64,000 nucleotides of DNA from a virus: positions 9,568 to 73,567 of IMG/VR virus record IMGVR_UViG_3300021180_000008; one strand, written 5' to 3'. Positions 1 to 64,000 of the stretch are shown here, piece by piece (within the stretch, counting starts at the first letter, position 1; the number at the start of each line of letters is the position of its first letter). A model generated the notes under the pieces. That model was not told where the DNA came from and did not search any database. It worked only from the letters and a program-made list of their open reading frames with translations. The translations under genes were made by a program, and so were the position numbers.

Positions 1-326
1 AGCTAGTTCTATATCAATAGGGTATTTATCAATGGGGTTATTCCTAATGGAGTAACATTCTATGACTAGATACATCGCCTCTACACTATTCAAAGACAAA
101 GATGGGCTTATTATGCCCTTCCTATTCAAATATGACTCTGGTAAAGAGTGGCCGGAAGAATCATTCGAACGTGTTAAACGCTACATAGAAGATAAGAAAG
201 ATGTTATCTATTATGCGGGTAGGCCATACGCTTGCTATACCGATCCTTTCTATTCTAATGCATGGCCTAATATAGATGATGACTACTCATTCTTATTTAG
301 ATCAGACAAAAGAAAGGAAACTAACT

Positions 327-572
327 ATGTCAACAACAGACCAACACAGCCAATCCACAATCACAGCACCAGATAAGAAATCATCTTGTATTGATCATGC
401 TGAATATGATACAGAAAATCGTGTATTAACAATCAGATATAACTCTGGTTCTGTATATGATTATGCTAATGTACCTATGTCTATAGTTACTGACTTGTTA
501 AATGCAGAGTCAAGAGGCAAGTTTGTACATGCTAAGATACAGGGTTTCTATGATTATACCAAAAGAGGTTAA
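327..572 (+). CDS. KTSC domain protein
   Basis: SS-I-HAEYD...L-I-Y-SG-VYDY-NVP...LL-A-S-GKF pattern typical of KTSC; AAGGA SD before ATG 327 (start trimmed from the ORF track). Confidence 0.85.
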   Translation: MSTTDQHSQSTITAPDKKSSCIDHAEYDTENRVLTIRYNSGSVYDYANVPMSIVTDLLNAESRGKFVHAKIQGFYDYTKRG

Positions 573-599
573 CAAGGTAATGTGAATTCATTATCTAAA

Positions 600-675
600 G
601 GACGAAACAATAAGGCATCTGAGTTATCAGTCTAAGTCCTTATCGTCGTATGGTTACGCCATACCTGATGAGTCC
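600..675 (+). ncRNA. Type II hammerhead ribozyme, predicted cleavage after C647 (GUC)
   Basis: GGAC(600-603)-GAAA-stem III(608-615/638-645)-UC-stem I GUAUGG/CCAUAC(648-653/659-664)-CUGAUGA(665-671)-GUCC(672-675); full conserved core in an intergenic gap. Confidence 0.9.
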
Positions 676-726
676 AGCGGTCACTCAAGGGTTACTATCA
701 TCGTTGCGTTGCGTCATGGGGCTATA

Positions 727-1107
727 ATGAAACGTATCTTAATCAACAACACATTCGTACACGACCTAGGTCATAACTATGTAATGCTTAAATGTAAAAC
801 CCAACAGGGTAGGCGCTTATGCTACATATACCAAGGCAAGCTAGAGCTAGTGGAAGATCATGTACACTATACCACCCAATCAATCACCTCTCGTAAGAAT
901 GAATTGGTCAGATGGTTTGGTGCTGGTAATAGACCGTACTTCCCTATCCTTATGCATGACTTAAAGAATGATGAGTCACCTGACCATCAACTCAATAGAA
1001 AAGAATACATGCGTATGCTTGCCAATGCACGTAAAGCTAGATACAGGGAACGTAAACGTAAACAAGCAGGGGAGACTAGGGATGCTGGATACAGAAGAGC
1101 AGCGTAG
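727..1107 (+). CDS. Hypothetical early protein
   Basis: ORF directly downstream of the hammerhead; no recognisable motif. Confidence 0.55.
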   Translation: MKRILINNTFVHDLGHNYVMLKCKTQQGRRLCYIYQGKLELVEDHVHYTTQSITSRKNELVRWFGAGNRPYFPILMHDLKNDESPDHQLNRKEYMRMLANARKARYRERKRKQAGETRDAGYRRAA

Positions 1108-1183
1108 ACTTGAAGCAGAGAGCGAATGTTTTCGCAGCGCACCGGAGCGTAGCGAGGAGCAAGAACAAGTATGCTTTAGGGAG

Positions 1184-1591
1184 ATGAATAATGTTGAGCA
1201 AGTATCAGATGAATTGTTAATACGCAGAGCGAGGTTAAAACAAGATGGGGTATCTCAAAACTATAAAGATAGGTCTGATCAGGAAGCTGAAGGGACAGCC
1301 GAGGGAATACGTAGTAATGATGGGGAATGGCAAGAAGCTTCGGATGGTAGGGAACCGCCTAACCTGGATGAAGACCTCATTGTACTTCAAGAAGCAATCG
1401 TTAAAAAGGACATTGCTAAAGTTCGTGAACTTACCCGTCTACATGGTTATGGTATATTGGTACAGCCTAATAGATTTGGTAACGCTGCTATGCGGCTTGC
1501 AATGGACCACTCAACCAAAGAGATACAGCAATATATCTTTGAAGCAATCAGAGAGAACTCCCATTATAGGAACAAAGTCAGAGGACATTAG
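1184..1591 (+). CDS. Hypothetical protein with an ankyrin-repeat-like C-terminus
   Basis: GGGAG SD; LQEAIVKKDIAKVRELT...NRFGNAAMRLAMDHSTKEIQQYI resembles about 2 ankyrin repeats. Confidence 0.5.
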   Translation: MNNVEQVSDELLIRRARLKQDGVSQNYKDRSDQEAEGTAEGIRSNDGEWQEASDGREPPNLDEDLIVLQEAIVKKDIAKVRELTRLHGYGILVQPNRFGNAAMRLAMDHSTKEIQQYIFEAIRENSHYRNKVRGH

Positions 1592-1592
1592 T

Positions 1593-1838
1593 ATGCATAA
1601 GAATGCACCCTCATACAATCAATACATACAGGATATGATTGATCAAGAGCTGGGCTATGATGCTATGTATACCCCTTATAGTCAAAGGGCTGGATATGAA
1701 GCACCTTGGCCTAGGTCTAATTCAGATAGGGCATTCTTAGAAGACTTCTTAGATGATGAACCTAAAGCTACATTAGCGCCAGCTAAACCTGCACCTAAAG
1801 CACCAGTAAACGATCCTGACCTAAAGGATGTATTGTAA
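1593..1838 (+). CDS. Hypothetical protein
   Basis: GAGGA SD, ATG immediately after the previous stop. Confidence 0.55.
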   Translation: MHKNAPSYNQYIQDMIDQELGYDAMYTPYSQRAGYEAPWPRSNSDRAFLEDFLDDEPKATLAPAKPAPKAPVNDPDLKDVL

Positions 1839-1950
1839 TAATATTATATCATAGAGGTTAATATGATAACTATATTATCTTGGCTAAAGCTTTATAATAT
1901 CAATGATAAGGATGAGCATGAGTCCTTATACATAGGAGGATGTTACTATC

Positions 1951-2283
1951 ATGAAGCGTTTTTCACGGTCACAAGAGTTTCACAACGTTGAGTCAGATGA
2001 TATGGATATGCCTAAGATGGTTACACCTATCCCAATAGACCATAAGCGAGAAGCATTAGTATTAGAACAATTGACTAGTATGCTTATTCCTATACCACTA
2101 GGTAAATTTCCTAATCAATATGCTAATGCCTTAAAACGTCTAGCATACTTCTATGACTTAAGAACAATAGTAATACAGAACCTTAAAGATAATGGTAATG
2201 ATGAAGAAGCTATTAATCTTAATGATACTGTTATTAATATTAATATTCTTATTCAAGAGTACCATAAGAATACAGATATATAA
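1951..2283 (+). CDS. Hypothetical protein
   Basis: AGGAGG SD upstream. Confidence 0.6.
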   Translation: MKRFSRSQEFHNVESDDMDMPKMVTPIPIDHKREALVLEQLTSMLIPIPLGKFPNQYANALKRLAYFYDLRTIVIQNLKDNGNDEEAINLNDTVININILIQEYHKNTDI

Positions 2284-2378
2284 AGTTAAGGTAGCCTTAG
2301 AATCAAGCTTACGAATTGATATGTTAAGTTCTCTTGTTTAAGAAACTAAACTATATAAGTAATTCTTAATACTTATTA

Positions 2379-2407
2379 AGTATATCATAGATTCGAATCA
2401 AAGTCAA
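2379..2407 (-). promoter_or_regulatory. Sigma70-like promoter pointing leftward, antisense to the early genes
   Basis: Minus strand reads TTGACT-N17-TATACT with an extended TG, in an AT-rich intergenic gap. Confidence 0.55.
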
Positions 2408-2524
2408 TAGGGTATAATGTATAAGAATATCAATATCTTATATGTGATGCCCTTAGTTCTCTTCGCAGCTACGCTGCACCTAACCCCGTCGCGTTTCACC
2501 CCTTCCCTAATTACTGAGGTTTTG

Positions 2525-2869
2525 ATGAAGCTATTCATTGATGATGTAAGACTACCGTCACAAGTAGGTTTTAATAATGAAGAGTGGGTAATAGCCAGAA
2601 ACTATGATGAGGCCATAAAGATAATTGAAGAGCATAAGCCACAGCGTATCGCATTTGATCATGATCTTGCTGAGTGTCACTACCAAGGCACCCAAGGAAA
2701 TGAGAAGACGGGTTATGATATTGCTCTGTATCTAATAGAAAAAGATAATGAGACTGGTGATTATATAACAGCTGTATTTAACTATACAGTTCACAGTATG
2801 AATCCCGATGGAGCCCGTCGAATTAGGCAGGCCTTACATTCACATATGCGTAGGAAATTATTCCAATGA
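2525..2869 (+). CDS. Cyclic-phosphate-processing receiver-domain (cREC) protein
   Basis: MKLFIDDVR...IAFDHDL...TGYD...VHSMNPDG signature; GAGG SD. Confidence 0.8.
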   Translation: MKLFIDDVRLPSQVGFNNEEWVIARNYDEAIKIIEEHKPQRIAFDHDLAECHYQGTQGNEKTGYDIALYLIEKDNETGDYITAVFNYTVHSMNPDGARRIRQALHSHMRRKLFQ

Positions 2870-3547
2870 ATCTTAAAGACCTAGATAGAGTAACACAACT
2901 TAGCAAGTCAATCAAAGGATTACAGAACTCTATGGATATTATAACCAGAGGCAGTTCTGTCAGGGATATAATGATCACTGCTAATGTTATAACCAATAAC
3001 AATCAACCACCTATGAAGCTAACAGTTCCTATTGATCTTACAGGGGCTGTGTTGCTTGAGAATATCAGTACTAGGGTTGAGGCTTTAAAGACTGAACTAA
3101 AGGAACTTGGCGTAGAGGTTTAGTATGTGTGAAAGATTAACAATACAACAACAAAGGGGTAATACAATGACTAATAACAAGAAGCTTGCTACACTGGCTA
3201 TTATTGATGCTGCTGCAAAGAAACTGCCTCAGATACACGTAAGCCATAAGCCTCTGACCGCAACCATCGGTGAGATACTATCATCGGGCAATGCGAAACA
3301 ACGGCTGGCCGCTACTATTATGAAGATCAGGGCTGAAGATCCCAGACCAGAGGTGGCGTAACACATGTGGTTTTATGGTGGCATGGCTATACTTACTGTA
3401 CTATGCTTAACGTTTGTACACCCGACCAAGTGTACCAAAGAAATACCGTTTAGTGCGGGTAACTCTACGTTAGGTGTTGAGGGGACGTATTGTGCTCAAG
3501 AACAAGAACTTCCATCTAGGTGGGATAAGTGGGTAGGTAATAAATGA
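2866..3547 (+). other. Three small hypothetical early genes (2866-3123, 3167-3361, 3365-3547)
   Basis: Tightly packed ORFs with overlapping or abutting start/stop codons. Confidence 0.55.
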
Positions 3548-3750
3548 AGATAAAGGAAATCCATAAACCAACCAATCTTGAATTTTCTGAAATTCATATG
3601 GGTGATGTATTTCGCTATAAAGATGTACTTTATATGAAGATACCAGCAGTGGATAGTCGTAATTGTGTAACTTTAGATCGTGGTATACTGGCTAAGTTCA
3701 GCCCAGAAACATTTGTTGAACTGGTCAATGGCTCGTTTGTGGAGGAATAA
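3544..3750 (+). CDS. Small beta-rich hypothetical protein (paralog of 4193-4432)
   Basis: F-(S/E)...GDVF...Y(M/L)(K/R)I...N(C/A)V-L pattern shared with 4193-4432. Confidence 0.65.
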   Translation: MKIKEIHKPTNLEFSEIHMGDVFRYKDVLYMKIPAVDSRNCVTLDRGILAKFSPETFVELVNGSFVEE

Positions 3751-3754
3751 TACT

Positions 3755-4072
3755 ATGAAATATCAACTATTATCATTGGCTATATTACTGTGTCTAGCAG
3801 CCTGTGATCAACCACATAGACCAACACCTATGTTCTATAATGGTGAAAGAGTTATAACTAAAGTAGGTCACCTAGACGCTATGGTTATTAATTCTGATTG
3901 CTGGGATGGAGACGATGTCTGTAGCTATGATATACGCATGTATAAGAGTGAATCAGCTACTAATACACACATAACTTCTGATGATGGATACATAGCTGCT
4001 GATCAGTTTGCTATTGTACATGTCAGAGAATTTGAGATAGAGAAAGTTAAGATACTAGGAGTAAAACGATGA
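3755..4072 (+). CDS. Putative lipoprotein
   Basis: MKYQLLSLAILLCLAAC signal peptide ending in a lipobox; GGAGG SD. Confidence 0.65.
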   Translation: MKYQLLSLAILLCLAACDQPHRPTPMFYNGERVITKVGHLDAMVINSDCWDGDDVCSYDIRMYKSESATNTHITSDDGYIAADQFAIVHVREFEIEKVKILGVKR

Positions 4073-4192
4073 AAGACTTCTTCTGTTTTATATTTGGATT
4101 GGCTTTTGCTATCTTCATATTAATCAGTATTATATTCTTGACTATAGATTTCTGGTCTTGGATTGGCTTACCTATTCCACATAGAGGTTAAT

Positions 4193-4432
4193 ATGATCAT
4201 ACAATTTCCTAAGCACAACATAACAAGACCATTTAGTATGGTTGCGGTTGGAGATGTCTTTGAGGTCGATGGGGTTCACAACACCTTCTATCTGCGTATC
4301 CATGAGAAAGAATCCAGGGATGGTATACCTATGAATGCGGTAAATCTTTCACTAAACAAGACCTCTAATTTAAACAATGAAGCAGTATGTCGTGTATTAA
4401 AAGCCCGAGTAATAATTGGAGATGATGAATGA
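4193..4432 (+). CDS. Small beta-rich hypothetical protein
   Basis: GAGG SD; similar to 3544-3750. Confidence 0.65.
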   Translation: MIIQFPKHNITRPFSMVAVGDVFEVDGVHNTFYLRIHEKESRDGIPMNAVNLSLNKTSNLNNEAVCRVLKARVIIGDDE

Positions 4433-5360
4433 CTATTAAACCAAAACCAGATGATAACTTCGGAGCTACAGCTACTCAAGCTATGAAAGAAGCTTTCTGT
4501 AAAGCTTGTAAGAAGGGTGTCCAAACACCACACGCATGTCCTAACAATGGAGCTGCTGCGGATATCGTTAAGGCTGAGGACTTAGGTCCACGTCGTAAGG
4601 GCGAGAGCTGTAGGGATTGGTTGGAGCGTGTATCTGAACCATTGGGTGCCTAGTATGATGTATAGTATCTGGAACTATAATAATATACCGTACGTAAAGA
4701 AAGTTACCAATAACATGAAGATTAAGACTTCCACTAAGTTCATGGTCGCCGCCTTAACTGCTTGTGTATCTCCGTTTGTAACTTGGCGTATTTATCATTG
4801 GTATTACACTAGACTAGATGAACTAGGTAAAGCCATTGGCTGGAATGACAACGCTATAGGTTTAATGGAGTTTCTGACTTCCATTATAATTATCGCTTGT
4901 ATAGTTATAGGTATATTACTGAAGGTTGTAGACAATGACTAGACACTACACCTCATTAGGTGATCTATTAATGTTAGCAAAAGGGAGATCTACTATCATG
5001 CCGTTATCAGCCAAAGCTAAAGAAGTAGCTACTAAAAACAATATCATTAATACTATTGCCTATAATCTAGTAGAGATGATTGAAGATGGTGTTGTTAAGC
5101 TCGCAGATGTACAGAACGTCGTGGCTTTGTTTGAGTTTAAAACAGAGCTTCTTCTTAGAGTTAAAGAAGAGCTGACTGAAACTCAAATAGAGAACAGTAT
5201 AGATCTTGAAGACGACGATGCTGACCTGCGTGAGCTTCCTGACGTAGAGGATGATCCTTTTGAATTGTCTGAAATCCAAGAGCATATCGAAGATACTGCA
5301 ACTCAAGATCCATTCGATATACCACCTGCAAATGCTATTGAGGATGATATCGGTGAATAA
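4429..5360 (+). other. Three small hypothetical genes (4429-4653; 4715-4942 with 2 TM helices; 4935-5360 with acidic C-terminus)
   Basis: Overlapping stop/start junctions; composition. Confidence 0.55.
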
Positions 5361-5366
5361 TTCAGT

Positions 5367-5473
5367 TCAGTCTATGGTGTTAGTGCCACGAAGCACAAGT
5401 AGCTACTATGGTTAGTGTATCAGGCTTGTTCGATTCAAGGCTTGAGGCTATGTTCGTTAGCACCATAGACTGA
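5367..5473 (+). ncRNA. tRNA-like element lacking an anticodon arm, enclosed by a 19-bp stem
   Basis: 5367-5385 pairs with 5455-5473 (3 G-U); inside are TAGCT..GG..AGT (D-arm-like) and CTTG-TTCGATT-CAAG (T-arm-like). Confidence 0.55.
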
Positions 5474-5490
5474 TTCAATTAAGGAGCCAC

Positions 5491-5877
5491 ATGAAAGAAG
5501 AGACAGTAGAAGATCTAAAATCTCAGATATGTACATTACAAAATAGACTGTATACAAAGCTAGATGCTGAAGCTGAACAGGAAGTACTAGCTAGTCTGGG
5601 TAAATTCTATTTAAAGCGCAAGCATGACGATTCTATAGACTATATCTATGTACACAAAGCTAGACATATAGCAACATCAAAGCTAATGATCGATTCTTTT
5701 ACTGTTGTGCCTAGGCCTAGTCAATATCGTTTAGCTCTATGTTGCAATAGATGGGTTGAGGTTAGTGCTGACCGACTAGTTGGTTATACAGAATGCTCTA
5801 AAGAAATCTTTATAGATGCTTGGCAAGAAGCTACAGCGGAAGAATATAATAGATACAGATTATACGGTACGACTTGA
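5491..5877 (+). CDS. Hypothetical protein
   Basis: AAGGAG SD. Confidence 0.7.
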   Translation: MKEETVEDLKSQICTLQNRLYTKLDAEAEQEVLASLGKFYLKRKHDDSIDYIYVHKARHIATSKLMIDSFTVVPRPSQYRLALCCNRWVEVSADRLVGYTECSKEIFIDAWQEATAEEYNRYRLYGTT

Positions 5878-5880
5878 AGA

Positions 5881-6075
5881 TGCTTAACTGATCGAGCCAT
5901 TCCTCGACAATAGCATGGGTAGTCACATGTCAATCCCTGTGTGAGTCGGAGTTCCTAGCCAGGAATAGTGCGAAGTCTTATTGCATTAAGCGCAGAATAT
6001 CAGAAGATCCTCTTTAGGCCCCGTATCATACCCAGCCTAAATAAGTCCACGCGGTTGAAAGCCCGAGGCTGGGTA
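5881..6075 (+). ncRNA. Candidate structured RNA upstream of the NAD-reconstitution genes
   Basis: Multi-branch fold 5881-5992 plus a perfect 10-bp stem TACCCAGCCT/AGGCTGGGTA (6029-6038/6066-6075). Confidence 0.4.
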
Positions 6076-6310
6076 AGTCATTCAAAGAAAGGCTATACAA
6101 TGGAAGATGAAGAAGTTCCGGTTAACCAAGATGATCCTTGGGATAATGAACATGATCAGGCGGTGTCATGAGTGACAAAGACTTTCCATTAAGTCATTAT
6201 CAAGAGACTAAGTGTAAAGCCTGTGACTCATGTTATAGATACAGACTAGACAATAAGTGTATCTATGGCGGTCCATTTCGTTTTGTAGATAGTGAAGGAA
6301 AGAAAATAGA

Positions 6311-7057
6311 ATGTCCTGTAAACTCTTAGACGGTAGATTTGAATCTAAAGTATGGGCTGGTGGTGAGGTTCATGTCAGAGTACTAGAGCACGAAGGCATT
6401 CAAGCTTTAGTAACAGCTATCTTACACAACTCTCAAGACATAATGGAAATGCTTCTGTTGTGTGACGCACTTAAAGCTTTAGGTAAAGAGATATGGCTAA
6501 CCATTCCCTACCTTCCCTATGCTAGACAAGACAGGCGTTGTAAGATTGGTGAAGCTTTTAGCTTAAAGCTTATGGCTGATCTGATTAACTCCATTGAAGC
6601 TAACACTGTATCGCTCTACGATGTTCATTCTATTGTAGCACAAGCATTGATTTATAACTGTAGTAATCATACAGCCCATGATCTTATAGGTGACTCAGAT
6701 ATCTATAAAGATAAACTACTAGTATGCCCCGATGCTGGTGCAGAGAAGCGTGTACTAGAATTCCAGAAGCCCTATATCATGGCTACTAAGGTACGTGACC
6801 CCCTTACTGGTGACATCATCGACACCAGAGTTCAGACCACAGACCTAGCTGGTAAAGACTGCATAGTAATAGATGATATCTGCGATGGTGGTAGAACATT
6901 CATAGCCCTTGCTAAAGCCTTACAAGAAAAGAACTGTGGTGAGCTTAGCCTATATGTTACACATGGTATCTTTAGTCAAGGCTCAGAGAACTTAAAGAAG
7001 TATTATAAACATATCTATTGTTACGATTATGAGAAAGGGACTATCCGATGTATGTAA
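6311..7057 (+). CDS. Ribose-phosphate pyrophosphokinase homolog (likely Adps of NARP1)
   Basis: GGEVHV, PYLPYARQDR, DVHS, PDAGA, VIDDICDGGRTF, YVTHG motifs. Confidence 0.92.
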   Translation: MSCKLLDGRFESKVWAGGEVHVRVLEHEGIQALVTAILHNSQDIMEMLLLCDALKALGKEIWLTIPYLPYARQDRRCKIGEAFSLKLMADLINSIEANTVSLYDVHSIVAQALIYNCSNHTAHDLIGDSDIYKDKLLVCPDAGAEKRVLEFQKPYIMATKVRDPLTGDIIDTRVQTTDLAGKDCIVIDDICDGGRTFIALAKALQEKNCGELSLYVTHGIFSQGSENLKKYYKHIYCYDYEKGTIRCM

Positions 7058-8508
7058 ATCCACTCACCAGTATTGACTTCTACAAAGCCGATCACCGTAG
7101 GCAATACCCTAAAGGCACAAGTCTGGTGTATAGTAACTTTACACCTAGGTCTAATAAGCTTAGCAACTTACCAAATAACAATGATCATATTGTATTCTTT
7201 GGTTTGCAATACTTTATTAAGTATTTCCTTGAAGATTGTTTCGCACAAGGCTTCTTTTCTCAAGCTAAGAAGGATGTGGTCAAGGCCTACAAGCGTAGGA
7301 TGGACAATGCCTTGGGTAAGGACGCTATTCCAGTAGATCATATCGAAGCTCTACATGACCTAGGCTACCTGCCTATTGAGATAAGGGCATTGCCTGAGGG
7401 CTCTAAGGTTGATATGCGAGTACCTTGTGTAACAATCCATAACACTAAGCCAGAGTTCTATTGGTTGGTTAATTACCTAGAGACCATACTCTCAAGCTTC
7501 CTTTGGAAGTCATGTGTCTCTGCGACTACAGCAGCATGGTATAGGAATTTGTTTGATAAGTATTGTAAAGAGACTGGTGGGGATAATACCTTTGTCCCTT
7601 TCCAAGGCCATGACTTTTCATTCAGGGGTATGAGCGGGGTTCAGGATGCAGCACTGTCGGGAGCAGGGCATCTACTATCATTTGTTGGCACGGATACTGT
7701 ACCAGCCATAGACTTTATGGAACAGTATTATAATGCTAACTCTGACCAGATGCTGGTGGGATGTAGTGTTCCGGCAACTGAGCATAGTGTTATGTGTATG
7801 GGAAGTGAGAAAGGCGAATATGAAACATTTAAAAGGCTTGTTACTGAACTTTATCCAAAGGGAATCGTATCTATCGTATCTGATACTTGGGATTTCTGGA
7901 ACGTACTTACTGATTACCTTCCTAAACTAAAAGAAGTAATCATGGCTAGGGAAGGTAAGGTAGTGATCAGACCTGACTCAGGCGATCCAGTTAAAATCAT
8001 TTGTGGCGATCCTGATGCTATGAAAGATACCCCTACGTATCATGGAGCTGTAGAGACATTATGGAGGACATTCGGTGGGACTGTTAACGCTAAAGGATTT
8101 AAGCTACTTGATCCTCATATTGGTATCATTTACGGGGATAGCATTACTCCTGAAAGAGCAGAGACGATCTTGGCCAAGCTCAAAGAGAAGGGTTTTGCTT
8201 CGACTAATATCGTGTTTGGGATTGGTTCTTTTACTTATAATTTCGTTACTAGGGATACTTACGGATTTGCAGTAAAGGCTACGTATGGTGAAGTCAATGG
8301 TGTGGGTAGAGACATCTTCAAACAACCAAAGACTGACGATGGAACGAAGAATTCGGCTAGAGGTATTCTAGCTGTAAGGAAAGGGAAACTATATGATAAA
8401 CAAAACTCACTTGACGTTGAGTCAGACCTTAAAACTGTGTTTGTTGATGGTGTTCTCAAAGTCGACGAGAATTTATCAACTATTAGAAAACGCTTAAAAG
8501 GGGAATGA
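7048..8508 (+). CDS. Nicotinamide phosphoribosyltransferase homolog (likely Namat of NARP1)
   Basis: DFYKADH, HDFSFRG, GTDT, SVPATEHS, SDTWD, IRPDSGDP, IYGDSIT, FGIGS motifs. Confidence 0.93.
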   Translation: MYVNPLTSIDFYKADHRRQYPKGTSLVYSNFTPRSNKLSNLPNNNDHIVFFGLQYFIKYFLEDCFAQGFFSQAKKDVVKAYKRRMDNALGKDAIPVDHIEALHDLGYLPIEIRALPEGSKVDMRVPCVTIHNTKPEFYWLVNYLETILSSFLWKSCVSATTAAWYRNLFDKYCKETGGDNTFVPFQGHDFSFRGMSGVQDAALSGAGHLLSFVGTDTVPAIDFMEQYYNANSDQMLVGCSVPATEHSVMCMGSEKGEYETFKRLVTELYPKGIVSIVSDTWDFWNVLTDYLPKLKEVIMAREGKVVIRPDSGDPVKIICGDPDAMKDTPTYHGAVETLWRTFGGTVNAKGFKLLDPHIGIIYGDSITPERAETILAKLKEKGFASTNIVFGIGSFTYNFVTRDTYGFAVKATYGEVNGVGRDIFKQPKTDDGTKNSARGILAVRKGKLYDKQNSLDVESDLKTVFVDGVLKVDENLSTIRKRLKGE

Positions 8509-8509
8509 T

Positions 8510-8857
8510 ATGAGATTCGCAAATGAGAATGGCTATTATGAACTCAACGACTTCCCCGGCAACCACCAAATAGTTGTCTCTAATCATGCTCATATTCACC
8601 CACATTTAAGAGGTAAAGGGCTAGGGCAGATAGAGCATCTGCAGCGTTTGCATAAAATGCGTGATCTAGGATACGATTACACCATTTGTACTGTAGCTAA
8701 AGACAATGAAGTTCAATCGCACATCCTGAATAAGATGGATTGGCGGGAGTTAGCTTCGTTCTGGGTTCCGTATACAGGAGAAATACTTCTTTATGGCAGA
8801 CCTTTACTTTCAATTCCGAAAACAATAGCTGATGTTAAACCAAGGAGCAGAACATGA
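8510..8857 (+). CDS. GNAT-like acetyltransferase
   Basis: HPHLRGKGLG acetyl-CoA motif A; N...S-HIL-KM-W motif B-like. Confidence 0.65.
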   Translation: MRFANENGYYELNDFPGNHQIVVSNHAHIHPHLRGKGLGQIEHLQRLHKMRDLGYDYTICTVAKDNEVQSHILNKMDWRELASFWVPYTGEILLYGRPLLSIPKTIADVKPRSRT

Positions 8858-9401
8858 CCGAGAAATCATTAAGAACTGAAGCAGAAGAGCAGCGTAAAGA
8901 TGCTCTAAAAGAAGAGAAGCTGAAAGCTTTAGCGAAGCTCTTGGATAGAGAAGCAGCTGAAGACAAGCACTTCCAAATCTCTATGTCAGCTTTGAGAATA
9001 TGTATGACTAAGGTAGAAGAAGCTGATACATTAGAGGAAGTTAAGACTCAGACTTCTCTTGCATTAGGTGGGAGGTCGTTCTAATGCCACAGGTTATTAT
9101 AGGCTATACCCTATACAACAGTGCTACGCGCTCATGGAAGACACCTAGTAACTGGTGGTCTAACAAAGGGCGTCATAAAGCACGTATCTTCAAGACTGAA
9201 GAAGCAGCACGAAGAGCTGTAGGATCGACTATTACACCAGAGTACCAAGCTTATAATACTATGGTTGAAAGCCTTAGGCAATCAGCCAGAGCTAATGGAA
9301 CTCCGTTCTCGTATCCTGCTATGTTCGAGGGTGCTAGATATGCGCCTAATACAGAACATGCAGTTATAACACCTGTATATATAGAAGAGGGAAGTCAATG
9401 A
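8854..9401 (+). other. Two small hypothetical genes (8854-9084, 9084-9401)
   Basis: Coupled ATGA/TAATG junctions with SDs. Confidence 0.6.
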
Positions 9402-9856
9402 ATAATCCAATACTAGACGATCCTACTAATGAGTGCTATATCAATGAGGATTCTTGTCGTAAGGAGATCTTCGTATTCGGTTCTAATCTAGGTGGCTTTC
9501 ATGGCTCAGGTTCAGCAGCCGCAGCTAATGCAGAACACGGAGCACCATATGGCCTAGGTGTCGGTCCTTGGGGTAACTCCTATGCTATCCCAACCAAAGA
9601 TAGCAACATAGAAGTACTGCCTAGGAAAGTAGTACAACTTTATTGTGAACAGTTTGTTCTTTATGCCCTTGAACATCCTGAGCTTACCTTTAACATTGTG
9701 GATATAGGGTGTGGTCTGGCAGGATTTAGACCTGAGCAGATCGCCCCTTACTTCATGGACGCACCACCTAACTGTAACTTCTTAGGCAAGTTTAAAGAAG
9801 TTATCGAGAAACGTAAAGCATTAAAATCAACAGAGGAGTTAAACGACAATGAGTAA
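9398..9856 (+). CDS. Macrodomain-like phage protein (A1S_2505-type)
   Basis: IFVFGSN-G-HG-G-A, SYAIPTK and IGCGLAG motifs. Confidence 0.75.
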   Translation: MNNPILDDPTNECYINEDSCRKEIFVFGSNLGGFHGSGSAAAANAEHGAPYGLGVGPWGNSYAIPTKDSNIEVLPRKVVQLYCEQFVLYALEHPELTFNIVDIGCGLAGFRPEQIAPYFMDAPPNCNFLGKFKEVIEKRKALKSTEELNDNE

Positions 9857-10448
9857 GAAGAATCATCCGGCACTGAAGGTACTTAAAGCCGAGCTTAAGA
9901 AGGCAGAAGCAGCCGAAGCAAAAGCTATTAAACTTAGGGATAAGCTTGAGGCTGAGAAAGATAAGCTTCAAGAGCGCATAGATGATCTGGACTCTGAATG
10001 GTACGACGCAGATAATAAAGTTGACGAACTGAATAATGAAGCAACCGAGATACAGGATAAGATTGATCAAGTTGAGAACTATGATCCTTCTAAAGCTGTA
10101 CCTGAGAAAGGTGCTTTCACAGCTTATAAGAAAGTCTTTAATAAGACATACGGTCATCAGCTTATCGCTGTACTTGAGATTCCCGCTAAGGCTAAACGCG
10201 TAACGCCTCATACCGGTTACAATGATTATAAGAGCCGTGCCTCAGCTGCTAAGGTTGTAGCTTTTGAAATGATGGATGGCAGCCCACTTAAGATTAAAAC
10301 TGCCCGTGGTATTTACCACAACTCAGACTTTGTCTATAAGCTCGGACAAGTTGCTAAGCCCGAAGCTAAGTTTGATCCATGCATGACTGATGCTTGCCGG
10401 TCAGGTATCCACTTCTTCATGGATCGTGACTCTGCTGTAAGGTATTAA
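9849..10448 (+). CDS. Coiled-coil plus DUF5758-like domain protein
   Basis: G-F-AYKK...LEIPA-AKR...K-RA--AKV...FD...C-SGIHFF. Confidence 0.7.
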   Translation: MSKKNHPALKVLKAELKKAEAAEAKAIKLRDKLEAEKDKLQERIDDLDSEWYDADNKVDELNNEATEIQDKIDQVENYDPSKAVPEKGAFTAYKKVFNKTYGHQLIAVLEIPAKAKRVTPHTGYNDYKSRASAAKVVAFEMMDGSPLKIKTARGIYHNSDFVYKLGQVAKPEAKFDPCMTDACRSGIHFFMDRDSAVRY

Positions 10449-10793
10449 GCCATGAATTTGTGCCCAGTCCCACCCCATCACACTGATCCTGAAGTCAAGG
10501 CGGCCCCAGGTCAAGTTATCAATGAACTAGCTAACGCCCTTAAAGAGATAGCTACGGCTGATGATAAGATGACTGCTGTTATGATGAGGGCTATAGCTAG
10601 GTCAATTCTAAGGAGACATAACAAGTGGTAGTCCAGTATATCGTTACAACATCCCTAAAGATCTTACTAGCCGTGTTAGTGGCTGGTTTAGTTGAGATAG
10701 GGTATTGGTCGATTACTATCATGGACTTGGAGGGGGTAAAGAAGTCAATTGAGACTTCAGCCTTAGGTCACTGTACTATTAAAGGAGCTGAAA

Positions 10794-11279
10794 ATGCCTT
10801 CGATGTCACTGTTATCGGTGCTACTGATACCCTACACCACCCTAGCCTACGTCATTCACGCAGGAGACATATTACCGGGGACGAATAAACAGCTTAGGCT
10901 GGCTCTATGTGCTATACCATTTGGCTTGGCTAGCTACCTAGCGGGGGACATTAGTATTGCGCTAATAGCCTCTGTAATGGCTTATATAGGTACAAATATA
11001 GGCCCAGAGAACTTCTGGCTTATGGGCAACGGTACACCAGAGTTTAGGAGTAATATTGTTACAAGAATAGTGGAAGCTTTGAAACTAAAGTTCCCTACCT
11101 TACCTTACTGTATAGCTGGTATGGCTATTAAGGGGTTTGTAACTAATCCTCTATTTGGATGGTTCTTATGTCCCTTGGCCTATTATATCAGTTCAAGGGC
11201 TCCAAAAGTATCATTTGATCTAGGTTCCTTAATACTGGGTGTATTCTATGGTGTAGCGCTTTATCTAGTAGCGAGGTAG
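10794..11279 (+). CDS. Multi-pass membrane protein
   Basis: AAGGAG SD; several hydrophobic segments. Confidence 0.65.
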   Translation: MPSMSLLSVLLIPYTTLAYVIHAGDILPGTNKQLRLALCAIPFGLASYLAGDISIALIASVMAYIGTNIGPENFWLMGNGTPEFRSNIVTRIVEALKLKFPTLPYCIAGMAIKGFVTNPLFGWFLCPLAYYISSRAPKVSFDLGSLILGVFYGVALYLVAR

Positions 11280-11810
11280 TATCATGCTTAAAGCCATACA
11301 GTTCTTTACGATTATTTCGTTTATTGCCTGTATAAGCAGTATTATTACGTTTAAGCTTATGTTGGTGGAATTTAAGACTGACCATGCCGTTGTTATCATA
11401 CCACATACGGATGGTAATTTTGTACTTCATGACTCTGACTTGGAAAGGGCTAAGCATGATAATGACAAAAGACGGCAAAGGACTATGCTTGGGAAAGCTA
11501 ACCTTAGAGGGAAAAGCCAAGCTAAGGAAATACAAGGTTAACGATAATATAGTTAACCAAGATAGAGTTGAAGCTTTAAAGATTATCGAATATGTCAAGA
11601 AGAAATTCAATAGGGACTTATTGGGGGAGTATGTGGATACTGTATCCAGACATGCTTTTAAAAGAGTTAACCTATGGAATCTATCGCCTAAGCAACTAGC
11701 TAACTGGCGATGGTATAGTAAGTTTGAGTTGTCCCTTATTGAGAATATACGTAAGGATAAGCAGCTTGAGGTAAAAAGTAAAATAAAATTAATCAATGGA
11801 GGAGATAACT

Positions 11811-12206
11811 ATGCCTAATGCAATGTTCACAACTGACGGAGCTCAACAACGCCAATACAATCACATTAACGGTTCACGCGAACTTAAGGTTGCCTTGACT
11901 TCGGGAAACAACCGTGGTAAATACTTTACTTCACACACTCTTCGCGAAACTGTTAATGCTGGTGGTCAAAGCCTGTCTTCCAATTACGTTGCTGCACGCA
12001 TGGCTAGTTTTTATAAGGATGGGTTAGTTAAACGTAAACTTGTTCGCAGCCCTGTTAATAAAGGTCCTGCCAAGGTTTGGGCATTTGCTTGGAAGAAGAA
12101 CGCGCCAGTTAGTGTTAAGTCCGCAATCTTCCGTGTCGGTACTAACCCCGCAGCCACATATGTAAGGGACAATAATGTCACTATTACACCTGACGCAACA
12201 AATTAA
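11811..12206 (+). CDS. Putative winged-helix DNA-binding protein
   Basis: GGAGGA SD; FTSHTLRE...LSSNYVAARMASFYKDGLVKR...WAF wHTH-like pattern. Confidence 0.55.
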   Translation: MPNAMFTTDGAQQRQYNHINGSRELKVALTSGNNRGKYFTSHTLRETVNAGGQSLSSNYVAARMASFYKDGLVKRKLVRSPVNKGPAKVWAFAWKKNAPVSVKSAIFRVGTNPAATYVRDNNVTITPDATN

Positions 12207-12222
12207 GAAAAGGATAATTAAA

Positions 12223-13110
12223 ATGGTAACACCACAAGAGAATCCTGATCTTACTTATTCTAGAGGCCATGCTCTGAGTACAGGTGAATTTACAACATGG
12301 AACCCAGTGCGAAGCCTTCATGCTTTCTCTAAGACAGATTTGGATACTGATCCTATCTTCTTGGGCATGGAGTGGGAAGTGACACATGAAGGTTCTAATT
12401 ATAGAAATATGATTAAGAAAGCTGCCTCCTTACCAATCTTCGATAAGATTAACTTCGGTAATGGTGGTGCTCCTATCGAGATGCGTACTTGCCCAGGGAC
12501 TTATCGCTATCTGTCTAAGGTCATTTCTGAAGAGTTCTTTGGTAATAATCTGCAACAGGATATGTATATCACAACTTCAAATGGCATACATGTGCATATT
12601 GATAAGAAGACAGGCTTCCCATCTACTACATCCCTTAATAAGTTCTGTGTGTTTATTAATCTTCCTACGCATAAAAGTTTTATTCAGGAGATTAGTGGCA
12701 GGGCTATGACTAATTGGTGTGCTCCTAATGTAATGGATGTTAAGTACTTCGTAGACCTGTCTAAGCTGCCTAAGAAAGCAGTAGCCATAGAGTCTCTGAA
12801 TAGACTTACTCGTATTGTCGGGGGTGTTAATAAGAATGTTGAGGGCTCAGGTAAACACGTAGCCGTTAATATTTCTGGTCATGCTTCGACAGTGGAACTT
12901 CGTATCTTTGCTTCACAAGCACAAGAAGCTGCTGTCCTTAAGAACCTTGAGTTTGTAGATGCAGTGATTAGGTTTACCAGAACTCGTATGTATAACAAGT
13001 TGACTATTGAGAACTTTGTTAAATATGTTGAAGAACATCAGAATGACTATCCCAATCTCTATGCTCATTCAGCTATCGTTTCACGTATTAAAACACAGAA
13101 GATTGCTTAA
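12223..13110 (+). CDS. Putative amidoligase (COOH-NH2 ligase, glutamine-synthetase-like fold)
   Basis: FLGMEWEV, IEMRT-P, NGIHVHI, TVELRIF motifs. Confidence 0.82.
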   Translation: MVTPQENPDLTYSRGHALSTGEFTTWNPVRSLHAFSKTDLDTDPIFLGMEWEVTHEGSNYRNMIKKAASLPIFDKINFGNGGAPIEMRTCPGTYRYLSKVISEEFFGNNLQQDMYITTSNGIHVHIDKKTGFPSTTSLNKFCVFINLPTHKSFIQEISGRAMTNWCAPNVMDVKYFVDLSKLPKKAVAIESLNRLTRIVGGVNKNVEGSGKHVAVNISGHASTVELRIFASQAQEAAVLKNLEFVDAVIRFTRTRMYNKLTIENFVKYVEEHQNDYPNLYAHSAIVSRIKTQKIA

Positions 13111-13113
13111 GGG

Positions 13114-13748
13114 ACTACACCCTTAAGGAAGTAACGTGGGTCGGATCGTCCTTAATCCTATCCGCATATATCAAAACTTTATTTAGCTTATCCAGACTAG
13201 CCATCGAGGTGGGTTTGCGACTGCGTCTTCCTCTCTTCGCAAGGAGAGATAGAGCGAAGCTCGTTTACCGGCTTATGACGTGTGCCGTATCTGGTGTAGC
13301 GGATAGAGTATTGCTGTAAACTAGACGAATCAGGTTGAAGGCCTACCAACGCGGCCCTGCTAAAGGGTTTCAAGTGTAGGACTATATATCTGTCTATCTA
13401 GTCGTAGGCTGGTAATCGCTGATGGTTTTCAACGACCTGACGCAACCCAATCGCCACTAAGGGGTAGACTGAATAGGGGATTCTCTACTTGGTTATGCCT
13501 AATATAAAGTGACTAGTAGTTCAGCCTGATGTAAATAGTACCAGTTCCTGGTCTTTGGGTTTAGCGAAAGTCTGCAGATTGCCGTTCTTTACGGAGTGTA
13601 ACAGTTTGTATAGCTTTATTCGAGATAATCTTAATCAGTCATAATACTTAATAGGCTAAGGAGCTGTGAAGGAGTTAGACTAGTCCGTCGGACACTGACT
13701 TTGGACAGGATGTCACTCCCTCTTACGTTACTTCCTTAAGGGTGTAGT
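13114..13748 (+). ncRNA. Large (~635 nt) highly structured non-coding RNA candidate closed by a 24-bp terminal stem
   Basis: ORF-free; ACTACACCCTTAAGGAAGTAACGT (13114-13137) is the exact reverse complement of 13725-13748; many nested internal helices and a GCAA tetraloop. Confidence 0.78.
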
Positions 13749-13756
13749 AAACGCAC

Positions 13757-16165
13757 ATGAAATCAATAAAGAAAGCTGTCGAGATACACTTTAAGAATAA
13801 TCAGGTTTTTGATATAGATTATAAGCCTGAGGATATAAGACTAGATGTTATAGACTGTATCGAGCTTTATAATGTCCCAATGAACCTATTCTTTTCTCAG
13901 TTAGCTGAAGCGATGGTTGCTTTGAAGGCTAAATATGTAGATTCAAGTAATCTGGTGTTTGGGCATTACGGAGAAAGACAGGGACTTGGGACTGAAAACC
14001 TATTTGTATTCGCCTACAAACTATACTCTGTAAAGGAAAAAAGGGAGATTGTAATGCTACCTAAGTACATGGCTTCATTGGTCACTGGACCTGCTCCAGA
14101 TATTAAAGAACGGCAAGAGACTAGTATGCATCTCTTTGTTGATGTTCTTAAAGAAATGGCCAATGATGAGTCTGAGTTGTGCAAGAAGAACAACCGTTCT
14201 TGGCTTGCCAAGGATATGTTTGCTTCGCATCCTAAGGTACATAGGGGATACTATCATCATAAGCATGAGGGAGTTCTTTATGTTATTGATGCTGTATCAG
14301 GGGATAAGATACGCAAGGATGAGTCTTGCCTGACCACTGAAGGTACGTTTATTCATAAGAGCCGTACCGAGCATTCCAACTTTCAGCAGATGTCACACTC
14401 TACCAGAAATAGACTAATAGCAGTAGGACGTGCATCAGTACCTGTTAACGATCCTATACTGAGTAGTCTCTATTTCTATGAACCTGGTTCACATCTATAT
14501 ATCAAATATAAAGCAGAGCAGTGGAAGATTGCCCTTGCTATGCCCAGAGCTTTGAGAAGCATTTGTCAATTGTGGTCAGCCTACTGCGCTTATAGCGGCT
14601 CTCAGACCTTGCCTGAATCGGTTGATGATATCGTAGGAGCATGGACTGCTTTCCTTGGCTTTGCTGGCAGGAATAGAACTCAAGAAGAACAGCTTTACGA
14701 GTGTCTTCGTCTTACTTTGGAAGCTACTGGCAACAACTTTTATATAGTACCAAAGGATTCCCCTCTATTCCCCGGTATGGTTCTGGAAGATGGTGATCGG
14801 CTGGGACAGATGATTGCTCAGAATCCTTATGGCTCACGTAAGCCAGTGATATGTCTTAATCAAGAGATGCGTGTATTCTGGGATGCAGGTAACCTAGGTC
14901 CCAATAGGGCTATTGTTCCTGTTAGCTTGGGAACCTTTCCTTTTGACATCTGTGTTAATGTAACTGCTCAGCAAACCATCTCTTCGAGCACTAATCAACA
15001 GACCCGTAATAACTATGGAGAACTACTTCAACACTCAGCCCGAGTTAATGAAGTTAAGGTCTGCTTTATGATGACCGATGCAGAGAAGAAAGTCTTTGAC
15101 TATAAAGAGAACCAGCTTAAGGAGGCTTTGGCTACACATAAGGCTAATCGCACTAAAGCTTTGGCTGAAGGTAAGCCGTTTATCGAGGCAGCTCCCAGAC
15201 GTGCAACTGAAGATGAGCCTATCTTCCTTGGCATGGAACTTGAAGTGCTACTTAAGTCAGCTTTACAGAACTCTGCCAGCATGAAATCTTTGATTAAGGA
15301 GATTGCTGACTCTAAAGTAGGTAATCACGTAATCACTAAAGCAGATGGGTCTATTGGCTCGTATGGTATAGAGATTGTGACTATCCCAGCAACCTTGAAA
15401 TATCATAAGGATATCCTAGATAAACATTTCTTCTCCCCTCCTAATGAGTTTAACCGTAGGTTGATGGCAGCAGATACATGTGGTATTCACGTCCATATCT
15501 CTAAGAAGTCATTGACTACACAGAAGCTTGGGCAGTTGATGGCTTTTATTAACAATAATAAGAACGGTTCATTCATTAATGCTTTGGCTGGTAGAGCCCC
15601 TAATAACTATTGTGTACGATCAGCAGTATTGGGCAACAATACCAAGGGTGTTGACGTATCCGCTAAGGTAGTTAAGAAGGCTTGTAAAGACGGGGATATC
15701 AAGAAGGGGCTTGCCTTCCGGCGTATTGAAGGGGCATCTCACTATGATGCTGTTAATATCCAGAACGCTAATACCGTAGAAATCCGTATCTTTAAATCTT
15801 CTACAGACAAACACCGTATCTTCCGTATACTTGAGTTCTGTGAATCTCTTGTCAAGTTTGTACGTTGTCATGGTATGCAGCAAATGACTGTGTATGACTA
15901 TGTACAGTTCCTGCTTAGAAAAGAGAACCAAGAAGATTATCACCACATGATACTTTGGCTTGCTTCTAAGAATATGATTGGACACACAACTAAATACGCA
16001 AAAGATCCTAAGACGGGAGAGTTGCGTAAGAAGTTGATACACGTATATGGGGAAAACTTGATACCTTTCCCCAGCTCCTTGTTCCATGCTAATAAGGAAA
16101 ATTACCCTGAGTATTACGCTAAGCTTAATAAGTCAACAACCAAAACCAAGGAAAAGGAAGCATAA
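13757..16165 (+). CDS. Putative amidoligase with a long N-terminal extension
   Basis: C-terminal FLGMELEV, KADGSI, GIEIVT-P, CGIHVHIS, TVEIRIFKS motifs. Confidence 0.85.
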   Translation: MKSIKKAVEIHFKNNQVFDIDYKPEDIRLDVIDCIELYNVPMNLFFSQLAEAMVALKAKYVDSSNLVFGHYGERQGLGTENLFVFAYKLYSVKEKREIVMLPKYMASLVTGPAPDIKERQETSMHLFVDVLKEMANDESELCKKNNRSWLAKDMFASHPKVHRGYYHHKHEGVLYVIDAVSGDKIRKDESCLTTEGTFIHKSRTEHSNFQQMSHSTRNRLIAVGRASVPVNDPILSSLYFYEPGSHLYIKYKAEQWKIALAMPRALRSICQLWSAYCAYSGSQTLPESVDDIVGAWTAFLGFAGRNRTQEEQLYECLRLTLEATGNNFYIVPKDSPLFPGMVLEDGDRLGQMIAQNPYGSRKPVICLNQEMRVFWDAGNLGPNRAIVPVSLGTFPFDICVNVTAQQTISSSTNQQTRNNYGELLQHSARVNEVKVCFMMTDAEKKVFDYKENQLKEALATHKANRTKALAEGKPFIEAAPRRATEDEPIFLGMELEVLLKSALQNSASMKSLIKEIADSKVGNHVITKADGSIGSYGIEIVTIPATLKYHKDILDKHFFSPPNEFNRRLMAADTCGIHVHISKKSLTTQKLGQLMAFINNNKNGSFINALAGRAPNNYCVRSAVLGNNTKGVDVSAKVVKKACKDGDIKKGLAFRRIEGASHYDAVNIQNANTVEIRIFKSSTDKHRIFRILEFCESLVKFVRCHGMQQMTVYDYVQFLLRKENQEDYHHMILWLASKNMIGHTTKYAKDPKTGELRKKLIHVYGENLIPFPSSLFHANKENYPEYYAKLNKSTTKTKEKEA

Positions 16166-16166
16166 G

Positions 16167-17654
16167 ATGTGTGTCATTATTTGTAAACCAGCAGGTAAAG
16201 AGTTGGCTGAGACAGATGTAAGGGGAGCACACCGTGCAAATCCTGATGGTTTTGGTCTGATGTATTATGACGAAGAGAAGAAAGACATCTTTGCCCGTAA
16301 AGAAGTCTTTAAAGAGCCTGATAAGATTATTAAGGCAGTAAAGGCTTTGAAGGATGTAGACGCTTGCTTCCACTTCCGCATACGTACCCATGGCCCTATT
16401 GCCTATCAAACATGCCATCCATTCCGTGTAACTAACAAAGAGAAGCACGGCATGACCATTTATCTTATGCATAATGGTATTATTCATGGTATGAAAGAGA
16501 AGCAAGATGAATCGGATACTCAAGCTTTTGTAAACTCATATCTTCATGAGTTGCTTAAGCGTGATCCATCTATGATTGAGTCTGAAGCTTTCCGTGACCT
16601 GATTGAGAACAAGATCGGAGCCAATAACAAGCTATGCTTTATGTATGGTGAAGGCAAGATCATCCGCTTTAACGAGCGTTCTTGGATGAAGCATGAAGAT
16701 ATGGATGTATCTAACCGTAACTTTGTTAGTTATGGAGGATATAATAACTACGACTACACTTCTGGACGAAGAAAGAAGTCATGGGAAAAGGATGAAGACA
16801 GCACTAAAAGCAGCGCTGGGACCTCCAGCCCCACAGTCATTCCGGTATCGGCCCCCAAGATGGGAGATAAAGGAAAAGTTGCTAGTCTGTGCGGTACTCC
16901 TGTCGCTGTGGGGAGTTCTGTCTTTATCACTCATCGGCAAGAGCCTGACTGGTATGCTGAAGGGAAGATTACCGATATCAATAGCTCTTTTAGCGTCGCT
17001 GTTACTTTTACTGACAGGTTCAACAAACCAGTTAGCTTCGCTTTTTTCACATCAACCGGAGTATCAACCTACGCCTCAGCAGATGTGGGCTATCAGTGTA
17101 TACCCATGAACCGCAAGTCGCCAGATATGGATAAGACTATCAGGACATTGACAGCGTCTACCACCGATCCTCTGCCTAAATCAGATGATGTATGTTTGCT
17201 TGAAGATAAGAGTGATAAAAAAAAAGAGGAGCAGACTCAGTCCGTGACCAAAGAAGCGCACACTTTGAACGTATCACACGGTACTTTGACTGTGGATGCT
17301 AACTCTCGTTGGGGTGGCGAGCTTCTTAATAACGAGAATGGGAAGGTCTATGACATTACCTATGAAACAGGTACTAGCTTCGTAGACATCTTTCTTATGA
17401 GCCCTCAAGATCGTTTCAACTTCTATATGAACAACGTTCAAGAGTCCTTTAATATGTGGCAAGACTTGGTCGAGAAAGTGATCTCTGATCAAGTTGACGA
17501 GGGTACTCTAGCTTATGAGAATGGTATTCTTATGGAGCTAGTACCGCCTGACACTGAAGATGACGATGAAGAAGAGAGCATGTCTAAAGAAGAGATGGAA
17601 GCAATGCATGATGCTCAAGATGTCATGATGATTGCTGCAGGAATGAAAGCTTAG
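16167..17654 (+). CDS. Class II (Ntn) glutamine amidotransferase with a C-terminal extension
   Basis: N-terminal MC, NPDGFG, HFRIRTHG, CHPF, MHNG, SDT motifs. Confidence 0.9.
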   Translation: MCVIICKPAGKELAETDVRGAHRANPDGFGLMYYDEEKKDIFARKEVFKEPDKIIKAVKALKDVDACFHFRIRTHGPIAYQTCHPFRVTNKEKHGMTIYLMHNGIIHGMKEKQDESDTQAFVNSYLHELLKRDPSMIESEAFRDLIENKIGANNKLCFMYGEGKIIRFNERSWMKHEDMDVSNRNFVSYGGYNNYDYTSGRRKKSWEKDEDSTKSSAGTSSPTVIPVSAPKMGDKGKVASLCGTPVAVGSSVFITHRQEPDWYAEGKITDINSSFSVAVTFTDRFNKPVSFAFFTSTGVSTYASADVGYQCIPMNRKSPDMDKTIRTLTASTTDPLPKSDDVCLLEDKSDKKKEEQTQSVTKEAHTLNVSHGTLTVDANSRWGGELLNNENGKVYDITYETGTSFVDIFLMSPQDRFNFYMNNVQESFNMWQDLVEKVISDQVDEGTLAYENGILMELVPPDTEDDDEEESMSKEEMEAMHDAQDVMMIAAGMKA

Positions 17655-17668
17655 GAGTTATAATACAA

Positions 17669-18388
17669 ATGCATGAATACAAATGGGAAATTATCTATCT
17701 TGATAGAGACCCTAGGGAATGTGCGAGACAGCTATGTGATGAGGACCTTAAGAATCAGGTAATGGACTTACCTATAATGATGTCTTATTGTGCCAGATGT
17801 TCTGGCAGAAATGAGTCACAGACATACGCTTCTTATAACGTTCCTATCAACAACAGATCTTCGATGTTAGCTGATTGGGCTGTAAATCGAGAAGCTAATT
17901 GGAAATATCTTTGGATACATTGGACTGAGTGTTTGAAAGAGCATAAGCACCGTTTTGGTATAGATGCTAAGTCAATAGAGCTAGTAGGGATACTAGAAGC
18001 TTACCCAGGCCGCAGACGTTATCGTATGCTTAGTGGGGCTCCAGCTGCAGATAGATTGGTAGCACCACCTTATCTAGGTCCTTCTGAGTTCACTATAGAC
18101 AATAATATGACCAATGAGCGCAGCACTTCTACACTTAACTCTTATCGTAATATGTATAAGAAACGAGCAGGGATGGAGTTTACTAAGAGGACTGCTCCTC
18201 TATGGCTTACTGGACAGCCAGCACCACCTCGTATACGTACGCCTAGAGACGAAGAACGTGTAAGTTCAAGACCGACGCGGGCGACCGCTGCTAGACATAG
18301 AAACGCAGCGCGAGAAACCTTAAATGATCTCCTTCGTAGTTATGAAGAGAGAGAAGAAAGGTCAGCCAATGCCTTCAACCCTAGATGA
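17669..18388 (+). CDS. Diverged pyrimidine-dimer glycosylase (DenV/Pyr_excise)-like protein
   Basis: IIYLDRDP..CA..LCD, W...NW.YL....E...RFG, SYR..Y..K, F..R..P.WL pattern. Confidence 0.55.
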   Translation: MHEYKWEIIYLDRDPRECARQLCDEDLKNQVMDLPIMMSYCARCSGRNESQTYASYNVPINNRSSMLADWAVNREANWKYLWIHWTECLKEHKHRFGIDAKSIELVGILEAYPGRRRYRMLSGAPAADRLVAPPYLGPSEFTIDNNMTNERSTSTLNSYRNMYKKRAGMEFTKRTAPLWLTGQPAPPRIRTPRDEERVSSRPTRATAARHRNAARETLNDLLRSYEEREERSANAFNPR

Positions 18389-18606
18389 ATTACAAGAGTT
18401 TAAAGCTGGGACTAAGCTAGTCAGGCAACAAGCTAGGCAATCTGTATCCCTAAACACTTGGTCTCAATATCTTGCCCCTTTGTTTGATGCTTTAGAAATT
18501 GAGCTGGAACAGCAGATAGAGAACGTAGCAAATGAAACCGTAGAAGTTGATTACGGTCATGATGAGGAGTTAGAATTTGATGATTCGGAAAAGGAGTAAA
18601 GGTCAA

Positions 18607-19344
18607 ATGGAGATCGTAGCAGAAGAGAATTTGAAAGAAGACCCAAGTAAGAAACTATTGTTTACTGTGGGTAACATTAATGGTAACTTTCAACTATTAA
18701 TTAAAATGATTGAAGAGATTGAGAATTGTGGTATCTTCTGTAAAGGGGATAAGGTTGTATTCCTAGGTAACTTCATCGGGGGTAAGGGTGAAGATCGTGA
18801 GATTATTGATACTCTCAGGGACTATGAACTAGCCAGACCTAATCAATGTGTGATTATCCGTGGCGCTAATGAGCAACGTATGCTCACTTCCAAGAAGAAC
18901 TTCTTTGAATCAGAACTGGGTAAAGGTGTATTGAAATCGTATCGTCAATCTCCTCCTATCTACCAGACTTCTGTTGTTAACGATCTGGATATACAACAGT
19001 TTGTAGACGACAGCATCTGGCTTAGTACACTACCTTCTTGGTATAAGTCTAACAAATACTTCTTTGTTCATGCAGGGGTTAATCCTAAGCGCGATCTGGA
19101 AGATCAGAATGTTGGCGGCTTTATGTTTATCAATGATGAGTTTTATTCCAGTGGTAAGGTATTCAGCCATCGTATCGTGCATACTCATACTGGTCAGAAG
19201 CTGGTCTATGCTAAGAACCGTTTCGGTATTGGCAGGGAAGAAGCAGGAACATTGCGTTGTTTTGTGATGAATGATAAGAAAATTTCAGACACTGAATTCG
19301 GTCCTTCAGTTGAAGAGGTTATTCGTGTTAAGGCTTCAGCCTAG
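18607..19344 (+). CDS. Calcineurin-like (Ser/Thr phosphatase-type) protein with degenerate metal-binding motifs
   Basis: VGNINGN, FLGNFIG, IRGANE, FVHAG at the positions of GDIHG, LGDYVD, RGNHE, FVHAG. Confidence 0.75.
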   Translation: MEIVAEENLKEDPSKKLLFTVGNINGNFQLLIKMIEEIENCGIFCKGDKVVFLGNFIGGKGEDREIIDTLRDYELARPNQCVIIRGANEQRMLTSKKNFFESELGKGVLKSYRQSPPIYQTSVVNDLDIQQFVDDSIWLSTLPSWYKSNKYFFVHAGVNPKRDLEDQNVGGFMFINDEFYSSGKVFSHRIVHTHTGQKLVYAKNRFGIGREEAGTLRCFVMNDKKISDTEFGPSVEEVIRVKASA

Positions 19345-19370
19345 ACAAATCCTAAACTTTATGGTATAAT
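19342..19370 (+). promoter_or_regulatory. Sigma70-like promoter for the primase-helicase
   Basis: TAGACA-N17-TATAAT with an extended TG. Confidence 0.65.
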
Positions 19371-19374
19371 AATA

Positions 19375-21036
19375 ATGAAGAATCACAAGCTTCCATGTTG
19401 GAATGGATGTGGAACTTCCTGTGCATCTATATTCCTTGATCCAGGTGATCCTCATGTATATTGTTTTAAATGCGAGAGACGCTCCCCAACAATGAGCGAA
19501 GAGGAAGTACAAGCCTACTATTTGGAGAATAATTATTTGACACAGCCATCAAACGTAACTAAATTACCACCTGTATTCGAGCGTGGTGTTATCACTGCTC
19601 TTGAACATAGGGCTATTGGTAAGTCTGCTGCTGAGAAGTATAAGGTAGAGACTCTATTCAATGGTTCTGAGAAGACTGGTGTAGCCTTCAACTATTTCAA
19701 TAGCGAAGGTATCTATGCCCAGAAGATCAAGCATCTGAATGACAAAGATCATATGACGTGGAATGGTAATCATTCTGCCATAGGGTTGTTTGGACAAGAG
19801 CTGTTCCCCGAAGGTGGGAAATACATAACAATTACAGAAGGTGAAGAAGATGCACTTGCAACATACGAGATGCTTAAAGCTTCGAATCCAGCATTTGAAC
19901 CTGTGGTTGTATCGGTACCAGACGGCGCTGGCTCAGCCGAAAAAGCCTGTAAAAGATCTTGGGAGTTTGTTAACTCATTTGAGAATATCATACTTGCGTT
20001 TGATGGTGATGATGTGGGCCGTCGTGCTGCCGAAAGAGTTGTTAAACTGTTTGACTACAAGCCAAAGGTCTTACTCTTTCCTGCCGGAACGGATAAAGAA
20101 GGTAAGAGTTATCTTAAGGACGCCAACGACTATAAACGTGCGGGCAGGGATAAGGAATTTGTAAATTTATGGTGGAGAGCTGAGAGACATACACCAGAAG
20201 GTGTTCTATCCTTTAAGTCTCTCTGGGATGCTATGACCGCTGATGATAAAGAAGACAGGGTCGATTGGCCTTGGATGGGTCTAAACCACATGACAGGGGG
20301 CTGGCACACGGGAGACTTCGTAATCATCAAGGCCAAGCCCAAGATCGGTAAGACGCAGCTTCTTAGGGAATTGGCTTATAACAACTTGGTTAAGAGTAAG
20401 TTTAATACGGGTCTGATATTCCTTGAAGACACTAAGAAATCTATTGGCCTAGGCATGTGCTCCCTTCACATGAAGAAACCTATCCAGTTTGGTAATATCC
20501 CTTATACTTTAGAAGAGCTGCAGAAGGCTCACGAATTCATGTCTGTTGACGACAGACTGACACTGTTTGATCCAGAAGATGATCGCACATCAGAGAACAT
20601 CTATAATAAAATCAAGTATTTTGTAAAAGCTCATGATTGTCGCTTCATTATTCTGGATCACCTTTCTATGCTGACTTATCAGTCTGAGGACAATGATGAG
20701 CGGCGTTTCCTTGATAAGCTCTGTGCTGATCTTAAGGAGATGACAACTTCTCTTAATATCGGCATAGCTGCTGTTATACACGTTAACGACGATGGAAAGA
20801 CTAGAGGTTCCCGTGCTCCTGTACAGTTATGCAATATCCTTATCAATCTTGAGCGCGATAAGCTTAATCCTGATAAGACCGTGGCGAACACTACCGAAGT
20901 CATCGTTGAAGAGAATCGTCGCACTGGAGATAGTGGTCTTGCTTGTAAGCTATTCTTTAATAGAGAGACTGGTCGTATGGAAGAACTAGACGATCTGAAC
21001 CTTAATTCTGAACGTGAGGTTAAGTTCGATGAGTGA
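19375..21036 (+). CDS. T7 gp4-like primase-helicase
   Basis: N-terminal Cys zinc finger, TOPRIM ITEGEEDA and FDGDDVG, Walker A AKPKIGKT, ILDHLS, RGS motifs. Confidence 0.93.
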   Translation: MKNHKLPCWNGCGTSCASIFLDPGDPHVYCFKCERRSPTMSEEEVQAYYLENNYLTQPSNVTKLPPVFERGVITALEHRAIGKSAAEKYKVETLFNGSEKTGVAFNYFNSEGIYAQKIKHLNDKDHMTWNGNHSAIGLFGQELFPEGGKYITITEGEEDALATYEMLKASNPAFEPVVVSVPDGAGSAEKACKRSWEFVNSFENIILAFDGDDVGRRAAERVVKLFDYKPKVLLFPAGTDKEGKSYLKDANDYKRAGRDKEFVNLWWRAERHTPEGVLSFKSLWDAMTADDKEDRVDWPWMGLNHMTGGWHTGDFVIIKAKPKIGKTQLLRELAYNNLVKSKFNTGLIFLEDTKKSIGLGMCSLHMKKPIQFGNIPYTLEELQKAHEFMSVDDRLTLFDPEDDRTSENIYNKIKYFVKAHDCRFIILDHLSMLTYQSEDNDERRFLDKLCADLKEMTTSLNIGIAAVIHVNDDGKTRGSRAPVQLCNILINLERDKLNPDKTVANTTEVIVEENRRTGDSGLACKLFFNRETGRMEELDDLNLNSEREVKFDE

Positions 21037-21585
21037 ACATCATTGGAATTATAATGTTTATAATACCACCAAGTGTACGGTATGTGGTCTTAGCAAAAGC
21101 TATTATGATTGGCGACAAGAACTAGGACTTATTACAGATTGTTTAGATTTAAGGGAAAGGGAACCAACTATGACAACACCAAACTTTGATATTGCTTTCG
21201 ATGATGAAGAGGTTCCATTGGTAGGAGGCTTCTTCCCGGTTCGTAGAACTAGGTTGCGTCGAGAACCTAGAGCAGAAATAACTAATCCCCTTAGTAAGGA
21301 AGTTGCGGAGACGCTTAAAACAAAGCCAGTAGTAGAGGAAGAGACTATGAAAGAACATAGACGGGAAGAGATCACTAAGCTTAAGAAGCAAGTAATCGCT
21401 CAGACTAAGGTCTTGAATGAACTGCTGCCTAACATTCGTCGTATTGATGACATCTTTAAACAAGCCTTGCATGATATGGATCGCAATGGCTTTGACGATG
21501 TGTATAGCATTGGTATGATGGCCAAGGAACTTGGTGAGATTAAGAAGTCAGTAGAAAAGAATATTCCTAAGGAAGCTATTGAAAT

Positions 21586-23727
21586 TTGAGAGAGAATGTC
21601 TACATAGATATAGAGGCAAACAAACTCGTACATCCTACTAAAATATGGTGTATCGTTTGCACGGATCTTGACACAGGGGAAGAGTTCAAGTTCAGACCCA
21701 ATTCACCCCTCGCAGGTCATGATGACTTCAAAGACGAGTTTATTGCTTTTGCTAAAACCGTTAAAAGATGGTACGGTCATAACATAATTGGCTATGACAT
21801 GCCTAATATCAATCGGCTGTTGGGTACAAAGATCACCGTAGACGAGGTAGAAGATACCTTGGTGTTGTCTAGACTGTTTCGACCTGTACCTGCTCAGCAT
21901 GAGCCTAAGGGCTTCTATAATCGTCAGTGGGGACACTCTTTAGAAGCTTGGGGTAGATACCTGAGATTTCCTAAAGGTGATTGGTCAGACTGGTCTAAGT
22001 TCTCTGAGCCTCAGCTAGAGTACTGTGTACAGGACAATAGGCTGGGTGTTAAGATACTTAAAGAGCTTAACAAGGAGCGCGAAGGCTTCTCAGAGCAGTC
22101 TATTAGGTTAGAGCATTACGTTGCTTATATGTTATGGCAACAAGTAGAAAATGGTTTTTATTTAGATAAGATTAAAGCTGAACAGCTTAAGGCAGATACA
22201 GCTTATCTTCTGGAGGAAATGAATGCGAAGCTCACCCGTCTCTTCCCCCCTCTTCCTAGATTGGTTCGTAACCTGGTTGTTAAGACTAACAAGGATGGTA
22301 CGGTGGCTAAAGTGCCAGCACGAATCTTGGAAACGTATCAGAGAACTCCAGGCTATTCGGCCATACTTAAGGAAGACGGCTCCTATGATCTTATGGTGGA
22401 AGAAACGTTCAACCCTCAGAGTGGTGACCAGATCGCTGAAAGGCTACTGGGTCTTGGATGGACGCCTAGGCATTTTACGGATAAAGGGCGCGTCAAGACC
22501 GATAAGACCACGTTATCAGAAGCAATTTACGAGCTACTCACAAAATATCCGGAAAAGACAGAGCTTAGATGCTTAGCAGATTATAGCATCGTAGCCAATA
22601 GACACGATAAAGCCAACACATGGTTGAAGTTAAGCCAGTTAGAGGAGTGGTGTTATGATGGCAGAGTTCATGGTCAGATTAACCCTATCGGAGCTGGAAC
22701 GCATCGCTGTTCTCACTACAACGATAATATGGCTAATATCGCTCGTGTTGTTACGAAGAAAATTAAAAAAGATGGATTGGTACTTTCTGGTCTTAATCGC
22801 TTTGACTTGGTGTCTGGGAATGATCTTGTCTATTTAAAAGAGGTATCTGACAATGAAATTGAAGTGGCGGTTCGTGGTATTAGAGGGGCTTATGGATGGG
22901 ATTCAAGAGATTGCTGGTCGGTTCCTGGCAACCATATTCTGGTTGGAGCTGACGCTGCTGGCATTCAATTGCGGGCCCTTGCTCACTATATGGATGATCA
23001 AGAATATATTAAAACACTGATTAGTGGTGACATTCATGAGTTCAATAGAAAGGCTGCTGAGATTGAAACAAGGTCAAAGGCAAAGACTTGGGTCTATTCC
23101 CTCATTATGGGGGCAGGTGACGAGAAGCTGGGAACGGTTCTTATTACGAAGCCATCCGAGTTTGATAGCCTATTCGCTTGGGCTAAAGATCAGGAGCTTC
23201 CATATAAGTTTAAGAAAAGATTTGAAAAAGCTAAGAACTATGTTGAGTACCTTATCCTGAAGCTGCAAGCTGAGAAGCGTAAAGCTAGGCCCGAGACGGT
23301 AGCTACTATCATCAAGGGCATGAAATCTAGGGCGTTGTTTATGAAGAACGTTCCTTCATTCGCTAACTTTAAGAATAAGATTATCCCTGCCGCAGCCGAA
23401 GAAGGCTTTATGATTGGACTTGATGGTCGTAAAGTCTGGTTACCAAATGCTCACTTAGCTATGTCTATATACTTACAGAACTTTGAAGCAGTTATTATGA
23501 AACAAGCTATGAAGTTTTATCATGATGACTTAAAGAAGCAAAGAGTATTCTTTAAGCAATGTTCTTATACACACGACGAATACCAAACGGAGACTTATAA
23601 TGAGTATGGAGATGTGGTCGGTCAGAGCATGGTCAAAGGTATTGTAGACGCAGGCTTATTGTTTAACACTTCATGTCCCCTTGACGGGGAGTATAGGATA
23701 GGACACTCATGGGCTCAGACACATTGA
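21586..23727 (+). CDS. Family A (T7-like) DNA polymerase with 3'-5' exonuclease
   Basis: Exo DIEAN, HNIIGYD, YCVQD; Pol GADAAGIQLR, RSKAKT, HDEYQ, C-terminal GHSWAQTH. Confidence 0.95.
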   Translation: MRENVYIDIEANKLVHPTKIWCIVCTDLDTGEEFKFRPNSPLAGHDDFKDEFIAFAKTVKRWYGHNIIGYDMPNINRLLGTKITVDEVEDTLVLSRLFRPVPAQHEPKGFYNRQWGHSLEAWGRYLRFPKGDWSDWSKFSEPQLEYCVQDNRLGVKILKELNKEREGFSEQSIRLEHYVAYMLWQQVENGFYLDKIKAEQLKADTAYLLEEMNAKLTRLFPPLPRLVRNLVVKTNKDGTVAKVPARILETYQRTPGYSAILKEDGSYDLMVEETFNPQSGDQIAERLLGLGWTPRHFTDKGRVKTDKTTLSEAIYELLTKYPEKTELRCLADYSIVANRHDKANTWLKLSQLEEWCYDGRVHGQINPIGAGTHRCSHYNDNMANIARVVTKKIKKDGLVLSGLNRFDLVSGNDLVYLKEVSDNEIEVAVRGIRGAYGWDSRDCWSVPGNHILVGADAAGIQLRALAHYMDDQEYIKTLISGDIHEFNRKAAEIETRSKAKTWVYSLIMGAGDEKLGTVLITKPSEFDSLFAWAKDQELPYKFKKRFEKAKNYVEYLILKLQAEKRKARPETVATIIKGMKSRALFMKNVPSFANFKNKIIPAAAEEGFMIGLDGRKVWLPNAHLAMSIYLQNFEAVIMKQAMKFYHDDLKKQRVFFKQCSYTHDEYQTETYNEYGDVVGQSMVKGIVDAGLLFNTSCPLDGEYRIGHSWAQTH

Positions 23728-23814
23728 AGGTTAATGGCCCTTGCCCACATTGTAAATATGGCATTCTTATGTATATACCTGCGAACTTTCCTTACCATTT
23801 AGAGCATCTGCAAT

Positions 23815-24165
23815 GTGAAAGATGCAATTCAACCTATAACATGGATAATCCAATATATGAGAAGACAAGATGAAGACGATAGGGAATATGAAAATAGTTC
23901 TTGTGGACCGGTTACAAATACCCACACTATAGAAATAGTCTTAGTTAATAAAGCTAAATGCCTAGCTTGTGGAGTAACCTTAGAGTCTAAGTCACGTCAT
24001 GACTTCAGGTCTTGTGGTTGTTCTAATGAGATGTTTGTGGATGGCGGTAAGGATTATGTTAGACGAGGGGCCATGGACTTCACTAAGGTAGAAGAACTGT
24101 CCGAGTACGGTACTAAAGAAGTACCTTGTAAGAAGCCTGAGAGATGTTATTTGTGTAAGGATTAA
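23815..24165 (+). CDS. Small zinc-binding phage protein (start uncertain)
   Basis: NKAKCLAC...S.SRHDF.SCGC...VDGGKDY.RR. Confidence 0.65.
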   Translation: MKDAIQPITWIIQYMRRQDEDDREYENSSCGPVTNTHTIEIVLVNKAKCLACGVTLESKSRHDFRSCGCSNEMFVDGGKDYVRRGAMDFTKVEELSEYGTKEVPCKKPERCYLCKD

Positions 24166-24168
24166 GTT

Positions 24169-24453
24169 ATGCTATTCAAACTAGAAAAGTTAAGCCTTGA
24201 TGAAGATAAAGACTCTATGGTTCCATCTGGTTATAGTGTTACAGGTAACATACTTTATCTTTATGACTATAAAACGGACGAGAAGGAAGTTATAAGAGGT
24301 ATAGAAGGTGTCAAGACTGGTTGGCAGGTAGTCCTGGCAGGTCTTAGAGATCACATTAGAACCTCTCCTATTAAAGAGATTATCTATAGAACACCCACAT
24401 GGGTAAAGTTTAGAACACAGACTTCAGTATATTTATTAACAAAGGTAGAATAA
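24169..24453 (+). CDS. Hypothetical protein
   Basis: ORF packed in the operon; RTS..K...F.T..S.Y pattern seen in phage proteins. Confidence 0.6.
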   Translation: MLFKLEKLSLDEDKDSMVPSGYSVTGNILYLYDYKTDEKEVIRGIEGVKTGWQVVLAGLRDHIRTSPIKEIIYRTPTWVKFRTQTSVYLLTKVE

Positions 24454-24454
24454 T

Positions 24455-25015
24455 TTGTCCCGCACATGGTTTTGGGGTGACTTGCATATGGGTCATGCAG
24501 GTATCATCAAGTTTAAAGATAAGCATGGTCAGAGAATACGCCCTTTCGAATCTATCGAGGAACATGACCAAACCATCATAGATAACCATAACAAGGTTGT
24601 CAAGCCTGAGGATAGAGTATATTTCTTAGGAGATATAGCTATTAATCGTAAGGCTATACCATTAATTAGTAAGTTCAATGGACGTAAGAAACTTATAAAG
24701 GGCAATCATGATATATTTAAATTACCTGATTACACGGAGATTTTTGAGGACATACTCGCCTACCGTATTTATCCTAAACATGGTTTGGTTGTTTCTCATA
24801 TCCCTATACATCCTTCACAACTTGAGTTCAGGTTTAAATATAACATGCATGGTCACAGCCACAGCAATCATGTCTGTCGTCGCAACCTATTTTATAGAAT
24901 GGTGCCGGACCGTAGATTTATAAACATATGTCCTGAGATCGTAGGCTTTAGGCCTATTGAGTTTGAGGAAATACAGGAGTGGATGAAAAATGGAACAGCC
25001 CCTATACGAGTGTAA
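24455..25015 (+). CDS. Calcineurin-like metallophosphoesterase
   Basis: GDLHMGH, LGD, GNHD, SH.P, HGHSH motifs intact. Confidence 0.9.
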   Translation: MSRTWFWGDLHMGHAGIIKFKDKHGQRIRPFESIEEHDQTIIDNHNKVVKPEDRVYFLGDIAINRKAIPLISKFNGRKKLIKGNHDIFKLPDYTEIFEDILAYRIYPKHGLVVSHIPIHPSQLEFRFKYNMHGHSHSNHVCRRNLFYRMVPDRRFINICPEIVGFRPIEFEEIQEWMKNGTAPIRV

Positions 25016-25200
25016 ACGTTGTGAATATGAGTTTACCTTACCTAAGCCACAAGCTACTAGCTGTCCAGTCTGTCTGTGTCAGACAGTTATATGGAAGAAT
25101 TTTAAAAGTATGTTCTTAAAAGATGTAGTTATTACAGCTACTAAGGAGTAATTCGAGTTACGCAGTAACGAGAGCGTACCGCAACGAAGTGAGGAACAAG

Positions 25201-26379
25201 ATGGATAAAGCACATAAGGCTAAGATTAAAGCAGCCCTTGAGCTATGTGAAGAACGATTCGATGACTATATCAAGTATGTTAATGATCATTGTGAAACGG
25301 CAGACGTAAAGCATCTTAAGAACTTCTTATTGGACAATACGGTATTTGCAGGTGGGGTATTCAGATCTATATTTACGGATATGCCAGTTAACGATGTAGA
25401 TATGTTCTTTACCTCGCACGATGCAGCTAATGAGTTTAAGCATATGATGCTGATGAATCCATACTCGCATCTACACGCTTCTGAGAATTCGATAACAGAA
25501 TTCCTAACATTCATTCACCGTTCTAAGCATAAGAGATTTCCTCATCTTTCTATTATTACTCGTTGGGCAGACGCTCCAGATAAGCTAATTGAATCCTTCG
25601 ACTTTAGTTTTAACCAACACTACTTTAAGCTATCTGACTTTAGCATGAAGTTTGATGTCGATACATTTAAGAAGGTTGGATACTTTAACGTATCGTGTAG
25701 ATTCCATCATCACACCCCAATGCATGTACACAGCCGAGCTATGAGGTTTATGAACTCTGGCTTTAGAATTACATCAGATTCTATGTCACATCTTGCTAGT
25801 CGTTTGGCTAAGAGGGCTATCTTAACAGGTGTATCAGACGAGCCCAGTATTTCAGGAGGTTCAGTCAGAAGCCAAGAACCAGCTCTGAATCTATCTCTGG
25901 ATAGCTATACACATAAGGATTATTTTGGTTCTGAATTCTCTAGACTGCAAGATGAGCATATGGCTACGCAAGCAGTTCCTACTAGGTTAAGTAATGCGAC
26001 TACTTTGTCCGCGATTGATCCTGCTACTGCTGATGGCTCAGTTCAAATTAGGCACAATCCATCTTCTGGTCAATGGGAAGTTTATAATAGGTATGGTAGG
26101 AATATATCAGCTGAGCACCTTGAAGGCGCAGCCCAGCAATTACAAGGTGTTACTTTAAACTCTAGATCCCATCCTACTAGAGAACAGCAAGCAGCTCGTC
26201 TATTTGCTGGCGATTCTAGCCATTACGTGCATGAATCGATAGCTGTGGGGTATGGTATTTCTAGACAGGCAGTAGAGGACAATCTATATCCTAGACCCCG
26301 AGGTGATGAGGTCTCTGCTGATTTGAGCGAAGAAGCCTTAGAAACCACTATTAGGACGGTACTTGACGACAACTTCTAA
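25201..26379 (+). CDS. Nucleotidyltransferase (tRNA-NT/poly(A)-polymerase-like head) with a C-terminal extension
   Basis: AGGVFRS...NDVDMFF and FDFSFN motifs. Confidence 0.75.
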   Translation: MDKAHKAKIKAALELCEERFDDYIKYVNDHCETADVKHLKNFLLDNTVFAGGVFRSIFTDMPVNDVDMFFTSHDAANEFKHMMLMNPYSHLHASENSITEFLTFIHRSKHKRFPHLSIITRWADAPDKLIESFDFSFNQHYFKLSDFSMKFDVDTFKKVGYFNVSCRFHHHTPMHVHSRAMRFMNSGFRITSDSMSHLASRLAKRAILTGVSDEPSISGGSVRSQEPALNLSLDSYTHKDYFGSEFSRLQDEHMATQAVPTRLSNATTLSAIDPATADGSVQIRHNPSSGQWEVYNRYGRNISAEHLEGAAQQLQGVTLNSRSHPTREQQAARLFAGDSSHYVHESIAVGYGISRQAVEDNLYPRPRGDEVSADLSEEALETTIRTVLDDNF

Positions 26380-26391
26380 CTATGCTATACT
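26363..26391 (+). promoter_or_regulatory. Sigma70-like promoter for SSB
   Basis: TTGACG-N17-TATACT with an extended TG. Confidence 0.65.
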
Positions 26392-26455
26392 TATGGTATA
26401 GAAACTGAGAATAATATCTCAAAACACAAACGTGCGAAGGAGCACAATATAATAC

Positions 26456-26968
26456 ATGTCTTTTACTGAAAAAGAATTTAATAAGTTTACTGAAGATGAA
26501 CGTATGAACCGCGTACTTAGGGGTATTGCTTATTTCCCGTTTATTCAACGTCATAAGCACTCTGACAAGTACGGTACCGATGAGTACAGCGTTAACTTGG
26601 TAGTTACTGGTGAAGAGCTTAAGAAAGCTAAGTCTTGGGGTTTGGAGATTATGCCAGCCACAGACAAGATCCCTGGTGAACACGTAGTTATTAAGCGTGC
26701 TGTACGTTATAATAAAGATCAAACACCTGAGAGCGTGAAGCCGCTTCTGGTAGATGACTCTAACCAAGAGATTACTACAGACCAACATATTGGTAATGGC
26801 TCTGAGCTTATTATCAAGTTCGGTACCTATTTCTTCAATAAGGTCAGAACTACTATGTTTAAGGTTAAGCTGGTTAAGCTTGTTCCTTATGCCCGCAAGG
26901 ACGACATGCCTACTGATGGCACTGGGTATAAGGTAGCTGTAGGCGACAACGTAGCCTTCGATAACTAA
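26456..26968 (+). CDS. Single-stranded DNA-binding protein (T7 gp2.5-like OB fold)
   Basis: G.AY...Y.V.L...P.LVD...IGNGS...V.LVKLVPY pattern; replication-module position. Confidence 0.7.
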   Translation: MSFTEKEFNKFTEDERMNRVLRGIAYFPFIQRHKHSDKYGTDEYSVNLVVTGEELKKAKSWGLEIMPATDKIPGEHVVIKRAVRYNKDQTPESVKPLLVDDSNQEITTDQHIGNGSELIIKFGTYFFNKVRTTMFKVKLVKLVPYARKDDMPTDGTGYKVAVGDNVAFDN

Positions 26969-26978
26969 ATAATCCCCC

Positions 26979-27044
26979 GCAGATATGATCCTCCGTTGGT
27001 TTAGTGTGCACCAATTCTGCAAAAGCACACTCCTCCTTGGGAGT
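26979..27044 (+). promoter_or_regulatory. H-type pseudoknot overlapping an anti-SD hairpin
   Basis: GCAGA/TCTGC and TTGGT/ACCAA stems; loop AGTGTGC(27003-27009) complementary to GCACACT(27025-27031); ACTCC(27029-27033) can pair with GGAGT(27040-27044). Confidence 0.55.
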
Positions 27045-27052
27045 CCTAGACT

Positions 27053-27934
27053 ATTAAAGAATTAAAGTCCCTGCCTGAGGATATTGACAGGCTCTTCTTT
27101 GAAGGCAAGGTTCCTTCTGAAGATAATCTAAATTTGTTTCTACAGAACATTGGATCCTTGCTGAAGGAGCGCCTAACTCCTCGTAAGGATGGTGGCCCTA
27201 CCATACGCATGTCTAAGCTGGGAACCCCAGATAGGAAGCTGTGGTATGAGCATCATTCTACGCAGAAAGAGAATACACAAGCTAAGAATGCTTTAAAGTT
27301 TGTCTATGGGGATATCATTGAACAGCTGATCATCTTCCTTGCTAAGGAATGTGGTCATACAGTTGAAGATGAACAGAAAGAATGGGATATAGATGGTATC
27401 ATCGGACACCAAGATGCAAAAATTGATGGAATTGTGGTGGACGTCAAATCTGCTTCTTCCTATGCCTTTAGGAAATTCTCTGAGCGATCTCTATTTAAAG
27501 ATGATCCTTTCGGATACATTGCTCAACTCTCTGCCTACGCCCATGCTAATGGGGCTGATACAGCGAGCTTCATTGGAGTTAACAAAGAGACTGGAGAACT
27601 GTGTCTCCTCCCCTTATCTGAAGTAGATACGATAAACCCTATAAAACGAATTGAACAGGTTAAGAAACTGGCTGCGCCTGATGCGCCTAAACCTGAAAAG
27701 AAATGCTACGAGCCTATTCCCCATAATAAGTCGGGGAATATGCAACTGCATAAGAATTGTACTTATTGCCCCTTTGCTAAAGATTGCTGGAAAGATGCAA
27801 ACAATGGAAAGGGCATTAGGTACTTTAACTATTCTAATGGCCTTGTCCCGTTGGTCAAGGTGTTAGAAGAGCCGAAAGTGGAAGAGGTTATTAAACAAGC
27901 CGACAGTATGAAGAATACTTCGGATAATTGTTGA
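27053..27934 (+). CDS. Cas4-like PD-(D/E)XK exonuclease, probable ATT start
   Basis: IRMSKLG...R.LWY, GH.D..IDG..VDVKSAS, GYIAQL..Y, C.YC.F..DCW; frame is open back to ATT 27053 after an in-frame TAG. Confidence 0.85.
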   Translation: MKELKSLPEDIDRLFFEGKVPSEDNLNLFLQNIGSLLKERLTPRKDGGPTIRMSKLGTPDRKLWYEHHSTQKENTQAKNALKFVYGDIIEQLIIFLAKECGHTVEDEQKEWDIDGIIGHQDAKIDGIVVDVKSASSYAFRKFSERSLFKDDPFGYIAQLSAYAHANGADTASFIGVNKETGELCLLPLSEVDTINPIKRIEQVKKLAAPDAPKPEKKCYEPIPHNKSGNMQLHKNCTYCPFAKDCWKDANNGKGIRYFNYSNGLVPLVKVLEEPKVEEVIKQADSMKNTSDNC

Positions 27935-28008
27935 GACTTTGGCTGGAGGCGATCAATAGCGGGTCGGTATGGTACTGTCCCGTGTCTATCATTATAGGAG
28001 AACTAAAA

Positions 28009-28233
28009 ATGGCTAACTTTATCACACTTACCCGCGTCTTTAAAAACAAGGGTAAAAACGGTCTCGTAGAACAGACGGTTTCCATCCGCGCAGATGCTAT
28101 CGACATGGTTCGTGCATCTAACCGTCTTGGCTACCCCGCCCACCGTTCCACGATCACCCTGCGCAGCGGTGCTACCGTTGAGCTGGCAGACAAGGCTTCG
28201 GCAGTAAACGCAGCACTGGCTCGCCTTCGCTAA
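28009..28233 (+). CDS. Small basic hypothetical protein
   Basis: AGGAG SD; biased codon usage (CGT/CGC, GCA/GCT). Confidence 0.7.
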   Translation: MANFITLTRVFKNKGKNGLVEQTVSIRADAIDMVRASNRLGYPAHRSTITLRSGATVELADKASAVNAALARLR

Positions 28234-28523
28234 AAACTTGTTTCACCTTATAGTACTCATAAGATAAGGTGATCTTGTAAATCTGTATCCATCTTCGATA
28301 CCTCACCAGAGGACTGTAGAAGAGTACCGATAAAGTGCTACTCAGACGTCATGTCCATGTTGGCTACTCGTACAGATACAGATGATGCGTAAAAATACGT
28401 TAGGAACTTGTTGGTGAAGAAGAGAGTATTAACAGATTGGATAGGGGTTCCGAAAGACTTCATCCCCGTGGGATCAAGTAGGAGTTCGTTTATTCAGTTG
28501 TTAATACTCGATTCTATTCAATT

Positions 28524-28997
28524 ATGAAATCAGGTTTATATTCTATAACCAATACCATTACGCGATGTGTCTACATCGGTAGTTCAGTTAATGTGCCTAA
28601 ACGATTAACTCGTCATAGGTGGGAACTAAATAATAAAAGACATAAGAATCAAAAGCTACAAAGGGCTTGGGATAAGCACGGGGAAGCAGTTTTCGTTTTT
28701 GAAAAAATTCTGACCTGCCCAGTAGAACTGATCAGATGTTTTGAACAACTGTTTGTAAATGCGTATGATTCTGTAGCAACTGGCTACAACATTCTTCCTG
28801 ATGTAAATTGTTCTAAAGGTTATAAATTAAGTCAGGAAGCAAAAGATAAGATCTCCCAGCTGCATAAAGGGCGAGTGCTTAGTGAAGAGCATCGTGCTAA
28901 GTTAAGGGCTGCTAAGATTGGTACAAAATTTTCGGATACTCATAGACAGAATATGTCTAAAGCTAGGAAAAGGTATTGTCAAGCAAGAAAAGCATAA
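28524..28997 (+). CDS. GIY-YIG homing endonuclease with NUMOD3 repeats
   Basis: GLY.I...VYIGSS..V.KR...H, GYN, SEEHRAKL/SDTHRQNMS repeats. Confidence 0.9.
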   Translation: MKSGLYSITNTITRCVYIGSSVNVPKRLTRHRWELNNKRHKNQKLQRAWDKHGEAVFVFEKILTCPVELIRCFEQLFVNAYDSVATGYNILPDVNCSKGYKLSQEAKDKISQLHKGRVLSEEHRAKLRAAKIGTKFSDTHRQNMSKARKRYCQARKA

Positions 28998-29386
28998 CAC
29001 CTTGGCAAGGCATTCCTAAAGATTTTAGTCCAGAAGGACTAGAGGGTTTCGTGTATCTAATTGTTAATACTCTTTCTCTTAAGAAGTATATAGGAAAGAA
29101 GTTCTTTTGGTCTAAACGCCGTAAGAAGGTTAAGGGGAAGAAACGACGCAAGCTGGAGGTAACTGAAAGTGACTGGAGATATTACGAAAGCTCTTCCGAA
29201 GCGCTTAAAGCAGACATCCGAAAGTTTGGCAAAGATAAGTTTACATTTGAGATTCTATCAAAACATACTACGCGAGGGAAGACTAATTACGCTGAAACTA
29301 GAGAATTATTCAGAAGAGATGTTTTGGTTTCCGAAGACTACTACAACGACTGCATAATTAATAGGTATTATAGGGGGAGGATATGA
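28976..29386 (+). CDS. GIY-YIG nuclease (compact phage type)
   Basis: GFVYLI.N....KYIGKK, ESDW..Y.SS, F.FEIL, YYN..I. Confidence 0.85.
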   Translation: MSSKKSITPWQGIPKDFSPEGLEGFVYLIVNTLSLKKYIGKKFFWSKRRKKVKGKKRRKLEVTESDWRYYESSSEALKADIRKFGKDKFTFEILSKHTTRGKTNYAETRELFRRDVLVSEDYYNDCIINRYYRGRI

Positions 29387-29843
29387 GAACGTTTACAGTA
29401 TTCAGGCCTTCTATACCTGAAGGTACTCATGATGTCAATCAAGCTAATCCACCTGATAAACCACAATTTGAAGGTGTTATATTTACAGATGGTACTTGCG
29501 CTATCCGATGGCTTACGGCCAAGGGCTCGACCTCTGTCTGGAGTTGCCTAGAAGATTTAATGGCAATTCATGGGCACCCTGAGTACGGAACGTATTTTGT
29601 ATGGGGAGATGAATAATGCAAGTAACAATGCCACAGAGACGTCATAAATTCTACCACGTCAATGGCACTCTGATTTATAGACGTTTAAAGATCGAGTTTC
29701 CTAACATTCCTATATTGAAGTATCTATTTCAAGTATTAGCTATACGCCATACAAACAGCAGATACATCTATACGACTACAAGTGATTTAATACAAGATAC
29801 AGGTTACACTGGCTGTATAAAAGAGTGGTACAGGTCCCGTTGA
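29383..29843 (+). other. Two small hypothetical genes (29383-29616, 29616-29843)
   Basis: Coupled junctions; the first has EGV.F.DG..A.RW...S......L..IHGH. Confidence 0.6.
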
Positions 29844-29868
29844 CACAATCCTTCGACTGTAGTATAAT
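29840..29868 (+). promoter_or_regulatory. Consensus sigma70 promoter
   Basis: TTGACA-N17-TATAAT. Confidence 0.8.
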
Positions 29869-29928
29869 TAGCAATGAGACCTCGCTTCCTCACATATTAA
29901 ACGAGGCGAATAGAAGAGCGAAGCTCGC

Positions 29929-30090
29929 ATGCAAATAATGGTTGACATAGAGCTATCCCTAACCAAAGAAGAGTTAGCAGATTTAAAACAAGCTGCTGAG
30001 TATCTAGAGATGTCGATAGGTGAAGCTGCACGTTATTTTATTGCTAAAGAAACTAAGAATGTTATACGATGCTACAGCCTGAGCTCTTAG
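29929..30090 (+). CDS. Small ribbon-helix-helix-like protein (53 aa, below the ORF-track cutoff)
   Basis: Manual translation MQIMVDIELSLTKEELADLKQAAEYLEMSIGEAARYFIAKE... Confidence 0.5.
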   Translation: MQIMVDIELSLTKEELADLKQAAEYLEMSIGEAARYFIAKETKNVIRCYSLSS

Positions 30091-30631
30091 AAGAATTGAA
30101 AGGGAAGATGTCTCTTACTAGACTGGCTAAAACTGGTCTATTCCAAAAGCTCGACCCTAATACTAACGACGACGAACTAAGAAAAGAACTTAAACTACAC
30201 AGAACAGTTTTAGATAAAGCCTTGATTGATTCGTTCTCTATCAACGATAGAATACGCATACCAGTTGAGCAATGGTTAAAGATAGATAATGAAGAATTCA
30301 TAGATGCATGTGACAGGGCTGCTTTAAATCCAGGCCAGGTCTATCAAGTTTTTATGGCAGTTAAAGCAATATTAAAAGGACATAAAGCCAGATTTAGAAA
30401 GTTTGGCGCAAGTAAAGAATGGGAAATGTAATAATGCTCAGAGCCTCTAGCGCAGATTATACTGCTAATAGAGATGATGCCCAAGCAATGGCCAACCAGA
30501 TTATGAAGAAGTATCATAAGGATGGTCACACTTGGGTTAGGGTTTGGCTAGAGCCAATGCAATTGGAATCTGGTCGTAAGTTTTATGCTATACGTAGCAA
30601 CATAGTTTTCAAGGTACCTCAATACATATGA
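30069..30631 (+). other. Two hypothetical genes (30069-30431, 30419-30631)
   Basis: Overlapping ORFs in the operon. Confidence 0.6.
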
Positions 30632-31206
30632 AGATAGGACTAATAGGAGCCCCTCAGTCTGGTAAGACTACGTTGGGTGCAATGCTCTATGCAGAGTTTT
30701 TAAGAGAAGGTTTTGAAGGTGCATACCTCATACCAGAATACGCTAAGTACTGGATTGCCTCAGGCCATACCATAAGAGATTGTGGTGAGCAAGAACATGT
30801 CGGACATAGTCAGATGTGTCAAGAGACTGCGATTATGCAGACCACATTTAGCCCAATCATCTGTGATTCAGTATTGTTCTTGGGTAAGATCTACGCTAAG
30901 CACGCTGGATACTGTACTAATGCAGAGTTCTCCTCCTATATCAAGGAAGTAGAGAAGTTCAAGTATGATGTGATTATTCACACCCCCTTAGTCTTTGCGT
31001 CTAATGAGAAGTGTGAATTCAGAATTCATGATGCTAGGGAGTCCTTGCATATAGCTTCTCTTATAGAAGAAGAACTTAAACAACATAAGAATGTCATACG
31101 TGCCCCTAACGTATTCGAAGATAGGGATAACTTTGTTAAGAAGTTTGTAAAAGATTATAGGAAGGATTATTTAAATGGCAGCGCCAATCAATCTAAGATC
31201 GGTTAA
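30628..31206 (+). CDS. NadR/AAA_28-like P-loop kinase/ATPase
   Basis: GAPQSGKTT Walker A, PEYAK, IICDS. Confidence 0.8.
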   Translation: MKIGLIGAPQSGKTTLGAMLYAEFLREGFEGAYLIPEYAKYWIASGHTIRDCGEQEHVGHSQMCQETAIMQTTFSPIICDSVLFLGKIYAKHAGYCTNAEFSSYIKEVEKFKYDVIIHTPLVFASNEKCEFRIHDARESLHIASLIEEELKQHKNVIRAPNVFEDRDNFVKKFVKDYRKDYLNGSANQSKIG

Positions 31207-31438
31207 GGCGATAAAGGAATTTATGGAAACAGCTAATGAACAGATACTATCATTGGAAGATGCTTGCTATCGTATTATGGTAGCTAAAGACCTTCGTGAA
31301 GCTAAGCTTATTGCTGCTGAGGCAGTACATGAAGACTTGGATATTTATCTTGAAGAAGATACAATGGCTGAAGAGCTTGACTTTGATAATGATGATAATC
31401 TTCCTTGGGATGATATTGATGTCAGCCACCAAGATTAA
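31175..31438 (+). CDS. Acidic hypothetical protein
   Basis: AAGGA SD; D/E-rich C-terminus. Confidence 0.6.
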   Translation: MAAPINLRSVKAIKEFMETANEQILSLEDACYRIMVAKDLREAKLIAAEAVHEDLDIYLEEDTMAEELDFDNDDNLPWDDIDVSHQD

Positions 31439-31967
31439 GTCTACCCTAGGCCAGATGAAGAACCAAGGGTTTGATGATTTCCAGACCCCTAGGTGGCCTG
31501 TAGCCACTCTTATGAATATCCTAGAGAGTAATAAACACTCTAGAGATCTATTTACAGATGAGACTAATATCTGGGAGTGTGCTTGTGGTAAAGGCCGCAT
31601 AGTAGATAGTCTTACGGCCATGAATTATAATGTAGTTTCTAGTGATATAAAGTATGGTGTTGATTTCTTAACCACCGATAAAGTACAAGGTGAGGTTATT
31701 ATCACTAATCCACCATTCTCGAAGAAGACAGATTTTCTAAAACGCTGCTATGATCTAGGCAGACCATTTGCATTACTCTTACCGTTAACAGCAATGGCTG
31801 GTAAGAAGCGGATTAAAATGTATCAAGAACATGGGGCGCAATTCATAATTATGAAAGAACGGATTGACTTTGAGTATCCGGATGGAACCTTTAAAGGAAA
31901 GCCTTGGTTCAATGGTATGTGGGTCACACATGGTTTTAGCTTACCTAAGGATATACAATGGATTTAA
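31419..31967 (+). CDS. Amino-(N6A/N4C) DNA methyltransferase-like protein
   Basis: QTP, WECACGKG SAM-binding motif, IITNPPFS catalytic motif. Confidence 0.8.
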   Translation: MSATKIKSTLGQMKNQGFDDFQTPRWPVATLMNILESNKHSRDLFTDETNIWECACGKGRIVDSLTAMNYNVVSSDIKYGVDFLTTDKVQGEVIITNPPFSKKTDFLKRCYDLGRPFALLLPLTAMAGKKRIKMYQEHGAQFIIMKERIDFEYPDGTFKGKPWFNGMWVTHGFSLPKDIQWI

Positions 31968-32224
31968 TTCATGAATACCTCGTACACAGCTATCTATACT
32001 ACTGCTTGGCAGATACGCTTATCTCTGACTATGAGTTTGATGACCTATGCAAGACTATCAACAAGAACTGGGAAACGCTCGATAGCGAATACAAGCAATT
32101 TCTATTAGATAATAATGAAACTCCTGGACTGATTAAGGGGCTTGAATTGTTCCAATCAGACTATCCAGTTGATGTTCTAGAAGACGCACAATTAAGACTA
32201 GCTAAAAGAGACTGTAATGGATAA
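31958..32224 (+). CDS. Stand-alone NAD-dependent DNA ligase domain Ia-like protein
   Basis: HSYLYY.....ISDYEFDDL matches LigA Ia H..YY....ISD.EYD.L. Confidence 0.65.
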   Translation: MDLIHEYLVHSYLYYCLADTLISDYEFDDLCKTINKNWETLDSEYKQFLLDNNETPGLIKGLELFQSDYPVDVLEDAQLRLAKRDCNG

Positions 32225-32385
32225 GAACTATACCAACATGCCTTCAGATGAATGGGCTAAATGGTTTAAACAATTTGAACGCACGTCCTTTGAAGAGGAT
32301 GGTAAAGTGCATATATACGCCAATCAAATGGAAGAGATCTTCCAGATGTTTAAGGCCCGAATGAAATGGGAAGAGGAGAATAATA

Positions 32386-32763
32386 GTGCCGATGAACCAG
32401 CTATCGTCCACAAACTTGTCACCAAGTTCTAAAGAAATAGAAGCAGAGGGGAAGAAGTTTGATGAAAATAAAACACGTCTTGACCTTATTCCGCCAGAAG
32501 CTATTTGGGCCCTCGGCTCAGCCCTTAGTTATGGAGCCAATAAGTACGGTGAATACAACTGGGCTAAAGGAATGCAGTGGTCAAGAATCTTTGCCGCCAC
32601 CCTCCGACACCTCTATAAATGGTGGGCAGGAGAAGAGTGTGACGCCGAATCAGGGATACCCCATCTTCACCATGCACTCACCAATATTGCCTTCGCATGT
32701 GCGTACTCTCAACGAGGAATTGGGAAAGACGATAGGCCCAAGAAGACCGGCCCTACCAGATAA
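32386..32763 (+). CDS. dATP/dGTP diphosphohydrolase domain protein (DUF5664-like)
   Basis: KFD..K.R.DL.P, YGA.KY...NW.KG, A..RHL..W..GE..D.ESG..HL.HA. Confidence 0.85.
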   Translation: MPMNQLSSTNLSPSSKEIEAEGKKFDENKTRLDLIPPEAIWALGSALSYGANKYGEYNWAKGMQWSRIFAATLRHLYKWWAGEECDAESGIPHLHHALTNIAFACAYSQRGIGKDDRPKKTGPTR

Positions 32764-33086
32764 CTGGGAAATAGGCGATACTGTGTTCACAGTGGCTGTT
32801 AGAGATCCTCTAGGTACTATATGCAATGACTTTGCTGAGGTATTGGATAAACATGAGGATAGATGCTTGATACAATTCCTACAATCTAAAACATACTTAG
32901 TCGTAATAGCGAATCAGTTATGGAAGGCAGGTAAGGCGTGAAGAATAAGGAAAAACAAGTAGTTAATCCCGATAGAGAGAATCTAGAGTACTTCTTATCA
33001 AAGTCTAAACACAGTATGGAGAAGATGCGAATCACTTCATCAATCATTAAAACTTTAAAATATACAAAGAAAAGGGTCAAAGGCCA

Positions 33087-33116
33087 TTGCTAAGTCACCT
33101 CAAATTAGTGTATAAT
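33087..33116 (+). promoter_or_regulatory. Sigma70-like promoter, probably leaderless phoH mRNA
   Basis: TTGCTA-N18-TATAAT, then ATG after a 7-nt gap, no SD. Confidence 0.55.
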
Positions 33117-33123
33117 AGTACCT

Positions 33124-33801
33124 ATGGCTCCTAAGAAGACGCACGTTACTGCCCCAAAGCCTTTGACCGCTAAGCAAGCTCAATTGGCTAGATCCATAAG
33201 TGAAAAGGAAATGACCATTGTCACAGGACCGGCAGGTACGGGTAAAACATTCATGCCAGCTGCATTGGCGGCATACTATTATTCTAAAGGTCTGGTTGAG
33301 ACGATCATCATTACGCGTCCGACGGTTCCTTGCGGTAAAGGCCTAGGCTTCTTGCCAGGGACTATAGATGAGAAGATAGAGCCTTGGGTAGCGCCTATAA
33401 TTCAGGTCTTAATAGACTTCTTATCCAAGGGTGAAGTAGAATGTATGGTAAAGAATGGCAAACTTAAGATCATTCCATTCGACACAATTAGAGGTCATAC
33501 GTTTAACAGTGCTTTTGTTATCCTGGATGAAGCGCAGAACACAACGATCCCTGAGATCAAAGCGTTTGTTACAAGGACCGGTAAGGATAGCAGGACCGTT
33601 ATTAACGGTGATATCTCGCAATCGGATTTAAAGAACAACGAGAAATCTGGTTTAGCTTATCTAACTTATCTATTAGAAGATGTTAATAACGAAAACTTAT
33701 CGAATAAGGTTGGGCAAGTACATTTTGAGATTGAAGATTGTGTACGTTCGGCTATATGTAAAGCGTGGATAAAGGCATTCGATGACGACAATAGCGTATA
33801 A
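33124..33801 (+). CDS. phoH: PhoH-family ATPase
   Basis: GPAGTGKT, LGFLPG, RGHTF, ILDEAQN, GD.SQSDL, VRS. Confidence 0.95.
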   Translation: MAPKKTHVTAPKPLTAKQAQLARSISEKEMTIVTGPAGTGKTFMPAALAAYYYSKGLVETIIITRPTVPCGKGLGFLPGTIDEKIEPWVAPIIQVLIDFLSKGEVECMVKNGKLKIIPFDTIRGHTFNSAFVILDEAQNTTIPEIKAFVTRTGKDSRTVINGDISQSDLKNNEKSGLAYLTYLLEDVNNENLSNKVGQVHFEIEDCVRSAICKAWIKAFDDDNSV

Positions 33802-34264
33802 AGGCGGAGTTATCGCTATGGATAGCATGGTTACCTCTGACGATGGTCGGTATGGTCGTGTATCCAAAGGCAAGATAACTAAAGAATACTTAATAGCTGC
33901 TGCTGGTTCTGCACAGGATGTTATGGCTTTTATAGATTGGGCAGAAGATGGCTATAAGCTAACAGAAGCTAATCTTAAGAAGTACGGCTTATATGACAGA
34001 GATGTCGAGGTAGAAGGTATTATCGTAGATAGGAAACACAGAGTGCTAGTCTTTGAAAGTAGACTATACCCAATGCCTATCGAGAGCCCCTTCCATGCCC
34101 TAGGCTCTGGTTGGAAGTTTGCTTTTGGTGCTATGGCGTTAGGAGCATCGCCGTACACGGCTGTAAAGATTGCTTCGGAATATGATGTCAACACAGGAGG
34201 CAATATTAAGCTATTAGCCTTCAGAAAACAGAAGGTTAAGAGAGTTGCCAAAACAGATACATAG
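33782..34264 (+). CDS. Ntn-hydrolase (HslV/proteasome-beta-like) protein
   Basis: N-terminal MTTIAY, A.DS, AG, ALGSG..FA.GAM, D..TGG. Confidence 0.8.
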   Translation: MTTIAYKGGVIAMDSMVTSDDGRYGRVSKGKITKEYLIAAAGSAQDVMAFIDWAEDGYKLTEANLKKYGLYDRDVEVEGIIVDRKHRVLVFESRLYPMPIESPFHALGSGWKFAFGAMALGASPYTAVKIASEYDVNTGGNIKLLAFRKQKVKRVAKTDT

Positions 34265-35051
34265 TTCGGTACTTCCAGCAGATCATTTAATTATACCTGA
34301 CCAACACACGTCCAAAGGCGACAATCTTAGGCGTTTTGAGGCTTTGGGTAATTATATCGTAACACACAAACCACAAGTAATAGTGAACCTAGGGGACATG
34401 GTAGACATGGCTTCCCTTTCATCTTATGATGTGGGTAAAAAGGAGTTTGTATTTCAGAATGTACAAGAAGATATTGAATCCCTCCATGCGGCAGAAGAAG
34501 TCCTCTATGCTCCCTTACACGCTTACAACAAGCGACAAGTCAGTCTCAAGAAAGCCAGATATGAGCCAATCATTGTTAAGCTCATCGGCAATCACGAGTA
34601 TCGGCTCAAAAAACTGCTTGAGTACGAACCTCGCTGGGCGTCCAACACCATTAATATGCAGGCCTTCAATACGCGCCAGCCGATCAATGAAACCGTTATA
34701 CCATTTATGGATTGGGCAGAAGTAGATGGGATTAACTATTCTCACTATTGGGCTTCCGGAGTTCTAGGTCGGCCCGTGCCGAATGCAAAGGCTATCCTCG
34801 CTAAGAAGGGGGTCTCGGCCACACAGGGCCATGCTCATACCCTGGACGTTGCTACTCTTACTAAGCCTAATGGTACTCGTATTCGTGGTCTTATTGCTGG
34901 ATGCTTCCTTGATCCCGAGTACCAGTCATTTGCTGGGCCTCAAGTAGATCAACTGTACTGGTCTGGTATCCTGCATAAGAGAAATGTTAAGGATGGTGAT
35001 TATGATCTAGAAGAGATTAGTATAGAGAGATTACTCAAAGAGTACACTTGA
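34245..35051 (+). CDS. Calcineurin-like metallophosphoesterase
   Basis: PDQH, LGD..DM.SLSSYD, GNHE.R, YSHY, QGHAH. Confidence 0.88.
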   Translation: MPKQIHSSVLPADHLIIPDQHTSKGDNLRRFEALGNYIVTHKPQVIVNLGDMVDMASLSSYDVGKKEFVFQNVQEDIESLHAAEEVLYAPLHAYNKRQVSLKKARYEPIIVKLIGNHEYRLKKLLEYEPRWASNTINMQAFNTRQPINETVIPFMDWAEVDGINYSHYWASGVLGRPVPNAKAILAKKGVSATQGHAHTLDVATLTKPNGTRIRGLIAGCFLDPEYQSFAGPQVDQLYWSGILHKRNVKDGDYDLEEISIERLLKEYT

Positions 35052-35076
35052 CAAGATCAATCTATAGGAGTATAAT
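35048..35076 (+). promoter_or_regulatory. Consensus sigma70 promoter
   Basis: TTGACA-N17-TATAAT; ATG after a 6-nt gap. Confidence 0.8.
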
Positions 35077-35082
35077 AATACA

Positions 35083-35624
35083 ATGACAGACACAATTAAA
35101 CGCTTTCACTCAGAACGTTACAACGGCAGTAGTTATGTTTACGCCTCGCATGAAACAGTAGAAAAAGCTAAATCAGTTATTGGTAACTGTGAAGCATGGC
35201 GTATTAGAGATGACGACAAAACAATCCTTGAAGAGCACAATGGCGAAGTGCTGGAAGCATTTGATAAGAGAATGCGGGAAGTAGCTGAATGGCGAGCAAA
35301 AGATACCGCTAAAAAACAACAACATGAAACCGAATTGAAAGCAGTACAATGACAAAAGAAACACTCAACGACCAAATCGACCAGAAAAACGTAGACCCTC
35401 ATGCTACACCTACGCTTAAGTCAGCTAAGAACATGGCTGGTTATGCAGAAGATAAACAGATTGACCCTAAGCTTCTTAAGGTAGGCGAACTGGTACGTGA
35501 AGCTCAAGAAGAAGATGCTGAACCCGATTATTGCTGCACTGATGATGAACTCATGGAGTGTCAGGATAAGAAGAAAGAAGCGCTTGAAGCTCAGCGTATG
35601 ACAACCCCAGGTTCTAATAAGTAA
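35083..35624 (+). other. Two hypothetical genes (35083-35352, 35349-35624)
   Basis: First gene follows the promoter; ATGA-coupled junction. Confidence 0.6.
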
Positions 35625-35633
35625 GGTTTAAAC

Positions 35634-36137
35634 TTGCCTAGTCTTTACTATACCCCTTCTGAACGAACTATAAGAGCCTGTACCTATTGCGGAGCTGAGT
35701 TTATAGGTTATAAAAAGAATCAAACGAAATGCAGTAAACGATGCATGGATCGTGATTATTGGCATAGACGTGGAAGTTCCCTAAGAACTCTTGAAAGAGT
35801 CTACGAAAGAAACAGTGGTAAGTTCGACATCTACTTTAATGAATTGAGACAACGACCAAATAGAAAACATTTAACAGTTGAGGATCTATTTGAAATATAT
35901 AATAGGCAGAATGGAAAATGTGCTTTAACAGGTGTCAAATTAACTTGCCATCGATCAGTAGAGTATCACAATCCTACAAATGCTTCTTTAGATAGAATTA
36001 AAGCCGGTGGAGAATATAGTAAAGATAATTTACAATTAGTTTGTTCTGCGGTCAATAAGTTTAGACACAATCTAACAATTAAAGAATTTATAGAATGGTG
36101 TAGAAAAGTAGTAGAGTACAATGACAAAAAAACGTAA
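35634..36137 (+). CDS. HNH-like (endonuclease VII-type) homing endonuclease
   Basis: N-terminal CxxC..CSxxC; Q.GKCALTG, SLDRI....Y..DN.QLVC..VN. Confidence 0.8.
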   Translation: MPSLYYTPSERTIRACTYCGAEFIGYKKNQTKCSKRCMDRDYWHRRGSSLRTLERVYERNSGKFDIYFNELRQRPNRKHLTVEDLFEIYNRQNGKCALTGVKLTCHRSVEYHNPTNASLDRIKAGGEYSKDNLQLVCSAVNKFRHNLTIKEFIEWCRKVVEYNDKKT

Positions 36138-36372
36138 CTATCAAAAAGAGTATAAAAATTATCAAGGCAAGCCAGAACAGATTGCTAATCGCTCGAAGCG
36201 CAATGCTGCCAGGGCTAAACTTGAGAAAGAAGGCCGTGTCCGTAAGGGAGATGGTAAAGATGTAGACCACAAACGTGGTGTAGGTGGTGGTAACGGGGAT
36301 GGTAATCTTCGTGTACAATCGAAACATAAGAACCGCTCTTACCCACGTGATAAGAATGCCCACAAGAAGTAG
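36121..36372 (+). CDS. Small HNH-motif protein
   Basis: RNY.KEY..Y, R..RN.AR, GDGKDVDHK, NLRV....NR. Confidence 0.75.
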   Translation: MTKKRNYQKEYKNYQGKPEQIANRSKRNAARAKLEKEGRVRKGDGKDVDHKRGVGGGNGDGNLRVQSKHKNRSYPRDKNAHKK

Positions 36373-36645
36373 GGGCGAGGACTATACTAGTGTTGCGGAG
36401 GTGCTATTAGAAATGGCAAAAGCTCCTGACACTATTAGAGATCTAGAAGAAATTATCATAGTAGATAAAGATCTTAAAACAATCGGCGTCTGTAGAATAG
36501 AGTATTCTAGTGCCTTCGACCCAAGTCAATATAATTTTACTAAGGAATACTAAATGTCTCGCGGAGAACAAAAGAAAGAATCCAAAGGCAAGAAGCCTAA
36601 AGATAAACAAGAACAACAACCAATGAAGAAAGTATCACACTAATA

Positions 36646-37578
36646 ATGTCGAACACTAATCGTAACTGGGCACTAAAGAACAAGACAACTGGTCAACTTC
36701 ACTCTAGAATGACTTTCCCTACACGTGAAGCAGCTCGTAAGGTCGCTCAAAGTCGTCCCTACAATGGTAACTACATGGTAGTCCGTTTGGGAGATGGCAG
36801 TATTCCCTCCAAGCATCAGCCTAAGTACCCTAAGCCCACTAAGCCTAAGAAGGCAGAAACCAAGGAAGCAGTGACAAGCGCAGCTATGCCCACATGTACT
36901 AAAACAAAGACTACGCAGTCGAATGGTCGTCCCCTTAATAAGGCACCCCAACTGCGCCCTTCTACTCATACTGGCATTGGCTTTGCAGTAAGTAAACGGT
37001 TCCTGTAATCCTATGCCTATCCGTAAAGTAAAAGGCGGGTATAAATGGGGTGGTCACGGTCACGTTTATCCAACCAGAGAAGGTGCGGAGAAACAGGCTG
37101 CTGCTGCCCATGCAAATGGTTTTACTGGTAAACGAAAAGGAGGTAAAGTCGATGAAAAAGAAAAGTCGAAAAAGAAGCCTCCGTCACGCACTAAGAAATA
37201 GTATTGCTAAGGACCTTCGTACTCCTAAATACCGGCTACGAGTGAAGCCCAATAAAAGAAAGAAACAAATACTAAATGACTATCAAAACACAAGAGGAAG
37301 GATCACAGAAGACTGATAATGTCTCTGCCTTCGTACCCAAGAAAGGGACTAAAGGCGTGAAAGAACCTACCTCGGAAGAACTAAAACAGAAAGGTCTTGA
37401 GACATTCCTTGAGATCGTAAACAATAAATCTGTAGGCTTCTTTGCCATCGTATTTGATGAGAACAATGACCCTAAGATTATCTGGGCAGGAGATATTGAA
37501 TTGATCAATGCTCTTGGTTCTCTGGAAATGGCTAAGAACGAACTCTATTCGAATGTCTTTTTAGGAGACATCATCTAA
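36646..37578 (+). other. Small basic/hypothetical genes (36646-37008, 37013-37201, 37276-37578)
   Basis: Packed ORFs; 37013 has MPIRKVKGGYKWG..G.VY...A.KQ..A, typical of small phage proteins. Confidence 0.55.
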
Positions 37579-38123
37579 TGACCGATGCTTGTACTATTGA
37601 CTGGGATTTCATACAGTCTTTAGAAGGCTTTAGGATTGAAGGCTATGTCCCTTCAGATACTAGTGGTGTTACCATTGGTACTGGATTTGATATAGGCCAG
37701 CACTCTAAAGCTGCATTACAAGCATTTGGATTTACTGAGAGTACTCTGACTAAGCTACTTCCCTTTTCCGGCTTAGTCGGTGATGACGCTAGGGGGGCTC
37801 TTAACCGGGCTCCTCTAGTTCTAAATACCCAAGAAGCTCAAGAGCTTGATGCATGTGTTCATAAGAGCTATGTATCTCAGATCGAATCAGAGTATAATCA
37901 AAACTCTGACTTTGTATTTAGCTTCTTAGACTCGGCTAAACAGACAGTGATTATGTCGGTAGGGTTCCAATACGGTTCTCTTAAGACACGCTGCCCTAAC
38001 TTCTTCAGTGCTATCACACAGGGATTGTGGCAGAAGGCAGTGGATGAACTTAGTAACTTTGGCGATGCATATCCCACACGCCGCAAGAAAGAAGCTGTTC
38101 TATTAGCTTCATCATTACAATAA
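37578..38123 (+). CDS. Endolysin, pesticin C-terminal-like muramidase
   Basis: IDWDFI..LEG....YVP...SGVTIGTGFDIGQ, V.FQYG, L..FGD.Y.TRR..EA.LL. Confidence 0.88.
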   Translation: MTDACTIDWDFIQSLEGFRIEGYVPSDTSGVTIGTGFDIGQHSKAALQAFGFTESTLTKLLPFSGLVGDDARGALNRAPLVLNTQEAQELDACVHKSYVSQIESEYNQNSDFVFSFLDSAKQTVIMSVGFQYGSLKTRCPNFFSAITQGLWQKAVDELSNFGDAYPTRRKKEAVLLASSLQ

Positions 38124-38133
38124 GGAATAATAA

Positions 38134-38427
38134 ATGCTTCATCTATTAAAAATCCATGCTAAACAGATTGTCAAAGCCATTGCACAGATTACTAACGTTG
38201 TTGCTGTGGCTGTTGGTGGTCTGCAAGCTTCAGGTGTACTGACTTTGCTTGATGCTAAACTGAACGTAGAGATTACGCTTGGTATCATCTTGCTTAACAT
38301 GCTGGCCCACTACCTGAAGCCTTACGAAGAGCCCACTACAGCGCTCCCTACTGCTGCGGTCTCTACTGCCCCTCCTGTAGTCGCCGCCCCAGCAAATGCG
38401 AACTCATCCGCAACCCCTTCAGCCTAA
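38134..38427 (+). CDS. Putative holin
   Basis: Two hydrophobic segments; adjacent to the endolysin. Confidence 0.55.
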   Translation: MLHLLKIHAKQIVKAIAQITNVVAVAVGGLQASGVLTLLDAKLNVEITLGIILLNMLAHYLKPYEEPTTALPTAAVSTAPPVVAAPANANSSATPSA

Positions 38428-38428
38428 C

Positions 38429-38701
38429 ATGAATTGGATCAGTCTCATAACTGGTCCTCTTCTACCGCTAATCAAAAGCCTAGGAAGTTTTGTGTCAACA
38501 CAGCTTCTTAGGCTTTCTGCTATTAGGCAAGGTAAAGAGGACCAGCGTTTAACAGATCTCAACAACGAGGAACACAGTGAAGAAGAAGCTGCTCAAATTA
38601 ATGCGCGTGTTAACGGCTTGTCTAATGACGAGCTGGCTAGTCTCTTGCGCGGGGGATTACCAGAAGGCGTCCATCCCAGTAACAAAAAGCCAAGGGATTG
38701 A
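38429..38701 (+). CDS. Putative i-spanin (Rz-like)
   Basis: N-terminal hydrophobic segment, helical periplasmic part, overlaps the lipoprotein gene. Confidence 0.6.
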   Translation: MNWISLITGPLLPLIKSLGSFVSTQLLRLSAIRQGKEDQRLTDLNNEEHSEEEAAQINARVNGLSNDELASLLRGGLPEGVHPSNKKPRD

Positions 38702-38822
38702 TCTCTGTCATGCAGGTATTATGCCCTTTAGTCTAGAACCAGATGAGCATGTGGATAGAGACAACCTTAAGAAGATGGTTGCTATTAATATGCTACTGGC
38801 GGAGAGATGTGGTATTAAGTAA
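38601..38822 (+). CDS. Putative o-spanin lipoprotein (Rz1-like)
   Basis: MRVLTACLMTSWLVSC lipobox in a shifted frame, overlapping the Rz-like gene. Confidence 0.65.
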   Translation: MRVLTACLMTSWLVSCAGDYQKASIPVTKSQGIDLCHAGIMPFSLEPDEHVDRDNLKKMVAINMLLAERCGIK

Positions 38823-39466
38823 TGAAAGTCACACAGAAGATATGTGATTACTGGAGATATAAAGAAGGATGGCTTTTAAAGCCTTCAGATAAAGTCAGCT
38901 ACTATAGGCTATTTGGGTATAATATAACTGTAACCAGAATATCAAATCGTAAATTTGAATTCTCTAAATCCTGGCTTACTACCTACTGCCATAAAACCCA
39001 TAATTGCTATCCATGGTATGTATTGAGATTTCTAGGGTATTACTTACAGATATCTAAATCTTATACCTGCTTACAGCTATTACTAGAGAGATACTCTAAT
39101 CCCGCTTAGCAGGGACAGGTCTATACTCTTTGCAAATGCCATCAAGACAATAGCCATTAGCCCGAATACCTTCTCTAATCTCTTTGGTATGCTTCTTTAT
39201 CTCTTGACCTAATCTCTGTAGCTCTTTAGGAGCTGCTAGAATTTCTTTAATCATCTTACTCTCCCCTGTGATTGATACGCTCATTTAAGAGACGTACAGT
39301 TACTTCTAAGTCCTTTAGTACTTCTTGAAAGTTAAATATGCCTTTAAGAAGATACCATATTAAGGCAGCTTCAAAGAAAGCCATCACTGACAATGCTGCT
39401 ATAGCAATATTATTATTGTTAATCAGGTTGTAGATGCCTGACGATGCTGAGTTAATAGGGTCCATG

Positions 39467-42400
39467 CTATCTACCTTGTTCCTGATTGTATTGTTGCCAG
39501 AATTGGTTAACTCCAAACGTACCCCTGTATAGCCCCTGTTTACCACCTAGATTAGCTCTGGTTGGTGCCAGGGGTTCTTCGCGTTGTACCATCTGTTGTC
39601 TTAATTCATTCATCTTAGAAGCCATATCCAAAGGCAGGTGATTGTCTTGACAGAACTTGGCATATTCCATAGCAGCCTGTTTCAGATCTTCTTGTGCAGC
39701 TTGTACACCTTGGCTATCGCCATTCTTAGCGGCATCCATAGCAGTCATCTGTGCATAGGCCATACGTTGCTGGAACCTTGCATCAGCAGTCTGGGTTTCT
39801 TTAGATTGCATCTTAGTCTCATGGATTTGCTCATTCGCAGAAGCTATCTGGTCTGAAGTAAGGCCTAAAGCCCTAGCCATAACACTCCATGTTGATACTT
39901 GATCTGGAGGCAGGGCCCTATAAGGAGCAACACCACCCATGCCTGACATAGCCCCTCTGGTAGACAGAAGGTAAGCTTTCTCCATGTTAGAGGCTGCTGT
40001 GGGCATAATAGCTTGTGCTATAGAGGCAAACCCAGGTTGCCCATTCCTATAAGCATTCCATGCACTGGCTGCATTGTTAATCATATTCCCCTCAACCCCA
40101 AGAGTGTCAAGGCTATGCCCTTGTTGACCCATAAGGTTCATAAGCACATCCTCGCCTGGGATGGGTAGTCCTATCCGTTCGGATATCTCTATATTACCAA
40201 AAGCCCTTAAAGCTCCGTTAGTAACCAGAACCCCAGCCTTAGCAGAACCAGTGTCATCAGCTATCTGTTTCTTGATCAGATACTCCCAATCGTAGTCAGT
40301 TCCGTTAATCGAGTTATAAGCGGCCTGGGACGTGTTTAGAAGCAGTTTCATACCAGGTAGGCCCTGTACACCAGAGAATAGTGCAAACGCTCCTAGCATC
40401 ACCCCAAGGGCTCTACGGCCATCTGTACCACGGTTGTACATCTTAACCATACTCTCTAGGACGTTATGGTCAAACGACATGAAAGGAATAAGAATTGCCC
40501 CACCAGCACCCTGAAGGTATGGAGAGCGATCTACCTTGCCTGGAGTACCATTCTCCTCATCACAAGCATACAAAGCCGCACAAAGGGCAGGAGACCAATC
40601 CGGATTACGCTGCCTCATGTCCTTATAGATCTCATTCGTTTGGTAAAGCTTATCTAGGAAACCCGGTACTTGAGTTTCTTTGGCTCGCATAGTATTAAAG
40701 TTAGCCATAAACGAGGTAGTACGGATCATACGCTCTACCATAGCCAAGGGCTTAGAGAGCCATAGAGCAGCCTGACTAGCCTTGTTAGCGAACTGACCTT
40801 GAGCTGTCTCGGTACCGTAGGTATCGCCAGTAGCGTAGGTTCTGGTGTTTGATTCGGCTAGACGGTTAGTGTCAAGGGCAATCTTAATTGCCTTAGCTTC
40901 ATCTTGATCTATATCCTTATTGGCGAGCATCTTATTGATGATGTCTTCACTATGGACAGCCCCAAACTTATAGTTTAGTTCCTTAGTGTACTTAAGGCTC
41001 TTTGCCATGTACTTGCCAATCATAGCCATATTGTTTAATGGATTCGGATTGATCTGGTTAAGATTACCTAATGTGGCAGTAGGCAGCTTCATTGTCTCTA
41101 CCAATAGGGATGACATGTTACCACCCATACACCATAAGTAGTTAGCCATCCTGAGCATTGAGTAGTCACCACCAGCAGAATTCAGATAGCCTCTTTGTTC
41201 CGTACCATTACCATCCATACCACCTATATGCTGAGCGATCTTGGTTTTAAGATTAGCATCTAACAGTTGAGCGTACTGTCGACGGAAGTAAGGAAGTTTC
41301 CTGGCAATGTCCATATGAGACATATAATGAGCATCAGTAGTCATCCAAGAGTGTAATACCCTATCCCAATCTCTGGAATAGCCATCAATGTTTCTAGACT
41401 TCTTAAACATCTTGGAGAATTCATCAGAAGACATCTTAGACGATAGCATATCACGTATATCGTTATATTTATCTGGATCTACATCGCGACTGTTAAGAAC
41501 ACCCATCATAGTCTCAAGGTTATCAAGATTGATGCCGTGCAGTCTCATGTTGTCATGAGTTAAGGCAAAGGGCAGACCTATGTCGCGCTTTTGAACCCCG
41601 TTCTTATCATGGAGTTGACCATCCATACTATCATGGATAACGAAGTCAGAGCCAGAGTATTTCGCCAATTCAGATTTAGCGCGTTCCATAGACCTAGGAT
41701 CAAACGCTTTATTAAATGTACCGGACTCAACAGTTATAAGGGCTTTCAAGTCCCCTTTGGCCCAGCGACCTTGAGGATCGTTATTACGGTAGTGTACTGA
41801 ATAAGCATACTTACCGTAACGTACAGAAGGCATGTACTCAGATGATTTTAATTTTGCAAGAGCATCTAGCTCTTCTCCTACAGTTTGTAGGCGGTTTGCC
41901 GCAGCTTTGAAGTCGTCTGAGTTACGTGCTTCAGGTGTAGCATATTTATCATTAAGCTTGGCTGTCTCATCAGCTAAGTCCTGCTTACCGAAGTCCGGCT
42001 TAACACCCAACTCTTGAGCTATACTCTTACGCCATTCAGTTTCTTTAGCACCTAAAGCCATGCGTCCAGCATCCTGTAAGGCCTTAAGACCCTTTACCAA
42101 ACCTGGGTTAGTTACGCTAATCTCTTGACCTTCTTTAAGACTGCCATGATTGACTGCTACATCCTGCATATGATCTTTGTGGTAGTCAAAGCTGACCTTA
42201 GTCCCGTCTTGATTAAAGCGTAACAGCTTCTGAGACTTGTTAACCGCTTTCATAATATCGCAGCATTGAGCTCTGTCAGCCTTATTCAGATCAGCAAAAC
42301 CACCTTGTAAGGACTTGGCAAACGCTTGTAGGTATTGACCTCTCTTCAGAGAAGCATTGTCGTATAGGTTCTTTACTGGGGCAAGGAAAGACTTCCTATC

Positions 42401-45400
42401 GCACAGATTACGGAATGATTCAATCCACATACCCATCCAACCCATCTTCTGAGGATTGGTCTGGAACTTACCGTTCTCGTCTTTAACACCTAACCTAACT
42501 TTAGCGTTATCGTCGTAAATGGTATTACAAGCATCTTCGTGATCCTTTGCGTACTTCTTATGGAAGTCTGTCGCAATCGCTTGGGCACGTGCGTATTGAA
42601 TTTGATGCATAGCGTCATTGATATGATCCTTTGCAAGTTTACCATCTAATGCGGATTTCATAATACTGTCGAATGATTGGAAGCCAAGGCCTCGCATCAT
42701 ATTACGGGACTTATCCATAAAGTCTAGAACTTGCTTAATACTCTGACGCAGTACGAAGGGGATGCCTTTCATAGCCGTAGGATCTTGGCTAAAGCGTTTG
42801 TAGCCTTCTTTACCGGCAGCATTAGCCCAAAGTTCTTCTAGACCACGCTTAGAACCTAGGTAAGCATCAAAGTTCTGATCCTTTAAGAAACCATCTTGCT
42901 GGAAGTAGTCTTTAAGCTTAGCAGCGTTCTCATGAACAATCTGCTTCATTTCAGGTGTCATAGCAAACTTCCATAAGAAGTGAGCACCTTCATGGTAGCC
43001 AGCTTCAATACGGTCTGCTTCAGTATAGCCATTACCAAATGAAACATAGATGTGATTAAGCAGTTGAGCACCTAAGACCGGATCGTGATGGATATTGTCT
43101 ATAAGCTTCTCTACTGCATGGAACTGAGTTCTATTACCAGTCACCTCCCCTACGATACGTTTGATTTGATCAATGCTCTTAGAAAGAAACTTCTTCTGCT
43201 CATCACCCATAGGGATTTTAGATAAGGCGTCGTTTACTCTCTTAGGCTGTAGAATGTCATTAGAGACCGTACCATAAGTTGGTATGTTTTCAACTCTATG
43301 CTGGAATTCAGTATTGTCAAACTTAGGTTCTAAGTTCTCACTAAGGTTCTTAACCGATAGTCCATGAATAATATCTTGAGGTGTCGTGGTCTCTGTAATA
43401 GGAATACCATTGGCCTTAGCTTCCTTAATCAAAGTAGGTGTAAGGGTATCAGGCATCTTACCATTAAGAGCTTTGATAAGGCGCTTACGACCAGCGTCAG
43501 TTAAGTTCTTCTCTTGGAACGACATAATAGCATCGGGATTATCAAGACCCTGAACATAGTTATTAATTACATCACGGGCTTTAGCCACATCATGTGTAGT
43601 AAATAAGCTTGAGGGATGTATTAGCCAGGATGGTCTGTTAGCCAGCATCTCAGGTGTCTGAGCTCTAACCATAGGACCCAGACCATCCTTGGTAGGAATG
43701 TAGCCTCTGGCTTGTGCTTGCCCCTTTAACGCATCTGGATTAGCTTTAGGCAGACCAAACAACTCTGGGTGTGAAGTCGCTAGTTGATTAGCCATATCGG
43801 TGTAAACACGCATACGATCTTCAGGATCAGTAAGGCCATGTAGCACTTTAGTCATATCTTCAACAGTAATACCAGCACGTTTAAAACGACTGATATAGTC
43901 CTCAGGCATATCTTGAGGATAGAGTAGAGAGGGATCTAGAGAAGGTGATTCTACTTTAGGAGCTTCTTTCTCTGTAAACAGATTACCTTGGCTTAATGGC
44001 TGAGGCTGTGTCAGATCACTTGGCTTACCTTCTTCTTGGTTCCAGCCTAGCTTCTGTCCTATCTTCTCTAAAGAAGGTTCCGGTGTAGGAGCATGTACAG
44101 CACCAGCCACAGCACCAAACATACCACCACCAATAGCATTATTTAGACCAGAGTCAACTATTCTGGAGAAGTTCTGAGCAGAGAACACATCAGGATTAGA
44201 ACCAAGTATAGCTTCACCCAGTACACCAATGCTTTCTGCACCCATACCAGCAGCGCCCATCTTAGCACCTTGAGTTAAAGCTTCTCGGGCAGCAAGTTTC
44301 ATCATTCCTGATTGATCAGTGACAGGAAGCAGTTTATCTAGGATACTGTGTGTTGTGGCTTCAGCAGCAGTTTTCTTATTACCGAATATAGAATTCCACA
44401 TGCTCATTTCAGGCAGCATGTATACACCAGTCTCGAGTCCCCCGATAAGAGCGGCCCCCATTGGGTCATCGTGACCTTGCTGCATAAGACTAGCATATTC
44501 CCCAGCAATCTGTTGAGGAGCCATAGCACCAGTAACAGCTAAGGCAGCGCCCTTAGCAGCTATTTCATTTTGAGCTTTCTGAGTAGCGAGGTCTTGTGTC
44601 ATTCCCTCAGCCATGTACTTAGAAGCCGCTTCTTCTGCAGTATCAGCAAGAACCTTAGATGCTATCTTACTACCAAGATAACCTTCTCCAGCAATAGGAA
44701 TGACACCAGCTAGGTTCTCACCTACTTGCCCCTTAAGATAAGGAATGACATCACCAGGTCCCTTGATGTCGTGAATAGAGCCTACTTGTGCTCCATATTG
44801 CTTTTGTATGTCAGCCGACTTATTAGCATAGTCAATCATATCTTGTTTGTTATCGAAGCTGGTACCAAACAGTTCATTAGCAGCGCTCTTACCAAAAGCT
44901 GGTAAAGCATTCTCCATAAGGTTAGCTGTATCGGCAATAGAGCGATGTACGCCCTTCATTACCTCACCCATATCTGGATTAGCTTCTCTACGTGCTATCT
45001 CAGCATTGATATCGTCTATAGAATAAGGTGACGCATCAGATTGCACTTGCTGAGGATTGGTAGTTGTAGGTTGTTGGTTCTGAGCGTAGTAGCCTTGAGG
45101 AATTACCTTAGCTTGATAAGCACTAGGATCTTTAGTTACAAAGCCACCATAAGCTGCTACAGCCGCAGGGACATCGCCATTGTGCTGGGATATAAGATGT
45201 TGGTAGTATCGCCCTGCTGCATCAATAGACTGGTAAGGATCAGTAGGATCAATACCCATCTGTTTAGCAGTGCTAGGCATGAATTGCATAAGACCTGTCG
45301 CGCCTGAATCTGGATTTACTGCACTAGGGTTGAAGCTACTTTCAGCTCCCGCAGTATTAGCCAGCAGGCCCGCAGGCAGTCCATACTTCTGCTCTGTCTG

Positions 45401-45532
45401 AGCTATGGTAGGAGCAAGGGCTTGGTAATTAGGATTAGCAGAGAAGTCCTGTCCGTTCATAGGAGCAGTAGACTGTCGTCTTGCTATCTCAGCATTAATG
45501 TCATCTATTGAGAATTGTGAAGGGTCGGTCAT
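39467..45532 (-). CDS. Large internal virion (ejection) protein with an N-terminal lytic transglycosylase
   Basis: AESSFNP.A....GATGLMQFMP.TA and A.AAY SLT motifs; HEGAH motif; 2021 aa at the end of the structural arm. Confidence 0.85.
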   Translation of the reverse strand: MTDPSQFSIDDINAEIARRQSTAPMNGQDFSANPNYQALAPTIAQTEQKYGLPAGLLANTAGAESSFNPSAVNPDSGATGLMQFMPSTAKQMGIDPTDPYQSIDAAGRYYQHLISQHNGDVPAAVAAYGGFVTKDPSAYQAKVIPQGYYAQNQQPTTTNPQQVQSDASPYSIDDINAEIARREANPDMGEVMKGVHRSIADTANLMENALPAFGKSAANELFGTSFDNKQDMIDYANKSADIQKQYGAQVGSIHDIKGPGDVIPYLKGQVGENLAGVIPIAGEGYLGSKIASKVLADTAEEAASKYMAEGMTQDLATQKAQNEIAAKGAALAVTGAMAPQQIAGEYASLMQQGHDDPMGAALIGGLETGVYMLPEMSMWNSIFGNKKTAAEATTHSILDKLLPVTDQSGMMKLAAREALTQGAKMGAAGMGAESIGVLGEAILGSNPDVFSAQNFSRIVDSGLNNAIGGGMFGAVAGAVHAPTPEPSLEKIGQKLGWNQEEGKPSDLTQPQPLSQGNLFTEKEAPKVESPSLDPSLLYPQDMPEDYISRFKRAGITVEDMTKVLHGLTDPEDRMRVYTDMANQLATSHPELFGLPKANPDALKGQAQARGYIPTKDGLGPMVRAQTPEMLANRPSWLIHPSSLFTTHDVAKARDVINNYVQGLDNPDAIMSFQEKNLTDAGRKRLIKALNGKMPDTLTPTLIKEAKANGIPITETTTPQDIIHGLSVKNLSENLEPKFDNTEFQHRVENIPTYGTVSNDILQPKRVNDALSKIPMGDEQKKFLSKSIDQIKRIVGEVTGNRTQFHAVEKLIDNIHHDPVLGAQLLNHIYVSFGNGYTEADRIEAGYHEGAHFLWKFAMTPEMKQIVHENAAKLKDYFQQDGFLKDQNFDAYLGSKRGLEELWANAAGKEGYKRFSQDPTAMKGIPFVLRQSIKQVLDFMDKSRNMMRGLGFQSFDSIMKSALDGKLAKDHINDAMHQIQYARAQAIATDFHKKYAKDHEDACNTIYDDNAKVRLGVKDENGKFQTNPQKMGWMGMWIESFRNLCDRKSFLAPVKNLYDNASLKRGQYLQAFAKSLQGGFADLNKADRAQCCDIMKAVNKSQKLLRFNQDGTKVSFDYHKDHMQDVAVNHGSLKEGQEISVTNPGLVKGLKALQDAGRMALGAKETEWRKSIAQELGVKPDFGKQDLADETAKLNDKYATPEARNSDDFKAAANRLQTVGEELDALAKLKSSEYMPSVRYGKYAYSVHYRNNDPQGRWAKGDLKALITVESGTFNKAFDPRSMERAKSELAKYSGSDFVIHDSMDGQLHDKNGVQKRDIGLPFALTHDNMRLHGINLDNLETMMGVLNSRDVDPDKYNDIRDMLSSKMSSDEFSKMFKKSRNIDGYSRDWDRVLHSWMTTDAHYMSHMDIARKLPYFRRQYAQLLDANLKTKIAQHIGGMDGNGTEQRGYLNSAGGDYSMLRMANYLWCMGGNMSSLLVETMKLPTATLGNLNQINPNPLNNMAMIGKYMAKSLKYTKELNYKFGAVHSEDIINKMLANKDIDQDEAKAIKIALDTNRLAESNTRTYATGDTYGTETAQGQFANKASQAALWLSKPLAMVERMIRTTSFMANFNTMRAKETQVPGFLDKLYQTNEIYKDMRQRNPDWSPALCAALYACDEENGTPGKVDRSPYLQGAGGAILIPFMSFDHNVLESMVKMYNRGTDGRRALGVMLGAFALFSGVQGLPGMKLLLNTSQAAYNSINGTDYDWEYLIKKQIADDTGSAKAGVLVTNGALRAFGNIEISERIGLPIPGEDVLMNLMGQQGHSLDTLGVEGNMINNAASAWNAYRNGQPGFASIAQAIMPTAASNMEKAYLLSTRGAMSGMGGVAPYRALPPDQVSTWSVMARALGLTSDQIASANEQIHETKMQSKETQTADARFQQRMAYAQMTAMDAAKNGDSQGVQAAQEDLKQAAMEYAKFCQDNHLPLDMASKMNELRQQMVQREEPLAPTRANLGGKQGLYRGTFGVNQFWQQYNQEQGR

Positions 45533-45541
45533 GGGGTATCA

Positions 45542-48370
45542 TCACTGCCCGTATTGGGATTTCAGAGCCTTTAATTGATCTAGTGTCATTCCCCCTAAGC
45601 CCGGCATCGAGCCCATACCACTACCTTGTTGTTGTTGTTGTGGCTGTCCTACCATCTGATTGAACTTCATCATCTGGGCTATCTGCTGTTCCGGTGTCAT
45701 AGACAGCAATGCAGGTTCCAGCGGAGCCATTGCCTTAGCCCAGTTTTGAGCTTGTTCAGCAGGTGTACCACCCATAGCTCTAGTACGTTCAGCAGCAGCT
45801 TGAGCTTGTTGCAGTTGGATTTTGTATTGAAGATCTTGACCTTGGTAACCAGCCCTTTGTACATCAGCTCCTGCTCGTTGTTGAGCAGCACTAGCCATAG
45901 CTTGTCTGTATCCAGCCATTGCGTCAATTTGGCGTTGTTGCATAGCCTGATTAACAATACCCCCACCGTAACCAGCCATATCAGCAGCAAAGTTACCATG
46001 ACCAGCATAAGGAGACATCATAGCAGCAGTGCCAGCCATTGATTGAAGTGATTGAGGCATACCTAAAGCATTATCGTATTGTGGTTGAGCGTTTACTGTT
46101 TGTGACGGTTGACCATTAGCAAGGTCTTGTATATTCTGAGCGTACGCGATATCGTCCTTAGTAATACCAGCTTGCTTAGCTGCAGCACTTTGTTGAAGAG
46201 CCTGAGCTTTCATATTAGCAATCTTATTCTGAACAGCAGCAGGTTGTTCAGGGGCAGGAGCTGAAGGATTAGACATAGCATTCATGGCAGCAAGGGAACC
46301 TACGCCAGCCAAGGATGTAGCTACTCCAGGGTATGCAGCAGCTAATGATCCAGCCCCAGCAATAGCAGGAGCGGCCTCAGGACCCATAGCTCCAGCAGCA
46401 AGGGCGGCAGGTATAATAGCAGCACCTACAGCAGCAGGACCTAAGATTGGGTGTTGACTAAGAGTGTTCTCAAGATTTGGAGAAGCTTGGTTTAAGTAGT
46501 AGTGTTCAGCAGTACCAAAGTCTTGCATAGCAGGGTAGATGTAGTCGCTCCACAAAGAGCCCTGACCATTGGTAGGAACTCCACCATTGTCATAACCTAC
46601 TACACCACCACGAGCATAGCCAGCAGGTAAAGCTTCAGGATTGGTACCCAGCATTTGATTCACGAAGTTTTGAGCTCTAGCATCATCAATAAGATTGCCT
46701 ACGTTATAGAGACTACCAGGAGTTGTCATAGTCTGAGGTACAGTAGCTATAGAACCACCATTATCGTAACCTACTAATCCACCATGCGAATAGCATCCAC
46801 CAGCACTAGCACCAAAGTTTTGATGTTCTTTAACCATACCACCATGGGCGTAACCATTAATAGAATGGGGTACTTGACCACCGATCATTAAGCCAATTTG
46901 AGGTTGTGCAGCACCTGGAGCAACCATACCCGGCATAGAGGGGTTAGCAAGGCCTTGTGAGGGGGTTGAGCCCATAGGACCTGGTTGCTGCCCGAACTGT
47001 TGAGCAAGTGCCTGTAGGCCTTGTAATGCCTCAGGAGAGGCTGTTTTAGTCTTGGCTATATGGGTCTTGGAAGGCTTGTGTAATAGACCAGCAGTTCTTT
47101 GACCATGGGAGAGGTGAGCAGGATTGACTAGACCACCCTTCTTATAGCCCTTAAGACCTTCTCTATTGTAGCCAAGATGAGGTAAGTCTCTTGACATATC
47201 GTGCCAGTAACTAGGAGCTCCAGGAGCATTGTGAGAGTTTACAGCACCACCTTGACGATAGTTCATAAATTCAGTACTGGTGCTAGAATCATAAGTTGGT
47301 GCAATCAGAGCCTGATCAGCAGATAGATAATTACCCGCAGTATCTTGTGTGACACCAGCTTGGTTCAAGGCACCTTGTTGAGTAAAGGGCTGAGATAGCA
47401 TATTACTAAGATTTAGACCGGATAGACTTTGACCCAAAGCAAGACCTTGTGTCATAGCAGAAGGCTGTTGAAGCGTTTGTGTAGAAGAGTTAATACCATA
47501 AGCACTAGCAGCCGGAGCCATAACCGATTGAAGGTTCGTAAGTTGCTGCCAAGGATACTGTGCTTGTTGTAGAGCGTTCTGTTGACCCGCTGTAAGCTGT
47601 TGTTGAGCCAGTTGTTGTTGTGTTTGACCGGAAGCTTGAAGAGCCTGAAGTCCCTGAAGACCGGTAGTTTGCTGACCAGTAGCGAGATTACCTAATTGAG
47701 CAGAACCTGCCAGACCTTGGTTGATGCCAGTCTGATAGCCTTGCATAGCAGTATTAAAGCCTTGGTTTAGAATACCAGCTTGTTGAGCACCAAGGTTCAT
47801 CATGAAGTTAGAAGCCAGTTGACCTTGAGCTAAGCCAGTTCTAGAGTTACCAAAAGCACCTGACCCAGCAGCTTGTTCATTAAGCTGGTTCTGAGCAATA
47901 CCGTAATTCTGATAAGCTTGTTGATTTGAGGTATTGAGTACATTCTGGATGTACGGGTTCATATAGGACTGGAATTGAGAGTTATTCAGTCCTTGGGTAG
48001 CTTGATTCGCTAATTGACCAGTATTGCCAATAGCCTGATTATAAGGAGCTTGGTACTGACCTTGTATATCACTAATGCCTTGAAAGGCTTGAGTTTGTTG
48101 AGGATTGAAGCCAGCAACCTGGTAGTTCATCGCCGGATTATAGGGCGTCTGAGCTAAGGATGTTGCTTGAGATACGTTATTCTGATAAGGATTAGCAAGC
48201 CAAGAAGGAAGGCTATTTACCGAGGTCCCTGTAGCAGGAGCGCCTTGAGAAGGGTTACCACCACCCAAAGACCCACCTATTGCTGAGCCAGCTAAGGCAC
48301 CTAGTTGTGGCTGACCTATAAAAGAACCGGCTATACCGCCAACCAAGCCACCAATTGATCCACCAGACAT
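45542..48370 (-). CDS. Q/A/G-rich internal virion (DNA ejection) protein
   Basis: YMNPY...V, A...GAFG.SR, Q.PWQQL motifs; repeated Y..GG.V. Confidence 0.75.
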   Translation of the reverse strand: MSGGSIGGLVGGIAGSFIGQPQLGALAGSAIGGSLGGGNPSQGAPATGTSVNSLPSWLANPYQNNVSQATSLAQTPYNPAMNYQVAGFNPQQTQAFQGISDIQGQYQAPYNQAIGNTGQLANQATQGLNNSQFQSYMNPYIQNVLNTSNQQAYQNYGIAQNQLNEQAAGSGAFGNSRTGLAQGQLASNFMMNLGAQQAGILNQGFNTAMQGYQTGINQGLAGSAQLGNLATGQQTTGLQGLQALQASGQTQQQLAQQQLTAGQQNALQQAQYPWQQLTNLQSVMAPAASAYGINSSTQTLQQPSAMTQGLALGQSLSGLNLSNMLSQPFTQQGALNQAGVTQDTAGNYLSADQALIAPTYDSSTSTEFMNYRQGGAVNSHNAPGAPSYWHDMSRDLPHLGYNREGLKGYKKGGLVNPAHLSHGQRTAGLLHKPSKTHIAKTKTASPEALQGLQALAQQFGQQPGPMGSTPSQGLANPSMPGMVAPGAAQPQIGLMIGGQVPHSINGYAHGGMVKEHQNFGASAGGCYSHGGLVGYDNGGSIATVPQTMTTPGSLYNVGNLIDDARAQNFVNQMLGTNPEALPAGYARGGVVGYDNGGVPTNGQGSLWSDYIYPAMQDFGTAEHYYLNQASPNLENTLSQHPILGPAAVGAAIIPAALAAGAMGPEAAPAIAGAGSLAAAYPGVATSLAGVGSLAAMNAMSNPSAPAPEQPAAVQNKIANMKAQALQQSAAAKQAGITKDDIAYAQNIQDLANGQPSQTVNAQPQYDNALGMPQSLQSMAGTAAMMSPYAGHGNFAADMAGYGGGIVNQAMQQRQIDAMAGYRQAMASAAQQRAGADVQRAGYQGQDLQYKIQLQQAQAAAERTRAMGGTPAEQAQNWAKAMAPLEPALLSMTPEQQIAQMMKFNQMVGQPQQQQQGSGMGSMPGLGGMTLDQLKALKSQYGQ

Positions 48371-48372
48371 GC

Positions 48373-48873
48373 CTAATCCTCTTTCCCTATATCAATCCTG
48401 GCTGGAGGAGAGAAGACGTATAAAGAACCGACTTCAGTAAAGCCAAGATACGTTAAAAGCTTTTTCTTCTTCTCGGCGTCTACTTGATTGAAGAGGTCAA
48501 GTACGATGGGTTGTCTAACTATTATACCATATTCTTTAGCTGAGTTCAAAAGTTTTCTTGCCAGAGAAAAGGACCTAAATGCAGGTTTTATATAGAACAT
48601 CAACCCATATACTATTGAATCTAAAGAATACTCAGGGACACTGTGTCTTAAAAGCAGGAAGCCATCTATCAGCTTAGGGTTAACTTTATTACGTCTGACA
48701 AAGCAAACCTCATTCAAGACAGCATTGTCAATAACCGAACAAAGCTTTTCAAAACAAGGGGTTATGGGTATACCAGAAGTACGAATACTGTCGTAAGACA
48801 TAGCGACAATCTGGGGAGCATCGTCAGGTAGGGCGGCTGTTATCTCATTCTCTTTAAGCTTTAATTTAGTCAC
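48373..48873 (-). CDS. GNAT-fold virion-module protein
   Basis: FYIKP.FRS...A..LL..AK, L..LGF..VG pattern. Confidence 0.6.
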   Translation of the reverse strand: MTKLKLKENEITAALPDDAPQIVAMSYDSIRTSGIPITPCFEKLCSVIDNAVLNEVCFVRRNKVNPKLIDGFLLLRHSVPEYSLDSIVYGLMFYIKPAFRSFSLARKLLNSAKEYGIIVRQPIVLDLFNQVDAEKKKKLLTYLGFTEVGSLYVFSPPARIDIGKED

Positions 48874-49133
48874 TTTGGTGTTGGATATCCTTGTGCTTTC
48901 AAGTACTTATGACCGATACCCTTTAGCTTATCATGAAGCTTCTTAATCGTATCAAGGCCTTTTTCGTAGTCACCATGTCCAGCCCCAATAATAGCTTCAA
49001 CTGAGAAGACGAATTCCCCAGATTTAACAGCTATAGGGCCCTTAGGGTTACCAGCCTGATCTGTGACTACAGCCTTCAGGTCGTCTCCGCCTTTAGCTAG
49101 TTTAGCTCCGAGTGGTTTCTTGGGTGTTGTCAT
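48870..49133 (-). CDS. Small conserved virion-module protein
   Basis: AKGG and IAVKSGEFVFS.EAI...G.G....G pattern. Confidence 0.6.
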   Translation of the reverse strand: MTTPKKPLGAKLAKGGDDLKAVVTDQAGNPKGPIAVKSGEFVFSVEAIIGAGHGDYEKGLDTIKKLHDKLKGIGHKYLKAQGYPTPK

Positions 49134-49146
49134 GGTCTTCCTCTAT

Positions 49147-49175
49147 ATTATACAATAATTTCAATATTACGTCAA
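49147..49175 (-). promoter_or_regulatory. Sigma70-like promoter for the internal-protein genes
   Basis: Minus strand TTGACG-N17-TATAAT. Confidence 0.65.
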
Positions 49176-49177
49176 GT

Positions 49178-49537
49178 CTAGTAGATAAATATCACATAGC
49201 TAAAGGTTCGACCAGCAGTAGCACTGTTGGTGTGATTAATCACTATAGAGCCAGCAGCCACTGTGTAGTAAAGGTTACCAGAGGCTACCTCAGCAGCAGC
49301 ATTAGCTGTAGTAGGCATCATGAAAATGAGGCTATTGGCTTTTATGAAAGTATTGGCTATAGTTGTCGAGGCTACGTTAGTGGTCAGTGTAACCGTGCCT
49401 GTTAACGTACTCTTGTTAAGCTGATTATTAAGAGAATTGAAGTTCTTCTCATTAATACGATTAACCTCATTAAAGTAGTCTCTAGTAGCCTTATCCTTTA
49501 AGCCATCTGCTTGAGGTATGCGAAGTAAAGCTGTCAT
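49178..49537 (-). CDS. Small structural protein
   Basis: Beta-rich, ends in F.Y.I; coupled to the tail tube gene. Confidence 0.6.
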   Translation of the reverse strand: MTALLRIPQADGLKDKATRDYFNEVNRINEKNFNSLNNQLNKSTLTGTVTLTTNVASTTIANTFIKANSLIFMMPTTANAAAEVASGNLYYTVAAGSIVINHTNSATAGRTFSYVIFIY

Positions 49538-51507
49538 ACACGTTCTCCATCAGCTTGGTAAGCAATACGCATCTTACCTAATTCAAATGTGGCACCGTTG
49601 GTGTTGCAGCTAAACTGAACTGCCATTTGTCTACCCCTTCCCCTAACTGATATCTTATCATTAGCATCTGAGAAGTTGAATGGACCCTTAATAGTTATAT
49701 CTGCATCAGGGTGAGGATATGTCTTAAACAGCAAAGTAACCTGTACTTGTCCGCCATTAGGCAAGAGTAAGTCAGGAACAAACTTGTTTATGAACAAGAC
49801 ATTGTCGCCATCGTCTATATCGAAATAGGCTGTCGTAATAAAAGCATCCATAGGTTGGCCATCAGCATCTGTACCAATCTCATGCGAATATAGACGACCA
49901 TTGGGGTCCATAGCGTAAGGCTTAGGGAATATGGACTTGTCTACCCAAGCGGTTCTGGGGATAGCGCCATAGTCCATAACATTCTCTAACCAGTTGTATT
50001 TAATATAGTGACCGTTTTCAATCTCTGTTGATACCGGATAGAACCACCATACTTCATTAAACTGAGCATTCATCCCACAATAACATTTTTCTTTCTGGCT
50101 AAGATTAGCCAAGCCAGCTCCAAACTGCGAGAATACATATTTATCCAAAGTAGTAGGTAGAACTTGAACTATACCGTTATACATGTAGAAGTTGTCTACT
50201 CCCATCCAATACACAACCCCATTCACGTCAATTACACTGTGAGGCCCCATAATAGAGATATTAGTGGCGAGTGGGACGAATTGGAATATATCATTGAGAC
50301 CGTTGTCATTACCTACGTAAATCATGGCATAGACAGAACTATTGGTGAAGACAAGTATTTCACCTTTAGTTTGAACGGCACATACTATAAAGTCACCAGT
50401 AGGAATACGGAAACTACCGGCTTGGTTTGTCTCAGTGGGCGTCCAGTCCGTATTATCCTCAGCATCGCTCCATCTGATTAATAGAGGGTCATAAACCCCA
50501 GTATTGATATCTTGAGTACCAAATAGGACAACCTGTCTAGAGGGCTGAGCCACAAGCATAAAATTATTCTCAGTAGGGGCATTCATAATAGGTGTTAATT
50601 GAGTGGTGAATGTTTTATCAATTACCCACTCGTAAAGCTGACCACCTGAGAGTTGAGCCATGAGATCTTCACCCCAAACATCAAGTGACCATTGTCGTAG
50701 CTCAACCGTAGTGCCGCTAGGAAGTCTGGGTACGCCCCAACCTAATCCACCTTGACCAGCTGTACCATAAGTGCTACCACCCCAACCTATATTGGACTGG
50801 TTATCCGCCAGACCATTTGGAAGCAGTAGTTGGATCTGTATCGTTCCACCACTAGAACTTACAGTTGCAGAAGCAGCTTGTTGAGCACTAATAGTAAAAT
50901 TGTTCGGGTCAATAACGGTAATAACTTGGTAGTTACCATACAGAACAATACCGCCAACAGGAATAGAATTAGCTTGATTAACGTGGATAAAGTCCCCTAC
51001 TGTTCTATTATGAGAGGGGGCATTGATTTGAACACTAAATGAATTAATGGTCGTGGAGATTACATTTACCAAGTTTAACGTAGCTACGACTGGTGTAATA
51101 TCGTAGATGGTGTTTTGATAGAGTAATTCAACTTTCTCATTAGAAGCAGAGGCTAAGTAAGCAGCTCCACTCAAATCCTGCCAGGCCTTCATAGCCCTTG
51201 TTACACCAGTGAAAGTGTTAAGATTTTGACCAACGTTAAAACCAGATGAGAAGCCTGAAGAGAAACCACCGGTTGTAGCTCTATTAGGTACTGTGGAGAA
51301 GCCGTTACTGAAGCCGGAAGAGAAACCTCCAGTGGCGGCGTATGAGTTCTTTATGGTCTCTCTAACCCAACCACCGATCTTCTCAGCCCTTGCTGCCCTA
51401 AAGCGTATGCAGTTACCATCTACGAAACCACCTTCGGCTTCATATTTAGTAAGGTTCCCGATGATACCGGGCTTCATCACAAACGCTTTTAAGATGGCGT
51501 CAGACAT
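49534..51507 (-). CDS. Tail tubular/stabilization protein (nozzle-like)
   Basis: PGI....T.Y..EG.F.D...IRF...R.EKIGGW, WSLD.WGEDL, LIRWSD.ED, R.RGRQ, DG.R. Confidence 0.8.
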   Translation of the reverse strand: MSDAILKAFVMKPGIIGNLTKYEAEGGFVDGNCIRFRAARAEKIGGWVRETIKNSYAATGGFSSGFSNGFSTVPNRATTGGFSSGFSSGFNVGQNLNTFTGVTRAMKAWQDLSGAAYLASASNEKVELLYQNTIYDITPVVATLNLVNVISTTINSFSVQINAPSHNRTVGDFIHVNQANSIPVGGIVLYGNYQVITVIDPNNFTISAQQAASATVSSSGGTIQIQLLLPNGLADNQSNIGWGGSTYGTAGQGGLGWGVPRLPSGTTVELRQWSLDVWGEDLMAQLSGGQLYEWVIDKTFTTQLTPIMNAPTENNFMLVAQPSRQVVLFGTQDINTGVYDPLLIRWSDAEDNTDWTPTETNQAGSFRIPTGDFIVCAVQTKGEILVFTNSSVYAMIYVGNDNGLNDIFQFVPLATNISIMGPHSVIDVNGVVYWMGVDNFYMYNGIVQVLPTTLDKYVFSQFGAGLANLSQKEKCYCGMNAQFNEVWWFYPVSTEIENGHYIKYNWLENVMDYGAIPRTAWVDKSIFPKPYAMDPNGRLYSHEIGTDADGQPMDAFITTAYFDIDDGDNVLFINKFVPDLLLPNGGQVQVTLLFKTYPHPDADITIKGPFNFSDANDKISVRGRGRQMAVQFSCNTNGATFELGKMRIAYQADGERV

Positions 51508-51510
51508 TTA

Positions 51511-52527
51511 TTAGGTTCCTATAACAACAACACTGACTATACCGGGGTCTAAGAAGCCAGATGGATTCCAGACTGATATGCCAAATGTATTAGTAGTTCT
51601 CGCCACACCTGAGTCTTCGCAACATGCCGAAACAGTAGGACTGCTATTAGATGTCGCTGTCACTGCGTAGTGTGTGTCAGCAAGAGCGCTAGTCATAACA
51701 ACGGTATAATGCCCAGTTGAATTTCTTGTTACACTAGTGATATTAGAAGACCCATTTATAGTACCGTTAGAACCATTAAAGTTAACCCAAGCAGCTACGG
51801 GGTTCAATGAAGCAGGTATCTGACCAGAACCATTCAACTGTACTAGATTGTTAGCACTAGTACCTGGATTTAGAGTTGCTGCGCCACCAAGACCAGAGAT
51901 ATCAGTATTGGATAGGACAACAGCTCCTGTTCTACCTGCAACTGAAGTAACCGCACTAAGACCAGTAACACCCGAGATTGAACCGCCAGTGATATTAACG
52001 TTATTAGCATTCTGAGTACCCATCGTACCTATACCAAGATTAGTAAGGGCCGTTGAAATACTCGTAAGATCGGATAGATTATTAGAAGCCAGTAGCGCAC
52101 CAATAGGAGTAGATGTAGCCACTTCCGCAATGGTCGTCCCACTAATATAGACTACCACCTTCTGACCAGTATTCAACACTACAGTACTAGAGCCACCAAT
52201 AGCCTTCATAGTTACCGTATAAGCACCGGACCACAAACAGTCGACAATATAAATTTTCGGTACAGCAGGGACAATTAGCTGTATGTTGGCACCAAGAGTT
52301 CCTACAAGCTGAAGAACCATGTTACGCGCAGTATCAGGAGCCCCATTCTCAGTAGTTGCGGATATATCAATATTACTAGTACCAGTTATGGTTATAGGTG
52401 CCACACCACACACACCAGCTTCAATAAGCTCGATAACTTGATCGTTAGTAACATCACCCCACGTATTGGGATTATCTCCATCCCCTTGAAGGGTAAGCCT
52501 GAGGCTAGGTGTATATGTAGCAGTCAT
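51511..52527 (-). CDS. Tail fibre/baseplate-like protein
   Basis: TY...L.L.LQ..G.N..TWG..TN N-terminus, NNLSDL repeat, AWVNFNG...S.NI.SV....TG.Y C-terminus. Confidence 0.75.
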   Translation of the reverse strand: MTATYTPSLRLTLQGDGDNPNTWGDVTNDQVIELIEAGVCGVAPITITGTSNIDISATTENGAPDTARNMVLQLVGTLGANIQLIVPAVPKIYIVDCLWSGAYTVTMKAIGGSSTVVLNTGQKVVVYISGTTIAEVATSTPIGALLASNNLSDLTSISTALTNLGIGTMGTQNANNVNITGGSISGVTGLSAVTSVAGRTGAVVLSNTDISGLGGAATLNPGTSANNLVQLNGSGQIPASLNPVAAWVNFNGSNGTINGSSNITSVTRNSTGHYTVVMTSALADTHYAVTATSNSSPTVSACCEDSGVARTTNTFGISVWNPSGFLDPGIVSVVVIGT

Positions 52528-52530
52528 TTA

Positions 52531-53205
52531 TTAAGCTCCACTCTTAGGTGCATTTTCAACAGTGTTAATCGGCTGATCTGGGTTATGTTGTACTTCCCCA
52601 TCATCTTTACGGTTTCTAGCCATAGTAATATTCCAGCCAGTTTTTAATACGTCATAAGCTTGTTCATAGATAGGTACCTGAGACCAGGCTTTCATAAATA
52701 ATGTCATTTCAACCATAGAAGCAGCAAAGAGAATATCTGCGCATCTCGTAGTAAAGTAGTTAGTCTGGTTTGTAGTGCCTAGTCTAGTGGGCTCAGCAGT
52801 ATACTTCATCCTATACTGGTAAGAAACATCAGGTATGGGGGCCAATTGAAAGTTCGTAACTGACTGGTCGGCATAGTATTTAGGTGCTGCTGTTTGTGTT
52901 GGGTCAGGCCAATAGTCATTCAGGTAGTCTTCTCTACGCTTCTTAAGAACTTGGACCTTACCATTTACGATAATGTGAAAGTAATTAGCGTACCTATACC
53001 CAGTTGGCTTAGGTAGGGTATTGATAGCGGCAGTTAAAGTCCCTGTTACCGGTATCTCCAAATCAGGTAAATCCAATTCCCTATTTAATCTCTGCTCAGC
53101 CAACGATACAGCGTATGGTATATAGGCAACAAACTCATCGCCATTATCTTCTGCAATAGCCTGGATAGTGTTGACTAGATCAGTGTAGGATTGAATATCA
53201 GCCAT
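52531..53205 (-). CDS. Tail tubular protein A / adaptor
   Basis: Y.DL...I, AE.R..R.L, G.PKYY, L.P.PD..Y...Y pattern. Confidence 0.75.
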   Translation of the reverse strand: MADIQSYTDLVNTIQAIAEDNGDEFVAYIPYAVSLAEQRLNRELDLPDLEIPVTGTLTAAINTLPKPTGYRYANYFHIIVNGKVQVLKKRREDYLNDYWPDPTQTAAPKYYADQSVTNFQLAPIPDVSYQYRMKYTAEPTRLGTTNQTNYFTTRCADILFAASMVEMTLFMKAWSQVPIYEQAYDVLKTGWNITMARNRKDDGEVQHNPDQPINTVENAPKSGA

Positions 53206-53215
53206 TGTCTAATCC

Positions 53216-54307
53216 TTATAAAACCAAAAAGAAGCTGTTTGCAGCAGCAGTTATCGGGGCCTTAAATTCCATTATCTCGTAGCCTACTGTATCCGTAATA
53301 CTAGCTGAAATAGTACCCCTTTGCGCCTTTACGGTTGTGGCATTAGTCATTGTTAGAGCAGCTAATGAGTCACCAAAGTCTAAAGCCGCATTTGTGCCAC
53401 ACGTAAAAGCTAAGAAGTTAGGAATAGTATAAGTTTGGTTAACTGAAGTAATTGTAGCAGTGTTACTTGTCTGGGCCGAAGACATGGCGATACTGCCACG
53501 ATTCATAGTGTTACAAGCCCCAGATTTAAACTCTACCACAGTAAAATAAAATGTAGTCGTTCCACTGGAAGAAGCATTTTTTGTAGCTGTAACAGTAGTT
53601 GTATTGGTTAAGGTTAACCAAGCATTGCTAGAAAATCCGCCATCTGAGTTAACTGTATCGTTGTATCCACCATAGAAGAGCATCGTGTTAGCAGTTGTAA
53701 CAGCAGTTATTGTCGCAGTTAGGGAAGCCCCAGTGCCTGAACAGGTAGATTGTTGAGTGCTACTATTCAAGAAACCTGAATTGAACTCTATAACAGTAAA
53801 TCCGACAACAACGGTTCCTTCATTTCTACCTATAGTAGCCGTTACAGTAGTGGCGTTTGTCAACTGTACATTTGCATTATCATCAGCAAAGTTATCACCT
53901 GCACCTGCTACCCAAGCTGTAATAAACCCATTATAGATAACTGCCGCGTTAGTAGTCGTAACAGATGAGATCGTAGCTGTGTTAGATGTGCCACTAGCAA
54001 TACTAATAGTACCAGTCTGCATACTCTTAATAGCGCCAGCAGTCCAAGTGACTACCGTAGCGTAGACAGTCGTAGCATTGGAGGCATCAGCAGTGTTTCT
54101 AGTGGCAGTAACAGTAGTCGCATTGGTTAGAGCTACACGTACAAAGTTAGTGTTAGCTGTATTAGTGTTGACTGGGTAGGTATTTCCATTAAAGAAGATA
54201 CAGGATAAAGAGGTATTAACAGACGTAATAGAGGCGGTGCCGCTAGTAGCATTAGCAGCAATAGTAATTGTTACCTGTTGTACGTTGGTTACAGGACCGC
54301 CAGCCAT
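53216..54307 (-). CDS. Thr-rich repeat virion protein
   Basis: Repeated T.TITSV...L.L.TNATTV.A.R...V.F...EF units. Confidence 0.65.
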   Translation of the reverse strand: MAGGPVTNVQQVTITIAANATSGTASITSVNTSLSCIFFNGNTYPVNTNTANTNFVRVALTNATTVTATRNTADASNATTVYATVVTWTAGAIKSMQTGTISIASGTSNTATISSVTTTNAAVIYNGFITAWVAGAGDNFADDNANVQLTNATTVTATIGRNEGTVVVGFTVIEFNSGFLNSSTQQSTCSGTGASLTATITAVTTANTMLFYGGYNDTVNSDGGFSSNAWLTLTNTTTVTATKNASSSGTTTFYFTVVEFKSGACNTMNRGSIAMSSAQTSNTATITSVNQTYTIPNFLAFTCGTNAALDFGDSLAALTMTNATTVKAQRGTISASITDTVGYEIMEFKAPITAAANSFFLVL

Positions 54308-54311
54308 TTAC

Positions 54312-54506
54312 TTAACCTCCAGTTGTAGGCGTAGGTGTTGGAGCAGGGGGATCAATTAGAACTAGGTTAGTAGTGTCTACCATCTTACCAATAGTCTCAG
54401 TCCATTCAGGAAGAGTTAATTGGTTGGGGTGATCTGGAGTACCAGCAGTCATAACTGTCCCAGAGATTAAACCAGTAGCGGGGTCGTATTGTACAAAGAA
54501 AGCCAT
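54312..54506 (-). CDS. Small tail-associated protein
   Basis: SD and position between fibre genes. Confidence 0.55.
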   Translation of the reverse strand: MAFFVQYDPATGLISGTVMTAGTPDHPNQLTLPEWTETIGKMVDTTNLVLIDPPAPTPTPTTGG

Positions 54507-54515
54507 GTTATTTCC

Positions 54516-56096
54516 TTAAGCAGACGCTATACAGCGCCATTTAGATGTTGCAGAGTTATACACAAAGCCTACAACTAAAGGTAAGGTTGTAGACCCTGCT
54601 GATGTAGTAGGAGCACTTACGTTAGTACTGTTCTCAGTGTTAACCCAAGAGATGGTTTGAGCAGCAGCACTAAAGTCATATATACGTACTATGAGTGGTT
54701 GACCGTCAATAGCACTAGCCGTAGTGCAAGTAATAGTCATAGTAGCAGCAGAGCTGTTAGTGAAGGTATTAAACTTATAGTTTACTGATGTAGAACCTGC
54801 GTTAGAGGTTACGCTAATGGCGTTGTTTATAAATCCAGCTTCTCTGTCTACATAAGCCTGTGAAGGAAGTGTTGTATTATTAGCGCCCGCACCATTTGTA
54901 GCCGTTGTGCAACTTGAGAGCACTCCAGAAGCAGGGGTACCCAATGCTGGTGTTAAGAGTGTTGGGGATTGAATAACACCGTTAATAGTGACTGTACCAG
55001 CAGTACCTGCACCAGTAGCAGCACCAGCAGTAATAGTTACGTTACCACCGTTCTGGTTTGATCCGACACCTGCTGCTGCAATAAGAGAAACAGCACCACC
55101 TGCTCCAGAAGTGGCTGGTGAACCCCCAGTAATAGTAACAGCCCCACCGTTACCGGACGTTGCGCCACCAGTACCGCCTGTTAACGTTACGGCACCCCCA
55201 GCGCCTGTCGCACCACCTGTACCACCAGTAATAGGAACAGCACCCCCTGCACCGCCTGAGTTACCAGCACCGCCTTGAATAACAGGTCTACCGCCAGCTT
55301 GATTTCCTGATGTACCACCAGAACCACCTGTAATAGAAACATCTACACCAGTCTGAGTAGTGTTAGAACCACCAGCTTTAATAGTTACTGTACCACCAGC
55401 AGCACCTAAACCATCAGCTCCAGCGATAAACACATCACCTGATGCAAAACCAGAAGTGGCAGACCCGGCAGTAATAGTTATATCGCCACCTCTACCTGAG
55501 GTAGCATTGCCACCAAGTAAGTTGATACCATTGAATTGTTTGTTATTACCTGAGTTAGATGAGCCGCCAGTAATCGTAACCGCACCACCGATAGCAGGGT
55601 CGCCAGTACCAAAACCAGTACCAGCAGTAATATTTACTGGGCCACCAGCAGCATTGCCGGAAGAGGCGTTTGTAGCAACGATTTTAATACCTAGTCCTGC
55701 ACCACCAGTATCACTAGATACATTTATAATGCTAGGGGCTACACCAGTTGCACTAGCCGTAATACCTATACCCCCAACAGGAGTTGAAACACTGTTGTCA
55801 ACTTTAAATCCGGGGTTAGTAGTACCATTAGCTCCGACAGCTAGGGAGTTAGCAGAGGTAGAGGTGATGACTTCACTAGTAGCAGTTATTGCAGCAGCAG
55901 CCAGAGTACCTGTAAAGGTAGGGCTAGCAGAGAAGGCTACGTTACCAGAGCCAGTAGTTCCAGATACGGTAGTACCTCTGATTTTAGCTACAGTCGATTT
56001 AAGAGTTGGGGACAGTGCAAACGTAACATCACCAGTCACCTTCTTAAACCATTGAAGGATGCCACCAGATTTAAAGTTTATACGACCGAAAGCCAT
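54516..56096 (-). CDS. Gly-rich tail fibre/spike
   Basis: Many GG.V.ITGG repeats; C-terminal F.YN..TSKWRCIA domain. Confidence 0.75.
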   Translation of the reverse strand: MAFGRINFKSGGILQWFKKVTGDVTFALSPTLKSTVAKIRGTTVSGTTGSGNVAFSASPTFTGTLAAAAITATSEVITSTSANSLAVGANGTTNPGFKVDNSVSTPVGGIGITASATGVAPSIINVSSDTGGAGLGIKIVATNASSGNAAGGPVNITAGTGFGTGDPAIGGAVTITGGSSNSGNNKQFNGINLLGGNATSGRGGDITITAGSATSGFASGDVFIAGADGLGAAGGTVTIKAGGSNTTQTGVDVSITGGSGGTSGNQAGGRPVIQGGAGNSGGAGGAVPITGGTGGATGAGGAVTLTGGTGGATSGNGGAVTITGGSPATSGAGGAVSLIAAAGVGSNQNGGNVTITAGAATGAGTAGTVTINGVIQSPTLLTPALGTPASGVLSSCTTATNGAGANNTTLPSQAYVDREAGFINNAISVTSNAGSTSVNYKFNTFTNSSAATMTITCTTASAIDGQPLIVRIYDFSAAAQTISWVNTENSTNVSAPTTSAGSTTLPLVVGFVYNSATSKWRCIASA

Positions 56097-56113
56097 ACTA
56101 GCTTATCCTTATA

Positions 56114-56542
56114 TTAGAGGTCTTCACCGTAGACAAATGCAGTAATTGTCTTACCGCTAGTGACTGTTACAGGGGCGTTAATAGTCAATGTATCCCCTGA
56201 TTTCAGCCTAATGATGGCGTTACCATTAGCGTCCTGTTCCAGACCCGGAAGCTGTGCTTGGCCTGAGGTGCCAAAAATGCTAACTGCTGGAACGCTATTA
56301 ACAGTACCTGCTGTCAAAGGAATACTCACCTGAGTTAACTGGTAGTTAGTAGCAGACCTAGTAATGTTAATAGTGATATCTCTATTTGATGTGTCAGTAG
56401 ATGACACAATCATTCCTGTTATGATGCTACCATTAGAACCTGCTGTAAAAGCAGTTTGATACGTTTGTGCCGTAGCATTAACAATTGTTACTGGTGTGCA
56501 ATTGATTGCTTGTGAGAATACTGGGGTTGCGGTGACTGCCAT
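56114..56542 (-). CDS. Small structural protein
   Basis: P.F..., TAG.NGS, L.SGD.L, V.G.D jelly-roll-like pattern. Confidence 0.6.
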   Translation of the reverse strand: MAVTATPVFSQAINCTPVTIVNATAQTYQTAFTAGSNGSIITGMIVSSTDTSNRDITINITRSATNYQLTQVSIPLTAGTVNSVPAVSIFGTSGQAQLPGLEQDANGNAIIRLKSGDTLTINAPVTVTSGKTITAFVYGEDL

Positions 56543-56562
56543 AGTTTATAACTCCTTGTTTG

Positions 56563-58572
56563 TTAAAAAGCTCCGAGGGCTGAATAGGCTACAGCACCCC
56601 ATAAAGATTGACTTACAAAAGCAGTTGAAGCTGCCTTAGTTGAATTGTCCCCTACTGTCTGAGTAGTAACAGTGGGATTGGTTAGAGCCATACTAGTCCA
56701 AGTACCAGTGGGGGTATAGGAACCACCTAGTTCAAGGATTGTATCAGCAGCATCTCTAACCGTCTTAGCTCTATTAGTACTAGTCAAACCTACAATGGTA
56801 AACAGACCTGTCTGACCAGTAACACTAAGACTTGCTGCTGAACCAGAGGTGTTCTGGTTTAGGGTAGGAAAGGTACAGTTAGTCAGTGTACCAGAAGCAG
56901 GAGTGCCCAAGGCAATGCTTGCACCAAAGCTAGTCAAAGAAGACGCTGTAACACTAGAGGCTAAGGTAGTTCCAGTTACACCAGATGCTGGGACTGCGGT
57001 GGCTGTAATCGTACCGGAGCCTGAGGTTGTTAACGCCCCACCTGTACCCACAGTCATGGTAGCTGTAGTATTTGTGCCTGAGGTAATTGAAGTAAATGCA
57101 GGAGCTGAAGCACTAGCAGACAGTGACCCCCCTGATAGAGACAGCCCTGAACCTATAGTAACGTCTCCGTAGACCCCTGAGTTATCGAACCCAGCAAGGG
57201 TGTTAGCAGTGTTATTAGCTAGGGCAGTAGCATGTCCAGCAGTTAAACTAGATGCCGTACCTGAAGCATTAGTCAGTACGACAGCACTAGGAGTGCCAAG
57301 GTTAGGAGTGGTTAACGATGCGTTGGTAGCAAGGACTATAGCACCACTACCAGTTGTCCCATCACTAAGGTTGGCTGAGGACAGTTGGCCTACAGTTATA
57401 GCACCACCAGAAGAGGTTTGCTGGAGAACTTGATTAGAGCCGCCAGTAGCAGAGAGATTAGCTCCAGTACCACCGTATTGAACACCCACTGCTGTACCAT
57501 GCCAAGTACCAGTTCCAATAGTACCTACGGTGGTTAAGGAAGAGGTTACTACGTTAGTAGCAAGTGTGGTTCCAGTTATGCCAGAGGCCGGAGCGGCAGT
57601 TGCTGTAATAGTACCTGAACCAGTTACTCCTAAAGATCCACCTGTACCAACAACCATAGCTGCTGTAGTATTCGTACCTGATTGAACTAGGTCAAATGTA
57701 GGAGCGGCTGCTGCGGCTTGAATAGTGTTTCCAGAAAGAGAAAGACCAGCCCCTATAGTCACATTAGCATAATGACCCGAGCCATCAAAACCTGCAAGTG
57801 TATTAGCCGACTTATCAGAAAGCTTGCCAGCAGTCAAATTAGTAGCAACACCTGAGCAGTTAACTAAGTTACCAGATGAGGGTGTGCCTAGAGCAGGGGT
57901 AATGAATGTAGGACTAGTTTGAAACAATACATTGCCAGTGCCTGAAGTACCGGCAACTATAGTGCCCTGTATCTCTGTTACTGTGGTCGCATTACCAGTA
58001 TTTTGGATATCCCCAGTGAATGTGGGATAAGAAAGAGTGCTACCAGAGGTAAGACCAGTTGCCGTACCAGTAGCGTTTGTAAGCACTATATTAGACGGAG
58101 TGCCAAGGTCTGGTGTAGTCAGTGTAGCATTAGCTAGTGTAGCCCCAGAAGACAATACGACATTACCAGAACCACTAGTACCAGTAATAGAAGTGCCTTG
58201 TATCTTAGCTACAGTAGTAGCAAGTGAGCCCGAAGTAGTTACATCACCACTAAGATCTCCATTGGTAATCGTTGAACTACCAGAGAATTTAGTCAGTTCT
58301 CCTGATACCGGAGAGCCTGTAATAGTAGCTCCAGTGACTGAGGAGTGTGCGGTAATAGTTCCATCAGGAGTAATAGTTACTGTGGTACCATCTGGCTTTA
58401 CAGCCCCAACAAGAGCGGTAGTAGCTATAGGAAGCTCAGCAGGAGTGATCGGGCTATTATCACCAATCTGGGATTGTGCTACTTGCTTAGCATTACCATT
58501 CTGAATAACAAGAACTATATCGCCCGGATTAAGGGGTGTAGATGCCTGTGGAAGATCTGTGATTTGTGTCAT
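56563..58572 (-). CDS. Tail fibre protein with internal duplications
   Basis: ITDLP, TP.LGTP repeats, duplicated ANTLAGFD...SSLT block, NSTKAASTAFV. Confidence 0.75.
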   Translation of the reverse strand: MTQITDLPQASTPLNPGDIVLVIQNGNAKQVAQSQIGDNSPITPAELPIATTALVGAVKPDGTTVTITPDGTITAHSSVTGATITGSPVSGELTKFSGSSTITNGDLSGDVTTSGSLATTVAKIQGTSITGTSGSGNVVLSSGATLANATLTTPDLGTPSNIVLTNATGTATGLTSGSTLSYPTFTGDIQNTGNATTVTEIQGTIVAGTSGTGNVLFQTSPTFITPALGTPSSGNLVNCSGVATNLTAGKLSDKSANTLAGFDGSGHYANVTIGAGLSLSGNTIQAAAAAPTFDLVQSGTNTTAAMVVGTGGSLGVTGSGTITATAAPASGITGTTLATNVVTSSLTTVGTIGTGTWHGTAVGVQYGGTGANLSATGGSNQVLQQTSSGGAITVGQLSSANLSDGTTGSGAIVLATNASLTTPNLGTPSAVVLTNASGTASSLTAGHATALANNTANTLAGFDNSGVYGDVTIGSGLSLSGGSLSASASAPAFTSITSGTNTTATMTVGTGGALTTSGSGTITATAVPASGVTGTTLASSVTASSLTSFGASIALGTPASGTLTNCTFPTLNQNTSGSAASLSVTGQTGLFTIVGLTSTNRAKTVRDAADTILELGGSYTPTGTWTSMALTNPTVTTQTVGDNSTKAASTAFVSQSLWGAVAYSALGAF

Positions 58573-58574
58573 CT

Positions 58575-58940
58575 TTATTCCTTACCCGGAGTAGGATACC
58601 AATCATTAATAAGATTGGGGTTTAATACATCAAAGTATACATATCCAGCATAAAGCGGATTACCATTCTGGTCAGTTAGTACAGTCGAGGTTGTAGCAGC
58701 CCAAACGATATCAGGTCTAGCATCAGCTACTGGGAACGGATCTCCGAATGTCGCATACTCATTAATGTGGGCTTGAGGGTGATCAACGAAGTTCCAAATA
58801 CCATCAGATTCCGATTGGTGTACTAAATAGCCAGTACCAGGCTCCTTTACCATTTCATGCATAGGAAAGCGTGTACCTGAACGATCTGATATCGCCCAAG
58901 CTTTAGAACCGCCTTTTTGCCCTTTGCTAAATGATGTCAT
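58575..58940 (-). CDS. Conserved head-completion-region protein
   Basis: A.AISDRSG.RFP...M..E..G.LVH.SE.D...HPQ, ARPD. Confidence 0.7.
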   Translation of the reverse strand: MTSFSKGQKGGSKAWAISDRSGTRFPMHEMVKEPGTGYLVHQSESDGIWNFVDHPQAHINEYATFGDPFPVADARPDIVWAATTSTVLTDQNGNPLYAGYVYFDVLNPNLINDWYPTPGKE

Positions 58941-59632
58941 CTGCCGCTTATCCCGCCTGGCTTAACTTGAAAATCTGCACGCTCTTCATCTTCATCAAAG
59001 GTATCTCTCATGATATTATCAAGATCCCCCTTAAGTCTACTCTTAACCGATTCATCAATACCTTGTCTGGTATTAGCGAGTTCATAAGCAAGCCATTGAA
59101 CAAGAAGTGGTAGGTATCTAGTATTCAAATCCACTTGTTGGTAAGAAGCGTTCACATCCTGAATACGCTTAGCGACAACCATACGAGCTTGATAAGTACC
59201 AAGAGTATCAGGTACAGGCCAAAGAGACAACACAAGACTATTATTCAAGCGTTGAGTAGTAAAGGTATTAGGTCTATTTTGCTGTCCTTGATTAGGAATA
59301 GCATTAAACTTCTCTATACCGTATCTCTGGATAGGAAGAAAAGCTTGTGGATTAGTATTAGGAACAGATACCGTTACAGTTAATATGTCTTGATAACTAT
59401 TATCAAAAGTATATGATTGCTGGGCAGCAACCAGTGTCTGAGTTACAACAGCAAGTTTATTAAGGGGTATATTCTTATTTGCAAGTTGTATAAGAACAAG
59501 ATTAAGGGCACGTCTAGCCTTAGCAGTTTCAACCGCAGTTTGCCATTCACCCCCTACCTTATCGGCAGCTGCTTCTATAATCTCATCAACGTCGATGGAA
59601 AAGGTATTAGTACCTGAGGTAGTGGACGACAT
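58937..59632 (-). CDS. Head-to-tail adaptor
   Basis: TSGT..F.IDV.EIIE.A, ARR.LNL....AN, RP, LWP.PD, LAY.LA. Confidence 0.75.
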   Translation of the reverse strand: MSSTTSGTNTFSIDVDEIIEAAADKVGGEWQTAVETAKARRALNLVLIQLANKNIPLNKLAVVTQTLVAAQQSYTFDNSYQDILTVTVSVPNTNPQAFLPIQRYGIEKFNAIPNQGQQNRPNTFTTQRLNNSLVLSLWPVPDTLGTYQARMVVAKRIQDVNASYQQVDLNTRYLPLLVQWLAYELANTRQGIDESVKSRLKGDLDNIMRDTFDEDEERADFQVKPGGISGR

Positions 59633-59892
59633 ATTGTATCCTTGTTAAGGTGGTAGTGTTAGCATACCGTAGTACCAGAGCTGTTACGCAGCTTCAGCTT
59701 TATCGCAGTCTTCAACAGTACATGGTTCGACTGTTTCATCGGGAAGAGACAGAAGATGGTCACATGCTTGAATAGCACCTTTTGTAGCATTCGCATTAGC
59801 TAAACTTTGATTAGAAGCCGCCAAGTGCTGGTCATATTCAAGTTGAAGTTTAGCTTTGAGTTCTTTTACTTTGTCTTTAGAGAGCATAATTA

Positions 59893-60915
59893 TTAAGCCT
59901 TGTTAATGCAACGCCATTTGGAGGTTGCAGAGTTGTACATGAAAGTGACCGTCAAAGGCAGGGTAGTAGAGCCATTTGAAGTCGTAGGAGCCGTTACTGT
60001 GCTATTCTCAGTGTTCACCCAAGAGATAGTCTCAGCAACACCTGAGAAGTCGTAAATGCGAACCATTGTTACTTGGCCATCTGTAGCACTAGCAGTTGCC
60101 AGAGTAATAGTCATGGTAGCAGCAGAGCTATTGGTAAAGGTGTTCAGACCTGAAGTAACAGGAACCGTACCTGCGTTAGACGTTACTGAAACAACCGTGT
60201 TTGGCTCAGTCAGCAAGGTTGCATTAACTTTAGGACAGGCCGTGGTGCCGCCAATCGTTGCATTGTCGATGGTCAGAATGCCATGCGTCGGAGCATTGAG
60301 AGCCAAGGTTGCTGAAGCACCGTTAGTAATCGTACCAAGGGTCACGTAAGCTGAGCTAGCAGTATTGTAACCTTGAATTAAGGCGGTGTGTCCAGTAGTA
60401 GAATCTGTTTGGATAACACCACCGTTACCAATCAGTACACCAGCGGTTGCCGTAGCAAGGCCAGTGAGGGTGGAGGTAGAGTTCGCAGTGAGAGTTGTAA
60501 CTGTGGCAGCAGCAGGTGTAACACCACCGATAACTGCACCATCAATTGTTACAGCACCGTGCGTAGAGGCTTTAATAGCCAGGGTAGGCGTTGTACCATT
60601 CGTCAGTGTAGCCTGGGCTTCGTAAGCTGTACCAGTCGTGTAGTAGGCTGACAAAGTAGCTGTATGAGCATTCGTAGTGTCAGGTTGCAGAGCCAGACCA
60701 TTACCAAGAGTAATAGAGCCAGTAGTCGCGATCGTCGAGCAGCTAATTGCACCAGAAGCAATAGCAGCAAATGTGTCGGTAAGAAGGTTGAAGCAGCTAT
60801 CAGCTGAGTCAGTGCTAGTCTGTCTAACATTCGCAGGTGTAATATTACCTGAAGTATTATCAGCCAAGAGGCTAGAGATTTCCGATTCGAGTGCCGAGCG
60901 ACTAAGTTGTGTCAT
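59893..60915 (-). CDS. Fibre/decoration protein
   Basis: L.DNTSG.ITP...R N-terminus; C-terminal domain shared with 54516-56096. Confidence 0.7.
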   Translation of the reverse strand: MTQLSRSALESEISSLLADNTSGNITPANVRQTSTDSADSCFNLLTDTFAAIASGAISCSTIATTGSITLGNGLALQPDTTNAHTATLSAYYTTGTAYEAQATLTNGTTPTLAIKASTHGAVTIDGAVIGGVTPAAATVTTLTANSTSTLTGLATATAGVLIGNGGVIQTDSTTGHTALIQGYNTASSAYVTLGTITNGASATLALNAPTHGILTIDNATIGGTTACPKVNATLLTEPNTVVSVTSNAGTVPVTSGLNTFTNSSAATMTITLATASATDGQVTMVRIYDFSGVAETISWVNTENSTVTAPTTSNGSTTLPLTVTFMYNSATSKWRCINKA

Positions 60916-60931
60916 TTATTTATTCCTATTG

Positions 60932-61171
60932 TTAACTAATCAAAAATCCGTTACTAAAGCCATTACTAAAGGCCGGTCTTTGCTGTACTCTCTCAAAACC
61001 ACTACTAAATCCGTTTGAGAACCCAGCAGCTTCTGAAACTCTATTAAACCCGTTGCTGAAGCCGTTACTAAAGCCACCACCTACTTCAATGATATCTCCA
61101 CCTTGTTGAGACACCATAGCACTGATTAAAGCTGGCTGTATCGCAGCCTGTATGGCCTTAATCATCGCCAT
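60932..61171 (-). CDS. Small protein made of FS(N/S)G repeats
   Basis: GFSNGFSNGF...GFSNGFSSGF...AFSNGFSNGF. Confidence 0.6.
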   Translation of the reverse strand: MAMIKAIQAAIQPALISAMVSQQGGDIIEVGGGFSNGFSNGFNRVSEAAGFSNGFSSGFERVQQRPAFSNGFSNGFLIS

Positions 61172-61500
61172 TAGATAAAGCCTTCGACTACCGCAGCACC
61201 ATTAGTGCCAGTCTTGACAACTCTAATGTAAGTCCAGTTACCTTCGATCAAATCGTTAAAATTGGTCGTATAGGTAGCCAGGGTAGTGTAGTCGCTAGCA
61301 GCCAGGCTGTTCAGGAAGGAAAGGCCATTGCCCTTCACATCCTTGGTCGTCGCCTGGATAGCAACAGTATCGCCAGCAGTAACAGTACCATTAATGGGTC
61401 GGACAGAGATCTTCTCATAACGAACATCTAAGTCGAACCACTTGCTGTTACCAGCGGTACTTTGGTTCATTAACGTTTTCCAACGTTTAATACTAGTCAT
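61171..61500 (-). CDS. Small structural protein
   Basis: AAGGA SD; beta-rich with YIRV. Confidence 0.65.
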   Translation of the reverse strand: MTSIKRWKTLMNQSTAGNSKWFDLDVRYEKISVRPINGTVTAGDTVAIQATTKDVKGNGLSFLNSLAASDYTTLATYTTNFNDLIEGNWTYIRVVKTGTNGAAVVEGFI

Positions 61501-61515
61501 CTTTAATCCTTAATA

Positions 61516-61554
61516 AGAAACTCCCAAAGACATTTTAAGCCCAAGGGAGTTTCT
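61516..61554 (-). terminator. Probable intrinsic terminator after the major capsid gene
   Basis: AGAAACTCCC...GGGAGTTTCT inverted repeat with a U-rich tail on the minus strand. Confidence 0.65.
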
Positions 61555-61575
61555 AAATAATCTACCCTTTAGGGA

Positions 61576-62511
61576 TTACGTGCCCTGTGAACCAATCCAT
61601 TGGCGGGGGTCAGTCCAACCAAAGGCGTAACGTTCACGGAACTTAAAGAGCATGTTGTCGGTCAGGAAGTCGATGTCTTCGGAACCTGCAAGAGACTCAC
61701 GAACGAACATCTTCGTACCATTCGGAACCGAGGTCTTAATGAACCACGACTGAGGAGCCGTGAAACGACGGTTCATGTGGATACCGCCGGGGAAGCGACC
61801 ACCAACAATGTTTGGTTGGAAGAGGATACCACCGACGTTTTCCGTACCAGCAACGTTCTTAACCGTTTGCGAAGACGAGAACTCTTGCTTCAGGAGCTTG
61901 TTAGCAACGAACTCAAGTTGTACTGGAATGTGGAGAGATTCCGTACGAGCCGAAATCAGAATGCCACGGTCGTTCTTGAATTGGTTGACAGTGATACAAG
62001 CATTTTCCAAAGCAGTTTCGGAAATGTCAACGTTCATGTAGTTGTTGAAGTTGGTACCGCTTGAAGTGGGGTGAGCCGTAGAGAAGAGAGGAACACCATC
62101 GCCACCATTATAACTGGCGTTAAAGCCGTTATTAAAGATTGCGGCAGCCTTTACCTGCTTCGTGTCAGCCATTGAACGACCAAGTTCTTGAGCCTTAGCA
62201 CGTGCAATATTAGAGTACAGGTCATCGTCAAACGCTTCTTTCGTTACTGCGAAACCGATAGCAACGGTCTCCATAACGTAGCGAGCAGTGAACGTTTCTT
62301 GGATGTCATCGAACGTGACAGCAGCACCTTCCGATTTATTCGGAGCACCGCCCATGCCAGACAGCATGACTTCTTCTTCCCATGAACGAACGCTCTTCAG
62401 CATCTCAAACAAGGGTGCGTGTTCTTCAGGCGTTGCGCCATAAGACATCCCAACGAACTCATGTACACCAGGTACAAGCGACTTGGGAATTAGGCCTCTT
62501 ACAACAGTCAT
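61576..62511 (-). CDS. Major capsid protein (Mu gpT-like HK97 fold)
   Basis: L.PG, S.R..EE, K.EG..V.FD, T.EA..DDLY, A...NNGF...GGDGV.LFST.HP, ERY.FGW.D.R...GS.G. Confidence 0.9.
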   Translation of the reverse strand: MTVVRGLIPKSLVPGVHEFVGMSYGATPEEHAPLFEMLKSVRSWEEEVMLSGMGGAPNKSEGAAVTFDDIQETFTARYVMETVAIGFAVTKEAFDDDLYSNIARAKAQELGRSMADTKQVKAAAIFNNGFNASYNGGDGVPLFSTAHPTSSGTNFNNYMNVDISETALENACITVNQFKNDRGILISARTESLHIPVQLEFVANKLLKQEFSSSQTVKNVAGTENVGGILFQPNIVGGRFPGGIHMNRRFTAPQSWFIKTSVPNGTKMFVRESLAGSEDIDFLTDNMLFKFRERYAFGWTDPRQWIGSQGT

Positions 62512-62540
62512 CTATTTAATCCTTTACTGTCTGTTAATTA

Positions 62541-63392
62541 TTAGCGGTTATTCAGAAGTTCGTCGTTAGTCAGACAGACTTCAACCACGTTGTTCGTAGT
62601 GTCAATGATCTTGACAATCTTCACAGCACTAGCGCTCTTCGATACCGAAGCAAGGTATGTACCAGCAACAACCAAAAGGCTGGAGCTCGCAAGAGGCGTG
62701 TGAGTACCATCAGCAAGGATCAATGAACCACCATCCGTAGTGGAAACTACAAGATAGCTAGAACCATTCAGCGAAGCGGTGATACCTGGAACCGCATTAA
62801 GCAGAGCCAATAGCTGAGCAGGAGTTTGGTTCGTGATAATCGTAATCGTTACTGGGGTCGTATTGACCGAAGTAGAGATGTTGAAAGCCGAACCATTCTG
62901 CAAGCCTGAGAGTGCAGCGTTGTTAGTACCAGTGACGGCCAGAGAACCAGTTTCAGTGACTTGGTTGTTTACCAACATGGTCGAACGGTGAGTGTTGCTG
63001 TCCGGAGCCGTAAGAGTTACGGGGTAGAACAGACCAGTCTTCATATCACCAATCGGATTAACCGTGATCATGTTGTAGGTCGCTTGAGGGTCATCCATTA
63101 CATAAGCAGTAATCGTACCAACAGACGTCTGGCTAGCGGGCCAGTAGTTGTTGAAGTTAGGCTTATTGGTAATAGGGTCCACGAAGTAAACGCCTTGGAA
63201 AACACCCAGGTTGTAAGCGCTATTCGCACCTACTTGGATGTTGTCAGCCGTACCAGTGAGTTGGACAAGATCGCCCACACCTAGCGCAGTGCTGTAACCA
63301 CTCGCAATAGTGTAAGTCGAGAGGGACGCATTGTCCGGACCCGAGCCCACCTTACGAGCCTTATTGAAACCTTTTCTAGGTGCAGTAGCCAT
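62541..63392 (-). CDS. Capsid decoration/cement protein with an inserted domain
   Basis: GF, Y.IASG......GD.V, GVF.G..., V.DDP pattern; directly upstream of the MCP. Confidence 0.7.
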   Translation of the reverse strand: MATAPRKGFNKARKVGSGPDNASLSTYTIASGYSTALGVGDLVQLTGTADNIQVGANSAYNLGVFQGVYFVDPITNKPNFNNYWPASQTSVGTITAYVMDDPQATYNMITVNPIGDMKTGLFYPVTLTAPDSNTHRSTMLVNNQVTETGSLAVTGTNNAALSGLQNGSAFNISTSVNTTPVTITIITNQTPAQLLALLNAVPGITASLNGSSYLVVSTTDGGSLILADGTHTPLASSSLLVVAGTYLASVSKSASAVKIVKIIDTTNNVVEVCLTNDELLNNR

Positions 63393-63422
63393 CTTTGAAT
63401 AACTCCTATAAATTAACTACAT

Positions 63423-63914
63423 TTAGTCTTGGAAAGAGGGCTCTTTATGTGCGACCCTGGTTTTAGTACCAAGATTGCGGAAACCTCTTTTTTCAAGAAT
63501 ATGGACATCAACTGCTGCCAATTCCCTATCCGTTGCTTCTTGAAAGGCCTCTTCACGAGACTTTTTCAAATCTTTATCTACCTTCATCAGACACAAGTCA
63601 CCGGAAATCACCAGGCCTTGTCTGTGTGGCACATCTGCTGAACGGAGTTGTTTACGGTACTTTTCAGGGAGTTCAGTCATATCCACGAACTCGTAACCTT
63701 CATTTTCCCAGTAAGAAAGATTCTTATAATCTTCCGTACCATTCAGTGTCCATCGTACCAAGCGGAGTTCCCAATCATCTTTTGCGAAATGTTCTTTAAC
63801 ATATTCGGGGATCTCGCTAGTCGTATTCCGCTGATAAACCTTTCTACGTTTAGGTGTATCGCGGCCAGTTTCCTCTTGTACTTCGGTCGTAGGGTTGCTA
63901 GGCTTCTTTGTCAT
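63423..63914 (-). CDS. Conserved head-morphogenesis-region protein
   Basis: R.VR....G..D..N......EGYE.V, G.....DL.LMK. Confidence 0.65.
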   Translation of the reverse strand: MTKKPSNPTTEVQEETGRDTPKRRKVYQRNTTSEIPEYVKEHFAKDDWELRLVRWTLNGTEDYKNLSYWENEGYEFVDMTELPEKYRKQLRSADVPHRQGLVISGDLCLMKVDKDLKKSREEAFQEATDRELAAVDVHILEKRGFRNLGTKTRVAHKEPSFQD

Positions 63915-64000
63915 TGTTTTAATCCTTACTTACGCGGAATGATAATTGTGGTGTACCCGTCATCGCGACGATTGGTTTCCATATGCTGTACACGTTGTTT

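What the first reader, a model, noticed from the sequence alone, without database searches (positions are those of the whole stretch)
13114..13748. ~635-nt, ORF-free, multi-helix RNA closed by a perfect 24-bp stem between two amidoligase genes
Seen: the genome is otherwise gene-dense, but this gap has no ORF of 60 aa or more. Its ends 13114-13137 and 13725-13748 are exact reverse complements, extendable to 27 bp with G-U. The stem starts 3 nt after one stop codon and ends 8 nt before the next ATG. Nested helices inside include CGTCCT/AGGATG (13147/13707), CTATCCGC/GCGGATAG (13158/13299), CCAGA/TCTGG (13192/13290), a CTCTCTTC-GCAA-GGAGAG GNRA hairpin (~13231-13248), GCTGTAAACT/AGTTTGTATAGC (13313/13603), TCAGGTTGAAGGCC/GGTTTTCAACGACCTGA (13330/13424), AACCCAA/TTGGGTT (13444/13555) and AGACTGAA/TTCAGCCT (13466/13520). 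The G-U pairs favour a + strand RNA. Known: phages carry giant ncRNAs of unknown function (GOLLD, ROOL), and long closing stems are RNase III substrates. Inference: a large structured RNA excised from the amidoligase/amidotransferase operon transcript, possibly a new class and possibly working with those enzymes. This is the best candidate for an undescribed system in this window.
Basis: partly seen in the sequence, partly recalled or inferred. Interest (0 to 1): 0.9.

Follow-up and report, generated by a model that had tools for sequence, protein, structure and literature searches.

The report
Excised stable RNA in phage operon
A soil phage carries, just upstream of its large amide-ligase gene, a gene for a roughly 583-base RNA that is bracketed by a long pairing stem, is found cut free and abundant in soil RNA data, and matches no catalogued RNA family.

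Summary
13114-13137 and 13725-13748 are a perfect 24-bp inverted repeat, 27 bp with two G-U pairs and a G-C. It starts 3 nt after a stop codon and ends 8 nt before an ATG, and no ORF of 60 aa or more lies between.

New evidence: in 4 of 4 soil metatranscriptome runs laid, one contig of 578-583 nt covers 13139/13140 to 13716-13722. That is the interior without the arms. It has 0 mismatches and depth 16-58, against 0-5 for neighbouring genes.

The layout recurs upstream of the large amide ligase in 5 of 6 loci with a full-length homologue. The 25-27-bp stems differ in sequence but stay paired. A 20-nt motif occurs in all 6. Rfam has no match.

Best reading: a new class of stable non-coding RNA, released from the operon transcript at an rRNA-like processing helix, probably by host RNase III plus trimming.

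Not shown: its function, its inner fold (interior folding z is only -0.55 to -2.14) and the enzyme that cuts it.

The parts
13114..13140 (+). 5' arm of the long-range processing helix (24 Watson-Crick pairs, then G-U, G-U, G-C)
   Evidence: The arm is absent from the RNA contigs, which start at 13139/13140.
13140..13722 (+). The released RNA as seen in RNA libraries, about 583 nt. G13140 and C13722 are the innermost pair of the helix.
   Evidence: contigs 13140-13720 (X4, depth 58.5), 13140-13722 followed by 22 nt of Illumina adapter (X5, 16.1), 13140-13717 (X6, 32.5) and 13139-13716 (X7, 27.2), with 0 mismatches. No conserved peptide among the six interiors. No ORF of 60 aa or more.
13722..13748 (+). 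3' arm of the processing helix. It contains an AAGGG stretch that could serve as ribosome-binding site for the ATG at 13757.
   Evidence: The ribosome-binding-site reading is inference from the sequence.
13445..13465 (+). Conserved motif ACCC-WWUSGCY-(5-7 nt)-GGGG, possibly a 4-bp hairpin with a 12-14-nt loop. It is the family's signature.
   Evidence: Found in win, L005, L006, L007 and L009. A covariance model of it gives L008 2409-2444, inside that locus's RNA, as the best non-training hit in 678 kb, and nothing better than 14.6 bits elsewhere. In the window, 0 of 100 shuffles gave a match.
13302..13313 (+). Second shared word, GATAGAGTAKTG
   Evidence: Across the six interiors, 12-mers shared with 2 or fewer mismatches by 4 or more of them numbered 10, against a mean of 0.4 and a maximum of 2 in 20 shuffles. 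Its pairing partner is not conserved.
12175..13110 (+). Small amide-ligase paralogue (311 aa), the upstream gene of the operon
   Evidence: It is the orthologue of the L008 gene at 1425-2288 (34% identity, E 4e-45).
13757..16165 (+). Large amide ligase (802 aa). Residues about 480-745 have the carboxylate-amine ligase (YbdK/glutamine synthetase/PafA) fold. Residues about 1-470 are unassigned.
   Evidence: 1tt4_A: Z 13.2, rmsd 3.8, 220 aligned.
16086..17654 (+). Class II glutamine amidotransferase-like gene (522 aa as called). Homologues align from residue 28, so the true start may lie near 16167.
   Evidence: (GATase_4).

Best explanation
The stretch is a gene for a stable non-coding RNA of about 583 nt, embedded in the phage's amide-ligase/amidotransferase operon. 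Sequences on either side of it pair into a 27-bp helix, like the leader-trailer helices that bracket 16S and 23S rRNA. The long transcript is cut at this helix, most likely by the host's double-strand-specific RNase III, followed by trimming of the stubs. This releases the interior RNA, which outlasts the neighbouring messages. The same cut separates the small-ligase message from the large-ligase/amidotransferase message and frees the ribosome-binding region just after the helix. The RNA belongs to a small, previously uncatalogued family kept directly upstream of the large amide ligase in related phages. Its own job is not known. My working guess is that it acts together with, or regulates, the ligase/amidotransferase module. 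Shown: the helix, the discrete abundant RNA with ends at the base of the helix, conserved position, compensatory change in the helix, shared motifs, no Rfam match. Inferred: co-transcription, the enzyme, the trimming, the effect on translation, any function.
For: (1) Discrete RNA. In 4 of 4 RNA runs laid, one contig of 578-583 nt spans 13139/13140 to 13716-13722 with 0 mismatches. Depth is 16.1-58.5, against 0-5 for every other bin of 10000-18000. In X5 the contig runs straight into adapter after 13722. Left ends are sharp (13140 three times, 13139 once) and right ends ragged (13716-13722), as expected for a + strand RNA copied with random primers (my inference). (2) The arms are missing from these contigs, although the DNA run X1 holds 0.93 of the words of 12600-14300. 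(3) The helix is conserved by compensation. Five of the 6 loci with a full-length large-ligase homologue have a 25-27-bp helix at the same place. Together they hold 119 Watson-Crick pairs, 5 wobble pairs and 3 mismatches in 127 positions. The 5' arms are only 38-50% alike at the best of 11 shifts. All 5 wobble pairs exist only on the + strand. (4) Such repeats are rare. In 557 kb (81 fetched loci, L004-L084, plus the window) repeats of 23 nt or more at 88% or better occur only at these four stems, at two repeats inside L005 and at L045. The L045 pair is two copies of a local palindrome. (5) Helix length of 23-27 bp fits the idealised 22-bp (two-turn) RNase III substrate (PMC3867540, passages seen). 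(6) Shared motifs inside and no conserved peptide argue for an RNA under selection. (7) Synteny: RNA, then large ligase, then amidotransferase in 6 of 6 loci, with the small ligase upstream in 3 of 6. (8) No sigma-70-like promoter lies next to the RNA's 5' end (3 sites found in 12000-14500 against 6.5 expected, none near 13114-13140 on +). That fits read-through from the operon.
Against: The interior folds no better than shuffled sequence in the window (z -0.55) and only mildly better in relatives (-0.95 to -2.14 with 40 shuffles each). GC content is only slightly above the flanks (0.449 against 0.403 here; 0.382 against 0.374 in L007). No base pair inside the RNA could be tested by covariation. 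An ideal RNase III cut lies in the middle of a 22-bp helix, not at its inner end, so extra trimming or another enzyme must be assumed. No RNase III gene is in the phage record, which is 79% complete. Contigs, not raw reads, were laid. The tool warns that contigs cannot strictly show ends, strand or level, and that the four coded studies are of one year and habitat and may be one campaign. One of 6 loci (L006) has no strong closing helix (best score 12). The family is tiny: 6 loci. No further member turned up in the phage-genome blastn, in three protein-based scans or in one DNA-pattern scan. A link to the ligases rests on gene order alone.
Confidence: 0.72

Rival explanations
1. The element is only a cis-acting processing and translation-control cassette. 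The helix is the functional part: it uncouples the two ligase cistrons and masks or unmasks the ribosome-binding site. The interior is a spacer whose accumulation is a by-product of being cut out.
For: The helix sits 3 nt after a stop codon and 8 nt before an ATG here. In L007 and L008 it ends 5-6 nt before an AAGGAG. Interior length varies from 285 to 635 nt and its sequence is poorly conserved. Interior folding z-scores are weak.
Against: A local hairpin would be enough for processing, as in phage T7 (recalled), yet 6 of 6 loci keep 285-900 nt of non-coding sequence there. A 20-nt motif is kept in all six. The excised piece is 10-29 times deeper than the mRNA contigs in X4, which calls for protection by structure or protein.
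Confidence: 0.17
2. It is DNA-level: a miniature transposon with terminal inverted repeats, or an invertible promoter segment flanked by recombinase sites.
For: Three of five arm pairs are perfect Watson-Crick repeats of 23-25 bp over their perfect core. The segment is intergenic and ORF-free. GC content is somewhat higher than in the flanks.
Against: No second copy of the arms or the interior exists in the own record or in 50,697 phage records. There is no target-site duplication (GGG before, AAA after). Arm sequences differ completely between loci while position and inner motifs are kept. The imperfections include 5 wobble pairs valid only in + strand RNA. No resolvase or tyrosine-recombinase domain is in the record (record 79% complete). 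Inversion would leave the arms attached to the interior in a k=31 graph (my reasoning), but the contigs lack them. Neither model explains a 10-fold RNA excess limited to the interior.
Confidence: 0.04
3. It is an ORF-less self-splicing or otherwise spliced element: the interior is removed and the flanks are rejoined.
For: A discrete excised RNA with defined ends.
Against: No group I or group II model matches, even at E up to 10. The ends (G...C) do not fit group II GUGYG...AY or a group I terminal G (recalled rules). No joint was reported, though flank coverage is too thin for this to count. In L007 and L008 the ribosome-binding site lies intact after the helix.
Confidence: 0.03
4. It encodes one or more very small proteins or a decayed gene, and the abundant contig is an mRNA.
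For: Short ORFs exist: 58 aa on the - strand and 36 aa on the + strand.
Against: No peptide is conserved among the six interiors. The best cross-locus blastp E-value is 0.02 among 107 stop-to-stop segments of 20 aa or more. Stops occur in all frames (longest open frame 67 of 211 codons).
Confidence: 0.03

Closest known systems
Leader-trailer processing helices around 16S and 23S rRNA in bacterial rrn operons (RNase III, then trimming; Mini-III for 23S in Bacillus, cited in PMC3867540 reference list)
   Same: A long-range helix of about two turns is formed by sequences on either side of a long stable RNA inside a longer transcript. The cargo is released and outlasts the flanks. The helix is kept by compensatory change. 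Final ends lie at or near the base of the helix.
   Different: The cargo is not rRNA and matches no Rfam family. It sits between protein-coding genes of a phage operon. The cutting enzyme is not shown.
RNase III processing sites between genes of phage T7-type polycistronic mRNAs (recalled; T7 and RNase III mentioned in PMC3867540)
   Same: Intercistronic double-stranded RNA signals in a podovirus-like phage with a T7-like replication module. They separate cistrons and can change translation of the downstream gene.
   Different: T7 sites are local hairpins with an internal loop and no cargo (recalled). Here the helix encloses 285-635 nt, which accumulate as an RNA.
ROOL and GOLLD, large ornate RNAs often found in prophages (PMC5737381, passages seen; PMC12286853, search listing and start of abstract only)
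   Same: Large size (ROOL averages 581 nt, this RNA about 583 nt), association with phages, unknown function.
   Different: No match to either covariance model, even at E up to 10. Weak folding signal. Different context (an amide-ligase operon, not tRNA neighbourhoods). Only 6 members. I know of no closing processing helix described for those RNAs (recalled).
Stem-closed RNA at the head of an amide-ligase cluster in nine soil phages, and stem-clamped genes of other uncultured phages
   Same: A private 25-30-bp long-range helix encloses a unit of a phage operon. In one case it lies directly before an amide-ligase cluster.
   Different: That RNA is said to be about 200 nt. I could not compare sequences, so it may or may not be the same family. 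Those notes had no RNA data; here the released RNA is seen.

Membership tests
Known Rfam RNA families (GOLLD, ROOL, HEARO, OLE, raiA, group I/II introns, RNase P, tmRNA, riboswitches, ribozymes) | Score at or above the family's gathering threshold with its covariance model | tested here: not met
   There were 0 matches in the 64-kb window at gathering. At E up to 10 on 12900-13950 only two chance-level hits appeared: SpF44 at 18.5 bits against a threshold of 70, and SNORD69 at 17.1 against 37. Nothing was found in the homologous gaps of L005-L009 at E up to 1.
rRNA-type leader-trailer processing helix | Flanking sequences form a long-range helix of about 22 bp or more around a long RNA | tested here: met
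   The helix is 27 bp here and 25 bp in each of L005, L007, L008 and L009.
rRNA-type leader-trailer processing helix | The enclosed RNA is released as a discrete, stable species lacking the flanks | tested here: met
   In 4 of 4 RNA runs the contigs cover 13139/13140 to 13716-13722 at depth 16-58, against 0-5 outside. These are contigs, so ends are approximate.
rRNA-type leader-trailer processing helix | Pairing is kept by compensatory change among relatives | tested here: met
   The arms are unrelated in sequence (38-50% at the best shift), yet 124 of 127 positions are paired.
rRNA-type leader-trailer processing helix | Cleavage by RNase III (5' phosphate, 2-nt 3' overhang) in the helix | not testable with these tools
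   Only contigs were available. The observed ends are blunt at the G13140-C13722 pair within the error of contig ends. No phage RNase III gene was found.
Miniature inverted-repeat transposable element | Several copies sharing the same terminal repeats, and a target-site duplication | tested here: not met
   It is single-copy in the record and absent from the phage collection. The flanks are GGG and AAA, with no duplication. The arms differ between loci.
Invertible DNA segment (inverton) | A recombinase, and both orientations present in the population | tested here: inconclusive
   No Resolvase or Phage_integrase domain is in the 79%-complete record. No strand-switch joint was seen in the RNA contigs.
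Amidoligase_2 / carboxylate-amine ligase (the flanking genes) | Pfam PF12224 match and glutamine-synthetase-like fold | tested here: met
   PF12224 scores 23.3 bits against a cut-off of 22 on residues 572-699. The fold match to YbdK-like 1tt4_A has Z 13.2, with Foldseek E 4.2e-05 to 1r8g_A. The 311-aa protein is a paralogue.

The most novel reading that the evidence does not exclude
The RNA is the nucleic-acid partner of the amide-ligase/amidotransferase module. It would be a scaffold, cofactor or substrate bound by the unassigned 470-residue N-terminal region of the large ligase. The operon would then encode a ribonucleoprotein enzyme that ligates or amidates something on, or with the help of, an RNA. 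That would be a phage system of a kind not described, and it would explain why the RNA gene has stayed glued to the large ligase across phages whose ligases are only 33-44% identical.
Probability: 0.15. Interest if true: 0.92.

Novelty: new variant of a known kind. Interest (0 to 1): 0.72.

Why it matters
Long-range 'clamping' helices around units of phage operons have been noted repeatedly in this scan without any RNA evidence. Here public soil metatranscriptomes show the enclosed piece as a discrete, abundant RNA whose ends sit at the base of the helix. This supports rRNA-style excision as a way for phages to make stable non-coding RNAs out of messenger operons. It also adds an uncatalogued large RNA class with a fixed genetic partner: the phage amide-ligase/class II amidotransferase module, whose own function has been unknown since it was first predicted (recalled: Iyer et al. 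2009, not read here). The fixed partner gives a concrete handle for experiments. The cloned 1.2-kb region can be expressed in ordinary laboratory hosts with and without RNase III, and the RNA can be tested for binding to the ligase.

Tried and rejected
Known RNA families. Rfam at gathering and at E up to 10 on the window, and at E up to 1 on L005-L009, gave nothing relevant.

Close relatives of the DNA. blastn against 50,697 phage records found no match. The own record has no second copy. The earlier-findings index has no look-alike stretch.

Relatives by protein.
- Single-protein scans of viral contigs with the 802-aa and 311-aa proteins found none.
- Alignment scans of viral contigs and genome contigs found only C-terminal-domain ligases without the RNA.
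- The metagenome scan gave the five useful loci, L005-L009, among the 80 loci kept of 518 relatives.

More family members.
- blastn and nhmmer of the RNA against the 81 loci then fetched (L004-L084) found nothing below E 0.89.
None had ligase or RNA similarity and none had an enclosing stem of score 20 or more. I read them as chance hits.

Inner structure.
- Global MAFFT alignments of the elements were unreliable.
- A candidate helix between the words GATAGAGTAKTG and CAWWACTTTATT is good only in the window and in L007, and there in permuted order. It is weak in the other four loci. Dropped.
- The motif as an 11-nt tetraloop receptor: rejected by eye, because the loop would be too short in L009.
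- A boxB-like GCCCU-GCUAA-AGGGU hairpin at about 13354-13370 was seen by eye only and is not conserved. Not claimed.

Other readings tested.
- The arms as a phage promoter: rejected, since the word occurs only twice in the window.
- L045's 27-nt repeat is two copies of a local palindrome, not a long-range stem.
- Circular RNA: no joint was reported, and an adapter follows 13722 directly.
- The ligase N-terminal region got no convincing fold or Atlas match. It was not folded on its own.

In one search the lack of cover outside the RNA in X5-X7 is weak evidence by the tool's own warning.

Literature.
- Searches for amidoligase + phage + noncoding RNA, amidoligase + bacteriophage + glutamine amidotransferase, candidate structured RNAs in phages, ROOL/GOLLD and RNase III + bacteriophage + processing stalk listed no paper that describes this RNA.
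- PMC10690425 reports candidates of 29-151 bases and never mentions amidoligase in its main text.
- PMC5737381 does not mention amidoligase either.
Full report
What is there.

The window is part of a 73.6-kb uncultured virus record, estimated 79% complete. It has a T7-like primase/helicase, a family A DNA polymerase and podovirus-like ejection and structural genes. On the + strand it carries three genes in a row:
- a 311-aa gene at 12175-13110;
- an 802-aa gene at 13757-16165;
- a 522-aa gene at 16086-17654.

The 802-aa protein has a weak Pfam Amidoligase_2 match. Its model shows a carboxylate-amine ligase fold in residues about 480-745: Z 13.2 to 1tt4_A and Foldseek E 4e-05 to YbdK. Its first 470 or so residues match nothing convincing. 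The 311-aa protein is a paralogue of that ligase domain (30% identity, E 4e-30). The 522-aa protein matches class II glutamine amidotransferases.

Between the two ligase genes lie 646 nt without an ORF of 60 aa or more. Positions 13114-13137 and 13725-13748 are perfectly complementary over 24 nt. The pairing continues with G-U, G-U and G-C to 27 bp. The arm word occurs nowhere else in the window or in the record.

Is it an RNA?

Public runs holding this stretch include seven soil metatranscriptomes. I laid four of them on 10000-18000. Each gave exactly one contig on the element:

| Run | Contig | Depth | Note |
|---|---|---|---|
| X4 | 13140-13720 | 58.5 | |
| X5 | 13140-13722 | 16.1 | 22 nt of Illumina adapter follow directly |
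| X6 | 13140-13717 | 32.5 | |
| X7 | 13139-13716 | 27.2 | |

None has a mismatch. Only X4 has other contigs on these 8 kb. There are five, at depth 2-5, which shows that the phage was being expressed in that sample.

So the interior accumulates 10- to 29-fold over neighbouring messages, and the 24-27-nt arms are not part of the abundant species. G13140 and C13722 are the innermost pair of the helix, so the RNA ends at the base of the stem. The sharp left ends, the ragged right ends and the read-2-type adapter after 13722 fit a + strand RNA if the libraries are of the usual dUTP kind. I could not verify that.

Caveats from the tool apply. Contigs show presence rather than exact ends or level, and the four coded studies share year and habitat.

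Is it conserved?

No close DNA relative exists in the phage collection. The 802-aa protein has full-length relatives at 30-44% identity. An alignment of 19 of them retrieved five metagenome contigs with a full-length homologue, L005-L009. In all five, and in the window, the large ligase is followed by the amidotransferase. The small ligase precedes it in the window, L007 and L008. All six have an ORF-poor stretch upstream of the large ligase. In L009 a 116-aa gene lies between that stretch and the ligase.

In five of the six this stretch is closed by a long-range helix:

| Locus | Helix | Interior | Mismatches |
|---|---|---|---|
| window | 27 bp | 581 nt | none |
| L005 | 25 bp | 456 nt | one |
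| L007 | 25 bp | 285 nt | one |
| L008 | 25 bp | 294 nt | none |
| L009 | 25 bp | 635 nt | one |

The 116-aa gene of L009 was seen. L006 has a 900-nt gap but no helix above a score of 12.

The arms are unrelated in sequence between loci (38-50% identity at the best of 11 shifts). Yet 124 of 127 positions pair: 119 Watson-Crick and 5 wobble, and all wobbles are possible only in + strand RNA. In 557 kb of sequence examined (81 fetched loci plus the window), repeats of this quality occur at four of these stems. L009's is too mismatched for that scan. The only others are a repeat family inside L005 and one false case (L045), which is a duplicated palindrome.

This is compensatory evolution of a helix at a fixed genetic position. 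It argues against a transposon or recombination site and for an RNA-level function.

Inside the RNA.

The interiors differ greatly in length and cannot be aligned globally. They share more 12-mers than shuffles do (10 against a mean of 0.4). They also share one clear motif, ACCC-WWUSGCY-(5-7 nt)-GGGG, present in five loci by pattern. In the sixth it is the best non-training hit of a small covariance model across 678 kb (L008 2409-2444, 16.2 bits, E 0.3). The other 90 loci searched have nothing comparable. No peptide is conserved.

Folding energy of the interiors is only slightly better than shuffles: z -0.55, -1.27, -2.14, -1.27 and -0.95. I could not confirm or refute them by covariation. I therefore call the RNA real and conserved, but its architecture unresolved.

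How it most likely works.

Shown:
- a helix of about two and a half turns formed by the flanks;
- a released interior;
- helix length conserved at 23-27 bp, matching the two-turn, 22-bp idealised substrate of bacterial RNase III, which leaves 2-nt 3' overhangs (PMC3867540, passages).

Inferred:
- The operon transcript reads through the element. No sigma-70-like promoter abuts its 5' end, though phage-specific promoters cannot be excluded.
- Host RNase III cuts the helix. The record has no RNase III gene.
- The stubs are trimmed back to the base of the helix, as happens with rRNA precursors.
- The cut also frees the ribosome-binding region, which lies just after the helix in L007 and L008 or partly within it in the window.

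A cut exactly at the inner end is not what an ideal substrate predicts. The enzyme and the trimming steps are therefore the weakest part of the mechanism.

Function.

Only gene order speaks here. The RNA gene has stayed directly upstream of the large ligase/amidotransferase pair in phages whose ligases are 33-44% identical, whether or not the small ligase is present. My preferred guess, at roughly one in three, is that it serves that module as regulator or partner. The bolder form, a ribonucleoprotein enzyme using the ligase's unassigned N-terminal region, I put at 0.15.

The main rival, at 0.17, is that the interior is a mere spacer of a processing cassette. Mobile-element, inversion, intron and small-protein readings are each unlikely, for the reasons given under the rivals.

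Comparison and novelty.

In mechanism the nearest things are the leader-trailer helices of rRNA operons and the intercistronic RNase III sites of T7-type phages. As an object it resembles the large phage-associated RNAs ROOL and GOLLD. It fails their covariance models and sits in a different context.

The literature searches and the two catalogues I could read in part do not describe it. Their supplements were closed.

An earlier, unchecked note of this scan (e1-5918919) reports a stem-closed RNA of about 200 nt at the head of an amide-ligase cluster in nine soil phages. Other notes describe stem-clamped genes without RNA evidence. The present case adds that evidence.

I rate it a new variant of a known kind (a new large phage RNA class with rRNA-like excision), interest 0.72.

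Noticed in passing
window 5367-5382 / 5458-5473: A 16-nt (94%) inverted repeat encloses 75 nt in the intergenic gap 5361-5490. It may be a second, small stem-closed RNA of the same phage.
   Followed up: partly
window 28418-28434 / 28499-28515: A 17-nt (88%) inverted repeat encloses 64 nt in the gap between the ORFs ending at 28233 and starting at 28524. It is another candidate stem-closed element.
   Followed up: no
L005 4868-4897, 7818-7862, 8338-8379, 8682-8726: A 30-45-nt sequence recurs four times, in direct and inverted orientation. One copy lies right after the RNA's 3' arm and three lie inside or at the end of the amidotransferase gene. It could form further long-range helices clamping the ligase and amidotransferase messages.
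   Followed up: partly
window 16086-16165: The 522-aa amidotransferase ORF as called overlaps the end of the large ligase by 80 nt. All five homologues align only from residue 24-28, so the true start is probably near 16167.
   Followed up: no
The Rfam scan of the whole window at gathering thresholds returned no family at all.
   Followed up: partly
window 10573-11197, 13849-14111, 14992-15489: Run X4 also holds five short contigs of neighbouring phage genes at depth 2-5. The phage was transcriptionally active in that soil sample.
   Followed up: no
L009 3962-4312: A 116-aa gene with a GGAG ribosome-binding site sits between the RNA and the large ligase in this relative only. The 224-aa ORF called from 3638 is probably an artefact of an upstream in-frame start.
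   Followed up: partly
L005 160-235: A tRNA gene (Rfam tRNA, 59.9 bits) lies about 4 kb upstream of the RNA in this relative.
   Followed up: no
window 13757-15170 (protein residues 1-470): The N-terminal 470 residues of the large ligase are conserved in about 30 full-length relatives and modelled at moderate confidence. They have no Pfam, Atlas or PDB fold match. This is an unassigned domain worth folding on its own.
   Followed up: partly
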